DNA of 64,000 nucleotides from Akkermansia sp. (lineage in GTDB: Bacteria; Verrucomicrobiota; Verrucomicrobiia; Verrucomicrobiales; Akkermansiaceae): positions 6,153 through 70,152 of the forward strand of contig JAFWZG010000039.1 of NCBI GenBank assembly GCA_017517385.1, written 5' to 3'. The translations under genes and the position numbers were made by a program. Within the stretch, counting starts at the first letter, position 1, and each line of letters starts with the position of its first letter. Below, piece by piece: positions 1-64,000 of this stretch. Under the pieces are notes generated by a model. That model made no database searches and was not told the origin of the DNA. It saw only the letters and a list, made by a program, of their open reading frames with translations.

Positions 1-96
1 AAGTTGGAGCCCGGCAGCCACCGTCTCTGCCTACAGTTGGATGACCGTGACGCCCCAGCTCCCGCCTCTGCCACACTAACACAGTTAAGCAGATAA
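1..96 (+). CDS. Possible 3' end of an upstream gene (partial)
   Basis: Frame 1 is open from base 1 to TAA at 94-96 (KLEPGSHRL...TQLSR*). No family recognised. Confidence 0.3.
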   Translation, partial: KLEPGSHRLCLQLDDRDAPAPASATLTQLSR

Positions 97-123
97 ACAC
101 TACTCAGCGCACAATTTTTTCGC

Positions 124-152
124 TTGACGCCGCGGCGCTTCAGGAGTAAAGT
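124..152 (+). promoter_or_regulatory. Sigma70-type promoter
   Basis: TTGACG (124-129), 17-bp spacer, TAAAGT (147-152). ATG at 159. Confidence 0.55.
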
Positions 153-158
153 GGACAT

Positions 159-1079
159 ATGAAAAAGACGTTGACCCTCGGAGCGCTTGCCTCCATGCTG
201 CTGAGCAACTGCACCTGCCCTGATAACTGGCGCGAGGTGCCGCGCCCTCGCGTGCGCACGGCCGCACAGGTAGCGGAACTCACGGACTGCCAGATAAAGC
301 ACTACGGCACCACCCTGCTCTCTGAAGCAACTACTCCCGGAGTCGTACGGGCGCTGCTGGCCCGCGGTGCGAAGCCGAACGGCATCATCATCCGTAACAA
401 CGAAGCGTACCGAGGCACAGCTCTCATGGGCATACAGGATTCCTCCATCACCCGCCAGCTCATTGCAGCCGGGGCAGATGCAAACATGGCAGGCGGCGGA
501 GATACGCCCCCGCTCTGCAATGCAGCTATGAAAGGAGACACCGCCGCACTCTCCACTCTTCTGGCCGCAGGCGCAGACCCGAACAAGCCAGATAAAGACG
601 GCAACACCCCGTTGCTTTTGGCTGCCGCCCGCCTGCACACAGATGTGTGCAATCTCCTGCTCGCCCGTGGAGCGCGCGCAGATATGGGTAATATTGCAGA
701 TGGCAATACCCCGCTACTGGCCGCGCTGAAAGCCTCCGGCTCAGACACAAAGAAATGCGCCGTAGCGCAGGCCCTACTCGCAGCCGGAGCTAACCCCGTA
801 CTTCCGGATGCCGATGGCAATACCCCCCTGCACTTGGCTCCCGCAGAGTTAACCTCGGCCTTTCTAGCTCGCGGTGCCTCAGTACACGCCCGAAATAATC
901 AGGGACGCACTCCCATCTTCTACTGCAGCTCCATTGCTCAGGCGGATTTACTCATACGCGCCGGGGCGGACATCAACGCAAGCGACCATCAAGGCTACAG
1001 GCCCTTCGATATCATCTCAAACGCTCAGGTAAAATCATACCTTCTCACGCGTGGCGCCAGCGGCAGCTCTCACTATTGA
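159..1079 (+). CDS. Ankyrin-repeat lipoprotein
   Basis: Signal peptide with lipobox LSNC. Repeated ankyrin motifs (GDTPPLCNAA, GNTPLLLAA, GNTPLLAA, GNTPLHLA, GRTPIF). Confidence 0.9.
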   Translation: MKKTLTLGALASMLLSNCTCPDNWREVPRPRVRTAAQVAELTDCQIKHYGTTLLSEATTPGVVRALLARGAKPNGIIIRNNEAYRGTALMGIQDSSITRQLIAAGADANMAGGGDTPPLCNAAMKGDTAALSTLLAAGADPNKPDKDGNTPLLLAAARLHTDVCNLLLARGARADMGNIADGNTPLLAALKASGSDTKKCAVAQALLAAGANPVLPDADGNTPLHLAPAELTSAFLARGASVHARNNQGRTPIFYCSSIAQADLLIRAGADINASDHQGYRPFDIISNAQVKSYLLTRGASGSSHY

Positions 1080-1094
1080 TTTTTTATTCTGCTC

Positions 1095-1781
1095 ATGAAG
1101 CGACACCTCATAATCTGTGGCCTCTGCCTGTTTACCTTCACCTCATGCCAGACGGTGCGAACTGTCTATGATGAAAGTGGCAATGAAGTTAAAGAGCGTG
1201 AGGGGGGCGAGCGCTCGCTGGAGGATTACATGAGCGAAACCTTTGACCGCGACGTCACCCGCAAGAAGAATGATGAGGGTGTTCCGGAATCCAGCTCCAC
1301 CAAGGTGAGCCGCTACCAGAGTGCACTGGATAACGCCCGCCGGGACAACACCACATTTAGCACCGGCAGCTACAGTGGCCTGCGCTCCTATGGCGGAACG
1401 GGGCGCTATGCAGAAGCAAACCGCACATTTGACCGAGGCGCTGCATACTCCGGCACTCACGAGAACACAGAGTACCGCACGGATTTGCGCCCGGATTTCA
1501 TGAGTGATACCCGCGGTGTTTTCAGCCGGGATGATGCCTACAGCGTGAGCTCCGCGAACCGAGCCTCAGCTGATGGCCGAGCCAACGCCGCCTACAGCAC
1601 GGCAAACACATACAGCACCGGCAGCAGCAATATCTCCCGCAATACCACCAGCGGCTATTACGAAAGCCGACTGAATAATTTCCCCAGACCACGTATCATT
1701 AATCGTGATGATTACTACCGCCGCACCATCGAGGAAACTCGCTCCATGCTGGGCAGGGATGACGCATCAAACGCACAATAA
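1095..1781 (+). CDS. Hypothetical lipoprotein, Ser/Thr/Tyr/Arg-rich
   Basis: Lipobox FTSC after hydrophobic N-terminus. 15 bp downstream of the ankyrin gene. Confidence 0.8.
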   Translation: MKRHLIICGLCLFTFTSCQTVRTVYDESGNEVKEREGGERSLEDYMSETFDRDVTRKKNDEGVPESSSTKVSRYQSALDNARRDNTTFSTGSYSGLRSYGGTGRYAEANRTFDRGAAYSGTHENTEYRTDLRPDFMSDTRGVFSRDDAYSVSSANRASADGRANAAYSTANTYSTGSSNISRNTTSGYYESRLNNFPRPRIINRDDYYRRTIEETRSMLGRDDASNAQ

Positions 1782-1872
1782 CAAAAATACCAACTCAGAT
1801 AAGCTAGCGTAATTTTGCCCAAGCGCACGCTCTACCAGCGGTATAAAGATAACAACGGCATAACATTTACAC

Positions 1873-1901
1873 TTGACGCGCAGCCGTATTTTCTTTATAC
1901 T
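1873..1901 (+). promoter_or_regulatory. Sigma70-type promoter
   Basis: TTGACG (1873-1878), 17 bp, TATACT (1896-1901). ATG at 1913. Confidence 0.65.
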
Positions 1902-1912
1902 GCGCGCGCCGC

Positions 1913-2974
1913 ATGACCACGCTGACACAAAATAACAACAAACGGCAAATTGTTCAGTCTTTGTACTTGTGCAAAGCCCTCATGGCCTTTCTGATTGTCA
2001 CGAGGCATACCTCTTTCTGCTACAAGGAAGCCCTGCTTCCTATCATCAGCATAGCCACCCCCACCTTCTTTTGCATTACGGGCTATTTTCTTTTCTCTAA
2101 TTCCCGGGAAAGAGACATCGCCAAAGCTTCTCGCTGGATAAAAAAAGGGCTGATACTCTGTATCGGCATGAACCTTTTCTACCTGCTGCACCATCTGGTG
2201 GATGCTGCCATTTGCGGCCGCGGCTATACCCCCTCTTTAAGAGTCTGGGAAAGTATTCCACTTGGAGACACGCTCATCGGCGAGTTCATCCTTAACACCT
2301 TCACCGGCATCGCCTACAGCTACCACCTGTGGTACCTGAGCGCCTTCTGGATGGCCATGGTGATGTTCTATGTACTCCGCCGTTTTTGCCCGGTCCTCAT
2401 TTACGCCGCTCCACTGCTGTTCGCATGGGCTCAGGCGTGCCACTTATGGGGCAGAGATCTCTTTCCCGGAGCAAGTGAGACCGTTCTGATTGTATTGCGC
2501 TGCAATTTCTTTGCCATGGCGCTCCCCTTCATCTGCACGGGCTACCTGATAGCAAAGCACAGCCGGACGCTACTGCGCATACCCGCCATTCCCCTTTGGC
2601 TCGTACTCTGCTACACGATCCTCTACAAAGGCGGCCTGTGGCTCTCATACCTCCATATCTACACCCATGGGTGGTGCTACCACGTCACAGTCTACCTCTC
2701 GGTGTGCTTCACCCTGCTTACATGCCTCAAGTACAACAGTGCACGCATACCCCTCATCAACGCCATCGGCCAGCGCCATTCTGCTAACATCTACTACACA
2801 CACATTCTTATTTACACGCACCTCGTCCGCACACCATTCTACAACGATGAGCTGAACGCTGTGATTGTTTACCTTGCCTCCATCCCGCTCTCTTTCGGTA
2901 TCATCTATCTTTCAAAAGGCTGGAAATACATAAAAGAACGGCTCAAACTTCAGGCCGCCCGAATGATAAACTGA
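1913..2974 (+). CDS. Acyltransferase family 3 (OafA-like multi-pass membrane protein)
   Basis: About 10 hydrophobic segments. N-terminal L-x-K-A-L-MAFLIVTRH, FFCITGYFLF and HLWYL motifs typical of Acyl_transf_3. Confidence 0.8.
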   Translation: MTTLTQNNNKRQIVQSLYLCKALMAFLIVTRHTSFCYKEALLPIISIATPTFFCITGYFLFSNSRERDIAKASRWIKKGLILCIGMNLFYLLHHLVDAAICGRGYTPSLRVWESIPLGDTLIGEFILNTFTGIAYSYHLWYLSAFWMAMVMFYVLRRFCPVLIYAAPLLFAWAQACHLWGRDLFPGASETVLIVLRCNFFAMALPFICTGYLIAKHSRTLLRIPAIPLWLVLCYTILYKGGLWLSYLHIYTHGWCYHVTVYLSVCFTLLTCLKYNSARIPLINAIGQRHSANIYYTHILIYTHLVRTPFYNDELNAVIVYLASIPLSFGIIYLSKGWKYIKERLKLQAARMIN

Positions 2975-3080
2975 TGCCTTACCGGCTGGCTTGGATATTA
3001 TTATTACAAAGCCGCTTATTTAATACTTATCAGGAGAATACATCTTCTTCTGTCGCGCAATTCTACGCTCTTACTCAATC

Positions 3081-4024
3081 CACATGTGTCCCAAAGATTT
3101 TCTGAAAGGATAGCAAAAATCAGGGCAAAGAAAATGGAAGGTTGATTTTTTCACCAGCAAAACGTATGCTGGTGTTGCTTCAAAAAAAACACCTTCCATG
3201 AGCACTGTACACCTTTTCTCCCAAGTTGCAAGCTTAATCGATCGAACCATAGTCGTTTCTGCTGCAAAAAAGCGACATACAGACAAATATTGCCAAACTC
3301 TCGACACATGGACGCATCTTATTGCCCTGTTGTTCTGCCATATGGCAGACTGCCAATCCCTGCGTGATATCTGCAAGGGGCTACAAGGAATAAGAGGTGG
3401 GCTCAACCACTTGGGAATTCAAAAAGCACCATCTCGTAATGCGCAGAGCCATCAGAATGCTAAGCGAGATGCTATGGTGTTTCGGGATATCTATCAACTT
3501 CTTCACAAACGCTTGGGACAGCAGGCCTTCACCTGTCGCTTCCGGGAGGGTATCAAGGCATCACGCATCATGTTGCTTGATTCTAGTGTTATCACACTCT
3601 GCCTCAATATATTCAATTGGGCTCACTACAGTGAGGAAAAAGGCGCAATCAAGCTTCATACTCTCTTTTCTCTGAATGATTTTCTTCCCATCGACGTACA
3701 CGTTTCAGATGGTAAGATGTCGGATAACATAAGCGCCTACCACCTGATGCCGCCGGGGCGCAGCATCATTGTAGCCGACCGTGGATACGATGATACACAG
3801 CTCTGGAGGGATTGGGACAGCAGGGGAATCAGCTTTGTCGTGCGTTTACGCAAAGATATCAAATTTACCCGTAAAGAGGCTTTCCCGCAACCTGACGACC
3901 GGGAACAGGATATCGGCCATTAACTGAAAATTGCATACAGGGGGGCTTCGAAAAAGCCCCTTTTCGGAAAGCCTAGGAATTATCGGCACTTGCGTCTCTC
4001 AGAAAAATCTTTGGGACACATGTG
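3081..4024 (+). mobile_element. IS4-family insertion sequence, internally deleted
   Basis: Terminal inverted repeats CACATGTGTCCCAAAGATTTTCTGA (from 3081) and TCAGAAAAATCTTTGGGACACATGTG (to 4024) flank a truncated transposase. Confidence 0.85.
3198..3923 (+). pseudogene. Truncated IS4-family transposase (DUF4372-like N-terminus plus partial DDE domain)
   Basis: LFSQ...KY...TW.HL..LLF N-terminus. First two catalytic Asp motifs present (LLDSSVI, VADRGY). The YxxRWxIE segment with the catalytic Glu is absent. Only 241 aa. Confidence 0.8.
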
Positions 4025-4055
4025 GTGCACTCAATCAGTTTGACTGAATTTTAGA

Positions 4056-4084
4056 TTGACATCCACCAAAACAAATGTTATTCT
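4056..4084 (+). promoter_or_regulatory. Extended -10 sigma70 promoter of the autotransporter gene
   Basis: TTGACA (4056-4061), 17 bp, TGT-TATTCT (4076-4084). Confidence 0.65.
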
Positions 4085-4175
4085 TATCGATAGTCTCAGG
4101 TTGCGGTTCTGATAGTTCATTTCGTCTACCACCGTTGATTAGGAAAAGGGACACATCTTACTTTACCTTCATACT

Positions 4176-7100
4176 ATGAAATTACACTTACCCAAACTGT
4201 TATATACTGCTCTGATGAGCGTGTTTGTTCTGCCTGTATTGGCAAATCAAACGATGACGAATATTGCTCCGGAAGGGGCAGATTATAGACTTCTGGAAAT
4301 TGGTGGAGGAGACTCCAGCCTTCACCCGAAAGATAATATTGTACAGCATAACGGGGACCTCACGCTTGAAAGCGGAGACAAGCTGGGGCACTTTGATTCT
4401 AGCGGCAATCTAATCAAATATGATAACGGGGATGGCTGCACCGTCATTCAGGTTACCCAGAAGTATAACAATTCTACCGTTAACACCTATAACGAGTACC
4501 AGGGTAACAATGAGTTCTCGAACATGGTAAATATAACGGGTACCCTCACGCTGAATGGCACCGCACAGGTCTCCATTGGCGGTCAGTACAAAGTGCAGAA
4601 ACGCACTGATACCGTAGACGCTGATGGCAATCTTGTAAAGACCGGCTCAGTGAGTTCCTATTTAGACCATTACTCTGCACTCCACGCTGATACCGTCATA
4701 GTCAACGGCACAGGTAGTGGTACCCATCTTCAGGCTACATCTGCGGTAATAGGAAATCTGGAGGTAAACAGTGGTAATGTTTCATTCCATCAGGATCAGT
4801 ATAGTGGCAACGGTTTCTACTCTGCCCTGAATACTGATTTCACCTCTTTCAAAGCAGTACGAATTGAAGATAGCCTGACACTCGGGGGAACGGCTAACGT
4901 AACGATGGGACGCACTCACAGTAAACACAACAATACGACAACGTCCCATATTGTTAACGTCTTCGGCTCCACAAAGAATGCAATTACCATCACGCAAGAA
5001 GGTGGCACCTTCCAAGCAATCGGCTATTCTTACGCCATGTCCGGCATGAGCATCACCCAGAGCGGTGGCTCCATGACGTTCCGTGATTACCTTCAGTTCT
5101 CCGGCACAAAAACAAATGTAATTGAACAAAGTGGTAACGCCTCGCTTACAATCGGTCAGCTCAAAGGCAGCAACGGCTCCACCTTTGACATCTCTCAGAG
5201 TGGCAGCGGCTCCATAACGTTATGCTACGGAACAGCTCTTGGCTCAAAGAACAGTGTGGTAAATATCACCCAGACCGGTTCCGGTACCATTACCTTGGGC
5301 GGCGGTAATAAACAGCACACCTATTCCGGTGTAAAAAATTATCCCACATCCTATGCAACGGGTGGAACCACGTATAACATCAGCCTGACCGGCAGTGGTA
5401 CCCTTCATTTGTATAGCCGTGATAATATCACCCCGGCCATCACCGCTTCCGCTGTAGAGCTTAGTTCAACTTCCGCCCTCGTACTGGACGCCGGAACCAA
5501 GCTTACCACCAAAGAGCTATCCGTAAGCTCCGGCGCTACAATTGACAACAACGGACTCATCACAGTAGGTACCGGAACTAGTGGCAGCACCGCAGGCTCA
5601 CTATATGTGACAGAAGGTGGCACGCTTTCTGCAGTATTAGATGGTACAAACGCAGCCTTGAACGTAGGCGCCCTCGCTGACAGTGACACCATCACAGGGT
5701 GGACTATGGACAGCGGCAGTACCTTCGGCATCGGCATGACTGATACATACTTCAGCTCGCTCACTATGGTGGATAACAATGGTGAAAAGCAGATATCGTT
5801 CAACAATATTCTTGTTGCCACAGTCGCCACGGGTTCCTCAGTTGACGCGGGTTCTTTCAACTGCGAATATGTAGTAGGTGACATCGCCGGCATGGACGCT
5901 GAACACTGGGAGGTAAAGAATGCCACCCTTACGAATGATTCTGCCGGCAATGTGGTGCTGAACGGTACTCTCACCTATAATCCGTGGATTACCATTGACG
6001 ACGGCGGCACTGAAAACCGAGACTTCACCTATGATAAGGATTATCTCGTCGGCCTCATCATCACAGACAATGACGTTACCCTGAGCGGAGATAACACCCA
6101 CACTCTGGGCACAGAGATTAACGGGGTAGAAGTAACACTGGCCCATGAAAACGCTCTCGGTAACGGAGCCATCACCACTAAGGGCGAATCCGGACTGGTA
6201 ACGGCCGAAGGCATTACAGCCAATCTACCTGAAGCAATTCAGAACTCTGGTGCTTTAACGATACAAGGCCAGTTCAAGCTCGATAACAACAGTGCTTATA
6301 GTGGAGAGGTTGCTGATACATACGTAGACGTGGACAATCAGGAAGGAGACAACGGCTTTAAGCGCGAAGGCCTCACTTATCAGGTTGTTGTGAATAATGG
6401 TCAGGACGCCACCCTGACCGTGGGCCGTGACACCACTGTGCAGGTTGGAACGGATAACCTGCGCCTCTTCGTTGACGGCCTCGCCGGTAAGTTAAACCTC
6501 GAAACTTATTACATTCGAGCTGCAGGTGACGGCAGCGAAACCAGCTCACAGGAAATTCTTAGTGCAGCAGCTACGGGCGGAATTACAAGCGTCACGGTGG
6601 AATTAACGGAAGAAACCGGTAAACTGACGGCCAACAGCGACATCGAGGTAAATGCCACAGCCGGCACACTGATTACCGAGGCCGGAGCAAATGTGACAGG
6701 CACCCTGTCTAATACCACTATCAACGCAGCAGGCGGCACAATCGGAGCAACGATTGAAAATGGCTCTACGGTAACTGTGAGCGGGAATGATACCACCACC
6801 CTCTCTGGTAACAACAGCTATGATGGCGGCACTCTGATTGATGGCGGCTCTCTCTTGGTTGAGAATGCTAACAGTTTGGGTTCCGGTGACGTTGAATTGG
6901 CAAATAATGGCGTACTGGATCTCGGAAATCTGGCTGTAACGAATAACATTCTGGTGTCGGGTTGCACCCTGAAACGCGCCGGGGCATTGGATGCAAATCT
7001 TACCGTATCCGGTGAACTGATGCTGACGGATAACACCACAGCTAAAACACTCACTCTCCGGGACAACGGCACCATTCGCAGCGCTCCCGGCTCCTCCCTG

Positions 7101-8300
7101 ACAGTGGATAACGCTGACATACAAACGAATGGTGACGCCTCAATTACGGCTAACTTGTCCATCAACAATAACGGCACTATTACTCTGAACAACGGTAACG
7201 TACTGAATGTAACCGGAAGTATTACTCTGAGCGGTATTACGACCCTCCGCCTGAACGGTCAGTACGCCGTCGGCACCGCCCTTGTAACCGCCACAGAGGC
7301 TCTGGAAGCCGATAATGTTCAACTGGATTATGATGACAAGAGCGTCAGACTGGAGCAAGTGGGTAACAGCCTCGTGCTGACACTGAACTTCAAGCAGGAA
7401 AGTGCGGATACCTTTACACAGGGCAACTGGGGTATTGCCACGGCATCCCGCGCCTTCGTCAACACCGTTCGTGGCCAGCGCAATAACACGGGCTGCATCG
7501 CCAATGGTCGAGGCACGGCATGGTTCAGCATACTTGGAGCCCAAAACAATATGGATGGCTCTGATGTATCCGTTCAGGGTGCGGCTGTGGGTGCAGACTT
7601 CAGAATCAAGCCTGCCCACATGATGGGTATCGCGTTCGGTTATGCTGACGGTGATGTATCCCCCACCGGCCTCAGCAAGGTAAATCAGGAAGGCTACTAC
7701 GCTGCGGTGTATGGCGAACATATGCTTGCCACCCCCACGCCTACCAGAAGTTGGGTATTTGACTGGGTGCTGGCATACGGCACCACGGAGTCCAAGCAGA
7801 ATAGCGACTCGTGGGAGCAGGACAGCCTGCAGGTTAATGCCCGAGTGAGCCGCCACAGCAGAATTTCCGAACGTCTGGGCGTGAATGCCTTTGCCGGGCT
7901 GGAATACTTTGCTACCGGCTCAGATACAGTGAACGGTACGAAGACAGGCTCTATCCAGAACGTCCGCGGAGAAATCGGCGTGGGTATCAACTATATACTC
8001 TGGGGTACAGCTAACAGAAGCAATAGCGAAACAGCTCCGGGGCTTAGCAACGCCTGCCGCCGCCTGGAAGTATATGGTGAGCTCTCCTACTTCAATGACA
8101 TGGTGCGTCACAACCCTGTAATACGCATGAATGGCATGAGCGGGGACAGCTGCAACCCGGGCCGCAATGGCATCGAAGTACAGGCAGGTGCAACCTATCG
8201 CATTAATACCAGATGGACCACCTCTGCCAACTACTCCTTCAGTGCCATGGAGGATTCCACAGAACACCGCTTCAATGTGGGTGCTTCCTTGTCCTTCTAA
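4176..8300 (+). CDS. Autotransporter (type Va) with beta-helical passenger
   Basis: MKLHLPKLL leader. Gly/Thr/Asn-rich passenger with passenger-associated repeats (LSGDNTHTLGT, LSGNNSYDGGT). C-terminal beta-barrel ending NVGASLSF. Confidence 0.9.
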   Translation: MKLHLPKLLYTALMSVFVLPVLANQTMTNIAPEGADYRLLEIGGGDSSLHPKDNIVQHNGDLTLESGDKLGHFDSSGNLIKYDNGDGCTVIQVTQKYNNSTVNTYNEYQGNNEFSNMVNITGTLTLNGTAQVSIGGQYKVQKRTDTVDADGNLVKTGSVSSYLDHYSALHADTVIVNGTGSGTHLQATSAVIGNLEVNSGNVSFHQDQYSGNGFYSALNTDFTSFKAVRIEDSLTLGGTANVTMGRTHSKHNNTTTSHIVNVFGSTKNAITITQEGGTFQAIGYSYAMSGMSITQSGGSMTFRDYLQFSGTKTNVIEQSGNASLTIGQLKGSNGSTFDISQSGSGSITLCYGTALGSKNSVVNITQTGSGTITLGGGNKQHTYSGVKNYPTSYATGGTTYNISLTGSGTLHLYSRDNITPAITASAVELSSTSALVLDAGTKLTTKELSVSSGATIDNNGLITVGTGTSGSTAGSLYVTEGGTLSAVLDGTNAALNVGALADSDTITGWTMDSGSTFGIGMTDTYFSSLTMVDNNGEKQISFNNILVATVATGSSVDAGSFNCEYVVGDIAGMDAEHWEVKNATLTNDSAGNVVLNGTLTYNPWITIDDGGTENRDFTYDKDYLVGLIITDNDVTLSGDNTHTLGTEINGVEVTLAHENALGNGAITTKGESGLVTAEGITANLPEAIQNSGALTIQGQFKLDNNSAYSGEVADTYVDVDNQEGDNGFKREGLTYQVVVNNGQDATLTVGRDTTVQVGTDNLRLFVDGLAGKLNLETYYIRAAGDGSETSSQEILSAAATGGITSVTVELTEETGKLTANSDIEVNATAGTLITEAGANVTGTLSNTTINAAGGTIGATIENGSTVTVSGNDTTTLSGNNSYDGGTLIDGGSLLVENANSLGSGDVELANNGVLDLGNLAVTNNILVSGCTLKRAGALDANLTVSGELMLTDNTTAKTLTLRDNGTIRSAPGSSLTVDNADIQTNGDASITANLSINNNGTITLNNGNVLNVTGSITLSGITTLRLNGQYAVGTALVTATEALEADNVQLDYDDKSVRLEQVGNSLVLTLNFKQESADTFTQGNWGIATASRAFVNTVRGQRNNTGCIANGRGTAWFSILGAQNNMDGSDVSVQGAAVGADFRIKPAHMMGIAFGYADGDVSPTGLSKVNQEGYYAAVYGEHMLATPTPTRSWVFDWVLAYGTTESKQNSDSWEQDSLQVNARVSRHSRISERLGVNAFAGLEYFATGSDTVNGTKTGSIQNVRGEIGVGINYILWGTANRSNSETAPGLSNACRRLEVYGELSYFNDMVRHNPVIRMNGMSGDSCNPGRNGIEVQAGATYRINTRWTTSANYSFSAMEDSTEHRFNVGASLSF

Positions 8301-8327
8301 TTCACCAGCAAAACTAGCTATATCAGC

Positions 8328-8370
8328 ACTCCGGCATCATGCAGCAATGCAGATGCCGGAGTCCTTTTTT
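8328..8370 (+). terminator. Rho-independent terminator
   Basis: Stem ACTCCGGCATC/GATGCCGGAGT followed by CC and a T6 tract. Confidence 0.8.
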
Positions 8371-8479
8371 AAACCACATTCGCTATGATAGAGCCATATA
8401 CTTGTCTCTCAATTTATTGCGCTGAGTTACCTCCTTTCTCCTTGACATAACTTACCAAAAATGCTAGTAATAAAGCACT

Positions 8480-10291
8480 ATGACTCTAAATCGTACCATT
8501 GCCGCAGCCGCGGCCTTAATCACGGGCATGCTCTCAGCCGCCACAGCTGCTGACGAGAGGCCAAACATTCTCTTTATCATATCGGATGACCACGGCGTGA
8601 ACGCGCTGGGCACCTGCGAGCAGGATAGCCCCGTCCCCCTGCCCGGTTTCCGCCGCTTGGCAGATGAAGGCATGGTGTTTGACCGAGCCTACTGCGCAAA
8701 CTCCCTCTGCGGCCCCTCACGCGCCTGCATGCTCACGGGGCGCCACTCCCACAACAACGGCTTCCTGTACAACTATGGCGGCCCGGCCTTCAATGGAGAC
8801 CAGCCCACGTATCCCAAGATGCTGCAGGCAGGTGGCTACCAGACCGGCATCGTGGGTAAATGGCACCTCATCTCCCGCCCCACTGGCTTTGACTCATGGC
8901 AAGTATTCCCCAGCCAAGGTGATTACCTGAACTCCACCTTCCTTTCTGCCGGCCCGAACGGCTCCACCCGTAGCAACCGCCTGCGCGGCTACGTGACAGA
9001 CGTGGTCACGAACATGGCCATCAACTGGATGGAAAGCCGCGACCGCAGCAAGCCCTTCGCTCTCATCGTAGGCCATAAGGCTCCGCACCGCAACTGGCTT
9101 CCTGCTGTGCGCCACCTCCAGATTATCAAAGAGCACGTTGCCCGCATGACGCCGCCCGCCACCCTGCATGATGACTGGAGTAACCGCCCTGAGTTCCTCC
9201 GCCACAATGGCCAGAGTGTGGGATGGAACCTCTGCAACTGGAATGATAATCACCTCGTGCGTGACCGCATTCCCTTTGACGTGATGAAGGAAATCGTACC
9301 CAAGGGGCAGCTGCGCAACATGATTAACAATGGCCTCTTCGCTGGCCAGATACCGGCTGATTTCAATATCGATACTCACGAGCCGCGCTTCGCCCCCAGA
9401 ACAAACCTCGGCTGGGAGATGAACTGGATTGAACCCGGTCTGCAGGACGTTTACCGCGCTTTCTACAACCAGCGTACGGACGAGTTCGTGGCCAACATGC
9501 GTGCAGGCAAGTACCAGACACAGGAGCAAATGACCGAGCAGCGCTGGCGCTGGTACATGGAGGATTACCTCGGCTGCATACTCTCGCTGGATGAATCCAT
9601 CACCAGCCTGCTGGAGTATCTGGACAAGGCCGGCCTTTCCGAAAACACGCTTGTCATTTACGTGGGTGACCAGAGTTTCTATCTTGGCGAGCACGGTCTG
9701 TACGACAAGCGCTGGATCTTCGAGGAATCCATGCGCATGCCGCTCATTATGCGCTGGAAGGGCCGCATTCCTGCCGGTGTACGCAGTCAGGCCATGGTAC
9801 AGAACATTGACTACGCGCCCACCCTGCTGGAAGTCACCGGCAATAACACACCGGAGAACACCCGCACTATGGAGGGCGTTTCCCTCGTACCGCTCTTCGC
9901 CACCGGTGAGGCTCCGCAGTTCGTGGATCGTTCCCTCTACTACGCTTTCTACGAACAGCCCGGTGAGCACAATGCCCCCCGCCATGACGGCATTCGCACA
10001 CAGCGCTACACCTTCGCCCGCATTTGGACGCCCACGGGTGAGGAACGCCGCACTGGCGTGCGCAAGCCTGAGAATGAGTGGATGCTCATCGATAACGAAA
10101 CAGACCCGCAGCAGATGCGCAACGTGGCTCAGGATCCCGCCTACGCCGAAGTAGTGGCCGAGCTCATGCAGCGCTACAACGCCGCCCGCACCCTCTACCG
10201 AGTGCCTGCTGACTGCCCCGGCAGCGGCCATAAAATCCCGGATTACCTGCCCTCCTGGGGCCCGGGTGAAAATGATCGCATTCGCCGCTAA
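8480..10291 (+). CDS. Exported formylglycine-dependent sulfatase (S1, S1_11-like, probable 6-O-sulfo-GlcNAc sulfatase)
   Basis: Signal peptide. PNILFIISDDH, CGPSRACMLTGRHSH, GKWHL, HKAPHRNW and GEHGLYDKRWIFEES motifs. The subfamily call is by motif resemblance. Confidence 0.9.
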   Translation: MTLNRTIAAAAALITGMLSAATAADERPNILFIISDDHGVNALGTCEQDSPVPLPGFRRLADEGMVFDRAYCANSLCGPSRACMLTGRHSHNNGFLYNYGGPAFNGDQPTYPKMLQAGGYQTGIVGKWHLISRPTGFDSWQVFPSQGDYLNSTFLSAGPNGSTRSNRLRGYVTDVVTNMAINWMESRDRSKPFALIVGHKAPHRNWLPAVRHLQIIKEHVARMTPPATLHDDWSNRPEFLRHNGQSVGWNLCNWNDNHLVRDRIPFDVMKEIVPKGQLRNMINNGLFAGQIPADFNIDTHEPRFAPRTNLGWEMNWIEPGLQDVYRAFYNQRTDEFVANMRAGKYQTQEQMTEQRWRWYMEDYLGCILSLDESITSLLEYLDKAGLSENTLVIYVGDQSFYLGEHGLYDKRWIFEESMRMPLIMRWKGRIPAGVRSQAMVQNIDYAPTLLEVTGNNTPENTRTMEGVSLVPLFATGEAPQFVDRSLYYAFYEQPGEHNAPRHDGIRTQRYTFARIWTPTGEERRTGVRKPENEWMLIDNETDPQQMRNVAQDPAYAEVVAELMQRYNAARTLYRVPADCPGSGHKIPDYLPSWGPGENDRIRR

Positions 10292-10317
10292 AACAGCTCA
10301 GCACCGCTAATCCTTCG

Positions 10318-10353
10318 GCCACCGCAGCAGCTCGCTGCGGTGGCTTTTTTTTT
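10318..10353 (+). terminator. Rho-independent terminator
   Basis: GCCACCGCAGC/GCTGCGGTGGC stem followed by a T run. Confidence 0.85.
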
Positions 10354-10442
10354 CGCAGCGCCCCACTGCGGCGATGTGAATGAAAGATTGAAATACACCG
10401 CGTACCGGTATAATCATACTCCCGGAATCCCCCATTAACAGC

Positions 10443-10964
10443 ATGAAGACAATCCCTACTTTAATCAATAGGCAATACTGCCTGAGCGCCACCACGGCCT
10501 GCACTATTACGAGCGACAGCGGTATCACACTCTGCTCCGCGCAGCCGGGAGAGCAGAAGATTTTTACCGCCATCGGAAATCATGTAGAAGTCAGCGATAA
10601 CCACGCCGTCGTATCCTTGCTCTTCGGCAAATTCTGCGACAATAGCGCGGCCCAACTTCCCCGCCCCTACCACAGTGGCACCATGCCCAGCACCCTACAA
10701 GCCGGGCATATATACGACCTCGGTCAACTTACGGAGAATACCGATTTCTCCGCTCTGAAACTCAATGAGACCGCAAACTGTCAAACGATTGAACTGTGGT
10801 TCAGTACCGGCAGCAGTGTACCGACTATCACCTGGCCGGCAAATGGCGTATGGGTAAACTCAGAAGAACCGATACTCTCCCTGTCAACCGCCTATCGCTT
10901 CGCGCTGCGCCGAGAACCTAACGGAAATCTAATCATTAACCTCGCTTATGAATATTCCATCTGA
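10443..10964 (+). CDS. Hypothetical protein, phage tail-associated-like
   Basis: C-terminal 'ELWF...VPTITWP..VW...P.L...YRFALR....IINLAYEY' resembles C-terminal domains of gut-phage tail proteins. Coupled (TGAC-ATG) to the next gene. Confidence 0.55.
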   Translation: MKTIPTLINRQYCLSATTACTITSDSGITLCSAQPGEQKIFTAIGNHVEVSDNHAVVSLLFGKFCDNSAAQLPRPYHSGTMPSTLQAGHIYDLGQLTENTDFSALKLNETANCQTIELWFSTGSSVPTITWPANGVWVNSEEPILSLSTAYRFALRREPNGNLIINLAYEYSI

Positions 10965-10965
10965 C

Positions 10966-12021
10966 ATGCAACCACACGGAAACAGCATAAACTCACTCCC
11001 GACGGAGTATATTCCGTGCTCGTTTCTTAATTTCAATGCAAATTCCGTTTTCGACACCAACTACACGACAACCCCGGATACTGGTTTCTCTTTTGACATA
11101 TACGTTAAAAAGGATGATACATTCCGAGTTCTGGCCGGTAGTTACGACAGGGATAAGCCTCTCCAGTATATTTATGTTTTTTTTACTTATACCGGAAAAG
11201 TCGGTCTTTCTATCGATGCTCCATATTATCCCCTTCGAGATGGCGGATATGCCAATTCCGCCGCCGATGCATCTGGGCTTAATTCCTATACAGCCGAAGA
11301 CACAAGAATTCTCGGAATGCTTAACTGGAAGAATGATAATCACTTCATGTTTAATCTAGGCGGAGAAATTCTCCGGCGCAAACTGCCCTCCCGTTTTTCA
11401 CAGACAAGCTCTCAGCTAGCTATAGGAAACGGGATGAGTTTGCGCCCCATAGGACATGCTTTTGTTGGCAGGCTCTATCGTTTTGCCATATCTCAAGGCT
11501 CAAAGCTCGTGAGGGATTTCATACCAGTGCTTTCCGTGGCAGGAGATGTCTGTTTATACGACCGAAGCAGCAATAGCTCACCGCTCCTGAATACCACAGG
11601 CACTCAGCCCATCCCCGGATTCACCCTCACACAAGCTCGAAAACTTGCCCGGTTATCAGATGGTGGTGGTAATTTGACTATACAGCTGCCTGCCGGATGG
11701 GACGCCGCCCCAAACGTAATATTGTCTCTTGAAATAGCAAAAAGTAAGGGCTGGACCATTAGCGTGCAAACACTGCAAATAAACAACCGCGCGTCAACAT
11801 ACAGCCTCAGAAGAGGGCGGTCGGTGGTATGGTGTAGAAAAACAGCATGCCCTGACGGCCTTTATGTTGCTAACGACGGCTCTCGCTGCCAAATCGAGTG
11901 GTGCTCAGCAATATACTCACCTCATGGGAACAACCCGTTGATATTTGACTATGAGGCATTTGATTCCATAGAATCCGCCACTGAGTTCTGGCAACTACAA
12001 ACCTATGCCGAGACACGGTAG
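10966..12021 (+). CDS. Hypothetical protein, phage tail-fibre-like with concanavalin/LamG-like beta domain
   Basis: LPTEYIPCSFL..N...FDT N-terminus and GRLYRFAI...LVRDFIPV....VCLYD motif. Start placed at ATG 10966; the ORF track uses 10948. Confidence 0.6.
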   Translation: MQPHGNSINSLPTEYIPCSFLNFNANSVFDTNYTTTPDTGFSFDIYVKKDDTFRVLAGSYDRDKPLQYIYVFFTYTGKVGLSIDAPYYPLRDGGYANSAADASGLNSYTAEDTRILGMLNWKNDNHFMFNLGGEILRRKLPSRFSQTSSQLAIGNGMSLRPIGHAFVGRLYRFAISQGSKLVRDFIPVLSVAGDVCLYDRSSNSSPLLNTTGTQPIPGFTLTQARKLARLSDGGGNLTIQLPAGWDAAPNVILSLEIAKSKGWTISVQTLQINNRASTYSLRRGRSVVWCRKTACPDGLYVANDGSRCQIEWCSAIYSPHGNNPLIFDYEAFDSIESATEFWQLQTYAETR

Positions 12022-12152
12022 TTCTACTTACGGCATAGGTGTCTCCTCTCTATCTACGCCGGACGCATGGATTGTTTTACCTGCGTCTGGCACCAACTCT
12101 ATTGCCAAAGAACTACTTTCAGGTTCTCGGGTAAAGAGATTTCACAATGAGG

Positions 12153-13229
12153 TCACCGTCTTTTCAATTTACCAGCAATATATTTGGCATTTACATAAGA
12201 ATAAGCCAACATTGTTGCTAGACCTGCGTAACCGGCGGCTATCAGCCGCAACACATATCGCAAAACTTTACCATTCTGTCGAGGAATACCGTCACGTTCC
12301 TTATCTACTATCGGCTTTATCTGTTTTGCAGTAAAGGCCGCAATCTCCGATACCGAGACCACAGATTTATTCGCTTTATTTAAGTGACGGTACAGAATAC
12401 GGGTCACCATTCTATCCAATATGTAATTACTTGCAAACTCGCGAACACAATCCACCCCACTATTGTCGGACAACGCAATGAGGGCATTGTAATTCTGCAG
12501 CTGATTATGCAAAAAATCTTCGGGGGAACGCAGCTTTGTACCTAAGCCGGTGGCTCGCAAATCACTAGGCCAAATCATGACATAGTAAAAGGAATAATTT
12601 ATAAAGGTCAGAGACCTAGCGTACTTCAAGTATTCACAGACAAAAATTTGGTCTTCACCCAAAGAAACGGTTGTACTGAAGCTGATGTTATTTTCGTGTA
12701 TTGTTTTTGCACGGAATACCTTATTTACAACGCTGAAGTAGTGATTAAATTGGGGAATGTATTTAGTGTAAATCCATTCTACAAGTTCCCGATTTCCTTC
12801 TAATCTCGTAATCTCAAGTTTATCTTCTGTCACGGCACTGATTTCATGCCTTTTCTCCGCAAACACACTATTGACCGGGTACATCAGCAAATCTGTACCG
12901 GCCGCCACAATAGACGCAATAACCTTTATTGCATCCGGACACAAGGTATCATCCGAATCAACAAACATTATATAATCACCTGTAGCCTTCGTAATCCCAA
13001 GATTTCTTGCAGTACTCACCCCACCGTTGGTTTTGGTATACACATGGAGTCGGGGCTCATTTTCAGCAATCTTTTGGCACACGGCAAGCGTTTTATCGCT
13101 GCTGCCGTCATCTACAACGATAAGCTCTACGTTGTCATAACCTGAGTTTAGAATACCCGCTATACAGGCACCTATGGTATTCTCCCTGTTAAATGCAGGA
13201 ACTATCACTGAAAACTTAGGGCCACTCAT
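12153..13229 (-). CDS. Glycosyltransferase family 2
   Basis: SVIVPAFN, VVDDGSSD, NGGVSTARNLG and FVDSDD motifs. Confidence 0.92.
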   Translation of the reverse strand: MSGPKFSVIVPAFNRENTIGACIAGILNSGYDNVELIVVDDGSSDKTLAVCQKIAENEPRLHVYTKTNGGVSTARNLGITKATGDYIMFVDSDDTLCPDAIKVIASIVAAGTDLLMYPVNSVFAEKRHEISAVTEDKLEITRLEGNRELVEWIYTKYIPQFNHYFSVVNKVFRAKTIHENNISFSTTVSLGEDQIFVCEYLKYARSLTFINYSFYYVMIWPSDLRATGLGTKLRSPEDFLHNQLQNYNALIALSDNSGVDCVREFASNYILDRMVTRILYRHLNKANKSVVSVSEIAAFTAKQIKPIVDKERDGIPRQNGKVLRYVLRLIAAGYAGLATMLAYSYVNAKYIAGKLKRR

Positions 13230-13259
13230 AGATTGTTCGAAAGTGATGAATATCTGAAG

Positions 13260-14498
13260 TTAGTGACTGCGCCCGAAAAATCTTCTCTTAATTCTTCGGA
13301 GAACATTGTACGCTTTATATAGCAAAGAACTTTTGCGCAGTCGGAACGGACCACATCTTTCATAAGCAAAAAGATTGTGGTAAATTTGGCAGAGCTTTTC
13401 ATCCCGGAGAGCTCTGAGTACTTGTTCACGATTAGGCGGCAAAGCTTCGGCATGTCTTATATAAGTAGGCCGTTGACCGTCAATGAGATTATCTAATACA
13501 TCTGCTACAAGAGTAACTGAGCCAGATGCAGAAAGCCGCTGCAGAAGAGCCTTACCTTTGGGCGAGTTTGCGAGAATGGAGCCAATTCCATCAGGGATGG
13601 GCCAATCCGGATGAAGTTTTTGTAAATCCCCCCAAAAATCCCCCAGAGTGATGTCGCCCACGCGAGGGAAACGGGCATGTGGGCAAGCGTAGCAAGCCTT
13701 GTTCAGCGCATAATCACCAACAAAAAGGCGAATAAACATATCTTGCCTATTGATATGGCCAAGGGAACTACCATCAGCAAAAATCTTTTTCACTTGATAT
13801 TGCTGCCAATTACCGGCTTTATCACGGAATTGAATACGCTCAAGTTCTTTACCCGTAGAAACCTCAAACTCACGAATATAGGCCTGCAGCAGACTGCGAC
13901 TTGGCACGCCATGGCACAGGATATCCACCAGCAATAATTTTTCGTAATCCTTTCGCAAATAACGCTTTAACGCATACACCTGACATGAAGTTCCGCAGAA
14001 AAGCACTTGGCGTCCCCGTTTCAATTCTTCTTTAACATCCCGATACACCATCCCCGGAACCGCTTGCGTGTACTTGGAACCACGCATAGCTGCCAATTCA
14101 GCCATATTTTCCGCCTTTGTATATCGGGCTATATCCTTACCGGACCAAACAACTCCGAATACGCAACCGCCGGCGGCGAAGATGTGTTCAGCCAAAGCGG
14201 AGAAAACACCTCCGCTGCTACTGTTTAAATGAATATCTTTATCCTTATGCCAACCACCATAAGCCTCAGGAGTTTCGGTAGCGGACGATTCCGCTCGAAG
14301 TTTTTCCAGATGAGCCGGCTGTGCCGGACAAGTTCTTACGCACGCGCCACAGTTGATGCACGCATTCACATTAACCTGAGGAACCAAAAAACCGTCGCCA
14401 CTCCACACCATGTTAATGGCATCGGTAGAGCATACATTGGCACAAAGAGCACAACCTGTGCATTCCTGCGGCGGAGTGATATATTTGGGGGAACTCAT
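13260..14498 (-). CDS. 4Fe-4S dicluster plus coenzyme F420 hydrogenase beta-subunit (FrhB)-like protein of polysaccharide loci
   Basis: CTGCALCANVC and CINCGACVRTCP ferredoxin motifs. SSSGGVFS, GSKYTQ, FCGTSCQ, LCHGVPS, CYAC and GDITLGDFWG motifs. Confidence 0.85.
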   Translation of the reverse strand: MSSPKYITPPQECTGCALCANVCSTDAINMVWSGDGFLVPQVNVNACINCGACVRTCPAQPAHLEKLRAESSATETPEAYGGWHKDKDIHLNSSSGGVFSALAEHIFAAGGCVFGVVWSGKDIARYTKAENMAELAAMRGSKYTQAVPGMVYRDVKEELKRGRQVLFCGTSCQVYALKRYLRKDYEKLLLVDILCHGVPSRSLLQAYIREFEVSTGKELERIQFRDKAGNWQQYQVKKIFADGSSLGHINRQDMFIRLFVGDYALNKACYACPHARFPRVGDITLGDFWGDLQKLHPDWPIPDGIGSILANSPKGKALLQRLSASGSVTLVADVLDNLIDGQRPTYIRHAEALPPNREQVLRALRDEKLCQIYHNLFAYERCGPFRLRKSSLLYKAYNVLRRIKRRFFGRSH

Positions 14499-14530
14499 GA
14501 AAAAATCTTATGTAAATGAGGAATAGACTA

Positions 14531-15979
14531 CTAACTTCGTTTTCTGGCTATTTTTTCTTTAGCATACGCAAGGAGATAGGCCGCAGCCCGATCACGTTTT
14601 ACCAAAAGAATACAACCGTAAATAAGAATCGACGTAGACAAGCCCAAGGCTAAACGACATATCGGCAACCAATCAAGTTTGTCAATGAAAAAGGATGGTA
14701 TATTTGCCACCAAAGCCATGACTAGGTATGGGAAAAAGTCAGCAGCGAGGTCGCGAATACGAATGGAACTAATGCGCGTAACCAGATAACAGGTTGCAGA
14801 AAAACTGATCCCCGCCGCAAAGATAGCAGAGAAGCAAAGAGCGCCAACACTATGAAAGGCACACAAAATCATCACAATGATGCTGATGGGACGAAGTATA
14901 ACTGCAATTTTCATGTGCAAATCAGATCTCCCCTGAACTGCGAAGAAATTCGTATTTAGGAGCGTCAAAGGGTTAAGCATCCAACCGAAACAGAGTATCC
15001 GGGCATATTCAGCCGCAGTTTCCCAGTTTTCACCGTATAAGAGAACAATAATAGCCGCAGAATTTGCCGCCAAGGTTATCATCCCCCATTCAATAACCAT
15101 GGACATGAGGCGCACGAATTGGCGAAAAACCTGAGCCAAACGCTCCTGATCATGTTGCAACGTGGCTAAAACGGGAAGAGTAATCGGGGTTAATATGCTT
15201 GTTGCTAATTGAAGCGGCGAGCTACAAGTATGCTGACCTCTAGTGAAATAAGCCAGCTGAGCCGGAGAATAAAACTTACCTATGATAAAAGTTCGGGCTT
15301 CCAAGTAAAATTGGGTGATTATACCCGAAATAGCCAGATTGAGACCAAAGCGGAAAAACTCCCGGAAGGAGGCGGTTGAGAAACAACATTTGGGCTTCCA
15401 AGGTGAAATAACCCAGATGGTTATGAGAGTCAGTACACCTGTAATGATTCCTTGAAGCATGGGCGCCCAGTAACTCCACCCCGAAAAAGCTGCCCAAATA
15501 GTGAACGGCATAGCAACAAGTGTGGTACACATGGAGACAAGGGCAGGCGTTTTAAAATCGCGACGAGCCTGATAAAGTGTCATGTGAACACTTGTAGTAG
15601 AATTTAAAAACATCAGCAGCGCCGATACGCGAGTCAAATTGACAAGAGCCGGCTGATTAAAGAAAGCGGCAAACAAAGGAGCTGACAGAAAGAGAATGAA
15701 CGATAGAACAAAGCTCATCCCCACATTGAACCAGAAAACGGTACAAATATCCTCGTGAGTGCGGTTCTGCTTACGTATGAGCGCTGTACCAAACCCACAC
15801 TCCTGAAGCTGGCCGGCCAAAGCAAAGAAGATAGCAGTAAGCCCCAAAATACCCATTTCATCAGGTGAGATGAGACGAGCAAGAATGATACCGTATAGGA
15901 ACTGCAGGGGCTGCATGGTGAGCTTCTGGATAAGCCCCCATTTAATGCCCCTAGCGGTTTCTTCTTTAACGTTAGCCAT
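14531..15979 (-). CDS. wzx: Wzx-type polysaccharide flippase
   Basis: About 12-14 TM segments. ILARLISPDEMG, ALIRK and IIGKFYSPAQLAYF motifs of the WzxC-like family. Confidence 0.88.
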   Translation of the reverse strand: MANVKEETARGIKWGLIQKLTMQPLQFLYGIILARLISPDEMGILGLTAIFFALAGQLQECGFGTALIRKQNRTHEDICTVFWFNVGMSFVLSFILFLSAPLFAAFFNQPALVNLTRVSALLMFLNSTTSVHMTLYQARRDFKTPALVSMCTTLVAMPFTIWAAFSGWSYWAPMLQGIITGVLTLITIWVISPWKPKCCFSTASFREFFRFGLNLAISGIITQFYLEARTFIIGKFYSPAQLAYFTRGQHTCSSPLQLATSILTPITLPVLATLQHDQERLAQVFRQFVRLMSMVIEWGMITLAANSAAIIVLLYGENWETAAEYARILCFGWMLNPLTLLNTNFFAVQGRSDLHMKIAVILRPISIIVMILCAFHSVGALCFSAIFAAGISFSATCYLVTRISSIRIRDLAADFFPYLVMALVANIPSFFIDKLDWLPICRLALGLSTSILIYGCILLVKRDRAAAYLLAYAKEKIARKRS

Positions 15980-15982
15980 GAA

Positions 15983-17116
15983 TCAGCCCTTTTTAAGATT
16001 GTTTTTTAAGAAATCAAAGGCGCGCTCCTGTTCAGCCTTGCGGATAGAGTTAACTTTTTCCCAATCAATAGGACTGCGCATAAAATGCAACAACTGTTCC
16101 GGGGGCGGATTTGTAATCAGCCTCTCCTGCAAACCAAAGGTTCCCAGCAGGGAATCAAAACGGGCAGTGCCACGATTCTCATTCCCTAGGCAAATAAACG
16201 GCTTGTTGTATATGATGCAAAATACACAACCATGGAAAGAGTCGGTCAACACACACTCCGCATCTCGAATGTAACGCAGCCATTGCGGCACGGACATAGG
16301 TAGTCTATCCATGAGTTTTTCAGCGCCGGGCTGGTACATGAGATGCTGAGTGTAAAGCCCTGTTGCTTTACTGAGAGCTTCTGTAAGAGCTTGCTTTTCT
16401 CCACTCTTATCCAGTAGATAGGTTGCGATAAAAGGACTCTTCAGAGTATGCGTTTTCGACTGAGTTATGAGGTTATTATAATCTTCCTGCTCCAGCAACA
16501 AAGTAGGGTCCGGCATTTGCACCGCATCAACTCCAAACACATCACGGCACAAGCGGACGCCGCTGTGCTCCCGCACGGAAACAGCCTTAAATTCCTGAAC
16601 GAGCCGCTTACATTCTTCCGTTTCCTCTGGGGTGCCTTCCCATTCATCAGAGCCAAAAGATGCAGCATAAGCGATGCTTTGCCGACGTTGTTGCGGTGAC
16701 GCAAAATTAAGGAAGAAAAAAGGAGCTGATTCTATGCACCGACCATACGAAGCTCGCCATACTTGGTCACTGCCTACAATAAAAGCGTGCTCATCAGAAA
16801 TCTGCTGAAGCTGTTTGCGCTGAAAACCTACATGCAGAAGCTTCATAAACCGACGTTTGAATCTTCTGCTAACAAACGGGAAGAAAAGTAGAGGGAAGGA
16901 CTTGTGGCGTGCAAAAAGGATAATCAGAACCAACTGCTTAATACTGCGCACTATGTGACCGAGGTTGAATAAATCAACATGGCTACGCCAGCTCTGAGAA
17001 AGAAACGAAATAACTCGTGATTGGATCCCTAGGCGACAAAGAGCCTTCTGCAGAGCAAATGCCTGAAGAATGCCACCGAAATTACTGACAATCGGATGCG
17101 GTAAAATATGGTACAT
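15983..17116 (-). CDS. Polysaccharide pyruvyl transferase family protein (paralogue 2)
   Basis: NFGGILQAFAL, IVGSDQVW, YAASFG, VSVRE, PDPTLLL and TDSFHG motifs. Confidence 0.88.
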   Translation of the reverse strand: MYHILPHPIVSNFGGILQAFALQKALCRLGIQSRVISFLSQSWRSHVDLFNLGHIVRSIKQLVLIILFARHKSFPLLFFPFVSRRFKRRFMKLLHVGFQRKQLQQISDEHAFIVGSDQVWRASYGRCIESAPFFFLNFASPQQRRQSIAYAASFGSDEWEGTPEETEECKRLVQEFKAVSVREHSGVRLCRDVFGVDAVQMPDPTLLLEQEDYNNLITQSKTHTLKSPFIATYLLDKSGEKQALTEALSKATGLYTQHLMYQPGAEKLMDRLPMSVPQWLRYIRDAECVLTDSFHGCVFCIIYNKPFICLGNENRGTARFDSLLGTFGLQERLITNPPPEQLLHFMRSPIDWEKVNSIRKAEQERAFDFLKNNLKKG

Positions 17117-17250
17117 GTTTGAAATACTGTGATTGGCGAAGCGTGGAAGGTATTGTTTCCTGATTATCCATTATGTTTCACTCAAAATCGATGAGCTGGA
17201 TTCTTTAGTATGCTTATCCTTGACTAAGAAAGAAATAACATTATATCTGT

Positions 17251-18336
17251 TTATTTATATCGAAATATTTTTTTGATTTTCGCATATACGAATTTGAGAT
17301 TTGAGAAGAAGAATGCATAGGTAATGGCCAATCGCGTATGCCCTGATGTAATAAGTTGAAGGATTCGACGTATATGTTTATTTTTTTGTGCAGATATACC
17401 GGTTTTCTCAGCATCAAGAACAGGCTTAATCTTATTTTCAGTAAATGAGATTAACTCCGATATAGAAGCCCTAATTTTATTATTAAAACACAAATGTCTG
17501 ATGAGAATCCGGGAAACCGGACGGTCTAAGATGTAATCTCTGGCATATTGGTGAACACATTCCAGACCGCAATGTTGATACAACCCCATAAGGGCTCGGT
17601 AGTTCTGTAGCTGATTGTGCAGAAAATCTTCTGGTGAACGTAACTTCAACCCTAGGCCATAGGGTCTCAAATGATGCTCCCATAATAAAATATAGCTTAA
17701 GGGGTGATGAATGGCGACCAAAGACTGGACGCATTTCAGATATTCGCAAACGAAAATCTGGTCTTCGCCCAATGAAACATCTGTATGGAATCTGATATTC
17801 TTGTTTCGCAGTATTCTTGTATTAAATACTTTATCAATAACGCTAAAGTAACTATGCTTTGTAATATAGACCGTATAAATCCAATTTATAAGCTGCTGAT
17901 TACCGATGATTTTCGACGAGTCAATCTCAGATATATCAGGCACATGAATTTCGGGCACTTTTTCGGCTAAAGTTTCCACATGGGGATACATCAGCATATC
18001 CACACCGATTGCAGTATATGCCGTGATTATTTTTAAAGCATTGGGACACAATGTGTCATCAGAATCTACAAACGTTAAATATTCACCCGTAGCTTTCTGT
18101 ATACCTAAATTTCTGGCGGCACTTACTCCTGCATTTTGTTGAGAAAAAACATGAATTCTAGAGTTTTTTTCTGCTAATTTCTGGCAATTTTGGAGTGAGT
18201 TATCAGTACTGCCATCATCGACAATAATAATTTCATATGACTCAAAATCCGTATTACAGATACCCGCAATACATGTGGCAATAGTATTTTCCCTGTTGAA
18301 AACGGGTACAATAACTGAAATTTTAGGAGCTTGCAT
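17251..18336 (-). CDS. Glycosyltransferase family 2 (paralogue of 12153-13229)
   Basis: GT2 motifs. Shares SLGEDQIFVCEYLK and KLRSPEDFLHNQLQNY with the other copy. Confidence 0.92.
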   Translation of the reverse strand: MQAPKISVIVPVFNRENTIATCIAGICNTDFESYEIIIVDDGSTDNSLQNCQKLAEKNSRIHVFSQQNAGVSAARNLGIQKATGEYLTFVDSDDTLCPNALKIITAYTAIGVDMLMYPHVETLAEKVPEIHVPDISEIDSSKIIGNQQLINWIYTVYITKHSYFSVIDKVFNTRILRNKNIRFHTDVSLGEDQIFVCEYLKCVQSLVAIHHPLSYILLWEHHLRPYGLGLKLRSPEDFLHNQLQNYRALMGLYQHCGLECVHQYARDYILDRPVSRILIRHLCFNNKIRASISELISFTENKIKPVLDAEKTGISAQKNKHIRRILQLITSGHTRLAITYAFFFSNLKFVYAKIKKIFRYK

Positions 18337-18354
18337 AGTACAATGCGTAACTTA

Positions 18355-19473
18355 TCAACGTTCTAGTTTTTCCTTCAAGAATAAGGTAGCCCTCAGCTGC
18401 TCAGCCTTACGAATATGGTTGACATTTTCCCAATCGATAGGTGTATTCAAGATTTGAAGAATAGTATCAGGCTCGAGCTTGGTTACCAGCCTGTCCTGCA
18501 AACCAAAGGTACCCAGCAGGGAATCAAAGCGAGCTGAACCGCGTTTTTCATTACCCAAACAAACGAAGGGCTTGTTGAAGATGATGGCAAAGGCACAGCC
18601 ATGGAAGGAATCTGTAATGAAATAATCACAATTGCGAACGAGATGCAACCATTGAGAAACAGTTGGCAGAATTCGGTCACGTAATTTTTTTGCACAGGAG
18701 TGAGACAGAAGATGCTGAGGCTCGAGCTTCAGTACCTGCGCGCATCTCATTAGAATGTCGTTTAGCTGGGGAGAGTCATCCAATACATAGATGGATAACC
18801 AGGGCTTTTTGGGAGACCAAGTGAAACGCTTGCGAATTATTTTTTCATATTCCTGCGCATCCAGAAGCAATGTAGGGTCTGGCATTTGGCATACCTCACG
18901 CCCGAATACGTTGCGGCATATATCTATGCTGCTGTGCTCTCGGACTGAAACAGCTTTTAAATCCATCATCAATTGCTTGCATGTTGCTGTTTCTTCGGGA
19001 GTTCCTTCCCACACATCTGTACCCATTGATGCGGCGTAGGCAATACTATTGCGGCGTTGTTCAAGTGTTGCAAAATCCAGAAAGTAAAACTCCGGACTCT
19101 TCATATTGCGGCAATAAGATGCACGCCACACCTGATCACTTCCAATCCAATATCTGACATTTTTGTCTTGAGTAGCAGGTGATACAGCTTTATGCATGCG
19201 CAACCCTTTAGTGAATTGTTTTGCTACTGAAAGTTTACGCCACATATTGTGCCACATTGAAGTCCCATATCCATAACGCCCCAAAATATACTTTATATAC
19301 ATTTTGAGGTAAAGCATGCGTGAACGAAAGTCAAGAGGAAGATCTTTCGAAGCATACTTGTAGATATACGGAGAAAACCCCATGGATTCAAGGGTCTTAT
19401 AGCTGGCATACGCTTGTAGTAAGCCACCATAATTCCCTGTAAGAGGGTGCGTTAGTATGTAAACTTTTTTCAT
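18355..19473 (-). CDS. Polysaccharide pyruvyl transferase family protein (paralogue 1)
   Basis: NYGGLLQAYA, GSDQVW, YAASMG, VSVRE, PDPTLLL and TDSFHG motifs. Confidence 0.88.
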   Translation of the reverse strand: MKKVYILTHPLTGNYGGLLQAYASYKTLESMGFSPYIYKYASKDLPLDFRSRMLYLKMYIKYILGRYGYGTSMWHNMWRKLSVAKQFTKGLRMHKAVSPATQDKNVRYWIGSDQVWRASYCRNMKSPEFYFLDFATLEQRRNSIAYAASMGTDVWEGTPEETATCKQLMMDLKAVSVREHSSIDICRNVFGREVCQMPDPTLLLDAQEYEKIIRKRFTWSPKKPWLSIYVLDDSPQLNDILMRCAQVLKLEPQHLLSHSCAKKLRDRILPTVSQWLHLVRNCDYFITDSFHGCAFAIIFNKPFVCLGNEKRGSARFDSLLGTFGLQDRLVTKLEPDTILQILNTPIDWENVNHIRKAEQLRATLFLKEKLER

Positions 19474-20639
19474 TTATTTGAGGAAAGTTTTTCTATTAAT
19501 GATTCCCAATTCGGGGCTATTTTCTCAATATCGAAGGTGGCCAGATGTGCTGCGACCTCTTCCATATGCTCCCGGTTACTTGTATTGGTTTGTATCGCTT
19601 TTGACATAGCTTTTGCCAATGCCTTAGTACTGTGTTTGATTCGCGTACCAAGCCGGGAGTTCGGTATGACAACCGGGGCCGAGGGGTAATCGAATACAAT
19701 AGGATGGCAACCATAAGCCATGCTTTCCAGCACAACGCAGGAGAATGATTCGTGCTTGGACGGCAAGACGAGGTATTCTGCACGATTGTAGAGAGCACCT
19801 ACGTTTTCCACATGCCCATGGAATTGAACTCGGGGAATCTTCAGTTCCACTACCAGTTGGAGTAGGTTATCCAGCATGTTTCCACTGCCGGCAATTTCCA
19901 GTTTCCATTCCGGGTAACGGGACGCGATTTTTGCCCAGGCCTTAAGCAAGAGGTCTACATTTTTTTCTTGTGACAATCGCCCCACGAATAAAATCATTTT
20001 TTCCTTTGATGCTGCATCATATGTAGAAACGATGTTTTCAAAAGGAAGCGGGTTGAGAATGGGGACAATTTTTTCCGAATGTATACCTGTTAATCGTTTC
20101 AGCTGCTTGGCAATGATTGGGGTAACAACTACTACCGCATCAGACACTCGGAGCATTTTCCGATATCTTGAACGGAACTCGAGTAACCGTTTGACTCGGT
20201 ACAAATTGATACCTAGACGATTCAAGAAATCAATTATGAAGCGTTTGACGGGATTGCTAGGGCGTCCGTTAGAATGTGACTTTATTGCGCCAAATACATC
20301 ATAATGAAGACAAGTAATAATCTTGATTCCGGGTAGTACGTTTTTCGAGAAGATGGAAAAATTGTCCCACGTTCCCCATTCGTTGATGAGGATGTCGATT
20401 TGAAGGCTCTGACAGAGATTGTAAATGATTTTTTTTCGACCTTCTACATCAAGTTCGGGATTGAGAAAAAAGTGATTGGAAGATTGAAGTTGTTTTATGT
20501 CGTCTGAGGCTGCATCTGTTGCCAGATAATAGATATTATGCCCCTTTTCCTGTAGACTGCTTGCCACGCAGTGCGTTACACGTTCAGTGCCACCTCTCGA
20601 GGGGATAATTGCCGTAAGATAAACAAAAAGAATATTCAT
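19470..20639 (-). CDS. Glycosyltransferase family 4
   Basis: GGTERV, FVGRLSQEKN and ESFSCVVLESMAYG (EX7E) motifs. 4-bp overlap with the downstream gene. Confidence 0.9.
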   Translation of the reverse strand: MNILFVYLTAIIPSRGGTERVTHCVASSLQEKGHNIYYLATDAASDDIKQLQSSNHFFLNPELDVEGRKKIIYNLCQSLQIDILINEWGTWDNFSIFSKNVLPGIKIITCLHYDVFGAIKSHSNGRPSNPVKRFIIDFLNRLGINLYRVKRLLEFRSRYRKMLRVSDAVVVVTPIIAKQLKRLTGIHSEKIVPILNPLPFENIVSTYDAASKEKMILFVGRLSQEKNVDLLLKAWAKIASRYPEWKLEIAGSGNMLDNLLQLVVELKIPRVQFHGHVENVGALYNRAEYLVLPSKHESFSCVVLESMAYGCHPIVFDYPSAPVVIPNSRLGTRIKHSTKALAKAMSKAIQTNTSNREHMEEVAAHLATFDIEKIAPNWESLIEKLSSNK

Positions 20640-20706
20640 AATATCAGTCAGCCTGCCAACAAATTACGTTGTGGTATTGCGTACTCTACGGTTATGTCGT
20701 TTTCTA

Positions 20707-21648
20707 TCAATCCTCTCGTTCAAAGGGGGATTTTAGAGGGAAGCGCGTTTCTAGAAAACGCACCACTTGCTCACGAGCCTCATCTGTAGAGAATTCCCCA
20801 TCATTGATGCAAAATAGGGCAGGTCGATAAGGAATCAAAATTTCAGGTGGTTGGAGGTTGGATAGATGCATGGAATCAATGCGGGCTATATGAAGTCTCT
20901 TCATAATCCGTTGGATTATAGTTTTGCTGACATCTTTCATCTTGGCCTGCTTTTTGACTAACGCATATAAGTGAAATAACAGACGTTGCAAGCATGCTTC
21001 ATTGCGAAATGGTTGATGGATAGTATAATGGAATAAATCAGAGAACTCCTTTTCACAATTAGCCAAGATGTTTTTTGTGTACGCATCCATATTGTGATGC
21101 GGTTCATAGCAACCGTAAGTAACGCCATAGCGTTGTTTAATAGTATTATAAGCGGCTTGTAAAGTTGTCCAATACAAATCTTCCCAAGGAGTGGTTTTTT
21201 TCCACCGGACTATGGGTTTTCCCATCCGTTCGTAAAAGAAAGACGGGGATACATTTCGTCCTACAAAACAGTCGTCGTTAGCATAAATAAAATGCTCTGC
21301 CAGATTGGGGATCTTATGCAAGCAGCACTCTAATGCCTGAGAATTAAAGCAGGGACGTGCAGATTCGGGAAGTATTTCGGAGTGGTCGACAATGGTAATT
21401 TTTTCGTGCGGGCGAAACCATTTCGGCACTTGATTATTGGTGACAATATAGATGTGGTGAATCCAGGGCATGTACATAGCCACGCTTCTGAGGCTGTATT
21501 TCAGCTCATCTACTTGCACATATCGACAATCTTCGTTGCCTTTTGCTGTTGCACCGCATTGTTGCATTCGAGCACACTTCTGCTGCGCGAACTTTGTATC
21601 GCTTCCATCACACCACAGATAGACTAAATCTATATCAAAGTTTTTCAT
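20707..21648 (-). CDS. Stealth family hexose-1-phosphate transferase
   Basis: CR1 IDLVYLWCDGSD. CR2 ELKYSLRSV...PWIHHIYIVT...FNSQALE...IYANDD. CR3 H...AYTK. CR4 FCIND. Confidence 0.9.
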   Translation of the reverse strand: MKNFDIDLVYLWCDGSDTKFAQQKCARMQQCGATAKGNEDCRYVQVDELKYSLRSVAMYMPWIHHIYIVTNNQVPKWFRPHEKITIVDHSEILPESARPCFNSQALECCLHKIPNLAEHFIYANDDCFVGRNVSPSFFYERMGKPIVRWKKTTPWEDLYWTTLQAAYNTIKQRYGVTYGCYEPHHNMDAYTKNILANCEKEFSDLFHYTIHQPFRNEACLQRLLFHLYALVKKQAKMKDVSKTIIQRIMKRLHIARIDSMHLSNLQPPEILIPYRPALFCINDGEFSTDEAREQVVRFLETRFPLKSPFERED

Positions 21649-21663
21649 GGTTTTATGGGGAAA

Positions 21664-21810
21664 TTATCGGGTTGATAACGGAATATATACGCATTTACAC
21701 CCAAAGAATTCAGCGCTGTGTTTCAGCACTGTATAACTAGCATACGCCAGTAAAAGCCCCCCGTAATTTCCTGTAAGAGGGTGAGTGAGAATCAATGTTT
21801 TTGCTTTCAT
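21664..21810 (-). pseudogene. 5' relic of a third polysaccharide pyruvyl transferase gene
   Basis: Translates MKAKTLILTHPLTGNYGGLLLAYASYTVLK..., matching MKKVYILTHPLTGNYGGLLQAYASYKTLE of 18355-19473, then diverges and stops after 48 codons. Not in the ORF track. Confidence 0.8.
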
Positions 21811-21824
21811 CCTTTAAAATACTA

Positions 21825-22829
21825 TCAGAACTCACGTACTCCCAGTTCTACTTCATACAGAGGTGAGAGTTTCTTCATTTTCCGAACTACAGCATTAAAC
21901 AGTAACCTGACAATCTTAGCGTAGCACAAGCAAAAAAAGTGATTCACATATGCACCGGCCAGTAGCCAAGAAGTAAGAAAAGCGCCATTAAGAGCTTTGC
22001 GCTGCCTGATTTCATCCTTCCATGAGAGCAGACTACACCCTCTAATGCGGCCCCACCAATTCAGCAGAGAATAAAAACGGAAGAACAGTTTTGCGGCCGG
22101 AGTACAATCTTTCTTAAGATACAACTCCTGATGACAAATAAAAGCCCCATTATAAGAGCTATCACGCCCCAGCATTTTTACAGAATAATTATGAGATGCG
22201 GACGTATCGCGCATTCTGTATTGAACAGTTGAACAATTTGCCACACCGATTGCAGGGTGTTGCATAGCGATGCGGCACCACGCAACATTATCCTCATACA
22301 TCTTAATGCCAAGCGGAAATAATTCATCATGACAAATGGCAGACTTACGAATAATACAACTTGAACTCATCGGGTCATTACTTGCCCCAAGGAACCAATT
22401 AACGGCCCTATATTCAACCTTACCTTTTATACCAGACGCAACCAATTTATCATCAATAACTGAGACCATCGAAGGGCGAGTATAAAACCACTTGTATTCA
22501 GGATAATCTCTGAAAAACTTTAATGCAATTTCTAAATGGTTGCATACCCATATATCATCACCATCCAAAAATGCAATGAATTCACCTCGAGCTTCTCGTA
22601 TTCCCTTGTTACGGGCTACACTTACTCCGGAATTACTCTGATGAAACACACGAAGTCTAGCATCTGCCTGTTTCGAAAGAATTTCAGCGGTTCTGTCCGT
22701 TGAGCCATCGTCAATAATGACTATTTCATAATCACCAAACGTTTGCTTATATACGGATTGCAATGTTCGCTCCAAATACTTCGCGACATTGTATACCGGA
22801 ATAATGACGCTAAAAACGGGAGTATTCAT
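21825..22829 (-). CDS. Glycosyltransferase family 2
   Basis: SVIIPVYN, IIDDGSTD, NSGVSVARNKG and FLDGDD motifs. Confidence 0.9.
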   Translation of the reverse strand: MNTPVFSVIIPVYNVAKYLERTLQSVYKQTFGDYEIVIIDDGSTDRTAEILSKQADARLRVFHQSNSGVSVARNKGIREARGEFIAFLDGDDIWVCNHLEIALKFFRDYPEYKWFYTRPSMVSVIDDKLVASGIKGKVEYRAVNWFLGASNDPMSSSCIIRKSAICHDELFPLGIKMYEDNVAWCRIAMQHPAIGVANCSTVQYRMRDTSASHNYSVKMLGRDSSYNGAFICHQELYLKKDCTPAAKLFFRFYSLLNWWGRIRGCSLLSWKDEIRQRKALNGAFLTSWLLAGAYVNHFFCLCYAKIVRLLFNAVVRKMKKLSPLYEVELGVREF

Positions 22830-22846
22830 AACACATTTAGAATTAA

Positions 22847-23752
22847 TTACACACTCTTAACTCTCATCTTAAAATACTCTGTCCAGTAAATCCATTTGAG
22901 GCGCCACAGGTAATGTCTAGCGACCGTATTCGGGTACATTATTGTTTTGGAAAACAAAGGCTGCACCACATCATCAATGGCAGAAACGATTTCCTCGCGG
23001 GTCCACCTGTTATCATATTGACTATCCATGATAGCAAATACGGTTTGCTCTGCAAAATCCCCACAATGTTCAGCCTGATAGCGAATACACTCCAGCGCTT
23101 TGTCATTGAGCATTTTCAAGCCGCCGTGAATGTAAACAACGCCACAATTTATCGGCTCCTCTGTATCATACAAGTACTCAGAACCCGAGGCTTTAATAAA
23201 ATGAGGGTCATAGCTATGACATGAGTCGATAGAAATCTTGAAATCCGTTGTGTTCCACTCATCATTCCGCAGGGGAGTACCATACCACAATACATCAGGA
23301 TCAGAGAAAAGCACCCTATCTGTCTCTGAAAGATAAAGAATGGCAGCCATCTTCTTCCCCCAGATGTGCTTTTCAGCCCAGGTTGTTAGTTCAGGCAGAG
23401 TATTTAGGTAAAAATCCGCACAGTGCTTCCAAGTCAGACATTCCACTTGGAGCCCCCGCTTTCGGAAATATCGAACACCATATTCCGGCTCCCAGGAACC
23501 GTCGGACACAATGACAACTCGAGAAGGCACAACTTCAGAATTACGATACAAACTAAACAACGACGCCTCTACCATGTCCAATGCAGATTTTTTACTGATG
23601 CTCAGGTACGTATAATCACCAACGCTCTTTTCTTTGGCCGGAATTCGGGCAGGAAACACTCTGGCGAGAACTCTGCACGCACGCACAAAGTTCCGCTGGC
23701 TCCAATCTCGCTTCCCCGAGACAGAGCGTATGAAATCTGAGTTATCTATCAC
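22847..23752 (-). CDS. Putative GT-A fold glycosyltransferase (GT8-like)
   Basis: First gene of the locus (GTG start). VLFSDPDVLW (DxD), INCGVV and AEQT motifs. Confidence 0.55.
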   Translation of the reverse strand: MIDNSDFIRSVSGKRDWSQRNFVRACRVLARVFPARIPAKEKSVGDYTYLSISKKSALDMVEASLFSLYRNSEVVPSRVVIVSDGSWEPEYGVRYFRKRGLQVECLTWKHCADFYLNTLPELTTWAEKHIWGKKMAAILYLSETDRVLFSDPDVLWYGTPLRNDEWNTTDFKISIDSCHSYDPHFIKASGSEYLYDTEEPINCGVVYIHGGLKMLNDKALECIRYQAEHCGDFAEQTVFAIMDSQYDNRWTREEIVSAIDDVVQPLFSKTIMYPNTVARHYLWRLKWIYWTEYFKMRVKSV

Positions 23753-23759
23753 GATTTAG

Positions 23760-23787
23760 ATTATATTTAAAGCTCGAAAATAAGCAA
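23760..23787 (-). promoter_or_regulatory. Promoter of the polysaccharide locus
   Basis: Minus strand TTGCTT, 16 bp, TATAAT, ending 7 nt before the GTG start. Confidence 0.55.
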
Positions 23788-23871
23788 GTCTATTCTGGTT
23801 CATGCCAGCTCAAAAAATGCCTATCACCTACGCGGCTCCCCCCTTTGCGTGGCGAGATGCCTAAAAGCATA

Positions 23872-23899
23872 CGGGTAGAGAAGTTGCCTTCTCTACCCG
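23872..23899 (-). terminator. Hairpin or terminator downstream of the SlyB-like gene
   Basis: Perfect 12-bp stem CGGGTAGAGAAG/CTTCTCTACCCG. Confidence 0.7.
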
Positions 23900-23925
23900 G
23901 AATATGAGAATCTAAATCACCGGCA

Positions 23926-24402
23926 TTAATACCCATCGGGTACAAAGTGAGCATCGGAACCGTGGTGGTAGTTACCGTGCATGCCGGCGGAAACGGGGCC
24001 GAACTCTTTGTATACGGGCTGTACGAAGGAGTAGGTAGCGCCGTTACGGCCGTCCACCTTCACGGTGACGCGCTGACAACGGGTGTTACCCATGGAATCG
24101 GTCAGGTAGCGACCGGCAAGAGCACCGGCTACACCGAAACCGGCAGTGGATACGATACGGCCGGAACCGCCACCAAGCATCTGGCCAAGGCCGGCACCCA
24201 GAACAGCACCCACACCGGTGCCAACAGCCTTAGAAGTGGAGGAGGTCTCACCCGTCACCTCATAGGCGGAAACTACAGTGGCGGGCAGCACCTGCTGAGT
24301 CACACCGATTTTGTTGGAAGAAACAGAACCGTAGCTGGAATCCCAAGCACAGGAAGAAAGACCAAGTGCAGCTGCCACAAGAAGAATGGTTGTCTTGTAC
24401 AT
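23926..24402 (-). CDS. Outer-membrane lipoprotein, glycine-zipper 2TM (SlyB/Pcp-like)
   Basis: Lipobox LSSC. GTGVGAVLGAGLGQMLGGGSGR...GALAG zipper. Confidence 0.85.
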   Translation of the reverse strand: MYKTTILLVAAALGLSSCAWDSSYGSVSSNKIGVTQQVLPATVVSAYEVTGETSSTSKAVGTGVGAVLGAGLGQMLGGGSGRIVSTAGFGVAGALAGRYLTDSMGNTRCQRVTVKVDGRNGATYSFVQPVYKEFGPVSAGMHGNYHHGSDAHFVPDGY

Positions 24403-24479
24403 AATTCTAATAGATTGGTTGTATGATAAATATTTGTGGCCGTTAGCAGACGCCGACTGCGCCTCCTCGTCACATCGTT

Positions 24480-24508
24480 ATGCTACCCTTTTTCACATCA
24501 TCCGTCAA
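24480..24508 (-). promoter_or_regulatory. Sigma70-type promoter of the SlyB-like gene
   Basis: Minus strand TTGACG, 17 bp, TAGCAT. Confidence 0.55.
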
Positions 24509-24568
24509 GCAAAAAAGAGTTACAAATAAAAAATAATTAAAAATTGATATATAAAAACTTCTCTAACG

Positions 24569-24605
24569 AAAAAAAGCGGGGTATCCGTATAACCAGACAC
24601 CCCGC
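24569..24605 (-). terminator. Terminator of aspS
   Basis: Minus strand GCGGGGTGTC...GATACCCCGC followed by T7. Confidence 0.8.
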
Positions 24606-24627
24606 GAATTGAAAACGGTATATTTTA

Positions 24628-26481
24628 TCAGGCGTTCTGCTCAGCTTCAGCAGCAGCCTTTTCAGCCTCAAGCTTCAGGCGAAGTTTCTCAGGAAGCTTG
24701 ACCTGAATGTGAATGTCACGCAGCTGATTAGGCTCAGCCGGAGCGGGAGACTCACTCATAAGGTCTGCGCCACGATTGTTCTTGGGGAATGCAATCACCT
24801 CACGAATGGATTCGCACTGCCCGATAAGCATCACGACACGATCCAGACCAAGGGCAAGACCACCGTGGGGGGGAGCACCGAAGGAGAATGCTGCCAGCAG
24901 GTGGCCGAACTGCTCCTCAATGGTGGCGTCATCCAAGCCAAGGGCGCGGAAGGTAGCATCCTGCAGATCCTTCTCGTGAATTCGGATAGACCCACCGCCC
25001 AGCTCATTACCGTTGAAGATAACGTCATAAGCCTCAGCGCAAAGATCCGTAGAAATCTCGCCCTTAAGCACCTTCTCCACATCCTCAGGAACAGGGCGGG
25101 TGAAGGGGTGGTGCACAGCGCAGAAGCGCTGCTCCTCGGCGTCCCAGCCGAAGAGGGGGAAGCGGTTCACCCAGAAGAGGTCAATGTCAGTATTGCCCTT
25201 GAGCAGTTCCATGAACTCACCGCAAGCCAGACGCACACGGCCGAGGATGGTGCAGCTCTGCTCCCACTCACCGGCGGCGAAGAAGATGCAGTCACCGCTC
25301 TCGATGTTCAGGCGCTCGATGAGGGCATCAATCTCAGCCTGAGAAAGGCGCTTGGTAATGGGGCTCTTCCACTCCTTGGTGTTAGCGACGTCACGCACCT
25401 TGATGTAAGCAAGGCCCTTAGCACCGGCCTCAATAGCGGTCTGAGTGAGGGAATCCACCTGACCAACGGAGGGGTTGAAGCCCTTGGCGTTAATAGCCTT
25501 CACCACGCCACCATTGGCAATAGCACCGGAGAACACGCGGAACTCGCTGTTGGCGAAGATGTCAGAGCAATCCGTAATCTTCATTTCGAAACGGCGCTCA
25601 GGCTTGTCAGAACCATACTGATCCATGGCGTCCTTCCAAGTCATGCGGGGGAAGGGAGTGACGATGTCACGCCCCACGGACTCCTTGAACACGCGCTTAA
25701 GCATGTTCTCAATCCATGCGTACACGTCCTCAGGGGTAATGAAGGAGGCCTCGATATCAATCTGAGTGAACTCGGGCTGGCGGTCTGCGCGGAGGTCTTC
25801 ATCGCGGAAGCAGCGGGCCACCTGGAAGTACTTCTCCATACCGGCCACCATAAGCAGCTGCTTGTACTGCTGAGGAGCCTGAGGAAGAGCGTAGAACGTG
25901 CCGGGGTTCAGGCGGCTGGGCACGAGGAAGTCACGAGCGCCCTCGGGTGTGCTCTTGGAGAGGATGGGGGTTTCAATCTCAAGGAAGCCCTGCTCATCCA
26001 AGTAGTCACGCATGGTCTTGGTAATGCGGTGACGCAGAATCATGTTGCGCTGCATGGGGGTACGGCGCAGGTCGAGGAAACGGTACTTCAGGCGGATATC
26101 CTCGTTGGCGATGTTGCGATCCAGCTGGAAGGGGAGCACAGCCGCGCGGTTGAGCACGTTCATGGAGGCGGCGTCCACCTCAATCTCACCGGTAGCCAAA
26201 TCAGGGTTTGTGGCGTCCACCTCATCCGTCTTCAAGCGGGCTACAACCTTGCCACTCACCTGAATAACGGATTCCACGCGAAGATTTTCAGCATCATTAG
26301 CCAGCTGAGCATTATTCTCAGGGTGGAAAACCACCTGAGTTTTGCCAGCGCGGTCACGGAGGTCGATGAAAATCACACCACCGTGGTCGCGAACGGTATC
26401 CACCCAGCCCACAAGCGTCACCTGCTTGTCGACATCAGAAAGGCGGAGCTCATCGCACGAATGTGTACGGTAACTGTTCAT
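24628..26481 (-). CDS. aspS: Aspartate--tRNA ligase, probably non-discriminating (Asp/Asn)
   Basis: Start reassigned to MNSYRTHSC (26481). RDHGGVIFIDLRD, LPQAPQQYKQ, FRDEDLRADRQPEFTQ, GAD insert and GAPPHGGLALGLDR motifs. Confidence 0.97.
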   Translation of the reverse strand: MNSYRTHSCDELRLSDVDKQVTLVGWVDTVRDHGGVIFIDLRDRAGKTQVVFHPENNAQLANDAENLRVESVIQVSGKVVARLKTDEVDATNPDLATGEIEVDAASMNVLNRAAVLPFQLDRNIANEDIRLKYRFLDLRRTPMQRNMILRHRITKTMRDYLDEQGFLEIETPILSKSTPEGARDFLVPSRLNPGTFYALPQAPQQYKQLLMVAGMEKYFQVARCFRDEDLRADRQPEFTQIDIEASFITPEDVYAWIENMLKRVFKESVGRDIVTPFPRMTWKDAMDQYGSDKPERRFEMKITDCSDIFANSEFRVFSGAIANGGVVKAINAKGFNPSVGQVDSLTQTAIEAGAKGLAYIKVRDVANTKEWKSPITKRLSQAEIDALIERLNIESGDCIFFAAGEWEQSCTILGRVRLACGEFMELLKGNTDIDLFWVNRFPLFGWDAEEQRFCAVHHPFTRPVPEDVEKVLKGEISTDLCAEAYDVIFNGNELGGGSIRIHEKDLQDATFRALGLDDATIEEQFGHLLAAFSFGAPPHGGLALGLDRVVMLIGQCESIREVIAFPKNNRGADLMSESPAPAEPNQLRDIHIQVKLPEKLRLKLEAEKAAAEAEQNA

Positions 26482-26542
26482 AATATGATGCTTGATAGAG
26501 ATTACGGCCGGCCAAACAAACACGTAGGCCGAAGCAGCCAAG

Positions 26543-26570
26543 ATTCTACTCTTTGCAGGCCTATTGTCAA
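26543..26570 (-). promoter_or_regulatory. aspS promoter
   Basis: Minus strand TTGACA, 16 bp, TAGAAT. Confidence 0.65.
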
Positions 26571-26603
26571 GACAAATTTGGCCTCTTAAGGAAGAGCTGC
26601 CAC

Positions 26604-26643
26604 AAAAAAGCAAATACGGCGGAGCCTTGTACAAACTCCGCCG
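26604..26643 (-). terminator. Terminator closing the Hsp70-like cluster
   Basis: CGGCGGAG/CTCCGCCG stem, then TATTTGCTTTTTT on the minus strand. Confidence 0.65.
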
Positions 26644-26688
26644 CAAAAATAATCTTTTTCGCCGTTTAGCGACAGGTGGCGAAAAGCG

Positions 26689-28359
26689 TTAGCCCCTTCC
26701 CTCCAGCTTGGCGCGAATGAGCTCTGCGCACTCGGTGTGCCTGTAACGTTCAGCCACGCGAATGGGGGTGCTGCCATAGCCATTGGGCTTATCCGGCTGA
26801 ATGGTCGGAGCAGCCAGAAGCGCCTTCACACAGCCGGCATACCCCTTGTAAGCGGCGTACCAGAGAGGAGGCCATCCGTTATCGTTCGGTTTGTTCACAT
26901 CCGCACCGGCAGCAATAAGAAGCTTCAGGCAAGGTACCATGGTTTCACGCAGAGCAGATTGCAGAGGAGAACGGCCAGAGCTATCAAGCTTGTGAACATC
27001 CGCGCCGGCGTCTATTAGGGCCTTCAGGCATGCGGCATCATTTACTTCAAGTGCCAGGAAGAGGGGAGTCCTCCCGTTATCATCTGTACAATCCGGAGAA
27101 ACGCCGCCGCGGAGAATAGCTTCCACGCTTTGGGCATCCTTCCTCTCCACTGCGTCAAAAAGCATAGCAGGAGTCGCCTCCACACTATTAACTGCACTAT
27201 TAACCGGGGGCAATTCCTCACCCACAAAAAGGGTTGATAAAATCGTATTTGCGATATCCGAGACTTCGTCATCCTTGCTAACCTCCGCTAATGATGACTG
27301 CCACTTGCGATACGGAACCAGCATAAGAGCACCCTCAGCCGCAGCCTCCGGGAAGGACGCCCAAGTACGCGTCTTCAATCCGATACCGCCAGCCAACTGG
27401 GAGGAAATGTATGTCAACACGGGAGATGAACCTATGAGCAATACCATTTCAGGCTTTTCTTTAGCATCCGCCTGCTTGTCAATATCCTGTATGGCCGAGG
27501 CTATACGCTCCACGTCCCGTGTCAGCAATTTCTCGAAATCCGCGCGGTTAATATCGGCGGCTGTCAGTACTCCATTTTTAACAACACGGAAGACGCAGGC
27601 CTCAGCGGCCGACAGCCTGCGCTTCATCTCGCGCACACCGGCAAGAACAGCTGTAGCAGGAGACAACACACCCCCTGCCCCCTGAGCTTTAATCAATTCG
27701 CCCACATAAGAAGCCAACTTTTCATCAATAGCCTCACCACCCGCAGCATTTCCTAAATGAACACTGCGAGTTAAATACCCCTCCGCAGAACTGCGCACCA
27801 CATGGGCAATCTCCGGCGTACCACCGCCCCAATTCACCACCAGAGCACTTGTATTGAACGCCTTTGCGCCACTATAGCAACAATAGGCAGCGCCGGCTGC
27901 CTCCACCTCCGGCACAATCATTACCCGGGGAAATCCAGCGCTTAATGCGGCGGCAGACAACTCTTCCTTCTGAGCGGCCTGAAATCTTGCAGGACACGTC
28001 AGCACGGCCCCTGTAATTTCTACAGCCTCCTGATTTTCATCCTCCTTTACTCGGGCCAGAATCTTTTTCAGGAACTCACGCAGCAAATCACAGGCCTTGT
28101 ACTGCCCGAGCAGACACTTATTACTCCCCAAATGGGATTTGAACGCACGGCAATAAGAGGCCGGATTTTCCAAGCCCATCTCGTCAGCATCCTCACCAAA
28201 CACCAACTGCCCATCCTCACAGAGGAAAGCAGTAGAGGGAATAGGTGCATCATAGCGGCCAAGACGGAAGAAATACGGGCGACCGGTGTTCACATCAGCC
28301 GCCGCAAGGGTTTTTGACGTGCCGAAATCTATAGCAAGTGTTACTTCTTTTTTTGTCAT
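26689..28359 (-). CDS. Hsp70-like ATPase domain (degenerate) fused to ~5 ankyrin repeats (Hsp70-D)
   Basis: AIDFGTSKT, VLTCPARF..AQK, PEVEAAG, NWGGGTPE, GGEAID, RADFEKL, LIGSS. No substrate-binding domain. C-terminal GRTPLF, GRSPLQ and GWPPLW ankyrins. Confidence 0.85.
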   Translation of the reverse strand: MTKKEVTLAIDFGTSKTLAAADVNTGRPYFFRLGRYDAPIPSTAFLCEDGQLVFGEDADEMGLENPASYCRAFKSHLGSNKCLLGQYKACDLLREFLKKILARVKEDENQEAVEITGAVLTCPARFQAAQKEELSAAALSAGFPRVMIVPEVEAAGAAYCCYSGAKAFNTSALVVNWGGGTPEIAHVVRSSAEGYLTRSVHLGNAAGGEAIDEKLASYVGELIKAQGAGGVLSPATAVLAGVREMKRRLSAAEACVFRVVKNGVLTAADINRADFEKLLTRDVERIASAIQDIDKQADAKEKPEMVLLIGSSPVLTYISSQLAGGIGLKTRTWASFPEAAAEGALMLVPYRKWQSSLAEVSKDDEVSDIANTILSTLFVGEELPPVNSAVNSVEATPAMLFDAVERKDAQSVEAILRGGVSPDCTDDNGRTPLFLALEVNDAACLKALIDAGADVHKLDSSGRSPLQSALRETMVPCLKLLIAAGADVNKPNDNGWPPLWYAAYKGYAGCVKALLAAPTIQPDKPNGYGSTPIRVAERYRHTECAELIRAKLEGRG

Positions 28360-28387
28360 TGCAGGAAAAAAATATCTTTAGTCCATA

Positions 28388-30310
28388 TTAATATGCGGTA
28401 GCGGCAGCTTTCAGCAAAGCCTCACACTCAGCATGCCCATACCGCCCGGCCAAACTCAGCGCGGCATCTCCCTCCGGAGTCTGCTTATGAATATCAAGAC
28501 CACCAGAGGTAAGAAGCAGGCGCAGAACAGAGGCGGCCCCGGTACTGGCGGCATGGTGCAGCAGAGTCCAACCATGCTCATCCACGCGGTTCACATCTGC
28601 CCCGGCATGCAGAAGCAGCCTCAAGCAATCCAGCTTTTCAGCGAAGGCGGCGGACCACAGAGGGGTCCAGTTCAGCTCATTTGCGGCCTCTAAGCTTGCG
28701 CCGGAATATAAGAGATTACGGAGCACCCTGGCATGCCCGGCATGAGCAGCCTCGTGCATAGGAGTATTGCCGCCATAGCCGGCCTTCGCCGGGTCTATCC
28801 CGGGAGAGAGCAGCAGCATCCCCACAATAGCCTCCTGCCCACAGGCAGCGGCACGGCATAAAGGCAGTTCGCCTCGGCTATTGGGCCGGTTCACATCCAC
28901 TTGCCCGGCATTCAACAGCTCACGAACAACTGCCTGCTTATCAGTATAAGTTGCTGCCCAAAGAGGAGTCCAGCCCACAGCATCAGCTGCGTTCACGTCC
29001 CCGCCGTTAGCTATAAGCTTACGCAGCAACTGCACATCCCCCTCTGCTGCAGCGGAGACAACGTCCGCCGGGGTGGTGGGAAGCGGCTTCGCGGGGGGAG
29101 GCTCAGTAGCAGGGCCCGGAGGAACAGGAGGCAATGCCGGATCCGAAGGAACAGGCGGTAACACCGGCCCCGGAGGAACAGGCGGTAGCACGGGCTCTCC
29201 AACCGGCTCAGTCGGAACGGGCACGAACTCAGCCTCAAAAAGCTCTGTAAACAGCTTCTGCTGCTGAAGCTTAATACATGCGCCCTTTACTGACGCCCCG
29301 ACAGAACGGTACAGATGCACTTTAGCATTAGGAAGTTCCGCCGCAATCATGCGTCCGGCTGCAGGAATATCCGCCCCCGGTCCACTCAGGAGGATCTGCT
29401 TAGGAGGCGCGCCTCGAAAATTTGTTCTGACAAAGCGGCGCAAGGCTGCTCCGGCCTGCTTCATGTAAGGAGCGAGAAGCTCCTCATACTCCTCAACCGT
29501 ACCGGGCACCGTAAGCTTCTTCCCTCTCAAACTCAGGCGAATTTCAGCTTTACCCTCTGTGAGTAGCTGTTTTCTGAACTCGCGAACGAGATTCATAAAA
29601 CGGGGCCAGGAGAGCCCGGTCACCTTAGTCTGAACGGCCATTTTAGCAAGTAGGTGCATCGCGAGGGTATCATCCAGCTCTTCGCAGCCTACAGAGCACA
29701 CATTAAAAGAACGCCCCAGCTTACAGGAAGAAAAATCGGAGGCCACGGTCACCTGCACGGCTTCCAGAGATCCATCCCCCCAGAACAGCATCACAACATC
29801 CTGTGCAGCAAACACCTTGCGCCCGCCGTACATGCAGACGGAAACCAGCGCCTCGGACTGAGATATGAGCTCTACCGCAGGAAAACCAGCCGCCAGAGCA
29901 GCCTCCTTCAAAAGCTGCCGCTGTGCAGCGCTGAATGCGGCAGGACAAGTCAGCATCACGCCGGAAATCTGACGCCCCTCAGCCATAGAGGAGCCATTCA
30001 CTTTGCGAAGAATCCACGCAAGATGCTCCCGCACTAAATCAGCCGCGGTAAACTCCCCGAGAAGAGGTGCCGGGCTCCCCAGTTTCATCTTATATGCGCG
30101 GCAGTAACCGGCAGGCTCCTCAAGGCCCAGCTTCTCAGCCTCATCACCAAAACATAAGCGCCCACCCTTCATCAGATAAGCAGAAGAGGAGGCACAAGCG
30201 CCACTACTGCCCAAGCGAAAAAAACGCGGCTTCGCACCCGGCACAACCTCAGCTACAATAGATGAGGTTGTGCCGAAATCCACGGCCAGTCTGATATATT
30301 CGGCAGACAT
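28388..30310 (-). CDS. Hsp70-like ATPase domain (strongly degenerate), Pro-rich linker, ~7 ankyrin repeats (Hsp70-C)
   Basis: AVDFGTTSS, LTCPAAFSAAQR, SQSEAL, FWGDGSLE, GCEELDD, LSGPG. Polyproline linker. GWTPLW, GELPLC, GNTPMH and NWTPLW ankyrins. Confidence 0.85.
   Translation of the reverse strand: MSAEYIRLAVDFGTTSSIVAEVVPGAKPRFFRLGSSGACASSSAYLMKGGRLCFGDEAEKLGLEEPAGYCRAYKMKLGSPAPLLGEFTAADLVREHLAWILRKVNGSSMAEGRQISGVMLTCPAAFSAAQRQLLKEAALAAGFPAVELISQSEALVSVCMYGGRKVFAAQDVVMLFWGDGSLEAVQVTVASDFSSCKLGRSFNVCSVGCEELDDTLAMHLLAKMAVQTKVTGLSWPRFMNLVREFRKQLLTEGKAEIRLSLRGKKLTVPGTVEEYEELLAPYMKQAGAALRRFVRTNFRGAPPKQILLSGPGADIPAAGRMIAAELPNAKVHLYRSVGASVKGACIKLQQQKLFTELFEAEFVPVPTEPVGEPVLPPVPPGPVLPPVPSDPALPPVPPGPATEPPPAKPLPTTPADVVSAAAEGDVQLLRKLIANGGDVNAADAVGWTPLWAATYTDKQAVVRELLNAGQVDVNRPNSRGELPLCRAAACGQEAIVGMLLLSPGIDPAKAGYGGNTPMHEAAHAGHARVLRNLLYSGASLEAANELNWTPLWSAAFAEKLDCLRLLLHAGADVNRVDEHGWTLLHHAASTGAASVLRLLLTSGGLDIHKQTPEGDAALSLAGRYGHAECEALLKAAATAY
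29111..29191 (-). repeat. Three 27-bp tandem repeats encoding (V/A)LPPVP(PG/SD)P
   Basis: Plus-strand units AGGGCCCGGAGGAACAGGAGGCAATGC, CGGATCCGAAGGAACAGGCGGTAACAC and CGGCCCCGGAGGAACAGGCGGTAGCAC. Confidence 0.8.
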
Positions 30311-30472
30311 ATTATCTAAGTAATTTGTGAGAAAATCCGTTTAATACTAGGCGATTCCCAGCACCACACCGGATAAAGCTTACCGGATTCCCTTATACCA
30401 TACGCATTATCGCGTTGTCAATCATATTTTGAAGTGCATATACCCCCCTGCCGAAAAAATAGAACGCCAGCC

Positions 30473-30625
30473 TCACGAATTATTCTGGAACAAAGCGTTG
30501 TAGATACCACGCAGCAGCAGAGCAGCCAGAACAGTCACCACAAAACCACCACCGGCCTCCATGCGAATAAGCACAGCAGCCATTATCACCATAGCGAAAA
30601 TCATTATAAACAGTACTACTTTCAT
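30473..30625 (-). CDS. Unannotated 50-aa two-TM membrane protein (paralogue of 35396-35542)
   Basis: MKVVLFIMIFAMVIMAAVLIRMEAGGGFVVTVLAALLLRGIYNALFQNNS*. Shares MK.V....ME.G....L.LRGIY.A...N with the other copy. Below the ORF-track cutoff. Confidence 0.8.
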   Translation of the reverse strand: MKVVLFIMIFAMVIMAAVLIRMEAGGGFVVTVLAALLLRGIYNALFQNNS

Positions 30626-30751
30626 TGTTTTTTTTCTTTCTTTTTAAGTTTTTCAGGAGAGCGCCCTATGTGAGCTATCATATATTCTCCCCCTCTGCTT
30701 AAATAGACACAGCATCTCCATTCTTCGTTCATTCTTTTTTTATTCTACAGT

Positions 30752-30793
30752 AAAAAAACTAACACCGCCACTCCCGCACAAGGAGAGGCGGTG
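30752..30793 (-). terminator. Terminator after Hsp70-B
   Basis: CACCGCC-(T/A)-CTCC stem followed by TTAG and T7 on the minus strand. Confidence 0.7.
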
Positions 30794-30854
30794 CTGCAAA
30801 TACTGGTTAAAACAGCGGAAGTTACGGAGAATCCACGCAAGAAAACTTGCATGA

Positions 30855-32807
30855 TTATTTATTGAAAAGGCCGCTAAACCATTTCTTAATCTTCTTAGCA
30901 CGGAGATATGCAGAGGCCCCACTGACGCCGGCTTTGCTGGCGTCTTCCAGCAAGCGAAACCCTCTACGCTGAAGCTCAACAGAACCGGTCTGATCCGCTT
31001 GCTCCAGATAGAGCCGTGCCAATTCATACCCGGCGCACTTATCGCCCTTACTAAGGGCGATGGAATACCACTTCGCCGCGGCGTTCAAATCCTTTTTCAC
31101 ACCGTAACCCAGCCAATAGCAAAGGCCCATACGGCGGGCGGCTGAAGCATCCCCACGCTCTGCCTTTTTCTTGTATTCCGCTGCGGCCTGCGCCGGCTCA
31201 TAAATTATCCCCGCTTCGTCAATATACGGGGTCATTTTTTCCTCATTGAAATTTCTTTCACACTTCCAATCATATGCGCCACAGTTTTCGACCACGCCAA
31301 GATGACGCACAGCACTCATCTTTACAATTTTGGCCTTCGTGCTCCCCAGATAAATAGCATCATCCAGCCACTTATGAGCAGAAGTAAAGTGGAACTGCTT
31401 CAACATAGCCACGGGAGTGTCATCTATAATGCAGAGATGACAAGCCCCCAGCTGCGCCATAGCCTCCACGTTACCACGTACAGCCGCACGCCGATACCAT
31501 TTCGCGCAAAGAATATAATCCTTCGTCTTCTTGAGCATCACCGAGGCAGCGTTTTCCAACGCGCCGGGCTCGCCCCGCACCGCTGAGGCTGCCAACCAGT
31601 TCTCCACGCCATTCCTCAACAGCTCCTCTATTTCGTCAGCATAAGGTTCTTTCGGCTTAACCGGCTGCGCGGGAGGCGGAGGATAAGGCGTAGGCGCAGG
31701 CGTAGGCGTGGGGGGACGCTTCACCGGCGCCTCCGGGGCCTTTGCCTTTTCAGGCGGACGCGTTGTAAGAGCCGCTCCCATCACCACGGCTGCACGAGCC
31801 TTGTTCCACGTTCGGGCCGGCAAACCGGTAACCCGCTCAAGCTCCTTACGTATGCAGGGAATAAGCGCAGTACCGCCCACCAACACCAGCATTTCAGGCT
31901 GTAGGGATTCCGGAAGCCCGCTTAACAGGTTCTTTACGGCATCCGCCGCAGCGGATACATCAGAATGTATACTCTTCTCGAAATCAGCACGTTTCACCTG
32001 AGCAGAAAGCAGCCCACCGGACGTCACCTGATGAAAAGCCCCGGTCTCTGCAGAGGAAAGCACCATCTTCAGATTGCGAACGCCCTGAGCAAAACGCTGC
32101 CAGGACATATGCTCCGGCAGAGTCTTGCCCTCCAGTTGTTCCATGACAAGCTCACTGAGGCGATCATCAAACACCTCGCCGCCCATGCTGTTATTGCCGA
32201 AGGCTGCGCGCTTCTGAGCATTGATTTTCTTGCCACTGCGAGAAACGAGCGCCACGTCTAGTGTACCGCCACCCCAATCCACCACCAGGGCATTATTCTT
32301 AAACGCCTGAGCGCCACTGAAGTGGCAAAAGGCAAAGCCCGCAGCCTCCGGCTCAGTAATGAGTTTTACTTCCGAAAGCCCGGAGGCAAGCGCCGCATCC
32401 GTCAGCTGTTTTTTCTGAGCAGCACTGAAGTTCACCGGGCAGGTCAGCACAGCACCGCTGATTTTCATTTTATACAGAGTGGCATCATCCTTTACCCGGC
32501 GCACGAGGTGAGATAAGAACTCACGCACCAAATCCTGTGCTGTATAATGCCCCAGCACGGGCGCTGTACTACCCAGCTTCATCTTAAATGCACGGCAGTA
32601 GCAGGAGGCGTTCATCTCCGCCATATCGTCCGCATCATCACCAAACAAGAGGCTGCCGTCTTCCTGCAAATAAGCAGTTGTAGGAATCAAATCCGCATTT
32701 CGGCCCATTTTCAGAATACGAGGCTCGCCACGCTCATCAGCATAAGCAATGAGCGTCTTGGTTGTACCGAAGTCTATGGCTAAAGTGATGGAAGGAGAGG
32801 TACTCAT
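30855..32807 (-). CDS. Hsp70-like ATPase domain (intact motifs), Pro-rich linker, Sel1-like repeats (Hsp70-B)
   Basis: AIDFGTTKT, TEPEAAG, DWGGGTLDV, GGEVFDD, LVGGTALIP, AVVMGAA. Sel1 motifs AKWYRRAAVRGN and GLCYWLGYGVKKDLNAAAKWY. Confidence 0.88.
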   Translation of the reverse strand: MSTSPSITLAIDFGTTKTLIAYADERGEPRILKMGRNADLIPTTAYLQEDGSLLFGDDADDMAEMNASCYCRAFKMKLGSTAPVLGHYTAQDLVREFLSHLVRRVKDDATLYKMKISGAVLTCPVNFSAAQKKQLTDAALASGLSEVKLITEPEAAGFAFCHFSGAQAFKNNALVVDWGGGTLDVALVSRSGKKINAQKRAAFGNNSMGGEVFDDRLSELVMEQLEGKTLPEHMSWQRFAQGVRNLKMVLSSAETGAFHQVTSGGLLSAQVKRADFEKSIHSDVSAAADAVKNLLSGLPESLQPEMLVLVGGTALIPCIRKELERVTGLPARTWNKARAAVVMGAALTTRPPEKAKAPEAPVKRPPTPTPAPTPYPPPPAQPVKPKEPYADEIEELLRNGVENWLAASAVRGEPGALENAASVMLKKTKDYILCAKWYRRAAVRGNVEAMAQLGACHLCIIDDTPVAMLKQFHFTSAHKWLDDAIYLGSTKAKIVKMSAVRHLGVVENCGAYDWKCERNFNEEKMTPYIDEAGIIYEPAQAAAEYKKKAERGDASAARRMGLCYWLGYGVKKDLNAAAKWYSIALSKGDKCAGYELARLYLEQADQTGSVELQRRGFRLLEDASKAGVSGASAYLRAKKIKKWFSGLFNK

Positions 32808-32895
32808 CTTGTAAAATAATCAGTAGGTTTATAAGTTAACGAAAGCCCTTTTCAGCTTGTATGACGCCCCAACAGGCAGAATTGTTCATGCAATT

Positions 32896-35349
32896 TTAAT
32901 ATCTCGCACGCCTCATGGCCGCCTCCAGCAAGCGAACACACTCAGTGTAACCTCTGCTCCGAGCATACTCCAAATGCGTTTTCCCATATTGGGTTGCGTG
33001 TACATTTATATGCGGGTACTGTAATAAAGCCTCCACCATCGGCACGTCATTATTTTCTATAGCCACCCTAAGAAGGCTTTCACTAGCTGAATTGACCAAT
33101 TCATACTTGGCGCCGGGAGCTGTCACAAATATCCGTACAGCTTCCGCGTCATGCTTCTCCACTAATTTGGCAATGAAATAATTATCACAGCGGTATCCCT
33201 TCTGTACAAGCATTTGCAAATCCGCACCGTTCAATGTACCATGCATTATACGAGCCTCCAGCGCACTTGCAACAGGGCTACTGGTAAATACTTCACCATT
33301 CCAAGATGATACCAACCACTCATTACTTGCCATACCCGGATACTCCACGAACAACAACACAAACATAAAAGCACCTAGGAGTATCCCGCCCATCCCTATG
33401 AAGATGGATTTTGTATAGTCAGTATGCCTACGGCCACAATATCTGGCAAACATTATTAGGCCGCATAAATAGACCAACCCAATAAGCACCCCTAGCAATA
33501 CATGACCATTGTATATCATATAGGTCAGCACCAAGGCCAGTAGAACAAGCAGCAGCAACAACATCTTCGCCACATACCAGAACATGCGCAGCTTGGCCCT
33601 CTTACACCCGGCAACAGAAGCACGATAACATAACGACAGAGGCGATTTAGCCGTATGCAAAAAAAGCTCATAAAGTGCTTCCGGGTGCCCATTATCAGCA
33701 GCAGTTTTATACCACGTCAATGCATCATCGGAGCTCTTTGCCACAGCGGTGCCATTTTCATACATCTTAGCTATGCGGTACTGAGCATCAGTCACGCCCT
33801 TATCAGCCGCCCTTCGCAGCCAAAGGTATGCCTGACCGGCATCTGCGTCGACGCCGATACCATCCTCATAACAACGCCCAAGCGCCCACATACCATAAGG
33901 ATGCCCTTTCTCCGCGGACTTCCGATAATACCCCACCGCTTTCATGGAATCAGGGCTGAGCAGAGTCCCCTTCTCTGCCCCTATGCCTAGGCGGTACAGA
34001 GCATCAGCATTTCCGGCATCCGCCGCGCGCTGATATAGTCCGAGAGCCTTTTTCGCATCCTTTGTAGTGCCAATGCCTTCTTCATAGCAAAGGCCAAGGC
34101 TGAACATAGCGGGGCAATAATCACGGGCAGCAGATTTCGTGAGCCACATGACCCCCTCAGCTTCATTATGATTATTCAAGCAACTCTTCCCCACCTCATA
34201 CTGAGCGCGCCTGTAACCACTCTTGGCCAGCACAAGCAGTTTCCCGGAATCCTGAGGAAGCGGCTCGGAATCCACCTCCTCAGTCGCAGTCGCCTCTGAA
34301 TTAGCAAGAAGAGCTGCGCCCATTACCACAGCCTCACGTGCTTTTGCCCATGTACGGGCAGGAAGGCCTGTAACAGCCTCCAGCTCGCGGCGTATGCAGG
34401 GGATAAGAGCTGTACCCCCCACTAGTACCAGCATCTCCGGCTTACAATCTGCCGGCAGCCCCGCCATGAACTCCTTCACCGCGGCTACAGCAGCAGTCAC
34501 GTCTCTCGCTATCAGTTTTTCGAACGTGGCACGCTTCACCTTCAGAACAAGCGGGCTTCCTCCCACCACCATTCGCAATACACCCTCTTCACCGGCAGAA
34601 AGCGACACTTTCAGAGAGCGCACATTTTTCATCAGCTCCGGCATACTAAGGCTGCTCACCTCCATACGAGAAGCCAGCTCGCCCAGCACATACTCACCTA
34701 AACAATCATCAAAAACCTCGCCACCCACCGTATTGAGGCCAAAGGCATAGCGCCTATGGGAACGAATACTTTTCCCTTGGCGGGTAATGAGTGCTACGTC
34801 TAGCGTGCCACCTCCCCAGTCCACCACCAGAGCATTTTTTCGGAAAGCCTCTGTGGTGCAGCTGAAACAGAAGGCACTACCGGCAGCCTCCGGCTCCGTC
34901 ACAAACTCCACCTCCGGCAGCCCCGCGGCCAAAGCGGCTTCTCGCAGCTGGTGAATCTGCGCTTTGCTAAAATCCACCGGGCAAGTCAGCACCGCACCAT
35001 TTATCTGCACGCCAAGCATTGTGGCATCGGCCTTCACCTTCTGCAGCAAGTACGCCAGGTACTCCCGCACCAGCTCCTGTGCCGTATAACGCCCCAATAC
35101 AGGAACCTTGCCTCCCAGCTTCATCTTAACACCCCGGCTGTAATTCCCGGGATCTATCACAGCCATATCGTCCGCATCCTCGCCAAACAGCAGGCTACCG
35201 TCTTCCTGCAAATACGCGGTCGTCGGTATCAAATCCACATTTCGCCCCATGCGCATAACGCGGGGCTCGCCCTTGTCATCAGCGTAGGCCACAAGTGTTT
35301 TCGTCGTTCCGAAATCAATTGCCAGAGTAATACCCGAATGATAGCTCAT
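32896..35349 (-). CDS. Hsp70-like ATPase domain (intact motifs), ~6 Sel1 repeats, 3 TM helices, ankyrin repeats (Hsp70-A)
   Basis: AIDFGTTKT, TEPEAAG, DWGGGTLDV, GGEVFDD, LVGGTALIP. Sel1 e.g. AMFSLGLCYEEGIGTTKDAKKALGLYQRAA. Hydrophobic block MLLLLLVLLALV...LFVEYP. Terminal ankyrins. Confidence 0.88.
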   Translation of the reverse strand: MSYHSGITLAIDFGTTKTLVAYADDKGEPRVMRMGRNVDLIPTTAYLQEDGSLLFGEDADDMAVIDPGNYSRGVKMKLGGKVPVLGRYTAQELVREYLAYLLQKVKADATMLGVQINGAVLTCPVDFSKAQIHQLREAALAAGLPEVEFVTEPEAAGSAFCFSCTTEAFRKNALVVDWGGGTLDVALITRQGKSIRSHRRYAFGLNTVGGEVFDDCLGEYVLGELASRMEVSSLSMPELMKNVRSLKVSLSAGEEGVLRMVVGGSPLVLKVKRATFEKLIARDVTAAVAAVKEFMAGLPADCKPEMLVLVGGTALIPCIRRELEAVTGLPARTWAKAREAVVMGAALLANSEATATEEVDSEPLPQDSGKLLVLAKSGYRRAQYEVGKSCLNNHNEAEGVMWLTKSAARDYCPAMFSLGLCYEEGIGTTKDAKKALGLYQRAADAGNADALYRLGIGAEKGTLLSPDSMKAVGYYRKSAEKGHPYGMWALGRCYEDGIGVDADAGQAYLWLRRAADKGVTDAQYRIAKMYENGTAVAKSSDDALTWYKTAADNGHPEALYELFLHTAKSPLSLCYRASVAGCKRAKLRMFWYVAKMLLLLLVLLALVLTYMIYNGHVLLGVLIGLVYLCGLIMFARYCGRRHTDYTKSIFIGMGGILLGAFMFVLLFVEYPGMASNEWLVSSWNGEVFTSSPVASALEARIMHGTLNGADLQMLVQKGYRCDNYFIAKLVEKHDAEAVRIFVTAPGAKYELVNSASESLLRVAIENNDVPMVEALLQYPHINVHATQYGKTHLEYARSRGYTECVRLLEAAMRRARY

Positions 35350-35395
35350 AATGATATGTCAGGAGAGAGTGAAAGACGGCATAGCTGCGCCATGC

Positions 35396-35542
35396 TCAGT
35401 TTTTGTACATAGCACTGTAAATACCTCGTAAAATCAAACAAGGAACAACAGCAAAATAAGTGGGAGCACCTACTTCCATACATAAAAGCACGACAGCTAC
35501 TGTTAATATAACACCAATAATCGCAAATACAACAATTTTCAT
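35396..35542 (-). CDS. 48-aa two-TM membrane protein
   Basis: MKIVVFAIIGVILTVAVVLLCMEVGAPTYFAVVPCLILRGIYSAMYKN*. Start reassigned to 35542 by alignment with the paralogue. Confidence 0.8.
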   Translation of the reverse strand: MKIVVFAIIGVILTVAVVLLCMEVGAPTYFAVVPCLILRGIYSAMYKN

Positions 35543-35666
35543 CTCATTTTTCCTTTCTTTTTTATTTTTTTCTGGGAGCAAGCCATATAGGCTAACTTTT
35601 ATTCACCATTCTGGTTACTCCGACGCTATCACCTCCCGGCACGTTCAAGCATTTCATTCAGTCCAT

Positions 35667-35705
35667 AAAAAAAATCCCCAGCACAGGTAACCCATGCGCC
35701 AGGGA
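35667..35705 (-). terminator. Terminator after the second dynamin-like gene
   Basis: Minus strand TCCCTGGCGCA/TGTGCTGGGGA (with G-U pairs) followed by T8. Confidence 0.7.
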
Positions 35706-35798
35706 GTGTGATAAGGAAATGTAAAAACACTACATAATGACCCACTCAGAAACCACAAAAAATCTGATAAAAACAGGCGAGAACAATGGAAGTATTCA

Positions 35799-37424
35799 TC
35801 AGTGAGAAGAGGTAATCATGAGGTGAGAGTATACGGCACGCACTTTAGCAGCACATTCGCGGGCAAACTTATTAGGCACAAACGCAAGCAGGCCGGCAAT
35901 CTGCTGCAAGGTCTCCACATTATCAGCCGGCCGTGGCTGTGCTTCCGTAAGTACGAGGTTGGCACAGCGATCCACAATCTCCAACTGGGCAGGATTCAGC
36001 CAGCGGCTGCGCTCCTTCCAGTCCTGAAGAAGATACAAGGCATCGTCCATCAGCTGAACCCGCTCTGCTATGGAGCAGCGGAGCATATCAATGGAGAGTA
36101 ACGCTTCTTCCATGCGGGCAAGCTCAGCCCGGGCCCGAGAAGTACGCTCCTCCGTCTGCTTCCGCAGCTGAGTAGAGCGCAGCTCGTTAGCGACCTCGGA
36201 GAAGTAATCCACCTCCATTCGCTGAGCCTCAATAACGTCATCCAGAGCATAATTCACCTCTTGGAGGAGAGTCTGCACCTTACTGCGAATCTGCCGCAGG
36301 CTGATAACGGCCCTGCGCTTGAAGAATGAAGTATCCAACAGGTGGCGAAGGCGGGGGATGCCACTGAGCTGCATGGTCATAGCGGCGGCATCCTCCGCGG
36401 AGGCCGGCTGCTTATCATACAAGTAATGGAGCATCATGCGGAACGAGGAAAGGGGCAGCTCCAGCTCACGCAGAGAGCACCACAGGGCGTAAATGGCAGG
36501 GTATTTTTCCTGCCAGCGCACTTCATTGCGCTTTACTGCTTTTCGCAGGTCATCAGCAGTATCAAATGAGGCTAGTAAATCAAGCACGTCCAGCCAGAAG
36601 CTTCGCGGAGCTACAGCGGCAAGCAAGCCCAAAGGTGCGCTCACCGGCACAACCTCAGAAAGCAGGTGAGAAAACTGGCCGCGAAGAGTCGCCACATGCT
36701 CCTCCACGGTAGCAAGCGCCTCATCCGCCGAAGCCCCGGCGGAGGCATTCCAATAAAGGTCATCCCAGAGGTGCATCACGCCTACGCAGTTATACGTCTC
36801 ATACCCCTGCAGGCCCATCTGACGGAACTTTTCAAGGGCCTGAACGTCCTCTTCACGCCCAACATGGCCGAATACATAGAGCAGAGCATCCGTATTTCCA
36901 CCGCAAAGGAACTGCTGCGCCACGGCCTCATGGAAATCCACCGCGGCGCCGATACCGGGAGTATCAATGATATTCATCTGGCTCACGATGGGGGCATCGG
37001 AATAGAACTCCAGGTGGTTAACGCCTGCTACCATCTGCTCCACATCTGAGCCTTTTCCGCTCCATTCCTTGAGCCTAGCGAGGGGGTAACGCTCCGGCTG
37101 AGAGTTTTTCCAATAAGCAGAGAATTCCTCACAAGCGGAGCCGGTGCCGTAAGTAATGTGGTTCACGGTGGCAGTCGTTTCCTCGGTACCGGTGACGGCC
37201 AACTTCTTACCGACCAGCGCATTAATGATACTACTTTTACCCCGCTTCATGTAGCCGAACACGGCTATTCTGAAGGGGTTATCCATATTACGCACGAGCT
37301 CACGCAAGCCCAGCTCCCATTCATGCACCTGCACACAGGGGGCGAGCATATCAGCAAGCTTGAGCAGGTTCTGTGCATATTCCCGGCGGTAACGCACGGC
37401 ACCCAGTTCTACTTGTTCGGACAT
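35799..37424 (-). CDS. Bacterial dynamin-like GTPase (IniC/DLP2-like)
   Basis: G1 GYMKRGKSS, G2 TEETT, G3 IDTPGIG, followed by a helical coiled-coil stalk. Confidence 0.88.
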   Translation of the reverse strand: MSEQVELGAVRYRREYAQNLLKLADMLAPCVQVHEWELGLRELVRNMDNPFRIAVFGYMKRGKSSIINALVGKKLAVTGTEETTATVNHITYGTGSACEEFSAYWKNSQPERYPLARLKEWSGKGSDVEQMVAGVNHLEFYSDAPIVSQMNIIDTPGIGAAVDFHEAVAQQFLCGGNTDALLYVFGHVGREEDVQALEKFRQMGLQGYETYNCVGVMHLWDDLYWNASAGASADEALATVEEHVATLRGQFSHLLSEVVPVSAPLGLLAAVAPRSFWLDVLDLLASFDTADDLRKAVKRNEVRWQEKYPAIYALWCSLRELELPLSSFRMMLHYLYDKQPASAEDAAAMTMQLSGIPRLRHLLDTSFFKRRAVISLRQIRSKVQTLLQEVNYALDDVIEAQRMEVDYFSEVANELRSTQLRKQTEERTSRARAELARMEEALLSIDMLRCSIAERVQLMDDALYLLQDWKERSRWLNPAQLEIVDRCANLVLTEAQPRPADNVETLQQIAGLLAFVPNKFARECAAKVRAVYSHLMITSSH

Positions 37425-37447
37425 AGGAATATAGGTAAAAAGTTTGA

Positions 37448-37966
37448 TTAATTTGAAACGGAGGAGGATTCAGCGGGCATATCCAGCTCCACCTCCTGTT
37501 TGCGCAGGAGCTGAGAGCCTATTCTAACGCCCGTGGAAAATGAACGGGTAACGATGGGGAATGCGCCGGGGGCAAGCACGCGGTTCACCTTCACGGCCCG
37601 CTGCAAGGCAGGCGTCCAATCAGCGGAGCGCAGCAGCTCCACCCCCTGCGTTTTCAGCAAGGCTCGCAATTGATCTGCAATTTCACCGATGGCGGCTCGC
37701 TCCGCGGGAGGATAAACTGACAAGCTTTCCAGTTCATCCAAAAAATCCACCATCAGCAGTATGCGCGTTGCAGGGGCGTCAACAGGAGCCTGCAGGCCGG
37801 CAAGGCGGCTGAGAAGAAAATCCTGCAAGTCTCCCTCCGGCACTCTGCGGGCGATATCCTGCTGAAGGGCTAATTCATCCTCCAGAGCGCGCCCCTCGGG
37901 AACGGCCTCCTCAGAGGCGGTTCCCGGCTTTCCGGAGAAGAGGTATTTTGAGAGAAACTCCCACAT
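37448..37966 (-). CDS. GrpE-like protein
   Basis: Helical N-terminus, then LKTQGVELL...WTPALQRAV...V.....GVRIGSQLLRKQEVEL, matching the GrpE head pattern L...GV....FDP..H.AV...V.....GY.L..RLLRPA.V.V. Confidence 0.65.
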   Translation of the reverse strand: MWEFLSKYLFSGKPGTASEEAVPEGRALEDELALQQDIARRVPEGDLQDFLLSRLAGLQAPVDAPATRILLMVDFLDELESLSVYPPAERAAIGEIADQLRALLKTQGVELLRSADWTPALQRAVKVNRVLAPGAFPIVTRSFSTGVRIGSQLLRKQEVELDMPAESSSVSN

Positions 37967-37997
37967 GGTTCCAATTACTTCAGGCGTTTAAATGGTA

Positions 37998-39872
37998 TCA
38001 AGCAGGAAAAAGCACCGCAAGAACATCATTGAAGAGCTTCTTTCCGGCAGCCAGCTCAGTCTTGGCCTCACGCAGCTCGCGAGCTGAGATACCGGCTCGA
38101 TTCTGGATTTGCTGAGCCTCTCGCTGCAAGGCGGCCTCTTCATTCCTGAGGTACTCTTCCACGGATTCCGTAGCCTCGGTTGCAGCGCGATTGTGCAGTA
38201 AGCCTACAGAGCGGGAAATCTCCTGACCGGCCACATTCAGCGCGCGCTCCAGCAGGGAAATCAGAACCTGCTTTTGCTGCTTCAGGTTAGCCTCATTCAC
38301 ATTACTGCCGCCCTGTACACCACCCCAGATAGCACCGATTGCCGCACCGGCAAAACCGCCAAGAGCCGTACCAACAATCGGCACAACGGAGCCAACGATA
38401 GAGCCCACAACGTATCCGGCACTGGAGCCAAGAGATACACCCATGGAGGCACCCCGCACCTGCTCATAGAGCTTTGCCCCGTTCACGCCGTCCTCTATCG
38501 GGCTGAGCACGTTCGCCACTCGAGCGTCCGTCATGGCGCAATTCTCCACGGAAAGCTTACTTGCCGTAACCTCGTTTGTGAGACGGCAAATTCCTTTACT
38601 TACGCCCTGTGCATAGGTATCTACAATGGCCCGGAACTCATTCTTAAGAGACTCTAAGAGGGCTTCTTTCAACGGCAACTGCCCGGCAGAGCTATCACCC
38701 TCCAGAAGCTTCTTAAGACTGCCGAAATCCTGGCAAGCGTTCACCTTTGAGATAATCTCCATATACATGGCACCGCCCAGCCCCACAGAGGTGCAGCTCT
38801 GCATAGCCTGTTGATAGTTCAAATCCATCATACGCTTGAGGGGCGTGAGATAATTATTTTTAATATTCAGCTTCCACTCAGTGAAATCAGCTTTGGCTTT
38901 TTCCGCCTGCTTCATCAGTGCGTCCAGCTCTTCCTGAGCCTCCGTGTCCAGCATCTTGCTGCGAGAAGTAAGCAGAGTGCGGCAGCGCTGAAGCACCGGT
39001 GTCCACAACTGGGCCTGACGCTTCACGGCCATCATATTCTTCTCTATCAGCATCTTATCACAGCAGAAGGATTGCAGGTTCGGATACCCGCTGTCATCCA
39101 AATCATCCTCATCAGCATCCGGGTTAAACACATCCGCACAATCTAGGAGGAAATAGAGGCAGCCGGTCTTATAAAAATCCGGAAAGTTCTCATTAATGAT
39201 GGAAAGGTTATTCTCGCGACGGCGCTGAGCATCAGCCATCCCTATGGAGAGCACTTTGGTCTGCACGAAGAAGAGGTTGGACGTCACCTCCAGCACATCC
39301 TTAATGTACTGGCACTCCAGATTGCCGAAGGGGGCTTTATGATCCGTTACAAAGAATACGGCATCCGCCTGAGATACATAGCGATAAGTAATGGCTCGGT
39401 GGGCCTTGTACATACCGCCCAAACCGGGCGTATCTATCAGACAGAAACCACTCTTCAGGAACTCAGAGGGGCATGTTATCTCGATATAATCCACGCCCTT
39501 TTCATTCAAGGGATTGCCCTTTTCAGTACCATATGCCGTCACTTCACAAGCCGGAATGAAGAGGGGCTCCCTTGCAGGGGTGCCATCCTCTGCGGGCAGA
39601 AAGTGCACAGCGTAGGTAAGATGCTCACCGTAGGTCACCCGGTACACACAGGATGTGGCAATCCCGGTATCCACCGGCACAAGATTTTCCACCCCCAGAA
39701 GCGCGTTGACGAAAGAAGATTTGCCTTTCTTCACTTCACCCAGCACCACGATATTAAACAAGCCTTTCTCGAACTCATCAAGCTTGCTCATGTAATGCCC
39801 GGATACCGGCTCTCCGGCCAGTTTCTCATGCAATTTTGCCAGTTGTTTTAAAGACGATACGATATTTTTCAT
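37998..39872 (-). CDS. Bacterial dynamin-like GTPase (IniA/LeoA/DLP1-like) with glycine-zipper membrane paddle
   Basis: G1 GEVKKGKSS, G2 GIAT, G3 IDTPGLG. Hydrophobic Gly-rich hairpin GVSLGSSAGYVVGSIVG...GGFAGAAIGAIWGG. Confidence 0.9.
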   Translation of the reverse strand: MKNIVSSLKQLAKLHEKLAGEPVSGHYMSKLDEFEKGLFNIVVLGEVKKGKSSFVNALLGVENLVPVDTGIATSCVYRVTYGEHLTYAVHFLPAEDGTPAREPLFIPACEVTAYGTEKGNPLNEKGVDYIEITCPSEFLKSGFCLIDTPGLGGMYKAHRAITYRYVSQADAVFFVTDHKAPFGNLECQYIKDVLEVTSNLFFVQTKVLSIGMADAQRRRENNLSIINENFPDFYKTGCLYFLLDCADVFNPDADEDDLDDSGYPNLQSFCCDKMLIEKNMMAVKRQAQLWTPVLQRCRTLLTSRSKMLDTEAQEELDALMKQAEKAKADFTEWKLNIKNNYLTPLKRMMDLNYQQAMQSCTSVGLGGAMYMEIISKVNACQDFGSLKKLLEGDSSAGQLPLKEALLESLKNEFRAIVDTYAQGVSKGICRLTNEVTASKLSVENCAMTDARVANVLSPIEDGVNGAKLYEQVRGASMGVSLGSSAGYVVGSIVGSVVPIVGTALGGFAGAAIGAIWGGVQGGSNVNEANLKQQKQVLISLLERALNVAGQEISRSVGLLHNRAATEATESVEEYLRNEEAALQREAQQIQNRAGISARELREAKTELAAGKKLFNDVLAVLFPA

Positions 39873-39913
39873 AACGGTAAACTTTGCGGTTAAGTTTAAA
39901 AATTGTTTTAAGG

Positions 39914-40759
39914 TTAATACAGGTCCATATCCTCCGAGATGTTCATATCCAGGTCATTATCCACCCCCGAATCCGGCAAGTCGTCATCATCATCATTGAG
40001 GCTAGCAAGCCCCGGAGAGTACCCGGCAGCCAGAGCCGGCTCAAGTGTAGTATCATCCGCCATAAAGTCCTCAATCATGCCACCGATGGTCTCACACACC
40101 ATTCCCAACGCTCCACCGGGTGTCACAATTTCAGAAACCTGAGAGATAATGGAACCCGCAGAGGACAACAGAGAATCCGTAAAACTTTCATCCAGATTGG
40201 CTACCTCAGGAATATCCGGAGCTTCAGTGGTAGAAACCATGAAGAAGTTCGAGTCGGACCACGCATCCACAAACTGCTCGTACGGATAACTGCGGCAACA
40301 GCCGGAGCCGGGATCCGTCACTATCACCTGCACATTCTGAGGGTCTCTCACATCCACACCGGTCACAAGAAGGGCATGATCCGGCACCTGCCCCAAAGCG
40401 CTATCCTCATAAAACTCCTGCAGGGGTTCCCAAAGCTCACCGGAATCCACACCGACTATCACCTGATGCCCCTGTGCCAACTCATTCATAAGAGTGGCGA
40501 CGTTACCCGAGAGGAACGTCTGAGTGCTCACGCCGTGCAGTTCAAGCAGCTTACCGATATCCCCCATGGGGGTACCATTCGTTGTCAGCAATCCATGCTC
40601 AAAAGCTACATCCATAAGCTGCTGCTCCGTTACATCCACCCCGAACATATTGAGGATGAGCTGCTGGCTTTTAACAGCACAGGTATAATCGGTACCCTGC
40701 TGAATTTCATCGGGAGAGAACGGGCTGATAGTCTGGCCGTACACTGAATCTGTAGTCAT
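39914..40759 (-). CDS. C39-like papain-fold cysteine peptidase with acidic C-terminal tail
   Basis: QQGTDYTC (oxyanion Gln and Cys), DHALLVTG (His), TDPGSG (Asp). Tail DDDDDLPDSGVDNDLDMNISEDMDLY. No signal peptide. Confidence 0.8.
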   Translation of the reverse strand: MTTDSVYGQTISPFSPDEIQQGTDYTCAVKSQQLILNMFGVDVTEQQLMDVAFEHGLLTTNGTPMGDIGKLLELHGVSTQTFLSGNVATLMNELAQGHQVIVGVDSGELWEPLQEFYEDSALGQVPDHALLVTGVDVRDPQNVQVIVTDPGSGCCRSYPYEQFVDAWSDSNFFMVSTTEAPDIPEVANLDESFTDSLLSSAGSIISQVSEIVTPGGALGMVCETIGGMIEDFMADDTTLEPALAAGYSPGLASLNDDDDDLPDSGVDNDLDMNISEDMDLY

Positions 40760-40907
40760 AATCTTAGCGTAAATGATAATGTTTTGCGGATGTGGGAATG
40801 AATTCGCTCAGCATCCGAACTGAGTCGAATTGTAATACCGTCTATCTTCTCTGACACTGAATATCAGTTTTTATTCAAAAAAATTTTACCCCATAGCTTT
40901 GTCCAAC

Positions 40908-40936
40908 ATATTACAATACACCAGAACATGAGTCAA
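40908..40936 (-). promoter_or_regulatory. Promoter of the peptidase-dynamin operon
   Basis: Minus strand TTGACT, 17 bp, TAATAT. Confidence 0.55.
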
Positions 40937-40939
40937 CAT

Positions 40940-40972
40940 AAAAAACCGCCTCTCCTGCGAAAGGAGAGACGG
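40940..40972 (-). terminator. Terminator of the dehydrogenase gene
   Basis: Minus strand CCGTCTCTCCT/AGGAGAGGCGG followed by T6. Confidence 0.8.
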
Positions 40973-41002
40973 CGCTGTGTATACAGGTGAAGCTTAAGAG
41001 AA

Positions 41003-42232
41003 TTACTCCGTCACGCGGAGAGCAGCGGCCTGCTCTTCTGTGAGCTCGATGCACTGCCAAGGCAGCCCGTACTGATTCAGAGCCTCCATGAAGGGATCAG
41101 GGTCATTCTGCTCCATGTTGAACACGCCCTCACCGCTCCAAGTACCGGTCATCATCATGCGGCCACCGATGGCGGCGGGCACGCCGGTCGTGTAAGAAAT
41201 AGCCTGGGAACCTACCTCGCGGAAGCACTCTTCGTGGTCGCAGATGTTGTAGATGTATACAGCCTTGTACTTACCATCCTTCTTACCCTGAATCACGCAG
41301 CCAATGCAGGTGCGGCCGTGAGTGGTCTTGCCGAGGTCACCGGGGTTCGGGAGCACAGCCTTGAGGAACTGGAGCGGTACGATTTCCACGCCATTGTACA
41401 TCACGGGGTCGATGCGGGTCATACCCACATTCTTCAACACGGTGAGGTGGTTGATGTAGTTCGGGGAGAAGCTCATCCAGAACTGAGCACGCTTAATGGT
41501 GGGAATATGCTTCACGAGGGACTCCATCTCCTCGTGGTACATGCGGTAAATCTCATAAGTCCCCACGCCATCCGGGCAGGTAAAGGGCTGGTGCATGCTC
41601 ATGGCACCGGTCTCTTGGAAATCACCGTTCTCCCAGTGGCGACAGGGGGCGGACACCTCGCGGATGTTAATTTCCGGGTTGAAGTTCGTAGCGAAGGCTT
41701 GGCCATGGTCACCGCCGTTCACGTCAATGATATCAAGGTACTCAATCTCATCAAAGTGGTGCTTGAGAGCCCAAGCGGTGTACACATTGGTCACGCCGGG
41801 GTCAAAGCCGGAACCCAGCAGAGCGAAGAGGCCGGCCTTCTGGAAGCGCTCATGATAGGCCCACTGCCAGCTGTACTCGAATTTGGCCACATCGCGGGGC
41901 TCATAGTTAGCAGTATCCAAGTAGTTCACTCCGGCCTCAAGGCAAGCGTCCATGAGAGGAAGGTCCTGATAAGGCAGAGCCACATTCAGCACGAGGTCGG
42001 GCTGCACTTCCTTGATGAGAGCCACCGTGGCAGCCACATCATCAGCGTCCACCGCGTGGGTGGTAATCTGCACGCCGCTGCGCGCCAGCACATCGGCCGC
42101 AATCGCATCGCACTTGCTCTTGGTACGCGAAGCCAGATGGATGTTCTTGTAGACATCTGCCATCTGGGCACACTTGTGAGCCACCACATGGCCCACACCA
42201 CCAGCTCCGATAATGAGTACAGTGTTGTTCAT
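41003..42232 (-). CDS. Carboxy(nor)spermidine dehydrogenase (saccharopine dehydrogenase family)
   Basis: Start reassigned to MNNTVLIIGAGGVG. NVALPYQD, YLDTANYE, GSGFDPG, NFNPEINIRE, HEE.ESL and SYTTGVPA motifs. Confidence 0.9.
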   Translation of the reverse strand: MNNTVLIIGAGGVGHVVAHKCAQMADVYKNIHLASRTKSKCDAIAADVLARSGVQITTHAVDADDVAATVALIKEVQPDLVLNVALPYQDLPLMDACLEAGVNYLDTANYEPRDVAKFEYSWQWAYHERFQKAGLFALLGSGFDPGVTNVYTAWALKHHFDEIEYLDIIDVNGGDHGQAFATNFNPEINIREVSAPCRHWENGDFQETGAMSMHQPFTCPDGVGTYEIYRMYHEEMESLVKHIPTIKRAQFWMSFSPNYINHLTVLKNVGMTRIDPVMYNGVEIVPLQFLKAVLPNPGDLGKTTHGRTCIGCVIQGKKDGKYKAVYIYNICDHEECFREVGSQAISYTTGVPAAIGGRMMMTGTWSGEGVFNMEQNDPDPFMEALNQYGLPWQCIELTEEQAAALRVTE

Positions 42233-42314
42233 TGCGCCGCAAGAGTGCACTATAACGGGCAGGAAGTCAATGCGAAAATACTCACGCAAATAAATAAGTC
42301 GGTCATACAGACGA

Positions 42315-42344
42315 AGCAGGGCGGCTTAATGAGGCCGCCCTGCT
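42315..42344. terminator. GC-rich hairpin after the aldehyde dehydrogenase gene
   Basis: AGCAGGGCGGC/GCCGCCCTGCT perfect 11-bp stem. Confidence 0.6.
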
Positions 42345-42363
42345 CTGTATGCGCTCTGTTATA

Positions 42364-43728
42364 TCAGCGTAAGAAGAAGCGTAAAAGCTTCTCGGCAAAG
42401 GAAGAATAGGGATGGTAGCGCATGGGCAAATCCAGCCAATTTGCCTTCGTCAGCACGGATTTGTAGTGCGTGAAGGTATCAAAGCCGGCCTTGCCATGGT
42501 AGGAGCCCATTCCGCTGTCACCCACACCGCCGAAGGGCAAGCCATGCACGGCGAGGTGAATGATGGTATCATTCACGCAGCCGCCACCAAAGGAAAGGTG
42601 GTTCACAAAGCGTTTTTCATTCTTGGAGCTGGTGGTGAAAAGATAGGATGCCAACGGGCGGGGGCGGCTAAGTACGAAGCGCTCTACCTCCTCCCACTTG
42701 TCCCAAGTGAGCATAGGCAGAATCGGCCCGAAGATTTCCTCCTGCATGCAGGGAGAGTCCGGCGTCACCTCATCCAGCAGCGTGGGCTCAATACGGAGCG
42801 TAGCAGCATCCCCCTTACCGCCGATGACGGCAGTAGCCCCCTGCATGAGAGACATCAGGCGGTTAAAGTGCTTCTCGTTGATAATATGGGTGAAAGTTTC
42901 ATCCTGAAGCGGGTTCTCGCCGAGCATGCGCTTCACCTCCTCACGATAAGCAGTGATGAACTCCTGCTTACGGCTGCTGTGAATGAAGAGATAATCCGGG
43001 GCCACACAGGTCTGGCCTGCATTCAGAATCTTACCGAAGGCAATACGGCGAGCTGCCACGCGGATATTTGCCGTTTCATCCACGATGCAGGGGCTCTTGC
43101 CGCCCAGCTCCAGAGTAACGGGGGTAAGGTGGCGGGAGGCAGCCTCCATCACCACATGCCCCACCACGGGGCTACCGGTGAAGAAGATGTAATCAAACTT
43201 CTCCTTCAGCAAGGCGCCGATTTCGTTTCGCCCGCCCAGCACAGTAGTCACATACTCCGCGGGGAAAATGCTGCCGAGCATCTCAGCAATCACAGCGGAG
43301 GTGGCGGGAGACATGGAGGAAGGCTTCACCACGGCACAGTTACCTGCCGCCAGAGCCGCGGCCAGCGGGTCTAGGCAAAGCAGGATGGGGTAATTCCACG
43401 GGCTCATGATGAGTGTCACACCATAGGGCTCCGGCTGCACGCGGCAAGTGGACGGGAACTGAGCCAGCGGAGCCATCACCTTCTTGGGACGGCTCCATTT
43501 GCGCAGGTGGCTGATATTTTCGCTCAAGCCGGCCAGCACCATACCGATTTCGGTCATGTAGGTCTCCGTGCCGCACTTACCGAGGTCAGCCATCAGCGCC
43601 TCAGCAATTCGGGGCTCCCACTCCTGAATAGCTTTCTTCAGCTTCTTTAAAGCGGCAAGACGAAACTTAACGTCACGCGTGGCATGCGTGAGGAAAAAAC
43701 TGCGTTGTTTTTCAACAATATCGTGCAT
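42364..43728 (-). CDS. Aldehyde dehydrogenase (ALDH3/CALDH-like)
   Basis: PWNYP, FFTGS, LELGGKSP, NAGQTCVAPDY and EEIFGPILP motifs. Confidence 0.95.
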   Translation of the reverse strand: MHDIVEKQRSFFLTHATRDVKFRLAALKKLKKAIQEWEPRIAEALMADLGKCGTETYMTEIGMVLAGLSENISHLRKWSRPKKVMAPLAQFPSTCRVQPEPYGVTLIMSPWNYPILLCLDPLAAALAAGNCAVVKPSSMSPATSAVIAEMLGSIFPAEYVTTVLGGRNEIGALLKEKFDYIFFTGSPVVGHVVMEAASRHLTPVTLELGGKSPCIVDETANIRVAARRIAFGKILNAGQTCVAPDYLFIHSSRKQEFITAYREEVKRMLGENPLQDETFTHIINEKHFNRLMSLMQGATAVIGGKGDAATLRIEPTLLDEVTPDSPCMQEEIFGPILPMLTWDKWEEVERFVLSRPRPLASYLFTTSSKNEKRFVNHLSFGGGCVNDTIIHLAVHGLPFGGVGDSGMGSYHGKAGFDTFTHYKSVLTKANWLDLPMRYHPYSSFAEKLLRFFLR

Positions 43729-43729
43729 A

Positions 43730-44917
43730 TCAGTAAGCGGCTTTTAGGATTTCAATAACCTGATTTTCATCAGCCGTACGCGGGTTCACAATGAGGGCGC
43801 CGTCATTAATCGCCACCTGTGCCACCTGAGCGAAAGAATCCGGGCTGACGCCGGCATCCTTCAGCGTCAGCGGAATACCGCAGATATTAGCCAGATTACG
43901 GCAGAGTTTTTCCAGAGCCTCGATAGCAGCTTCTGCTCGCTCGGAGGCGGGCACACTCTGCGCGGCGTCCATCCCTACCAAATAGGGCAAGAGTTCAGCA
44001 TAGCCCGCGCGGCAGTGGCTGAGATTGTAACGCATCACATGCGGAAGCAGAATCGTCATAGCGACAGCATGAGGCACATGGCACACACCGCCCAGCGCAT
44101 GGCCAATGGCATGCACCGCGCCCACCATGGAGTTAGAGAATGCTATACCGGCCATGGTGGAAGCAAGAGCCATGGAGAAGCGAGCCTGCTTATCCTTGCC
44201 ATTACGTGTGGCCGTTTCCACGTTTTCGGCCAGAAGACGGATAGCTGCCGTGGCATATGCGGAGCTGAGAGGGTTCGCCTGCTGGCAGGTGTAAGCCTCG
44301 ATAGCATGCACCATGGCATCCATACCGGTGGTCGCCGTAGCCTTCGGGGGAAGGCCGATTGTCATACGCGGGTCAATTACTGCGATATCAGGCTCCACAT
44401 AGGGTGAAAGGAACTCCATTTTCACGCCGTTATCATCATTGCGGATAACAGCCACGCCCGTACACTCCGAGCCGGTTCCGGCCGTGGTGGGCACCACAAT
44501 AAACGGCACGTGGCGTCCACGCACCAAATTATTCAGCCCACTGAGCGAAAGAATATCCTGCTTATTCTGCGAAAGCACGAGGCGCACCCCCTTAGCAGTA
44601 TCAATCACAGAGCCACCGCCCACAGCCACGATGGAATCGCAGCCCTGCTCGCGGTAGAATGAGGCAATCTGATTCACCACTGCCAAGGAAGAATCCACCG
44701 GAATATCAGAGAACACGGCAGTAGGGCTCACCCCTTCGGATTCCATGGCGCAGATAACTGTAGAAAGCGTGCCGATTTTTGTCAGCACAGCATCAGAGAG
44801 CATCAGGGGCTTCTCCGCGCCCATGAGCTCAAGCTCAATGGCTATGCGCTCCAGTGACAATTCGCCGCAAAGCAGTTTCACGGCATTCTGAAATTCAAAA
44901 TATGGTACCATAATCAA
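43730..44917 (-). CDS. Iron-containing alcohol dehydrogenase
   Basis: GGGSVIDTAK, PTTAGTGSE, DAMVHAIEAY, HAIGH and HAVAM motifs. Confidence 0.95.
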   Translation of the reverse strand: MIMVPYFEFQNAVKLLCGELSLERIAIELELMGAEKPLMLSDAVLTKIGTLSTVICAMESEGVSPTAVFSDIPVDSSLAVVNQIASFYREQGCDSIVAVGGGSVIDTAKGVRLVLSQNKQDILSLSGLNNLVRGRHVPFIVVPTTAGTGSECTGVAVIRNDDNGVKMEFLSPYVEPDIAVIDPRMTIGLPPKATATTGMDAMVHAIEAYTCQQANPLSSAYATAAIRLLAENVETATRNGKDKQARFSMALASTMAGIAFSNSMVGAVHAIGHALGGVCHVPHAVAMTILLPHVMRYNLSHCRAGYAELLPYLVGMDAAQSVPASERAEAAIEALEKLCRNLANICGIPLTLKDAGVSPDSFAQVAQVAINDGALIVNPRTADENQVIEILKAAY

Positions 44918-45414
44918 CGGGAAAGTTTATATTTACATGTCAGGAAGCCCAGCGCAATACGGGCATAGGCGCGCAGAAAACACACCTCAGTCTCCGGCAC
45001 ATCCGTCATGATGCGCCGCGTGATGACCTTCGGGAACAAGTAGGACTCCACCAGATTTACCAGACGCGCCAAGCGCATCACATCCGCCACTTCTCCTCCC
45101 ATGGTGAATGCCTGGCGGGCATAGGCCTGAGAAAGCCCCATCTGCCCGGTGAAAAGTCGGAAAGAAAGCGGCATACTCTTAATGCGCAGGGCACAGGTGG
45201 GCAGCGGCAAATCAGCGAGGCGGTGCAGCTTCCCATCCTTCCACTGCACATGCAGCACAGGGCCGCCGTGACCGGTGCGGATGCTATAGCTAAGCCCCTC
45301 GGGCATGCGGGCGAACTCCTGCGCCACCCGACTGTCCAGCGCCATAAGCTCCACCAGTGCAGCGTGCACCACACGCAGCACAATAGCGACGATTAACGAT
45401 TGAATGGCTCTCAT
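44914..45414 (-). CDS. SCP2 (sterol carrier) fold-like lipid-binding protein
   Basis: Pattern 'L.I...L...LFTGQMG..QAYA....T..G.V...M.L' typical of SCP2/UbiJ-like folds. Translationally coupled to the ADH gene. Confidence 0.55.
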   Translation of the reverse strand: MRAIQSLIVAIVLRVVHAALVELMALDSRVAQEFARMPEGLSYSIRTGHGGPVLHVQWKDGKLHRLADLPLPTCALRIKSMPLSFRLFTGQMGLSQAYARQAFTMGGEVADVMRLARLVNLVESYLFPKVITRRIMTDVPETEVCFLRAYARIALGFLTCKYKLSR

Positions 45415-45420
45415 GCGCGT

Positions 45421-46473
45421 TTAAGACTCTTCGCGTTTGGCGGCTGCCCGGCGCAGGCGGTCCATCATGGCGCAGCCAAGCCCCGTCTCCGGCAGCTCTT
45501 CCGCCACGATAACCTGCACATTCTCGTTCTCATCCATGGCGCGCATCACAGCAAACAGGCGCACAGCCGCCTCAGCCAGTCTCCCGCTGCCGGGTGAAAG
45601 GGGCATCACCTCAGCCCAGCAATCCTGCTGAGCCAAGTCGGATTCACCCTCATAGCTAATAAGGCCATAGCTCACGCCCTCCTCCGGCACGAACTCCTCA
45701 CGGGGATTGCAAAGAATAAGAGGCTTACCGGGGGCATAATGGCTCTTAAGCTGCCCGGGAGCGTTCGGCAGGAGCTCCTCGGCGCCCTTCCCCTTGCCGG
45801 GCTTAATCACGCGGCAAATGCCGCGAAGCTTCTCGCGCGTAATGGGCCCCTCGCGCAGCAAGCGCACTGCGGGCTTACCCTTCTCATCCACACAGGGCAT
45901 GAGGATGGTGCTCTCGAGCCCCTCGGAACAGGCACCGGAATCCAGCACCAACGGAATGGAGCCGCCCAGTTCCGTCTGCACCGCCTGAGCGCTCGTGGGT
46001 GAAATGTGGCCAAAACGGTTAGCACTCGGCGCCGCAATGGGGTGCCCCAATGCCTTCGCCACACCGCGCATCACCTCATGCGAGGGTACGCGGCAAGCCA
46101 CTGTGGGCAAGCCACTCGTCACAATATCAGGAATAATCGGTTTGCGCGGCAGAACCAGCGTCAGCGGGCCCGGCCAAAACTCCTTTGCCAGTGTATCCAC
46201 AAGCGGCTGAAGCTCTGCAGGCACATCGGTATACTCTGCAATATCCTTCGCGCGGGAGAAATGGCAGATAAGCGGGTCAAAACTCGGGCGTCCCTTCACA
46301 GCAAAGACATTCGCCACAGCCTCCGTATTCAGCGCATCTGCGCCAAGGCCATACACCGTCTCTGTGGGCAGAGCCACCAAGCCACCTTCTCCAAGTACTG
46401 CGGCGGCCTCTTTATACACACTCCGGCAGTCCTCCAACGGGTCTACCTCGATTACTCGTGTTTCCATGCGCAC
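45421..46473 (-). CDS. sua5: L-threonylcarbamoyladenylate synthase (Sua5 type)
   Basis: PTETVYGLG, KGRPSFDPLI, FWPGPLT, AAPSAN, GLESTI and C-terminal SUA5 domain (PGQLKSHYAP). Confidence 0.95.
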   Translation of the reverse strand: MRMETRVIEVDPLEDCRSVYKEAAAVLGEGGLVALPTETVYGLGADALNTEAVANVFAVKGRPSFDPLICHFSRAKDIAEYTDVPAELQPLVDTLAKEFWPGPLTLVLPRKPIIPDIVTSGLPTVACRVPSHEVMRGVAKALGHPIAAPSANRFGHISPTSAQAVQTELGGSIPLVLDSGACSEGLESTILMPCVDEKGKPAVRLLREGPITREKLRGICRVIKPGKGKGAEELLPNAPGQLKSHYAPGKPLILCNPREEFVPEEGVSYGLISYEGESDLAQQDCWAEVMPLSPGSGRLAEAAVRLFAVMRAMDENENVQVIVAEELPETGLGCAMMDRLRRAAAKREES

Positions 46474-46568
46474 ATCATACTCCCGAACAGCACATTTGTC
46501 AACGACAAACGCTCAGCTCTCTCCGCACTACACCCTTGAAGGTGCTACAATTGGCGCAAAATCAGCAC

Positions 46569-47078
46569 TCAACGCGCCGCGAATTCTCGAGCCAACTCTA
46601 CATACCCTCGTGCATGGAGGTAATTCTGCTCTTCCACTTCCGGGGAAAGTTGCTTCACGACCTTAGCAGGCGAGCCCAGCACAAGGCTATGAGGCGGAAT
46701 GATGGTATTCTTCGTCACGAGCGCGTGAGCACCAACAATGGAGCCGTGACCTACCACAGCACCATCCAGCACAATAGCCCCCATACCAATCAGGCATTTA
46801 TCCTCCACCGTGCAAGCATGCAAAGTAACGCTGTGCCCCACAGTCACATACTCACCCACATGGCAACCCAGCTCATAATCCACATGCAAGCAGCAGTTAT
46901 CCTGCACATTACTTCCGCGGCCGATGCTGACGGGAGCCACATCCCCGCGCACCGTAGCGTTATACCAGACAGAAGCCTCCGGCCCCACCTTCACCTCTCC
47001 TATAATATCTGCACTACCGGCGATGAAAGCAGGCGCCTCCATCTGCGGACTCTTCCCTCTAAACTGCTCAATTGCCAT
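46569..47078 (-). CDS. Gamma carbonic anhydrase family (hexapeptide repeat) protein
   Basis: SVWYNATVRGD, SNVQD...H, TVGHSVTLHAC and IGMGAIVLDG motifs. Confidence 0.92.
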   Translation of the reverse strand: MAIEQFRGKSPQMEAPAFIAGSADIIGEVKVGPEASVWYNATVRGDVAPVSIGRGSNVQDNCCLHVDYELGCHVGEYVTVGHSVTLHACTVEDKCLIGMGAIVLDGAVVGHGSIVGAHALVTKNTIIPPHSLVLGSPAKVVKQLSPEVEEQNYLHARGYVELAREFAAR

Positions 47079-47306
47079 ACCGAAACTCTACCACAAGGCA
47101 ATGGGAATGACAAGAAAATCCGTAATCCACCCCGGCATATTATAAAGTAGCACGCCTGAGCAGGAGAAGCCTCAGCCATTCAGCCCGGCATTTATTCTCC
47201 AGAGAGAGAACACACCAAACTCTATAGTTTACAGTCAGTAAAAGCAAATAACCCCTCAATTTACTCTTGCAATTAATGATTAAGTATGATAGCATGCGCC
47301 CCGTTC

Positions 47307-48365
47307 ATGATTACTGACTCTCAGTCCCTGTTTGAATGGAAGGTACGCGCTATGGCTCAGCCGAAGGGGCGCACCGTGCTGGATTTGGAAGCTGACAGCA
47401 TGCACCGCCACCACGAAAAGCTCTGTCTTATCCAGTATGCTGATGAGCAGGGAGTCGCTATCATTGACCCGCTCACCATCGAAGACCTCCGCTCATTCGC
47501 CGTCTGGATGGAAGAAGCTGACGTCTGGATGCACGGTGCAGACTATGACATGAACCTCCTGCAAACAGCCTTCGGAACCCTTCCCCATCTCATTCTGGAC
47601 ACCCAGATTGCGGCCCGCCTGCTAGGGTTCCGCCAATTCGGCCTTGCAGCACTTGTGGAACACTTTTTTGATGTAACCCTGAGCAAGAAAAACCAGAAGG
47701 CGGATTGGGGGCTGCGCCCCATGAGCGAAAGCATGAAGGAATACGCCCAAGGAGACGTAAAATACATGCTCCGCATGGCAGACATTCTCGTGGAACGCCT
47801 GAAGAATGCCGGGCGTTATGAATGGTTCATTGAAAGCTGCGAACTGCAAATGCAAAAGGGCCGCGAACGACACCTTGCAGCGGATACGGACCCGTGGCGC
47901 ATCAAGGGCAGCGGCAATCTCGAGGCACGCGGCCTCGCGGCACTGCGCGAACTCTGGAACTGGCGTAATGATGAAGCCTCCATGTGGGACCGCCCCGCGT
48001 TCATGGTATGCTCCAATGATGAGCTCATTCGCTGGAGCTACACACTGCAGGAGTTCCGCAGCGTTCACACCCCGCACTACTTCCATGCCCACCGCGCCAC
48101 CCGCTTCCGCCGCGCGATTGAGCGCTTCCAGTTGCTGGACGAAAGCGAGTACCCCCAGCCGCCCAAGCGCACCCGCCACGAGACAGCCCCCGAGTTTGAA
48201 GAGCGCTTAGAGCACTGGCAGAAGCGCCGTAACGTCTTGGCTGAGACACTCAATCTGGAGCCCTGCATCATTGCTACCCGCAGCCAGCTGGAATCCATCG
48301 CCAATGATTATGAGCGCGGCATGAGCAAGCTCATGAACTGGCAGCGGCAGCTACTGGAGCACTAA
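47307..48365 (+). CDS. rnd: Ribonuclease D (DEDDy exonuclease plus HRDC)
   Basis: LDLEADSMHRHHEKLCLIQ, DTQIAA, ADWGLRP and EYAQGDV motifs. Start placed at MITDSQ downstream of TTGCAA-17-TAGCAT. Confidence 0.88.
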   Translation: MITDSQSLFEWKVRAMAQPKGRTVLDLEADSMHRHHEKLCLIQYADEQGVAIIDPLTIEDLRSFAVWMEEADVWMHGADYDMNLLQTAFGTLPHLILDTQIAARLLGFRQFGLAALVEHFFDVTLSKKNQKADWGLRPMSESMKEYAQGDVKYMLRMADILVERLKNAGRYEWFIESCELQMQKGRERHLAADTDPWRIKGSGNLEARGLAALRELWNWRNDEASMWDRPAFMVCSNDELIRWSYTLQEFRSVHTPHYFHAHRATRFRRAIERFQLLDESEYPQPPKRTRHETAPEFEERLEHWQKRRNVLAETLNLEPCIIATRSQLESIANDYERGMSKLMNWQRQLLEH

Positions 48366-48412
48366 TTCCCCCTCCAAGTGCGTAAAAAATTAGCCTGTGA
48401 CCCGATTTTATC

Positions 48413-48441
48413 TTGAAAGACGCCGTCTGAACGGGTAGAAT
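48413..48441 (+). promoter_or_regulatory. nagA promoter
   Basis: TTGAAA, 17 bp, TAGAAT. Confidence 0.6.
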
Positions 48442-48493
48442 ACAGGCAGGAAACAGGAGGCGTACTGACGCGCCCCCTTACGTTACGCACACC

Positions 48494-49636
48494 ATGAAAA
48501 CGCTCATCACTAATGCACGTATCATCTCCCCCGGCGTAGACATCGCGGGCGGGTCCGTACTCATTGACGGCAAGAAGATTGCCGCTGTTCTCATGCCCGG
48601 CGAGACTACCGAGGCTGATAAGACCATCGATGCCGACGGCGCTATGCTCATGCCCGGCTTCATCGACATCCACTCCCATGGTGCCGGCGGCTGTGATACC
48701 TGCGACTGCAAGGTAGAGAGCATCCGCACCATCGCTGACTGCAAGATGAAGGAAGGTGTGACCACTTGGCTGCCCACCACCCTGACCCTCGGCACCAACA
48801 CACTGGCCGATGTATGCCGCGTGGTGAAGGAATACGCCGAGAGCCCGAATGGCTCCAAGACCCCCGGCATACACCTGGAAGGGCCCTACATCAACCCCAA
48901 ACAGTGCGGCGCTCAGAACCCCGCCTTCGTTCGCCCAGCAGACTTCGAGGAAGTCAGCATGCTCAATGATATCTACCCCGTGCTCTACATATCCATGGCT
49001 CCCGAGATGCCCGGCGCCGTAGACTTCATCGCCAAGGCAAGCGCCATCGGCATCACCTGCTCTGCCGGCCACTCCGCCGCCAGCTACGCAGACTTCAAGA
49101 AGGCCAAGGCCGCCGGCCTGAAGCACCTCACCCACTTCTGCAACCAGATGAGCCCCCAGCACCACCGCGAAATCGGCCTCGTGGGCTCCGGCATGCTGGA
49201 TAAGGATATTAAGATTGAAATCATCTGCGACAAGATTCACCTGTGTGAGGACATGCTGAACCTCACCTTCACCAACAAGGACATCTCTCAGATGATTATG
49301 ATTACGGACTCCTTGGCCTGCTCTTGGATGCCCGATGGCCCCGGCCAGCTGGGCGGCCTACCCATCATCGTGAAGGGCGGCGTAGCTCGTCTGGAGAGCG
49401 GCAATCTGGCCGGCTCCACCCTGCGCTTCGCCAAGGGTCTGAAGAATGTACAGGAGCTTACAGGCAAGCCCCTCAGCGAGCTGGTGAAGGCCACATCCTG
49501 GAACGCAGCTCAATCTCTGGGCCTGTACGACTTGGGCAAGGTAGCCCCCGGCTACACCGCCGACCTCGTGCTATTGAACGCCGAGTACGACACCGTGATG
49601 ACCATCATTGACGGCGAAGTACGCTACACGGCATAA
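48494..49636 (+). CDS. nagA: N-acetylglucosamine-6-phosphate deacetylase
   Basis: PGFIDIHSHG, HLEGPYI, GHS, THFCNQM, ITDS and LAGSTL motifs. Confidence 0.95.
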   Translation: MKTLITNARIISPGVDIAGGSVLIDGKKIAAVLMPGETTEADKTIDADGAMLMPGFIDIHSHGAGGCDTCDCKVESIRTIADCKMKEGVTTWLPTTLTLGTNTLADVCRVVKEYAESPNGSKTPGIHLEGPYINPKQCGAQNPAFVRPADFEEVSMLNDIYPVLYISMAPEMPGAVDFIAKASAIGITCSAGHSAASYADFKKAKAAGLKHLTHFCNQMSPQHHREIGLVGSGMLDKDIKIEIICDKIHLCEDMLNLTFTNKDISQMIMITDSLACSWMPDGPGQLGGLPIIVKGGVARLESGNLAGSTLRFAKGLKNVQELTGKPLSELVKATSWNAAQSLGLYDLGKVAPGYTADLVLLNAEYDTVMTIIDGEVRYTA

Positions 49637-49737
49637 GCCCACAGCTACAGCATCATTTCCGGCCCCCGGTAGCAACAAACTCCTGTTACCGGGGGTCACC
49701 CACAAAACAAAACCGCTTTTCTCCAGCCACTGCCGTC

Positions 49738-50496
49738 ATGCTCATCTCTCCCTTAGCTGCGAAATTATGTGCCGCCCGCGGCATTAACCCCGCCACCCTC
49801 AGTGGCTCCGGCCCCCGTGGCAGAATCATGGCCGCTGATGTACTAACAGCCGGCAGCGCACCACAGAAACGCGGCGGCACCATTCTGGCAGACCCTGCCT
49901 CTCAGCCCACTCGCGAAGCCAAGGACGGCTATTACATCTATGATGACGAGGTGGATATGAGCGCGCTTGTCGCCATCAGCATGCCCATCGCCGTGCAGTG
50001 CGAAAAACTGCTGGAGAACCGCTATTCTCTCTTTGACTATATTATTCGGGCCGCCGTAAAAGCCTGCTCCACCTGCCCCTCATGGCTGGATCCCTCCGGC
50101 AAAATTGACGTCATGCTCTTCGAGCACAAAGGCAACATGGTTACCGCCATTGAAAACGCCCAGAACAAGAGCATTTACCGCATAGCCAAGGAAACCGCCG
50201 CACCTCAACCGGTTCCCGAAAACTTCGCGCCCCACATCATCGTGTGTGACGCCCACACCTCACGAGACCAAGTAGCAGCCCGCCTTCAGTCCGGCAATCG
50301 TCCCGGCTTTGCCATGCTCGCACGCGGTAGCCGCGAAAAAGATACCATCCGGGCCGGCACCGATGAGAAGTACAAAAACACCCTCTCATACACCTTCTAT
50401 GCAGCCGCCACTCTGCCGGAGCAAGAAGCCAACCGCATCGCCGCTGCACTGCGAGCCCTGCTGTATAACCCGGTCAGACTGCTGCTACTCTCTTGA
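49738..50496 (+). CDS. E3-binding (PSBD) domain plus degenerate 2-oxoacid dehydrogenase E2 catalytic-like domain
   Basis: ISPLAAKLCAARGINPATLSGSGPRGRIMAADV at the N-terminus. No lipoyl domain. C-terminus 'ANRIAAALRALLYNP.RLLL' lacks the DHRxxDG motif. Confidence 0.65.
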   Translation: MLISPLAAKLCAARGINPATLSGSGPRGRIMAADVLTAGSAPQKRGGTILADPASQPTREAKDGYYIYDDEVDMSALVAISMPIAVQCEKLLENRYSLFDYIIRAAVKACSTCPSWLDPSGKIDVMLFEHKGNMVTAIENAQNKSIYRIAKETAAPQPVPENFAPHIIVCDAHTSRDQVAARLQSGNRPGFAMLARGSREKDTIRAGTDEKYKNTLSYTFYAAATLPEQEANRIAAALRALLYNPVRLLLLS

Positions 50497-50554
50497 TATT
50501 GACCATCTCTGACCTGTTTTTCAAGGAAAGAGAGAAGAAAATACAGGAATCTCA

Positions 50555-50583
50555 TTGACTTCACGCCGGACTTACGGCATAAT
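50555..50583 (+). promoter_or_regulatory. kdsA-lpt operon promoter
   Basis: TTGACT, 17 bp, CATAAT. Confidence 0.6.
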
Positions 50584-50611
50584 ATACGCATCATTAAACA
50601 CACTTTTACTC

Positions 50612-51430
50612 ATGTCCTTCCTCATTCAGAACGTAGAAATCGGCGGCAAGGCTCCCTTCTATCTGCTCGGGCCCTGCTCTCTTGAGAACGAAGAATTCGC
50701 TTGGCAGATGGCTCGCAGCATTAAGGAAATCTGCACCCGCATGGGCGTTCCCTTCATCTTTAAGGCCTCTTATGACAAGGCCAACCGTACCAACGTGAAG
50801 AGCTTCCGTGGCCTCGGCATCGCTGAAGGCTGCCGCATCCTTTCCGAAATCGGCAAAGAACTGCAGATTCCCGTGGTAACGGACGTCCACACTGAAGAAC
50901 AGGCAGAATACGCCGCTCAGTACGTAGACCTGCTGCAGATTCCTGCTTTCCTGTGCCGCCAGAGCGACCTTTTAGAAGCCTGCGCCAAGACAGGCCGCCC
51001 CGTGAACATCAAGAAAGGCCAGTTCCTTGCTCCTTGGGATTGCAAAAACATCTGCGAAAAGATGCACGCCTTCGGTTGCGATAAGTTCATGCTCTGCGAG
51101 CGCGGTACCACCTTCGGTTATAACAACCTCGTGGTAGATATGCGCGGTCTGTACTGGATGCGCCAGTTCGGTTGCCCCGTAGTATTTGACGCCACACACT
51201 CCGTACAGCGTCCCGGCGGCCTCGGTGGCGCCACTGGTGGTGACCGTGATTTGGCCCCCGTACTGGCCAACGCAGCCATGGCCGCCGGCATCGATGGCGT
51301 CTTCATGGAAGTTCACAGTGACCCTGACAACGCCATGTCCGATGGCCCGAACCAGGTTCGCCTGGATGATCTGGAGCGCGTGCTGACCAATATGCAGCTC
51401 GTGCGCAAGGCATACGACCAGATGTCCTGA
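50612..51430 (+). CDS. kdsA: KDO8P synthase (3-deoxy-D-manno-octulosonate 8-phosphate synthase)
   Basis: GPC, KASYDKANRT, QIPAFLCRQ, NIKKGQF, ERG, FDATHSVQ and MEVHSDP motifs. Start reassigned to MSFLIQ. Confidence 0.96.
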   Translation: MSFLIQNVEIGGKAPFYLLGPCSLENEEFAWQMARSIKEICTRMGVPFIFKASYDKANRTNVKSFRGLGIAEGCRILSEIGKELQIPVVTDVHTEEQAEYAAQYVDLLQIPAFLCRQSDLLEACAKTGRPVNIKKGQFLAPWDCKNICEKMHAFGCDKFMLCERGTTFGYNNLVVDMRGLYWMRQFGCPVVFDATHSVQRPGGLGGATGGDRDLAPVLANAAMAAGIDGVFMEVHSDPDNAMSDGPNQVRLDDLERVLTNMQLVRKAYDQMS

Positions 51431-51906
51431 TGAAGCGCTGCCTTATCACCCTCTGCGCCCTTACGGCACTTACCTCCACAGCTGTGGGGGAAGTGCCGGT
51501 GGATGATTTAGTAGGCAATGAGTTCCCCGGCCTGCAGTTACTGCCTCCCGGCAGCAAGATACGGGGCATTTCCCTGCCGCGTTATGAAAATCACCGTGTA
51601 TCAGCCCTGCTGATGACGGAGCTGCTGGAAATTCTCACTCGCTCAGAAATCAGATTCACCGGCATCCGCGCTCAGCTCTATGCAGAAAACGGGGAAGTCA
51701 CCACAGTATTCTGCCCTCAGGCTGATTATGATTTCAGTAAATCAGCCGTAACAACAACGGGCAACGCAGAGGTGACCAGCCCCCGATTCTCAGCTCGTGG
51801 TGAAGGCGTTATTTTCAGCACTAACACTAATACGGGTATTCTGCGAGGGCCTGTTCGCACCACCGTGAATAACTCAGCATTCAACCGAAAAAACGGGGAA
51901 AGATGA
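51430..51906 (+). CDS. lptC: LptC-like LPS export protein
   Basis: N-terminal hydrophobic segment and beta-jellyroll pattern (A.YD......T.G...V......ARGEG...F). Position between kdsA and lptB. Confidence 0.65.
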   Translation: MKRCLITLCALTALTSTAVGEVPVDDLVGNEFPGLQLLPPGSKIRGISLPRYENHRVSALLMTELLEILTRSEIRFTGIRAQLYAENGEVTTVFCPQADYDFSKSAVTTTGNAEVTSPRFSARGEGVIFSTNTNTGILRGPVRTTVNNSAFNRKNGER

Positions 51907-54170
51907 AACCTCTGCGCGCTGTCTTATGCCTACTGGCCGCCGTGTCAGCCTCTGCAGCCACGCCTCCGGAACTGCAGCAAGCTATGGCGGAACGCATGCA
52001 GACTATAGAAGAGCTGCAGCTTAACAGAAACGCGACCGATGAAGCCATCATCAGCCTCCTTGGGGCTCTGCCGCTCCCTGCCGAAGAGCCTGATACCTCC
52101 ATGCCGGAACAAAACGGCACGGATACCGTGGCTGTGGCGGATAGCGGCATGCTCTTTGACGCGAACAACGCCCGCTTAGTATACCTGAATAACGTCCGCG
52201 TAGCGGATTCCCGCTTGGAGCTGCGTTGCGCGGACCGACTCTACATCCAATTTCCCCAGAGCGAAACGGTGAAGGCAGCCCAAACGAGTGCCTCCCGGCC
52301 GTCAGCCGCACAGCCAGAACAAGAAGAAGAGCCTGAGCATACCATCATCCTGACGGAAGAACAGGGTGAGCCGGTCAGCATCAATGCCGGCACGGCCATA
52401 GTGGACGCCGTTAAAAACCTGATATATCTGGAAGCCGCCAATGAGGACGCGTCACGCCTCTCCATCAGCCACAGTGGCTCTCAGCTTCTCCTCACCTCCG
52501 CGCAGGACACACCTGCAATCATCCTTGCGGATACGAACGGAGACATTCTTTTCCGCTCCGATTCTATTAACATGCAGTGGGTGGATAGCGAAGGCCGCAC
52601 TAGCACGCTAATTAACCAGCACGGCACAGCCTATTACCGGGCAGAAACCAACACGCTGCACTTTAGCGGCCCCACCAGCCTCTGCACCCCGGACGGCACC
52701 ATATCCGCAGAAGAAAGCCTCGTACTGAAGCTCGTGGTGAAGCAGAACGAAACAGGCTCTGACTTCATGTCGCAGTTTACCGGCATAACGATTGAGGGGG
52801 TAGAATCCGGCACGGCGCGCGGCAAAGTGGTATTGACACGTCCGGCGGTTGATGGCAGTCCCGCCTCCGAAATTCACGGTGATGAGCTCTCATATAACGG
52901 CGCCACAGGAGAAGTCCACATCAGCGGCGAAGAAACAGCGCTCGTATACGGAGAGCAGAAGCTTTACACAAATGGCTTCCTGAAACTGGCAAATAATGGT
53001 GATATCACCCTGCAAGGTGACACCATCCACGGCGTATACGCTCGCCCCAGTGCAGAGGAAGGAGCTGACGCCCTCCCGGGCACATTCAGTACTTCCGGCT
53101 GCATCACTTTCACAGCGGAGACTCATACTATTAGCCTGCCGAACGGCCTAACAGCAGAAGACGCGCTCAGCAAGGTCTGCGCCCGAGGGCGTGTGGATAT
53201 TCTACTCCAGCCGGAGGCGGAGGCTACAGCTCCTCAGCAGGAGAAGGCAGGAATGCTGAATCTGGCCATTGCCGGATACAGAGATATCGCCTCCATTCGC
53301 ACTACGGGCGGCCTCAGCATTCAGCACCGCAGCAGCGAGCAGGAGGAAGGCTTTTCCATTACCGCGGATGAGGCGGACATCAACCTCCTGACAGCGGAAG
53401 CCACCCTTACAGCAGCCGCCGGCAATACTGCTGAACTGCGTTACAACGGCCACAGACTCGCAGCCACCTCAGAGAATGGAGCCGCCTCCCTTAATCTTGC
53501 TTCAAATGGCGATTTGATGATGATGGGTGAGCTGCTCACTGTAGAACTCCCGGGCAAACAGTCTCCCACCGTAGCCACGTGTACAGAAACACTTACCCTG
53601 AACCGCGAAGTCGGCAAAATACACCTCGGCCCGCGCGCCCGGATGATTGCCGATAGCGGTAGGCTTTCCGCAAATGGTGAGCTGGAGCTCTCCCTCTACC
53701 CCGGTCCGGAGGAGAAGAACCGCCCCGTCATGGAACGTTATCCCCAGCTTGTGTTCAATTATGCGGGCCTGAAGGTGGCTAATACCCCCCATGGTGGCAC
53801 GATTCAGACCCCGCAGGGTTCCATGCAGTGTACCGGCCCCATTCACGTAGAATTACTCCCGCCTGATGCCGCTCAGAACAATGAGATGGCAGGGGTACGT
53901 ATCGCCACGGCTGAGGGTAATGTTGCCATTGCTGGCAGAGATAACTCCGGGCGCATGCTGAGAGCCACCGGCGACAGACTCAGCGTAGACGGCACCACCG
54001 GCACCAAGACCCTCAGCGGTAACCGCGTCACCCTGCAAGATGCTCGTAACACGCATATCGCCTCCGGCGGTGGAGCTCGCGTAGTGGTGGATCGTAACAA
54101 TAATGTGCGTATCAGCGGCGCACGGCAAAGCACCTCTGCCACACGCGTCCGTGACCAGATTGATAACTAA
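51903..54170 (+). CDS. Large exported LptA/OstA-like beta-jellyroll protein
   Basis: Signal peptide. Repeated beta-rich units (VYLNNVRV, LRCADRL, ATAEGNVAI, ATGDRL). Occupies the lptA position. Confidence 0.5.
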   Translation: MKPLRAVLCLLAAVSASAATPPELQQAMAERMQTIEELQLNRNATDEAIISLLGALPLPAEEPDTSMPEQNGTDTVAVADSGMLFDANNARLVYLNNVRVADSRLELRCADRLYIQFPQSETVKAAQTSASRPSAAQPEQEEEPEHTIILTEEQGEPVSINAGTAIVDAVKNLIYLEAANEDASRLSISHSGSQLLLTSAQDTPAIILADTNGDILFRSDSINMQWVDSEGRTSTLINQHGTAYYRAETNTLHFSGPTSLCTPDGTISAEESLVLKLVVKQNETGSDFMSQFTGITIEGVESGTARGKVVLTRPAVDGSPASEIHGDELSYNGATGEVHISGEETALVYGEQKLYTNGFLKLANNGDITLQGDTIHGVYARPSAEEGADALPGTFSTSGCITFTAETHTISLPNGLTAEDALSKVCARGRVDILLQPEAEATAPQQEKAGMLNLAIAGYRDIASIRTTGGLSIQHRSSEQEEGFSITADEADINLLTAEATLTAAAGNTAELRYNGHRLAATSENGAASLNLASNGDLMMMGELLTVELPGKQSPTVATCTETLTLNREVGKIHLGPRARMIADSGRLSANGELELSLYPGPEEKNRPVMERYPQLVFNYAGLKVANTPHGGTIQTPQGSMQCTGPIHVELLPPDAAQNNEMAGVRIATAEGNVAIAGRDNSGRMLRATGDRLSVDGTTGTKTLSGNRVTLQDARNTHIASGGGARVVVDRNNNVRISGARQSTSATRVRDQIDN

Positions 54171-54192
54171 AACGACTGATAACTTTTTTTCT

Positions 54193-54930
54193 ATGGACAG
54201 AGAGATTTTATTGAAAGCCGAGGGGCTGTGTAAATCCTACAACGAGCGCAAAGTCGCAGATAATGTGAGTCTGGAGGTACACGCCGGTGAAATCGTGGGC
54301 CTTCTGGGGCCAAATGGCGCCGGTAAGACCACCTCCTTCTACATGGTGGCCGGCTTGGTTCGCCCTGATGCCGGCAGCGTGATGTTCGCCGGGCAGGACG
54401 TTTCCGGCCTGCCCATGCATCTGCGAGCCCGCCTCGGCATGGGCTACCTGCCGCAGGAAGAATCCATCTTCCGCAAGCTTTCCGTCATCGAGAACCTGAT
54501 GGCCATTCTGGAAACACGCAAGGATCTCACCTCCAAACAGAAAAAGGCAAAAGCTGATGAACTTCTCGAGCGCTTCAACATCACCAAACTGCGCAATAGC
54601 CAAGCCATCCAGCTCTCCGGTGGTGAGAAACGCCGCCTGACTATCGCTCGCGCTCTGGCCAGTAACCCCACCCTGCTCATGCTTGACGAGCCCTTCGCCG
54701 GTGTGGACCCCATCGCCGTGCAGGATATTCAGCACATCGTCGCATCCCTGCGTGAGACGGACGGTCTCTCTATTCTTATCACGGACCACAACGTGCGCGA
54801 AACCCTCGGCATCGTGGACCGCGCTTACATCCTTTTCGAAGGCAAGGTCATTAAGCAAGGCAGCTCTGAAGAGATTGCTAACGACCCCAAGACCCGAAAA
54901 ATCTATCTGGGCGAACACTTCAAGATGTAA
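54193..54930 (+). CDS. lptB: LPS export ABC transporter ATP-binding protein
   Basis: GPNGAGKTT, YLPQEESIFRKL, LSGGEKRR, DEPFAGVDP and TDHNVRETL motifs. Start at MDREILL. Confidence 0.96.
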   Translation: MDREILLKAEGLCKSYNERKVADNVSLEVHAGEIVGLLGPNGAGKTTSFYMVAGLVRPDAGSVMFAGQDVSGLPMHLRARLGMGYLPQEESIFRKLSVIENLMAILETRKDLTSKQKKAKADELLERFNITKLRNSQAIQLSGGEKRRLTIARALASNPTLLMLDEPFAGVDPIAVQDIQHIVASLRETDGLSILITDHNVRETLGIVDRAYILFEGKVIKQGSSEEIANDPKTRKIYLGEHFKM

Positions 54931-54958
54931 GCAGGCCCTTCAGCCATTCTTTCTCTAT

Positions 54959-54991
54959 CTGCACACGGCCAACGCTGTGTGCAGTTTTTTT
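54959..54991 (+). terminator. Rho-independent terminator
   Basis: CTGCACACGGC/GCTGTGTGCAG followed by T7. Confidence 0.85.
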
Positions 54992-55095
54992 AACGCAGAA
55001 CCCAAATTGAGGCAGTCCTTTTTCTTCCGGCACCCTTTTCTGTGGTTAAGATTATCCCCCCCGCATCAGCAAATCTGAAACATCCCCAATAAAAT

Positions 55096-55110
55096 TTAGA
55101 ATTATTTTAA
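55096..55110. promoter_or_regulatory. PerR/Fur-like box upstream of rubrerythrin
   Basis: TTAGAATTATTTTAA versus the Per box TTATAATnATTATAA (2 mismatches). Abuts the -35 of TTGCTT-17-TATATT (55113-55141). Confidence 0.55.
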
Positions 55111-55192
55111 TCTTGCTTTTTTTAAATTTCCGTGCTATATTACGCATAGCCGCTGAGGCAGCGGAGAAATTCATACACCAAGATACAGCATT

Positions 55193-55735
55193 ATGAAAGA
55201 CCTTAAAGGCACCAAGACTGAGGCAAATCTGGCCGCCGCTTTTGCCGGCGAATCCCAGGCTCACACGAAGTATCTGTACTACGCATCCCGCGCAAAGAAG
55301 GATGGCTACGTGCAGATTGCCAAGATTTTTGAGGAGACTGCACACAATGAGAAGGAGCACGCCAAGCTGTGGTTCAAGTACCTGCATGGCGGCAGCGTGC
55401 CTAACACCATGACCAATCTTGCCGATGCCGCATCCGGCGAAAACTATGAGTGGACGGACATGTACAAGACCTTTGCCGAGGAAGCTCGCGCCGAAGGTTT
55501 TGACGAAATCGCCGAGAAGATGGAGGGTGTGGCCATCATCGAAAAGCAGCACGAGGAACGCTATCGCAAGCTGCTGGCAAACATCGAGGAAGGCATCGTC
55601 TTCTCCCGCGAGGGTGACACCATCTGGCAGTGCGCCAACTGCGGCCACATCTGCATCGGCAAGAAGGCGCCCGAGGTATGCCCTGTGTGTGACCACCCGC
55701 AGGCACACTTCGCTATTCTGGCTCAGAATTACTAA
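55193..55735 (+). CDS. rbr: Rubrerythrin
   Basis: [19 protein letters not shown], diiron ExxH motifs, C-terminal CANC...CPVC rubredoxin-like domain. Confidence 0.96.
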
Positions 55736-55758
55736 AATCAGGCTAACCAACTTAACAC

Positions 55759-55787
55759 AGCGCGCAGGCTCAGCCCTGCGCGCTTTT
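55759..55787 (+). terminator. Hairpin or terminator after rubrerythrin
   Basis: AGCGCGCAGG/CCTGCGCGCT stem followed by a short T tract. Confidence 0.6.
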
Positions 55788-55803
55788 CCCATACACCACG
55801 CAC

Positions 55804-56565
55804 ATGTTCTGGAAAGCGAATAAGGGAGCAGCCATTGTACTGCTGATAGGGATGATTGCGGCGTTTGCCGCCTACTTCATCATCGGCAGTGGGCCCCAAG
55901 GTGATATAGACCTTGCGAAAAAAGTACTCTCCACAGCCATTTGCGTGGTCCTATTTGTCGCCGCACTCCTGTCATTCATTCTGTCCAAGAGCGGACCCAC
56001 TCTTGAGATTGTGGACGAACTGACAGAGCAGCACTTCGAACAAATGGCGGCGCTCGAAGCCCAGTACTACGGAGAAGACTGCATCACCCCGGCTGCGGAA
56101 GCCTACCGCTGGTACAAGCGCTACCCCGGCACCACTATCGCCGCCGCCATTGGAGGAAAGATAGTCGCGTTCGTGAATCTTTTCCCGGTAAAAGAGCCCA
56201 TATACAAAGCACTTCGCGAAGGCAGTTTCAACGATCATACTCTCACCCTCGAAGGGCTTGCTGACCCATTTGATGAGAGCGAGGAGCCGCTGCACATGTT
56301 CCTGTGCTGTGTACTCACCGAGCCGGCCTATCGCGGGCTGGGACTCACCCGCCACCTGATCTCCCTAGCAGTAGAGCAATACGAGCCCGTCAAATCCCGC
56401 TGCCGCCGCATCATCACGGATAATGTCACCCCTGAGGGAGCAGAGTTTTCCCGCCGCTACGGTTTCGAACAGGTGCAGACCAGCAAACACGATTCCCTCA
56501 TCTTTGAGCAGGACTACGCCGCCTTCGCCGCCAAAGTGCTCGGTACCGAACAACAGGCTCAATAA
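55804..56565 (+). CDS. Membrane-anchored GNAT-family acetyltransferase
   Basis: Two N-terminal TM helices. Acetyl-CoA motif VLTEPAYRGLGLTRHL. Confidence 0.65.
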   Translation: MFWKANKGAAIVLLIGMIAAFAAYFIIGSGPQGDIDLAKKVLSTAICVVLFVAALLSFILSKSGPTLEIVDELTEQHFEQMAALEAQYYGEDCITPAAEAYRWYKRYPGTTIAAAIGGKIVAFVNLFPVKEPIYKALREGSFNDHTLTLEGLADPFDESEEPLHMFLCCVLTEPAYRGLGLTRHLISLAVEQYEPVKSRCRRIITDNVTPEGAEFSRRYGFEQVQTSKHDSLIFEQDYAAFAAKVLGTEQQAQ

Positions 56566-57095
56566 TCCCGCACCCGTGTCAACACAAGGTGGCCATCGCG
56601 CACCTGCACGGAAAGCTCACGCCTTAACCGAGTAAGTTCCATCATGAGGGCCTCACGGTACGGTTCAGAGGCTTTATCAGGGCTACGTGTGGCCGCCTCC
56701 CACAAAGTATAAGCAGAATACAATTCTGCATATACCCCGCCACACGAGAAAACTGGATAACCGAGCACCCAAGGAAAGCTCTCTGCCTCACCATGGCGAA
56801 TCTCGTACAACAACCACAGCTGCCCGGCTAACTCAGCGTCCGGCAGTTCTACGCCCAGCGCCATGCACAAACGGCGCATAGCGTCCTCAAACTCACAGTA
56901 CGAAGTTCGCTCTACACTGCCCATCCAAGGAGCGAGCTCCAATAGGGCGGCGTCCAGCTCTTCTCCGAGGTTATCCGCCAAGCAAGCCTCAGCCCAGTGG
57001 ATACAATAGCTGTAATCCGAATGATGAAGGAAGGAAAAAAATAGCTCTGCCCCTTCTCGTCGGAGTAATTTTTCTATCACTTTATTCATCTGCAA
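56559..57095 (-). CDS. Hypothetical protein
   Basis: 178-aa ORF overlapping the start region downstream of the YbjQ-like gene. No motif recognised. Confidence 0.55.
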   Translation of the reverse strand: MQMNKVIEKLLRREGAELFFSFLHHSDYSYCIHWAEACLADNLGEELDAALLELAPWMGSVERTSYCEFEDAMRRLCMALGVELPDAELAGQLWLLYEIRHGEAESFPWVLGYPVFSCGGVYAELYSAYTLWEAATRSPDKASEPYREALMMELTRLRRELSVQVRDGHLVLTRVRDY

Positions 57096-57471
57096 GTTTC
57101 ACAGCCGTACCGTACGCGCATACTTCAGCCACGCCCGCCCCGATATCAGAAGTCGTCAAGCGTATGCCAACCACGGCATTTGCCCTAACCGCAACGGCCT
57201 GCTGCATCAGCCTGCTCAGTGCCGTCTGACGCGCAGTCTGCAGCAGTGCATTATAATCCGGCACATCACCTCCGCCCAGTAGCTGCCCCAGCCCGGCTGT
57301 CAGCCCTTTGGAAATCCCCAGCACCTGAGCACTACTGCCCATGACTAGGCCGATTGTCTTGGTAATCTCACGCCCGGGGACGAAATCAGTCGTTACCATC
57401 AGCATGCCACCAATGCCGGTAGGCATGACTACTTTATTTACTTTACGGAGAGTTGTTTTTTTCTCTTGCAT
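57082..57471 (-). CDS. YbjQ/UPF0145 heavy-metal-binding-like protein
   Basis: VTTDFVPGREI..TIGLV.G and ARQTALSRL..QA....ANAVVGIR....EVCAYGTAV motifs. Exact start uncertain. Confidence 0.85.
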   Translation of the reverse strand: MQEKKTTLRKVNKVVMPTGIGGMLMVTTDFVPGREITKTIGLVMGSSAQVLGISKGLTAGLGQLLGGGDVPDYNALLQTARQTALSRLMQQAVAVRANAVVGIRLTTSDIGAGVAEVCAYGTAVKLADE

Positions 57472-57602
57472 GGTAGCACTAAAGTTAACTGAACTCATTC
57501 TACAGAAACGCTACGAACTTGGCAAGAAGAATCCTCCGTGCTGGCTCATTTACGCGCAACAAAACATTGACACCACACGCCTTATCTGCTAGGCTCTCAT
57601 AC

Positions 57603-58061
57603 ATGAACACACTCACTGCCGATGAACAGGCCCGTGTACATGCCATCCTGCGCCCGCAGGAGGAGCTGCTGTGGGTCGGCAAGCCCCTATCCACGGCCCC
57701 GACAGCAGTTACCGTGCAACCGGAAGGCTTTATGGCAAAGCTGAAAGTACTTTTCGGTAGCCGTCCTCACCCCGCACCCGCCGCGGCAGCAGTCCCGCTT
57801 TACCTGCTCACGGCCAAACGCGCCGTGGTACTCCTCACCACCGGAGAGCTGCAAGAATGGCCTCTGATGCTCGGCATGATTCAAAAGGTAAACGAAGAGG
57901 CGGATGGCAGCGGCGATGTCATCTTCGATCACGATTACGATGAGCGCACCGAAACCCGCACGCCGCGAGGCTTCCTGCGCGTGGCAGATGTAGACCGCGT
58001 GCGCATGCTCGTCAGCTCCGCGGCAGACGCCGCCTACAACGCGTCCCCTTGGTCCGTATGA
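57603..58061 (+). CDS. Hypothetical protein, bacterial PH-domain-like
   Basis: L.PQEELLWVGKP, YLLTAKR, GSGDVIF and GFLRVADV pattern. Start reassigned to MNTLTAD. Confidence 0.55.
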   Translation: MNTLTADEQARVHAILRPQEELLWVGKPLSTAPTAVTVQPEGFMAKLKVLFGSRPHPAPAAAAVPLYLLTAKRAVVLLTTGELQEWPLMLGMIQKVNEEADGSGDVIFDHDYDERTETRTPRGFLRVADVDRVRMLVSSAADAAYNASPWSV

Positions 58062-58084
58062 TACCCTAATTCACTGCTCCGGCC

Positions 58085-60283
58085 ATGGCTATACGACACC
58101 TGCTCCTTCTACCGCTTCTTTTCATCAGTATGAGCCCGGCTCAGCCGGTTGCTCAGCCAATGGCAGAGCTGCAGGCTCACCCCTTTTTCCGCACGGAACA
58201 GTACCCACGCTGGTCACAGATGACACCGCAGCGAGCTCTGCGTGATGTGCACGCAGCCCTTGCAGAAGCGGCGCGTAAGCAAGCGGCCATCGCAGAGCTG
58301 CAGCCGCACGAAATGACCTTTGAAAACACCTTTCTGGCCTGCTATGAATCTGATGAAAACCTGCGCCAAGTACAGAGTTTTCTCTATCACATCTCGAACA
58401 TAGCAAGCCACCCCACATGGCAGCGTGTCATGAACGCCATGGGAAACGCCATTGCGGAGCATGAAAAAAGCCGCCCGAATCCTGCGCAGATATGGGCCGT
58501 GTTACAACAAGCGGCAGCAGCGCCCTTCATGCAGGAGCAAAGCCCTGCCAGGCAGCGTTTTGCCCGGCGTATTCTGGATGACATGCAGCTCTCCGGAATA
58601 ACGCTTTCCTCGGAGCAACGAGCAAGACTGGTTGAAATCGAGCAGGAACTCAAGCAACTTGGCTACGTCTTCAATTCCTACGCCGCTCAGGGGGCCTCAC
58701 GCTGGCAGCTTCTCATTACAAATCAGAGCGAGTTACACGGCATGCCAGCACAATGGATGCAGCAGGCCTCCGCAGCTGCCATAGCACAAGGCAGCGCATC
58801 CGCCGAAAATCCGGCGTGGTTAGTGACAGAGCAGAGCGCACATCAGGTACTGAGCCTCTGCACAGTGGAAGAAACACGCCGCAAGTGTTGGATTGGCGTC
58901 CACTCAGCCGGCACCATGCATGCCATGGCGGACAACGAGCCCATCATCGCGCGCATCATGGAATTGCGGCAGGAAAAAGCTAACCTGCTCGGCTTCAGGA
59001 ACTATGCCGACCTGCAGACCCGAACCCGAATGATGGGAAATGCGGAGGCCGCTCTGGCCTTTGTGAATGACATGCTGGCACACAGCAAGCCTGCGTGGGA
59101 CGCCTATGTGGCAGAAAAACTCGAGCGCCACTCCCGACTGTACGGCAGACCGCTGCAACAGATTAATCCTTGGGATGAAGCATATTATGACAATATGCTG
59201 CCGGGACGCGCTCCGGCATTCCATGCAGCGGCCCTCACCCCATACCTACAGGCGGACCGCGTACTGGATGGCTTAATGAACCTCTGGGCCGGCATGCTCG
59301 GCATACGCTTTCAGGAACTGCCCACGGCTTGCGTGGCCAGAGGAGCAGCTTACCCGGAGAGGCACGTGGAAGTATGGCATCCGCAGGTACGCGCGTTTGC
59401 CGTATATGATGCTGAGAGCGGAGGCCACTTAGGTAGTTTCTATCTGGATTTATACCCGCGCCGGAATAAACGGAGCCAGGCATGGTGCATGCCCCTGCGC
59501 TTCGGCAATCCGGCCCCGGGCGGCGGCGTAGGCACCCCGCACCTCGCATGCCTGTGTGCCAACCTCACCCCACCACCGAGGCAAGAGGGGCACCCGCACT
59601 TATTCACGCACAATGATTTATACACACTATTCCACGAGTTCGGGCATCTGATGCACATCATGCTGGCACATGGCGAACTTCGCGCACATCATGCCATGAG
59701 CGTGGAGCGAGATTTCGTGGAGTTTCCTAGCCATTTGATGGAAACGTGGATTTGGAGCCCGGAAGTCCTCCGCACCTTTGCCTGCCACTTTGAAACCGGA
59801 GACCCCATGCCCGCCCATCTCGCAGACATGCTGGCAGCTGGTCTGAATCATCTTCCCATCCAGCAGCACATCTACATGCTTTGCTCCGCCAAGCTGGATT
59901 TGGAGATGAACATGTACTACGATGAAAAGTTCAAAGGCCGCCCACTGGATGAAGTCTCAGCTGAGATTCTCGCCCCATGGAGCATGCCCTACACCCAGCA
60001 GCCGCCCAGCGTCATGCGCACGATGACTCATTGCATATCGGATGGTTACGCTGCCAACTTGTACACCTACAAGTGGTGCGAAGTCATGGCAGCGGACGCC
60101 TTTGAACGCTTCCGCAGAGAAGGCCTTCTGAACCCCGCTATCGGCGCGGAATATCGCCGCACCATCCTGAACAGAGGCAGCAGCGTCCCTGCAGCCGAAC
60201 TAATTCGTGATTTTCTGGGCCGAGAGCCCACCCCTGAGGCGCTCATGCGCCGATACCAGCCACACACCTCCCCCACGCCATGA
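58085..60283 (+). CDS. M3A oligopeptidase (OpdA/Dcp-like) with signal peptide, copy 1
   Basis: FYLDLYPR, FHEFGHLMH, ERDFVEFPS and YTYKWCEV motifs. N-terminal Sec signal. Confidence 0.92.
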   Translation: MAIRHLLLLPLLFISMSPAQPVAQPMAELQAHPFFRTEQYPRWSQMTPQRALRDVHAALAEAARKQAAIAELQPHEMTFENTFLACYESDENLRQVQSFLYHISNIASHPTWQRVMNAMGNAIAEHEKSRPNPAQIWAVLQQAAAAPFMQEQSPARQRFARRILDDMQLSGITLSSEQRARLVEIEQELKQLGYVFNSYAAQGASRWQLLITNQSELHGMPAQWMQQASAAAIAQGSASAENPAWLVTEQSAHQVLSLCTVEETRRKCWIGVHSAGTMHAMADNEPIIARIMELRQEKANLLGFRNYADLQTRTRMMGNAEAALAFVNDMLAHSKPAWDAYVAEKLERHSRLYGRPLQQINPWDEAYYDNMLPGRAPAFHAAALTPYLQADRVLDGLMNLWAGMLGIRFQELPTACVARGAAYPERHVEVWHPQVRAFAVYDAESGGHLGSFYLDLYPRRNKRSQAWCMPLRFGNPAPGGGVGTPHLACLCANLTPPPRQEGHPHLFTHNDLYTLFHEFGHLMHIMLAHGELRAHHAMSVERDFVEFPSHLMETWIWSPEVLRTFACHFETGDPMPAHLADMLAAGLNHLPIQQHIYMLCSAKLDLEMNMYYDEKFKGRPLDEVSAEILAPWSMPYTQQPPSVMRTMTHCISDGYAANLYTYKWCEVMAADAFERFRREGLLNPAIGAEYRRTILNRGSSVPAAELIRDFLGREPTPEALMRRYQPHTSPTP

Positions 60284-62475
60284 AGACTACTGCTCTTATC
60301 CTCCTTAGTACCCTGCTCGGGTTATCTCCCCTTCTTCCTGCTGAGCAGCCAGCCCCCCAGCAGATAGCCGCAGCAGAAGCACAGCAAACGCCCTTCTTTC
60401 GCACAGCTCTGTACCCCGCATGGTCACGCATGACGCCGCAGCAGGCGCTGCATGACGTCCGAATCGCTATCGCGGAGGCCCGTGAGCGTTACGCCGCTAT
60501 CGCAGCCGTCACTCCGGAAACCGCGACATTCGAAAACACATTCCTCGCTTTGTATGAGGCTGATGAAAACCTCAAGCAAACCATGAACTACGTCTACCAC
60601 CTGCACCTCACCCTAGGGAACAGAGAGATGCAACACATGATGGAGACCTTAATGCAGGAAACAACCGCCTTCCGCGCGGATGGCACGTACACGGCTCGCA
60701 TTGCTGAGGTGCTCAGGAGCGCAGCTTCCGCCCCTTGGGTGCAGGAACTAAGCCCGGCTAAACAGCGCTTCGTGCAGCAGACCATGGCTCAGCTCACCGA
60801 AAGTGGTATCTTCCTCAGCCCGGAACAACAGGCCAGAAAAGCGCAGATTGAACTGGAGCTCACCAAGCTCGGCTTCCGCTTCAGCCAATACGCCAAAGTA
60901 TCCCCGCAAATATGGGAGCTCGTTATCACAGACCCCGATGAACTTAGAGGCATGCCCCAAGGATGGATGAACCGTGCCGCCCAAGAAGCACAGCAGAGAG
61001 GCCTCGCCACCCCTGAGGAACCGGCATGGCTCATCAACCTGACGACCTCACCCGCCAATGCCGTGCTGCAATACTGTAAAGTGCCGGAAACCCGCCGCCG
61101 CTGCTGGCTGGGCATCACCTCAGCTGGCACATCCCGCACACTTGATACGGAGCCCATTATCGCACGCATACTAGAGCTGCGCCACGAGCTGGCCAACCTG
61201 CGGGGGTACAAGAACTTCGCGGATATGGAAGCGGCCCACCGCATGATGGGCAGCGGAGAAGCCGCCCTCGCTTTCATTAATGACCTGCTGGAGCGCAGTA
61301 AGCCCGCGTGGGATGCCTATGTAGCAGCCGAAATGCAGCGTTATTCCCAAGCCTGCGGGCAGGAGCTCAGCGCCGTTAACCCATGGGATACGGCCTACCT
61401 GAACCGCCACATCCCCCCACAGCGTAATCAGTTCGACGTAAGAGCCATCACCCCCTACCTGCAGGAAGAAAAAGTCATTGATGGGCTACTGAACATCTGG
61501 AGTAACCTACTCGGCCTTAAGTTTGAAGAACTCCCCTGCGTCTGCCTCAAGCCGGAGGAAACCTGCCCGGAAGGCAGCGTGGAAGTCTGGCATCCGACTG
61601 TACGCTGCTTCAAGGCAACAGATGCCGAAACCGGCACACACATGGGCAGCTTCTATCTGGATCTCTACAAACGCCCGGGCAAACGCGCCATGGCTTGGTG
61701 CATACCGCTGAGAGACGGCAATCCCGCCGCTGATGGCAGCGTGGGAGAGCCACACTTGGCTGCCCTCATGGCAAACTTCGCGTCGCCCGCCCCCGGCCGC
61801 CGGCAGCTGCTGCACCACGGCGACCTTTACATGCTCTTCCATGAGTTCGGCCACCTGATGCACATGATGCTCGGCCACGGCGAAATCAGGCCTCACTGCA
61901 CCGCTGAAGTGGAGCGAGACTTCGTGGAAATGCCCAGCCACCTGCAGGAAAACTGGATTTGGGAGCCGGAAGCCCTCGCCACCTTTGCCTTCCACCATGA
62001 AACCGGCGAGCCCCTTCCCGCTGAGCTGGCACAGCAGCTGGCAACCTCACGAGGGAGCAACCCCATCGAATCCCACATGCGTATGCTGCTGGCATCCAAG
62101 CTGGATTTAGAGCTCCACATGAACTATATGGAGCGCTACCGAGGTCGCCCCTTGGAGGAGGTAACAAACGAAATTATAGGGCCTTGGTTGTTCCCGTACA
62201 CAGTACAGCCACCGAGTGAACTCCGCACACTTACCCATGTATTCTCGGAGGGGTACGCCGCCTGCCTGTACACCTACAAGTGGTGCGAAGTGCTGGCAGC
62301 GGATGCTTTCAACCGCTTCCGTCAAGAAGGCATTCTGAATCCGGCCACCGGGGCAGCTTATCGCCGCGCCATTCTGAACCGTGGCAGCAGCATACCCGCT
62401 GCGGAGCAAATTCGTGCTTTCCTTGGAAGAGAGCCCTCCCCCGAGGCCCTCATCCGCCAGTATTCGCACCCCTGA
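60280..62475 (+). CDS. M3A oligopeptidase with signal peptide, copy 2
   Basis: FHEFGHLMH, ERDFVEMPS and YTYKWCEV motifs. ATGA overlap with copy 1. Confidence 0.92.
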   Translation: MKTTALILLSTLLGLSPLLPAEQPAPQQIAAAEAQQTPFFRTALYPAWSRMTPQQALHDVRIAIAEARERYAAIAAVTPETATFENTFLALYEADENLKQTMNYVYHLHLTLGNREMQHMMETLMQETTAFRADGTYTARIAEVLRSAASAPWVQELSPAKQRFVQQTMAQLTESGIFLSPEQQARKAQIELELTKLGFRFSQYAKVSPQIWELVITDPDELRGMPQGWMNRAAQEAQQRGLATPEEPAWLINLTTSPANAVLQYCKVPETRRRCWLGITSAGTSRTLDTEPIIARILELRHELANLRGYKNFADMEAAHRMMGSGEAALAFINDLLERSKPAWDAYVAAEMQRYSQACGQELSAVNPWDTAYLNRHIPPQRNQFDVRAITPYLQEEKVIDGLLNIWSNLLGLKFEELPCVCLKPEETCPEGSVEVWHPTVRCFKATDAETGTHMGSFYLDLYKRPGKRAMAWCIPLRDGNPAADGSVGEPHLAALMANFASPAPGRRQLLHHGDLYMLFHEFGHLMHMMLGHGEIRPHCTAEVERDFVEMPSHLQENWIWEPEALATFAFHHETGEPLPAELAQQLATSRGSNPIESHMRMLLASKLDLELHMNYMERYRGRPLEEVTNEIIGPWLFPYTVQPPSELRTLTHVFSEGYAACLYTYKWCEVLAADAFNRFRQEGILNPATGAAYRRAILNRGSSIPAAEQIRAFLGREPSPEALIRQYSHP

Positions 62476-62485
62476 TTCCTGCTGA

Positions 62486-63313
62486 ATGAAAGCCGTTCTG
62501 CGATACACGCTTCTAGTGCCACTCATATTCTACCTGTGCGCAAGCAGCGGCATCCACCTGCTGGAGCATCTGGCGGCTGAACGTGCATGGGCTTCCGCCG
62601 CAGCGCCTTGGCTGGGAGACTCCCCGGAGCGCATGGTATTCCACCCGAATGGGTATGACCATGAGCTTCAGGAATGGCGCCCGGTGTACTTCTCCTTTCC
62701 CGCTTCAGAGGAATGGATACAAACCGCGCTGAGTAATCTCCAGCTCACTCCGGCCGAACTCCCCCGCAAACACTACGCCGAAATTAACAAAGCCATCTCC
62801 CGCGAAGGTGGTACCACCGCCGTCAGACACGTTTACAACCGCAGCGAAAAACTCATCGTCCAAAGTGATCTTCCGGAATATACACTGGACTGCACCCCCT
62901 GGCTCATTCAGCTACGGGATGGCCGCTGCCTGTACCTGGCCGAATACGGAACGCTAGAGCCGGCACGCAGCCCAAGCCCTGCTACATACCCGGATAAAAT
63001 ATACCTCGGCGCCCCCGAATGGCAAAGATATGCCGAAACCGCATTACTGCATGTGCTGCTGATTATCCCAGCCCTCCTGTGCGGAATACCGTATTTACTC
63101 AGCCTGAAAAAGATGAACAGAATCAGCAATCCGAGTACAGCGTACATCTGCCTGCTGCTCCCCCTGCTCACTTGCCTGCTCTGGTATATCATATCCCCCA
63201 CACCGAATGAAGACGGCATATACCTGACCATTCCGGCTTTGATTTTAAACGCACCTATAGCCTTAATGCTCTCCCTTTTAGCCCTAACGAAAAAAAATAA
63301 CGATTATCACTGA
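62486..63313 (+). CDS. Hypothetical membrane protein
   Basis: One N-terminal and three C-terminal hydrophobic segments. 10 bp after the M3 gene. Confidence 0.65.
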   Translation: MKAVLRYTLLVPLIFYLCASSGIHLLEHLAAERAWASAAAPWLGDSPERMVFHPNGYDHELQEWRPVYFSFPASEEWIQTALSNLQLTPAELPRKHYAEINKAISREGGTTAVRHVYNRSEKLIVQSDLPEYTLDCTPWLIQLRDGRCLYLAEYGTLEPARSPSPATYPDKIYLGAPEWQRYAETALLHVLLIIPALLCGIPYLLSLKKMNRISNPSTAYICLLLPLLTCLLWYIISPTPNEDGIYLTIPALILNAPIALMLSLLALTKKNNDYH

Positions 63314-63398
63314 ACAAAGCGGATAGTTTTTGAGTCTACCTTATCAGTAGGCTGTTTCTGATACAATCAGATTTCAGCGATACGCTCACAAAATTCCC

Positions 63399-63427
63399 TT
63401 GACAGCACATGGGAGCGAAGGTATTAT
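63399..63427 (+). promoter_or_regulatory. Near-consensus sigma70 promoter
   Basis: TTGACA, 17 bp, TATTAT. Confidence 0.65.
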
Positions 63428-63481
63428 TACGAATGATCTCTTCCGAGGAGTTATCCTCTTCAATCATTATTATTTTTTCAG

Positions 63482-64000
63482 ATGACACAGCTCGCTTCAA
63501 GCCTCATCCAAGACACTTTCGGAGAAGTCAATGCATGGAAATTGCAAGATGGCTCCGTGAGAGTGAAGGCGTATGTACTAATGCGGCCTATTCTGGAACA
63601 TGCTCAGACAGGGCTAGCGATTAATGGCGCAAGCTCTATGGCTGATATATACGGAGGCCGCAGTGTAAGTGATTTATTCGGTGGCATTATTTCCCCCAAC
63701 TGTGTAGAGACGGTTGCTAGAAGCATGGCTTCATTCCTTGCCGACTTTGACAAAGATAGAAAGACAACCGCCATCTATTTCGGGCTAAACAAAAAAGACA
63801 AAATAGAAGGCGGCTCCGAAGGCTCAGAGATTCAAGAAATCGGAGAGCTTACCCGAAGCGCAGCTGAAACTCATACTTTCGGGCTTCCGGCAAACGCCGG
63901 CCAAACCGCCTGCCTTGCACCGGCCATTCGCTATTTCCTGAATCACTTTGATTCCCGCAGCTGGCTTCTCTGCCTCTTCTTGACGAATGGCAGGATCAGT
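63482..64000 (+). CDS. vWA-like domain protein (partial, runs off the window; absent from the ORF track)
   Basis: Open from ATG 63482: MTQLASSLIQDTFGEVNAWK...AQTGLAINGASSM...TTAIYFG...AIRYF...LCLFLTNGRIS. MIDAS-like positions are substituted. Confidence 0.65.
   Translation, partial: MTQLASSLIQDTFGEVNAWKLQDGSVRVKAYVLMRPILEHAQTGLAINGASSMADIYGGRSVSDLFGGIISPNCVETVARSMASFLADFDKDRKTTAIYFGLNKKDKIEGGSEGSEIQEIGELTRSAAETHTFGLPANAGQTACLAPAIRYFLNHFDSRSWLLCLFLTNGRIS

Follow-up and report, generated by a model that had tools for sequence, protein, structure and literature searches.

The window, a stretch of 64,000 nucleotides from Akkermansia sp., holds two paralogous genes for hydrophobic proteins of about 50 amino acids, here called micro-A and micro-B. 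With moderate confidence we regard them as genuine young genes for inner-membrane hairpins, whose products are co-expressed and dispensable partners of the neighbouring Hsp70 ATPases and not core parts of that system. A role as dispensable, co-expressed small membrane partner of these ATPases is the most likely one because micro-A tracks the Hsp70-C gene in the genus, and because the second copy again heads an Hsp70 pair although the pairs were not duplicated together. Apart from the genome studied here, micro-A is found in exactly the four genomes with true Hsp70-C orthologues (84-89% identity), that is 5/5 against 0/149.

Two small paralogous proteins and their fold

Both open reading frames (ORFs) are real and paralogous, as a sequence-only reading of this DNA had claimed, and both lie on the minus strand (Table 1). 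BLASTP aligns the two proteins with 20/48 identities (42%), 33/48 positives, no gaps and E = 3e-12, and the motifs MK.V, ME.G and L.LRGIY.A...N described in that reading are common to both. The same reading expected annotation pipelines to miss such genes, which is not the case, since NCBI nr already contains the two ORFs, called on 14-15 independent contigs of this species with the frame intact. Micro-A is present there as the exact protein and micro-B as a 61-aa version with a TTG start, a start that translates the A-rich leader.

Table 1. Features of the micro-protein loci, with positions in the window
Feature	Position	Strand	Remarks
Hsp70-D	26689..28359	(-)	NBD fused to ankyrin repeats; "2nd"-gene orthologue of the old syntenic pair
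Hsp70-C	28388..30310	(-)	Divergent NBD fused to ankyrin repeats; "1st"-gene orthologue of the old syntenic pair
Ancestral promoter of the Hsp70-C/D pair	30391..30433	(-)	Sigma-70-type, extended -10; 93-98% identical across 5 species
micro-A	30473..30625	(-)	ORF, 50 aa (MKVVLFIMIFAMVIMAAVLIRMEAGGGFVVTVLAALLLRGIYNALFQNNS); AlphaFold hairpin
Promoter and leader region of micro-A	30626..30731	(-)	Kept in G132, G142, G113 and G133
Intrinsic terminator after Hsp70-B	30752..30797	(-)	-25 kcal/mol, z = -4.6, U7
Hsp70-B	30855..32807	(-)	NBD fused to Sel1 repeats, TM helix absent; Hsp70-A is its sister in the NBD tree
Hsp70-A	32896..35349	(-)	NBD, Sel1 repeats, three TM helices (aa 590-667), ankyrin repeats
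micro-B	35396..35542	(-)	48 aa (MKIVVFAIIGVILTVAVVLLCMEVGAPTYFAVVPCLILRGIYSAMYKN); ATG at 35542 homologous to the micro-A start
Promoter and leader region of micro-B	35543..35647	(-)	Ungapped alignment with 30626-30731
Intrinsic terminator between dynamin-like gene 2 and micro-B	35667..35705	(-)	-21.1 kcal/mol, z = -3.9, U8
C39-like peptidase gene	39914-40759		Stand-alone, head of the island

Hydropathy gives two hydrophobic segments in the micro-proteins and the AlphaFold model of micro-A has helices at residues 2-24 and 28-47 (pLDDT 82.6). Together they support the membrane hairpin that had been proposed. No meaningful match for the micro-proteins was found in Pfam, NCBIfam, PHROGs, PADLOC or PDB sequences. 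A hairpin of ~50-55 aa with two TM helices and a short turn is shared with Pmp3/YqaE (UPF0057, PF01679). That family is widespread, however, while the micro-proteins occur in five species, carry a motif of their own (ME.G ... LRGIY.A) and have no match in Pfam: when six family members were compared with Pfam-A at E <= 10, PF01679 was unmatched and only a chance match to DUF7312 appeared (E = 2.7). A weak six-frame match of residues 26-46 that recurred in ORFs of ~570 aa, which we take to resemble an ion transporter, involves a polytopic membrane protein and was put down to chance TM similarity.

The micro-proteins are hydrophobic and under 60 aa and thus lie within the size range of type I toxins. 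They could accordingly be imagined as membrane-damaging peptides, type I toxin-like or holin-like, that depolarise the membrane under stress or infection, with the Hsp70 and dynamin proteins as their handlers or as unrelated neighbours. In favour of this, the peptide is present in two copies, each equipped with an upstream region of its own just behind a terminator, and the dynamin-like neighbours resemble the LeoA/LeoBC models of PADLOC. We nevertheless find this explanation quite improbable. The two window proteins reach PHROG families only at E = 2.5 and 9.6, and they have no match in PADLOC, IMG/VR or GenBank phages. A 76-aa orthologue that has lost its stop codon does match a PHROG, at E = 0.007, and that family is of unknown function. 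Near the micro genes no endolysin, spanin or prophage context was found and a lysis cassette is absent, so the term holin-like, used in the first reading, is not upheld. The A-rich leader moreover appears to lack structure, whereas type I toxins have structured leaders that keep them under tight repression, and no antisense promoter was flagged at the micro genes.

Leaders, promoters and the history of the duplication

The homology between the two copies begins ~105 nt before the ATG, at TGAACG in both (30731 in copy A, 35647 in copy B), and continues through to the stop codon; its upstream part is longer than the ~55 nt first noticed. Each copy is preceded by an intrinsic terminator, in agreement with the first description. 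The one upstream of micro-B has a stem of 11-bp-plus. The one upstream of micro-A is a copy of the saccharopine-dehydrogenase terminator, with homology to 40945-40975 and to the orthologous terminators, and in four related species the saccharopine-dehydrogenase terminator lies directly 5' of micro-A. The micro-B leader consists of TGAACG-N17-GTC, a GAATA.A.G.TAGC block and an A-rich tract without a Shine-Dalgarno sequence; its positions -30 to -1 are 73% A, more than before any of the 1562 long ORFs in this genome. The upstream region of micro-A likewise ends in an exceptionally A-rich leader that lacks a Shine-Dalgarno sequence. The leader showed no conserved RNA structure (-0.2 kcal/mol). 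To read TGAACG-N17-GTC as the motif of an ECF-type regulon is a guess, and no such regulon was recovered: the extended motif has no site other than those of the two micro genes, and the short motif is as frequent as expected by chance.

The neighbours of the micro genes are Hsp70-NBD fusions, dynamin-like GTPases, aspS and saccharopine dehydrogenase, and the dynamin island also has a GrpE-like gene. Hsp70-A to Hsp70-D are truncated Hsp70-type proteins in which the NBD is fused to Sel1 and/or ankyrin repeats, without a substrate-binding domain. Many congeners without a micro-protein carry an old tandem pair of such genes behind the gene for saccharopine dehydrogenase. In the NBD tree, Hsp70-C falls in the clade of the first gene of this pair and Hsp70-D in that of the second, with Hsp70-A and Hsp70-B paired together outside both. 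The topology that forces Hsp70-A together with Hsp70-C is rejected (AU p = 0.00035). The tree and this test contradict the duplication of a complete unit of one micro-protein and two Hsp70 genes, as the sequence-only reading had it; the micro-proteins and their leaders are true duplicates. The duplicated segment is a cassette of ~250 bp with promoter, leader and ORF only, and its second copy was placed in front of another Hsp70 pair (A/B), which had been duplicated independently and lies in the dynamin island. Micro-A itself is an insertion of ~230 nt into the ancestral intergenic region that has the saccharopine-dehydrogenase terminator on one side and the old Hsp70-C/D promoter on the other. 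Terminal inverted repeats, as in a MITE-like insertion, were not found, and the matches were A/T runs only.

Micro-B lies 46 nt upstream of Hsp70-A, and no terminator was found downstream of either micro ORF. Transcription from the cassette would then run on into the Hsp70-NBD genes, and micro-B is the predicted first cistron of an operon with Hsp70-A and Hsp70-B. The idea that each micro-protein leads an Hsp70 pair consequently holds for micro-B but has to be modified for micro-A, where the spacer to Hsp70-C is 162 nt and contains an independent, conserved promoter. This promoter consists of TTGACA (30421-30416), N15, TGG and TATAAG (30397-30392), and the same TTGACA-N15-TGn-TATAxx is present in congeners without the micro-protein.

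A place just 5' of the Hsp70 genes would also suit a regulatory uORF, in which the nascent hairpin, by inserting into the membrane or failing to do so, tunes transcription or translation of the downstream Hsp70 genes via the C-terminal LRGIY.A. Regulatory nascent peptides of this kind are found upstream of membrane-biogenesis genes and include MifM-yidC2 in B. subtilis, SecM-secA in E. coli and VemP in Vibrio. As in these cases, a small ORF that encodes a TM segment at the N-terminus and a conserved stretch at the C-terminus stands directly before potential target genes; no terminator intervenes, and the best-conserved residues are located 7-12 codons before the stop. The leader is also unusually strong and A-rich, and the locus, with its dynamin-like proteins, is of a membrane-stress type. 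Unlike in MifM, SecM and VemP, however, the downstream ribosome-binding site is not in a hairpin, as no significant one was found between the micro-B stop and the Hsp70-A start (z = -0.66), and there is no known arrest motif. No covarying structure was found in the intergenic region between micro-A and Hsp70-C, where Hsp70-C has its own ancestral promoter. The C-terminal tail is divergent in one species (G113) and the loss of the stop codon is tolerated in another (G142). A regulatory uORF is therefore rather improbable.

Distribution and coding constraint

The micro family is present in 5 of the 154 genomes of the genus, representing five species. Searches of 5.8 billion proteins with a word index and of 1.84 billion representatives with HMMER rendered only the two paralogue clusters and the single 76-aa orthologue; one further match was a spurious repeat protein. 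JGI metagenome contigs yielded no relative either. On these comparisons the family is a young orphan, limited to five species within a single genus.

In most relatives the Hsp70 and dynamin genes are present but micro-proteins are not. The micro-protein is absent from the clusters of C39, dynamin, dynamin and Hsp70 genes in G009, G034, G028 and G014, from the loci with Hsp70-NBD fusions in G003 and G059, and from one distant Verrucomicrobia MAG. No small hydrophobic ORF was found at this position in the other C39/dynamin/dynamin/Hsp70 clusters or syntenic Hsp70 pairs examined, which suggests that the peptide is not needed for the core function. A place among the core components of the C39, DLP, DLP, Hsp70-NBD cluster was considered and rejected, since the micro-protein is absent from the cluster in every other genome examined.

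The distribution also bears on the C39-like peptidase of the island. The turn reads EAGG or EVGA in the two paralogues, and a double-glycine-type precursor could be cut by this enzyme at E-x-G-G/A (residues 23-26) with release of a peptide of ~24 residues. We find this hardly credible. In four genomes (G132, G142, G113 and G133) micro-A occurs at a locus that lacks a C39 gene, the clusters of C39, dynamin and Hsp70 genes in congeners lack the micro-protein, and the turn is EASG in G113. The supposed leader would be a 20-residue TM helix, whereas the double-glycine leaders of class II bacteriocins are amphipathic. Processing of the micro-proteins by C39 was rejected because it conflicts with this phyletic pattern.

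Conservation of the frame in relatives, on which the first reading staked its case, is found in part. Of the four other species with the locus, three keep the frame, and in the fourth (G133) micro-A shows a 23-nt frameshifting deletion. In three species the ORF is without indels whereas the flanking DNA has them, and the start codon is retained as ATG or GTG. In G142 the stop codon is lost, giving the protein of 76 aa.

When micro-A and micro-B are compared, identity by codon position is 56/73/48%, a bias that alone is not significant (chi-square p about 0.15). There are 22 synonymous changes over 35 sites and 37 non-synonymous changes over 106, and dN/dS is 0.3-0.45 between the paralogues and about 0.25-0.75 between orthologues. 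The LRGIY motif is retained via the synonymous changes CTG>TTA, CGT>CGA and ATC>ATT. The substitution pattern looks coding, with only moderate constraint.

The alternative is that the duplicated element is regulatory DNA for the Hsp70 genes, made up of promoter and 5' leader, and the frame a by-product or proto-gene, young, maybe translated, nearly neutral and of little or no use in itself. The restriction to five genomes and the origin inside an intergenic region are consistent with this, as are the frameshift in one copy and the missing stop codon in another, the dN/dS of 0.7-0.77 in some pairs and the codon-position bias that falls short of significance. In G142 and G113, furthermore, the DNA of the ORF is no better conserved than the regulatory, non-coding flanks, with about equal identity. 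Against it, synonymous changes clearly exceed non-synonymous ones between deeply diverged paralogues, both helices remain hydrophobic and LRGIY is held by synonymous codons. The retained start codon and the frame intact on all those contigs argue in the same direction, and the conservation is not explained by any conserved RNA structure. A nearly neutral by-product thus seems somewhat unlikely.

The Hsp70 partners and comparison with known systems

With the micro-proteins as small partners of the Hsp70 ATPases, the peptides would anchor or modulate the Hsp70 repeat proteins at the inner membrane, for example by packing against the three-TM segment of Hsp70-A. The membrane-adaptor idea of the sequence-only reading may hold in this form. 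It speaks against the partner reading that Hsp70-B, Hsp70-C and Hsp70-D have no TM segment to offer for pairing. The modelled peptide would also be almost wholly buried in the bilayer and would leave little surface for ankyrin or Sel1 repeats.

A bolder version, which is unlikely as a whole, is that the micro-protein was born in intergenic DNA within the last few speciations and captured as a membrane receptor or activator of Hsp70s that lack the substrate-binding domain, and that the cassette was then copied, wiring the second pair and the dynamin island into the same control. If true, one could trace here how a gene arose de novo and was then recruited to work in a chaperone-like membrane machine. 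Should the micro-proteins be translated and interact with the Hsp70-NBD repeat proteins, no small membrane subunit of an Hsp70-type ATPase would have been described before them, and they would give a handle on where the poorly understood Hsp70/dynamin clusters act. Whatever their function, they offer a clean, datable case of a small bacterial gene that arose intergenically and spread as a cassette of promoter plus ORF. The general importance is modest because the family is tiny and the core system can do without it, and the Hsp70 and dynamin system at large is of greater significance than the micro-proteins.

Small accessory proteins of the inner membrane that are encoded in or beside the operon of their partner are well known from E. 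coli, with KdpF, AcrZ, CydX and MgtS as examples. The micro-proteins share with these a size of 30-50 aa, an almost complete embedding in the membrane, a lineage-restricted occurrence, dispensability for the core machine and a position next to the operon of the presumed partner or at its head. They differ in having two helices instead of one and no sequence relation, and their presumed partner is an Hsp70-NBD repeat ATPase; to our knowledge no such small subunit has been described for these ATPases. E. coli also has a specialised Hsp70, HscC, which works with DjlB and DjlC, membrane-anchored J-proteins several hundred residues long. The common trait is a specialised Hsp70 paralogue with an adjacent gene for a dedicated membrane partner, here a presumed one, but the micro-proteins lack a J-domain and have hardly any soluble portion.

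Literature searches brought up no report of a small TM protein that accompanies Hsp70/DLP clusters. The cj0411-cj0413 operon of Campylobacter jejuni, with a suspected role in membrane repair or envelope stress, has paired DLP genes and then a Sel1 (HcpA-like) gene, and no small TM protein has been described for it (PMC6104087). The order of two adjacent DLP genes followed by a Sel1-repeat protein is the same in the Akkermansia locus. Unlike in C. jejuni, the Sel1 repeats are here fused to an Hsp70 NBD, and the locus has in addition the micro-protein and genes of the C39-like and GrpE-like kinds.

Two paralogous small proteins and their leaders

The small open reading frames micro-A (50 amino acids) and micro-B (48 amino acids) precede the Hsp70 pairs Hsp70-C/D and Hsp70-A/B, respectively. 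The proteins are paralogues, as the sequence-only reading had proposed, and their alignment needs no gaps, with 42% of residues identical and 69% similar (E = 3e-12). The homology of their 5' leaders is likewise confirmed and extends at the DNA level from the stop codon up to a common TGAACG about 105 nt before the ATG, with a strong intrinsic terminator immediately before each cassette (-25 kcal/mol and a U7 run for micro-A, -21.1 kcal/mol and a U8 run for micro-B). Two hydrophobic segments stand out in the hydropathy profile, and AlphaFold, run on a seven-sequence alignment, predicts the membrane hairpin that had been suspected, a helix-turn-helix with helices at residues 2-24 and 28-47 (mean pLDDT 82.6). 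In general type the micro-proteins are small bacterial inner-membrane proteins; no described family matched them.

Genes of the island and the adjoining Hsp70-C/D locus
Feature	Position	Strand
C39-like peptidase	40759-39914	minus
Dynamin-like GTPase 1	39872-37998	minus
GrpE-like gene, 172 aa	37966-37448	minus
Dynamin-like GTPase 2	37424-35799	minus
micro-B	35542-35396	minus
Hsp70-A: nucleotide-binding domain (NBD), Sel1, three TM helices, ankyrin	35349-32896	minus
Hsp70-B: NBD, Sel1	32807-30855	minus
micro-A	30625-30473	minus
Hsp70-C: NBD, ankyrin	30310-28388	minus
Hsp70-D: NBD, ankyrin	28359-26689	minus
aspS	next after Hsp70-D toward lower coordinates	minus

Adenine makes up 73% of the last 30 nt before both ATGs (30626-30655 and 35543-35572), above the maximum of 67% upstream of the 1562 long ORFs in this genome (about 2.66 Mb; G+C of the window 52%), in which Shine-Dalgarno-like motifs precede only about 9% of long ORFs. 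The leaders showed no conserved RNA structure, and there is no terminator-like structure downstream of either ORF; the micro-proteins are probably co-transcribed with the Hsp70 genes that follow. That the frames act as monitoring uORFs of the MifM/SecM kind is improbable. Both upstream regions carry TGAACG-N17-GTC with identical spacing (30726-30731/30703-30705 and 35642-35647/35619-35621), for which a resemblance to ECF-sigma promoters is speculative. Elsewhere in the genome the extended form is absent, and no regulon came to light.

Coding status and distribution

Identity between micro-A and micro-B at the three codon positions is 56, 73 and 48%, and the Nei-Gojobori counts are 22 synonymous differences over 35 sites and 37 non-synonymous differences over 106 sites. 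The dN/dS ratio is about 0.3-0.45 between the paralogues and 0.25-0.75 among orthologues, and micro-A, micro-B and the relative G113 use different synonymous codons for the invariant LRGIY. Conservation of the frame in relatives holds in part: in three species the ORF is free of indels while the flanking DNA has them, but in G133 (L056, 9714-9962) a 23-nt deletion takes out the turn and causes a frameshift, and in G142 (L054, 9749-9979) the stop codon TGA has become AGA, giving a 26-residue extension and 76 encoded amino acids. The ORFs are likely to be translated and functional. The DNA identity of the ORF does not exceed that of neighbouring regulatory DNA in G142 and G113, which counts against strong constraint, and a young, near-neutral proto-gene within duplicated regulatory DNA, though unlikely, deserves some weight.

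The feature is real and its description from sequence accurate, with two interpretations corrected. One was that annotation would miss the ORFs; gene callers had already found both, and in NCBI nr micro-A is present as the exact protein (15 contigs) and micro-B as a 61-aa form that begins at a TTG (14 contigs). This TTG falls inside the A-rich stretch, and its use as the start is probably a calling error. The other was the duplication of a whole unit, treated in the next section.

Outside a small clade, no relatives were found in 5.8 billion clustered proteins or 1.84 billion representatives, nor in JGI metagenome contigs, IMG/VR or GenBank phages. The family occurs in 5 of the 154 species representatives of the genus, with two copies only in the window's genome; it is an orphan family of recent origin, and its wider interest is modest. 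The holin-like effector once proposed finds no support in PHROGs, phage collections or gene context, and a toxic or holin-like peptide is improbable. The order in G132, G142, G113 and G133 is saccharopine dehydrogenase, terminator, micro-A, Hsp70-C, Hsp70-D and aspS, without the block of C39, dynamin, GrpE-like, micro-B, Hsp70-A and Hsp70-B genes.

Origin of the cassette

Many other congeners (for example G131, G084, G118, G120 and G034) have a divergent Hsp70 pair after the saccharopine-dehydrogenase gene. The intergenic region before it is just 235-260 nt, lacks a small ORF, and holds the terminator together with an extended -10 promoter of the conserved form TTGACA-N15-TGn-TATAxx. The same promoter, as a near-invariant 43-nt block (30391-30433, minus strand, with TTGACA-N15-TGG-TATAAG), lies downstream of micro-A and upstream of Hsp70-C, and its position is shared with congeners that lack the micro-protein and have an Hsp70 pair of just 30-35% identity. 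Because this old promoter lies downstream of micro-A, micro-A and its A-rich leader are an insertion of about 230 nt upstream of the pair's own promoter.

A tree of 29 NBD sequences places Hsp70-C among the "first" and Hsp70-D among the "second" genes of the old pair (92/89 and 96/93), while Hsp70-A and Hsp70-B group together (84/78) outside the old-pair clade (100/99). Constraining Hsp70-A with Hsp70-C lowers the log-likelihood by 29.8 units (AU p = 0.00035). The C/D duplication is thus older than the micro-protein and A/B is a separate tandem duplication, which refutes the supposed duplication of a micro-protein, Hsp70, Hsp70 unit; only the cassette of promoter, leader and ORF is duplicated between the two sites.

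The block 30830-40940, from the C39 gene through both dynamin genes, the GrpE-like gene and micro-B to Hsp70-A and Hsp70-B, differs by an indel from four sister species, where micro-A directly follows the saccharopine-dehydrogenase terminator. The island is bordered on both sides by diverged copies of this terminator (30752-30797 and 40945-40975) and of about 35 nt preceding it, which suggests gain or loss by recombination at that site.

ATP-binding motifs of the syntenic first and second Hsp70 genes are already degenerate in congeners that lack the micro-protein (window 26689-30310, loci L057-L061), with VNWDAGRMEC or INWSADRLEY, for example, instead of DWGGGTLD; this degeneracy therefore predates the micro-protein.

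Possible function

The micro-proteins may be dispensable, co-expressed small membrane partners or modulators of the Hsp70 ATPases, a composite statement with about an even chance of being right; interaction with the ATPases, taken alone, is put forward tentatively. A functional tie is suggested by the perfect match between the distributions of the micro-protein and of the Hsp70-C/D lineage: exactly the genomes with micro-A have true Hsp70-C orthologues (84-89% identity). It is also suggested by the second copy, kept at the head of another pair that was not co-duplicated, and by the probable co-transcription together with the membrane segment of Hsp70-A. There, residues 590-667 (window 33349-33582) form three strongly hydrophobic helices between the Sel1 and ankyrin parts, so the ankyrin repeats could sit across the membrane from the ATPase.

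A core role is disfavoured because a micro-like ORF is absent from all other C39, dynamin, dynamin, Hsp70 clusters examined (in four congeners and one distant Verrucomicrobia MAG), and because TM segments are missing from Hsp70-B, C and D and the peptide exposes hardly any soluble surface. That the micro-proteins are substrates of the island's C39 peptidase is at odds with the phyletic pattern and has hardly any probability.

No description of a small TM protein associated with Hsp70/dynamin-like protein (DLP) clusters was found in the literature. The nearest published operon parallel to the surroundings is the DLP1/DLP2 operon of C. jejuni, which includes a Sel1 (HcpA-like) gene (PMC6104087). 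The DLP genes directly adjoin, with no gene between, in G009, G034, G028, G014 and the Verrucomicrobia MAG; among the clusters examined, a GrpE-like gene lies between them only in the window's genome.
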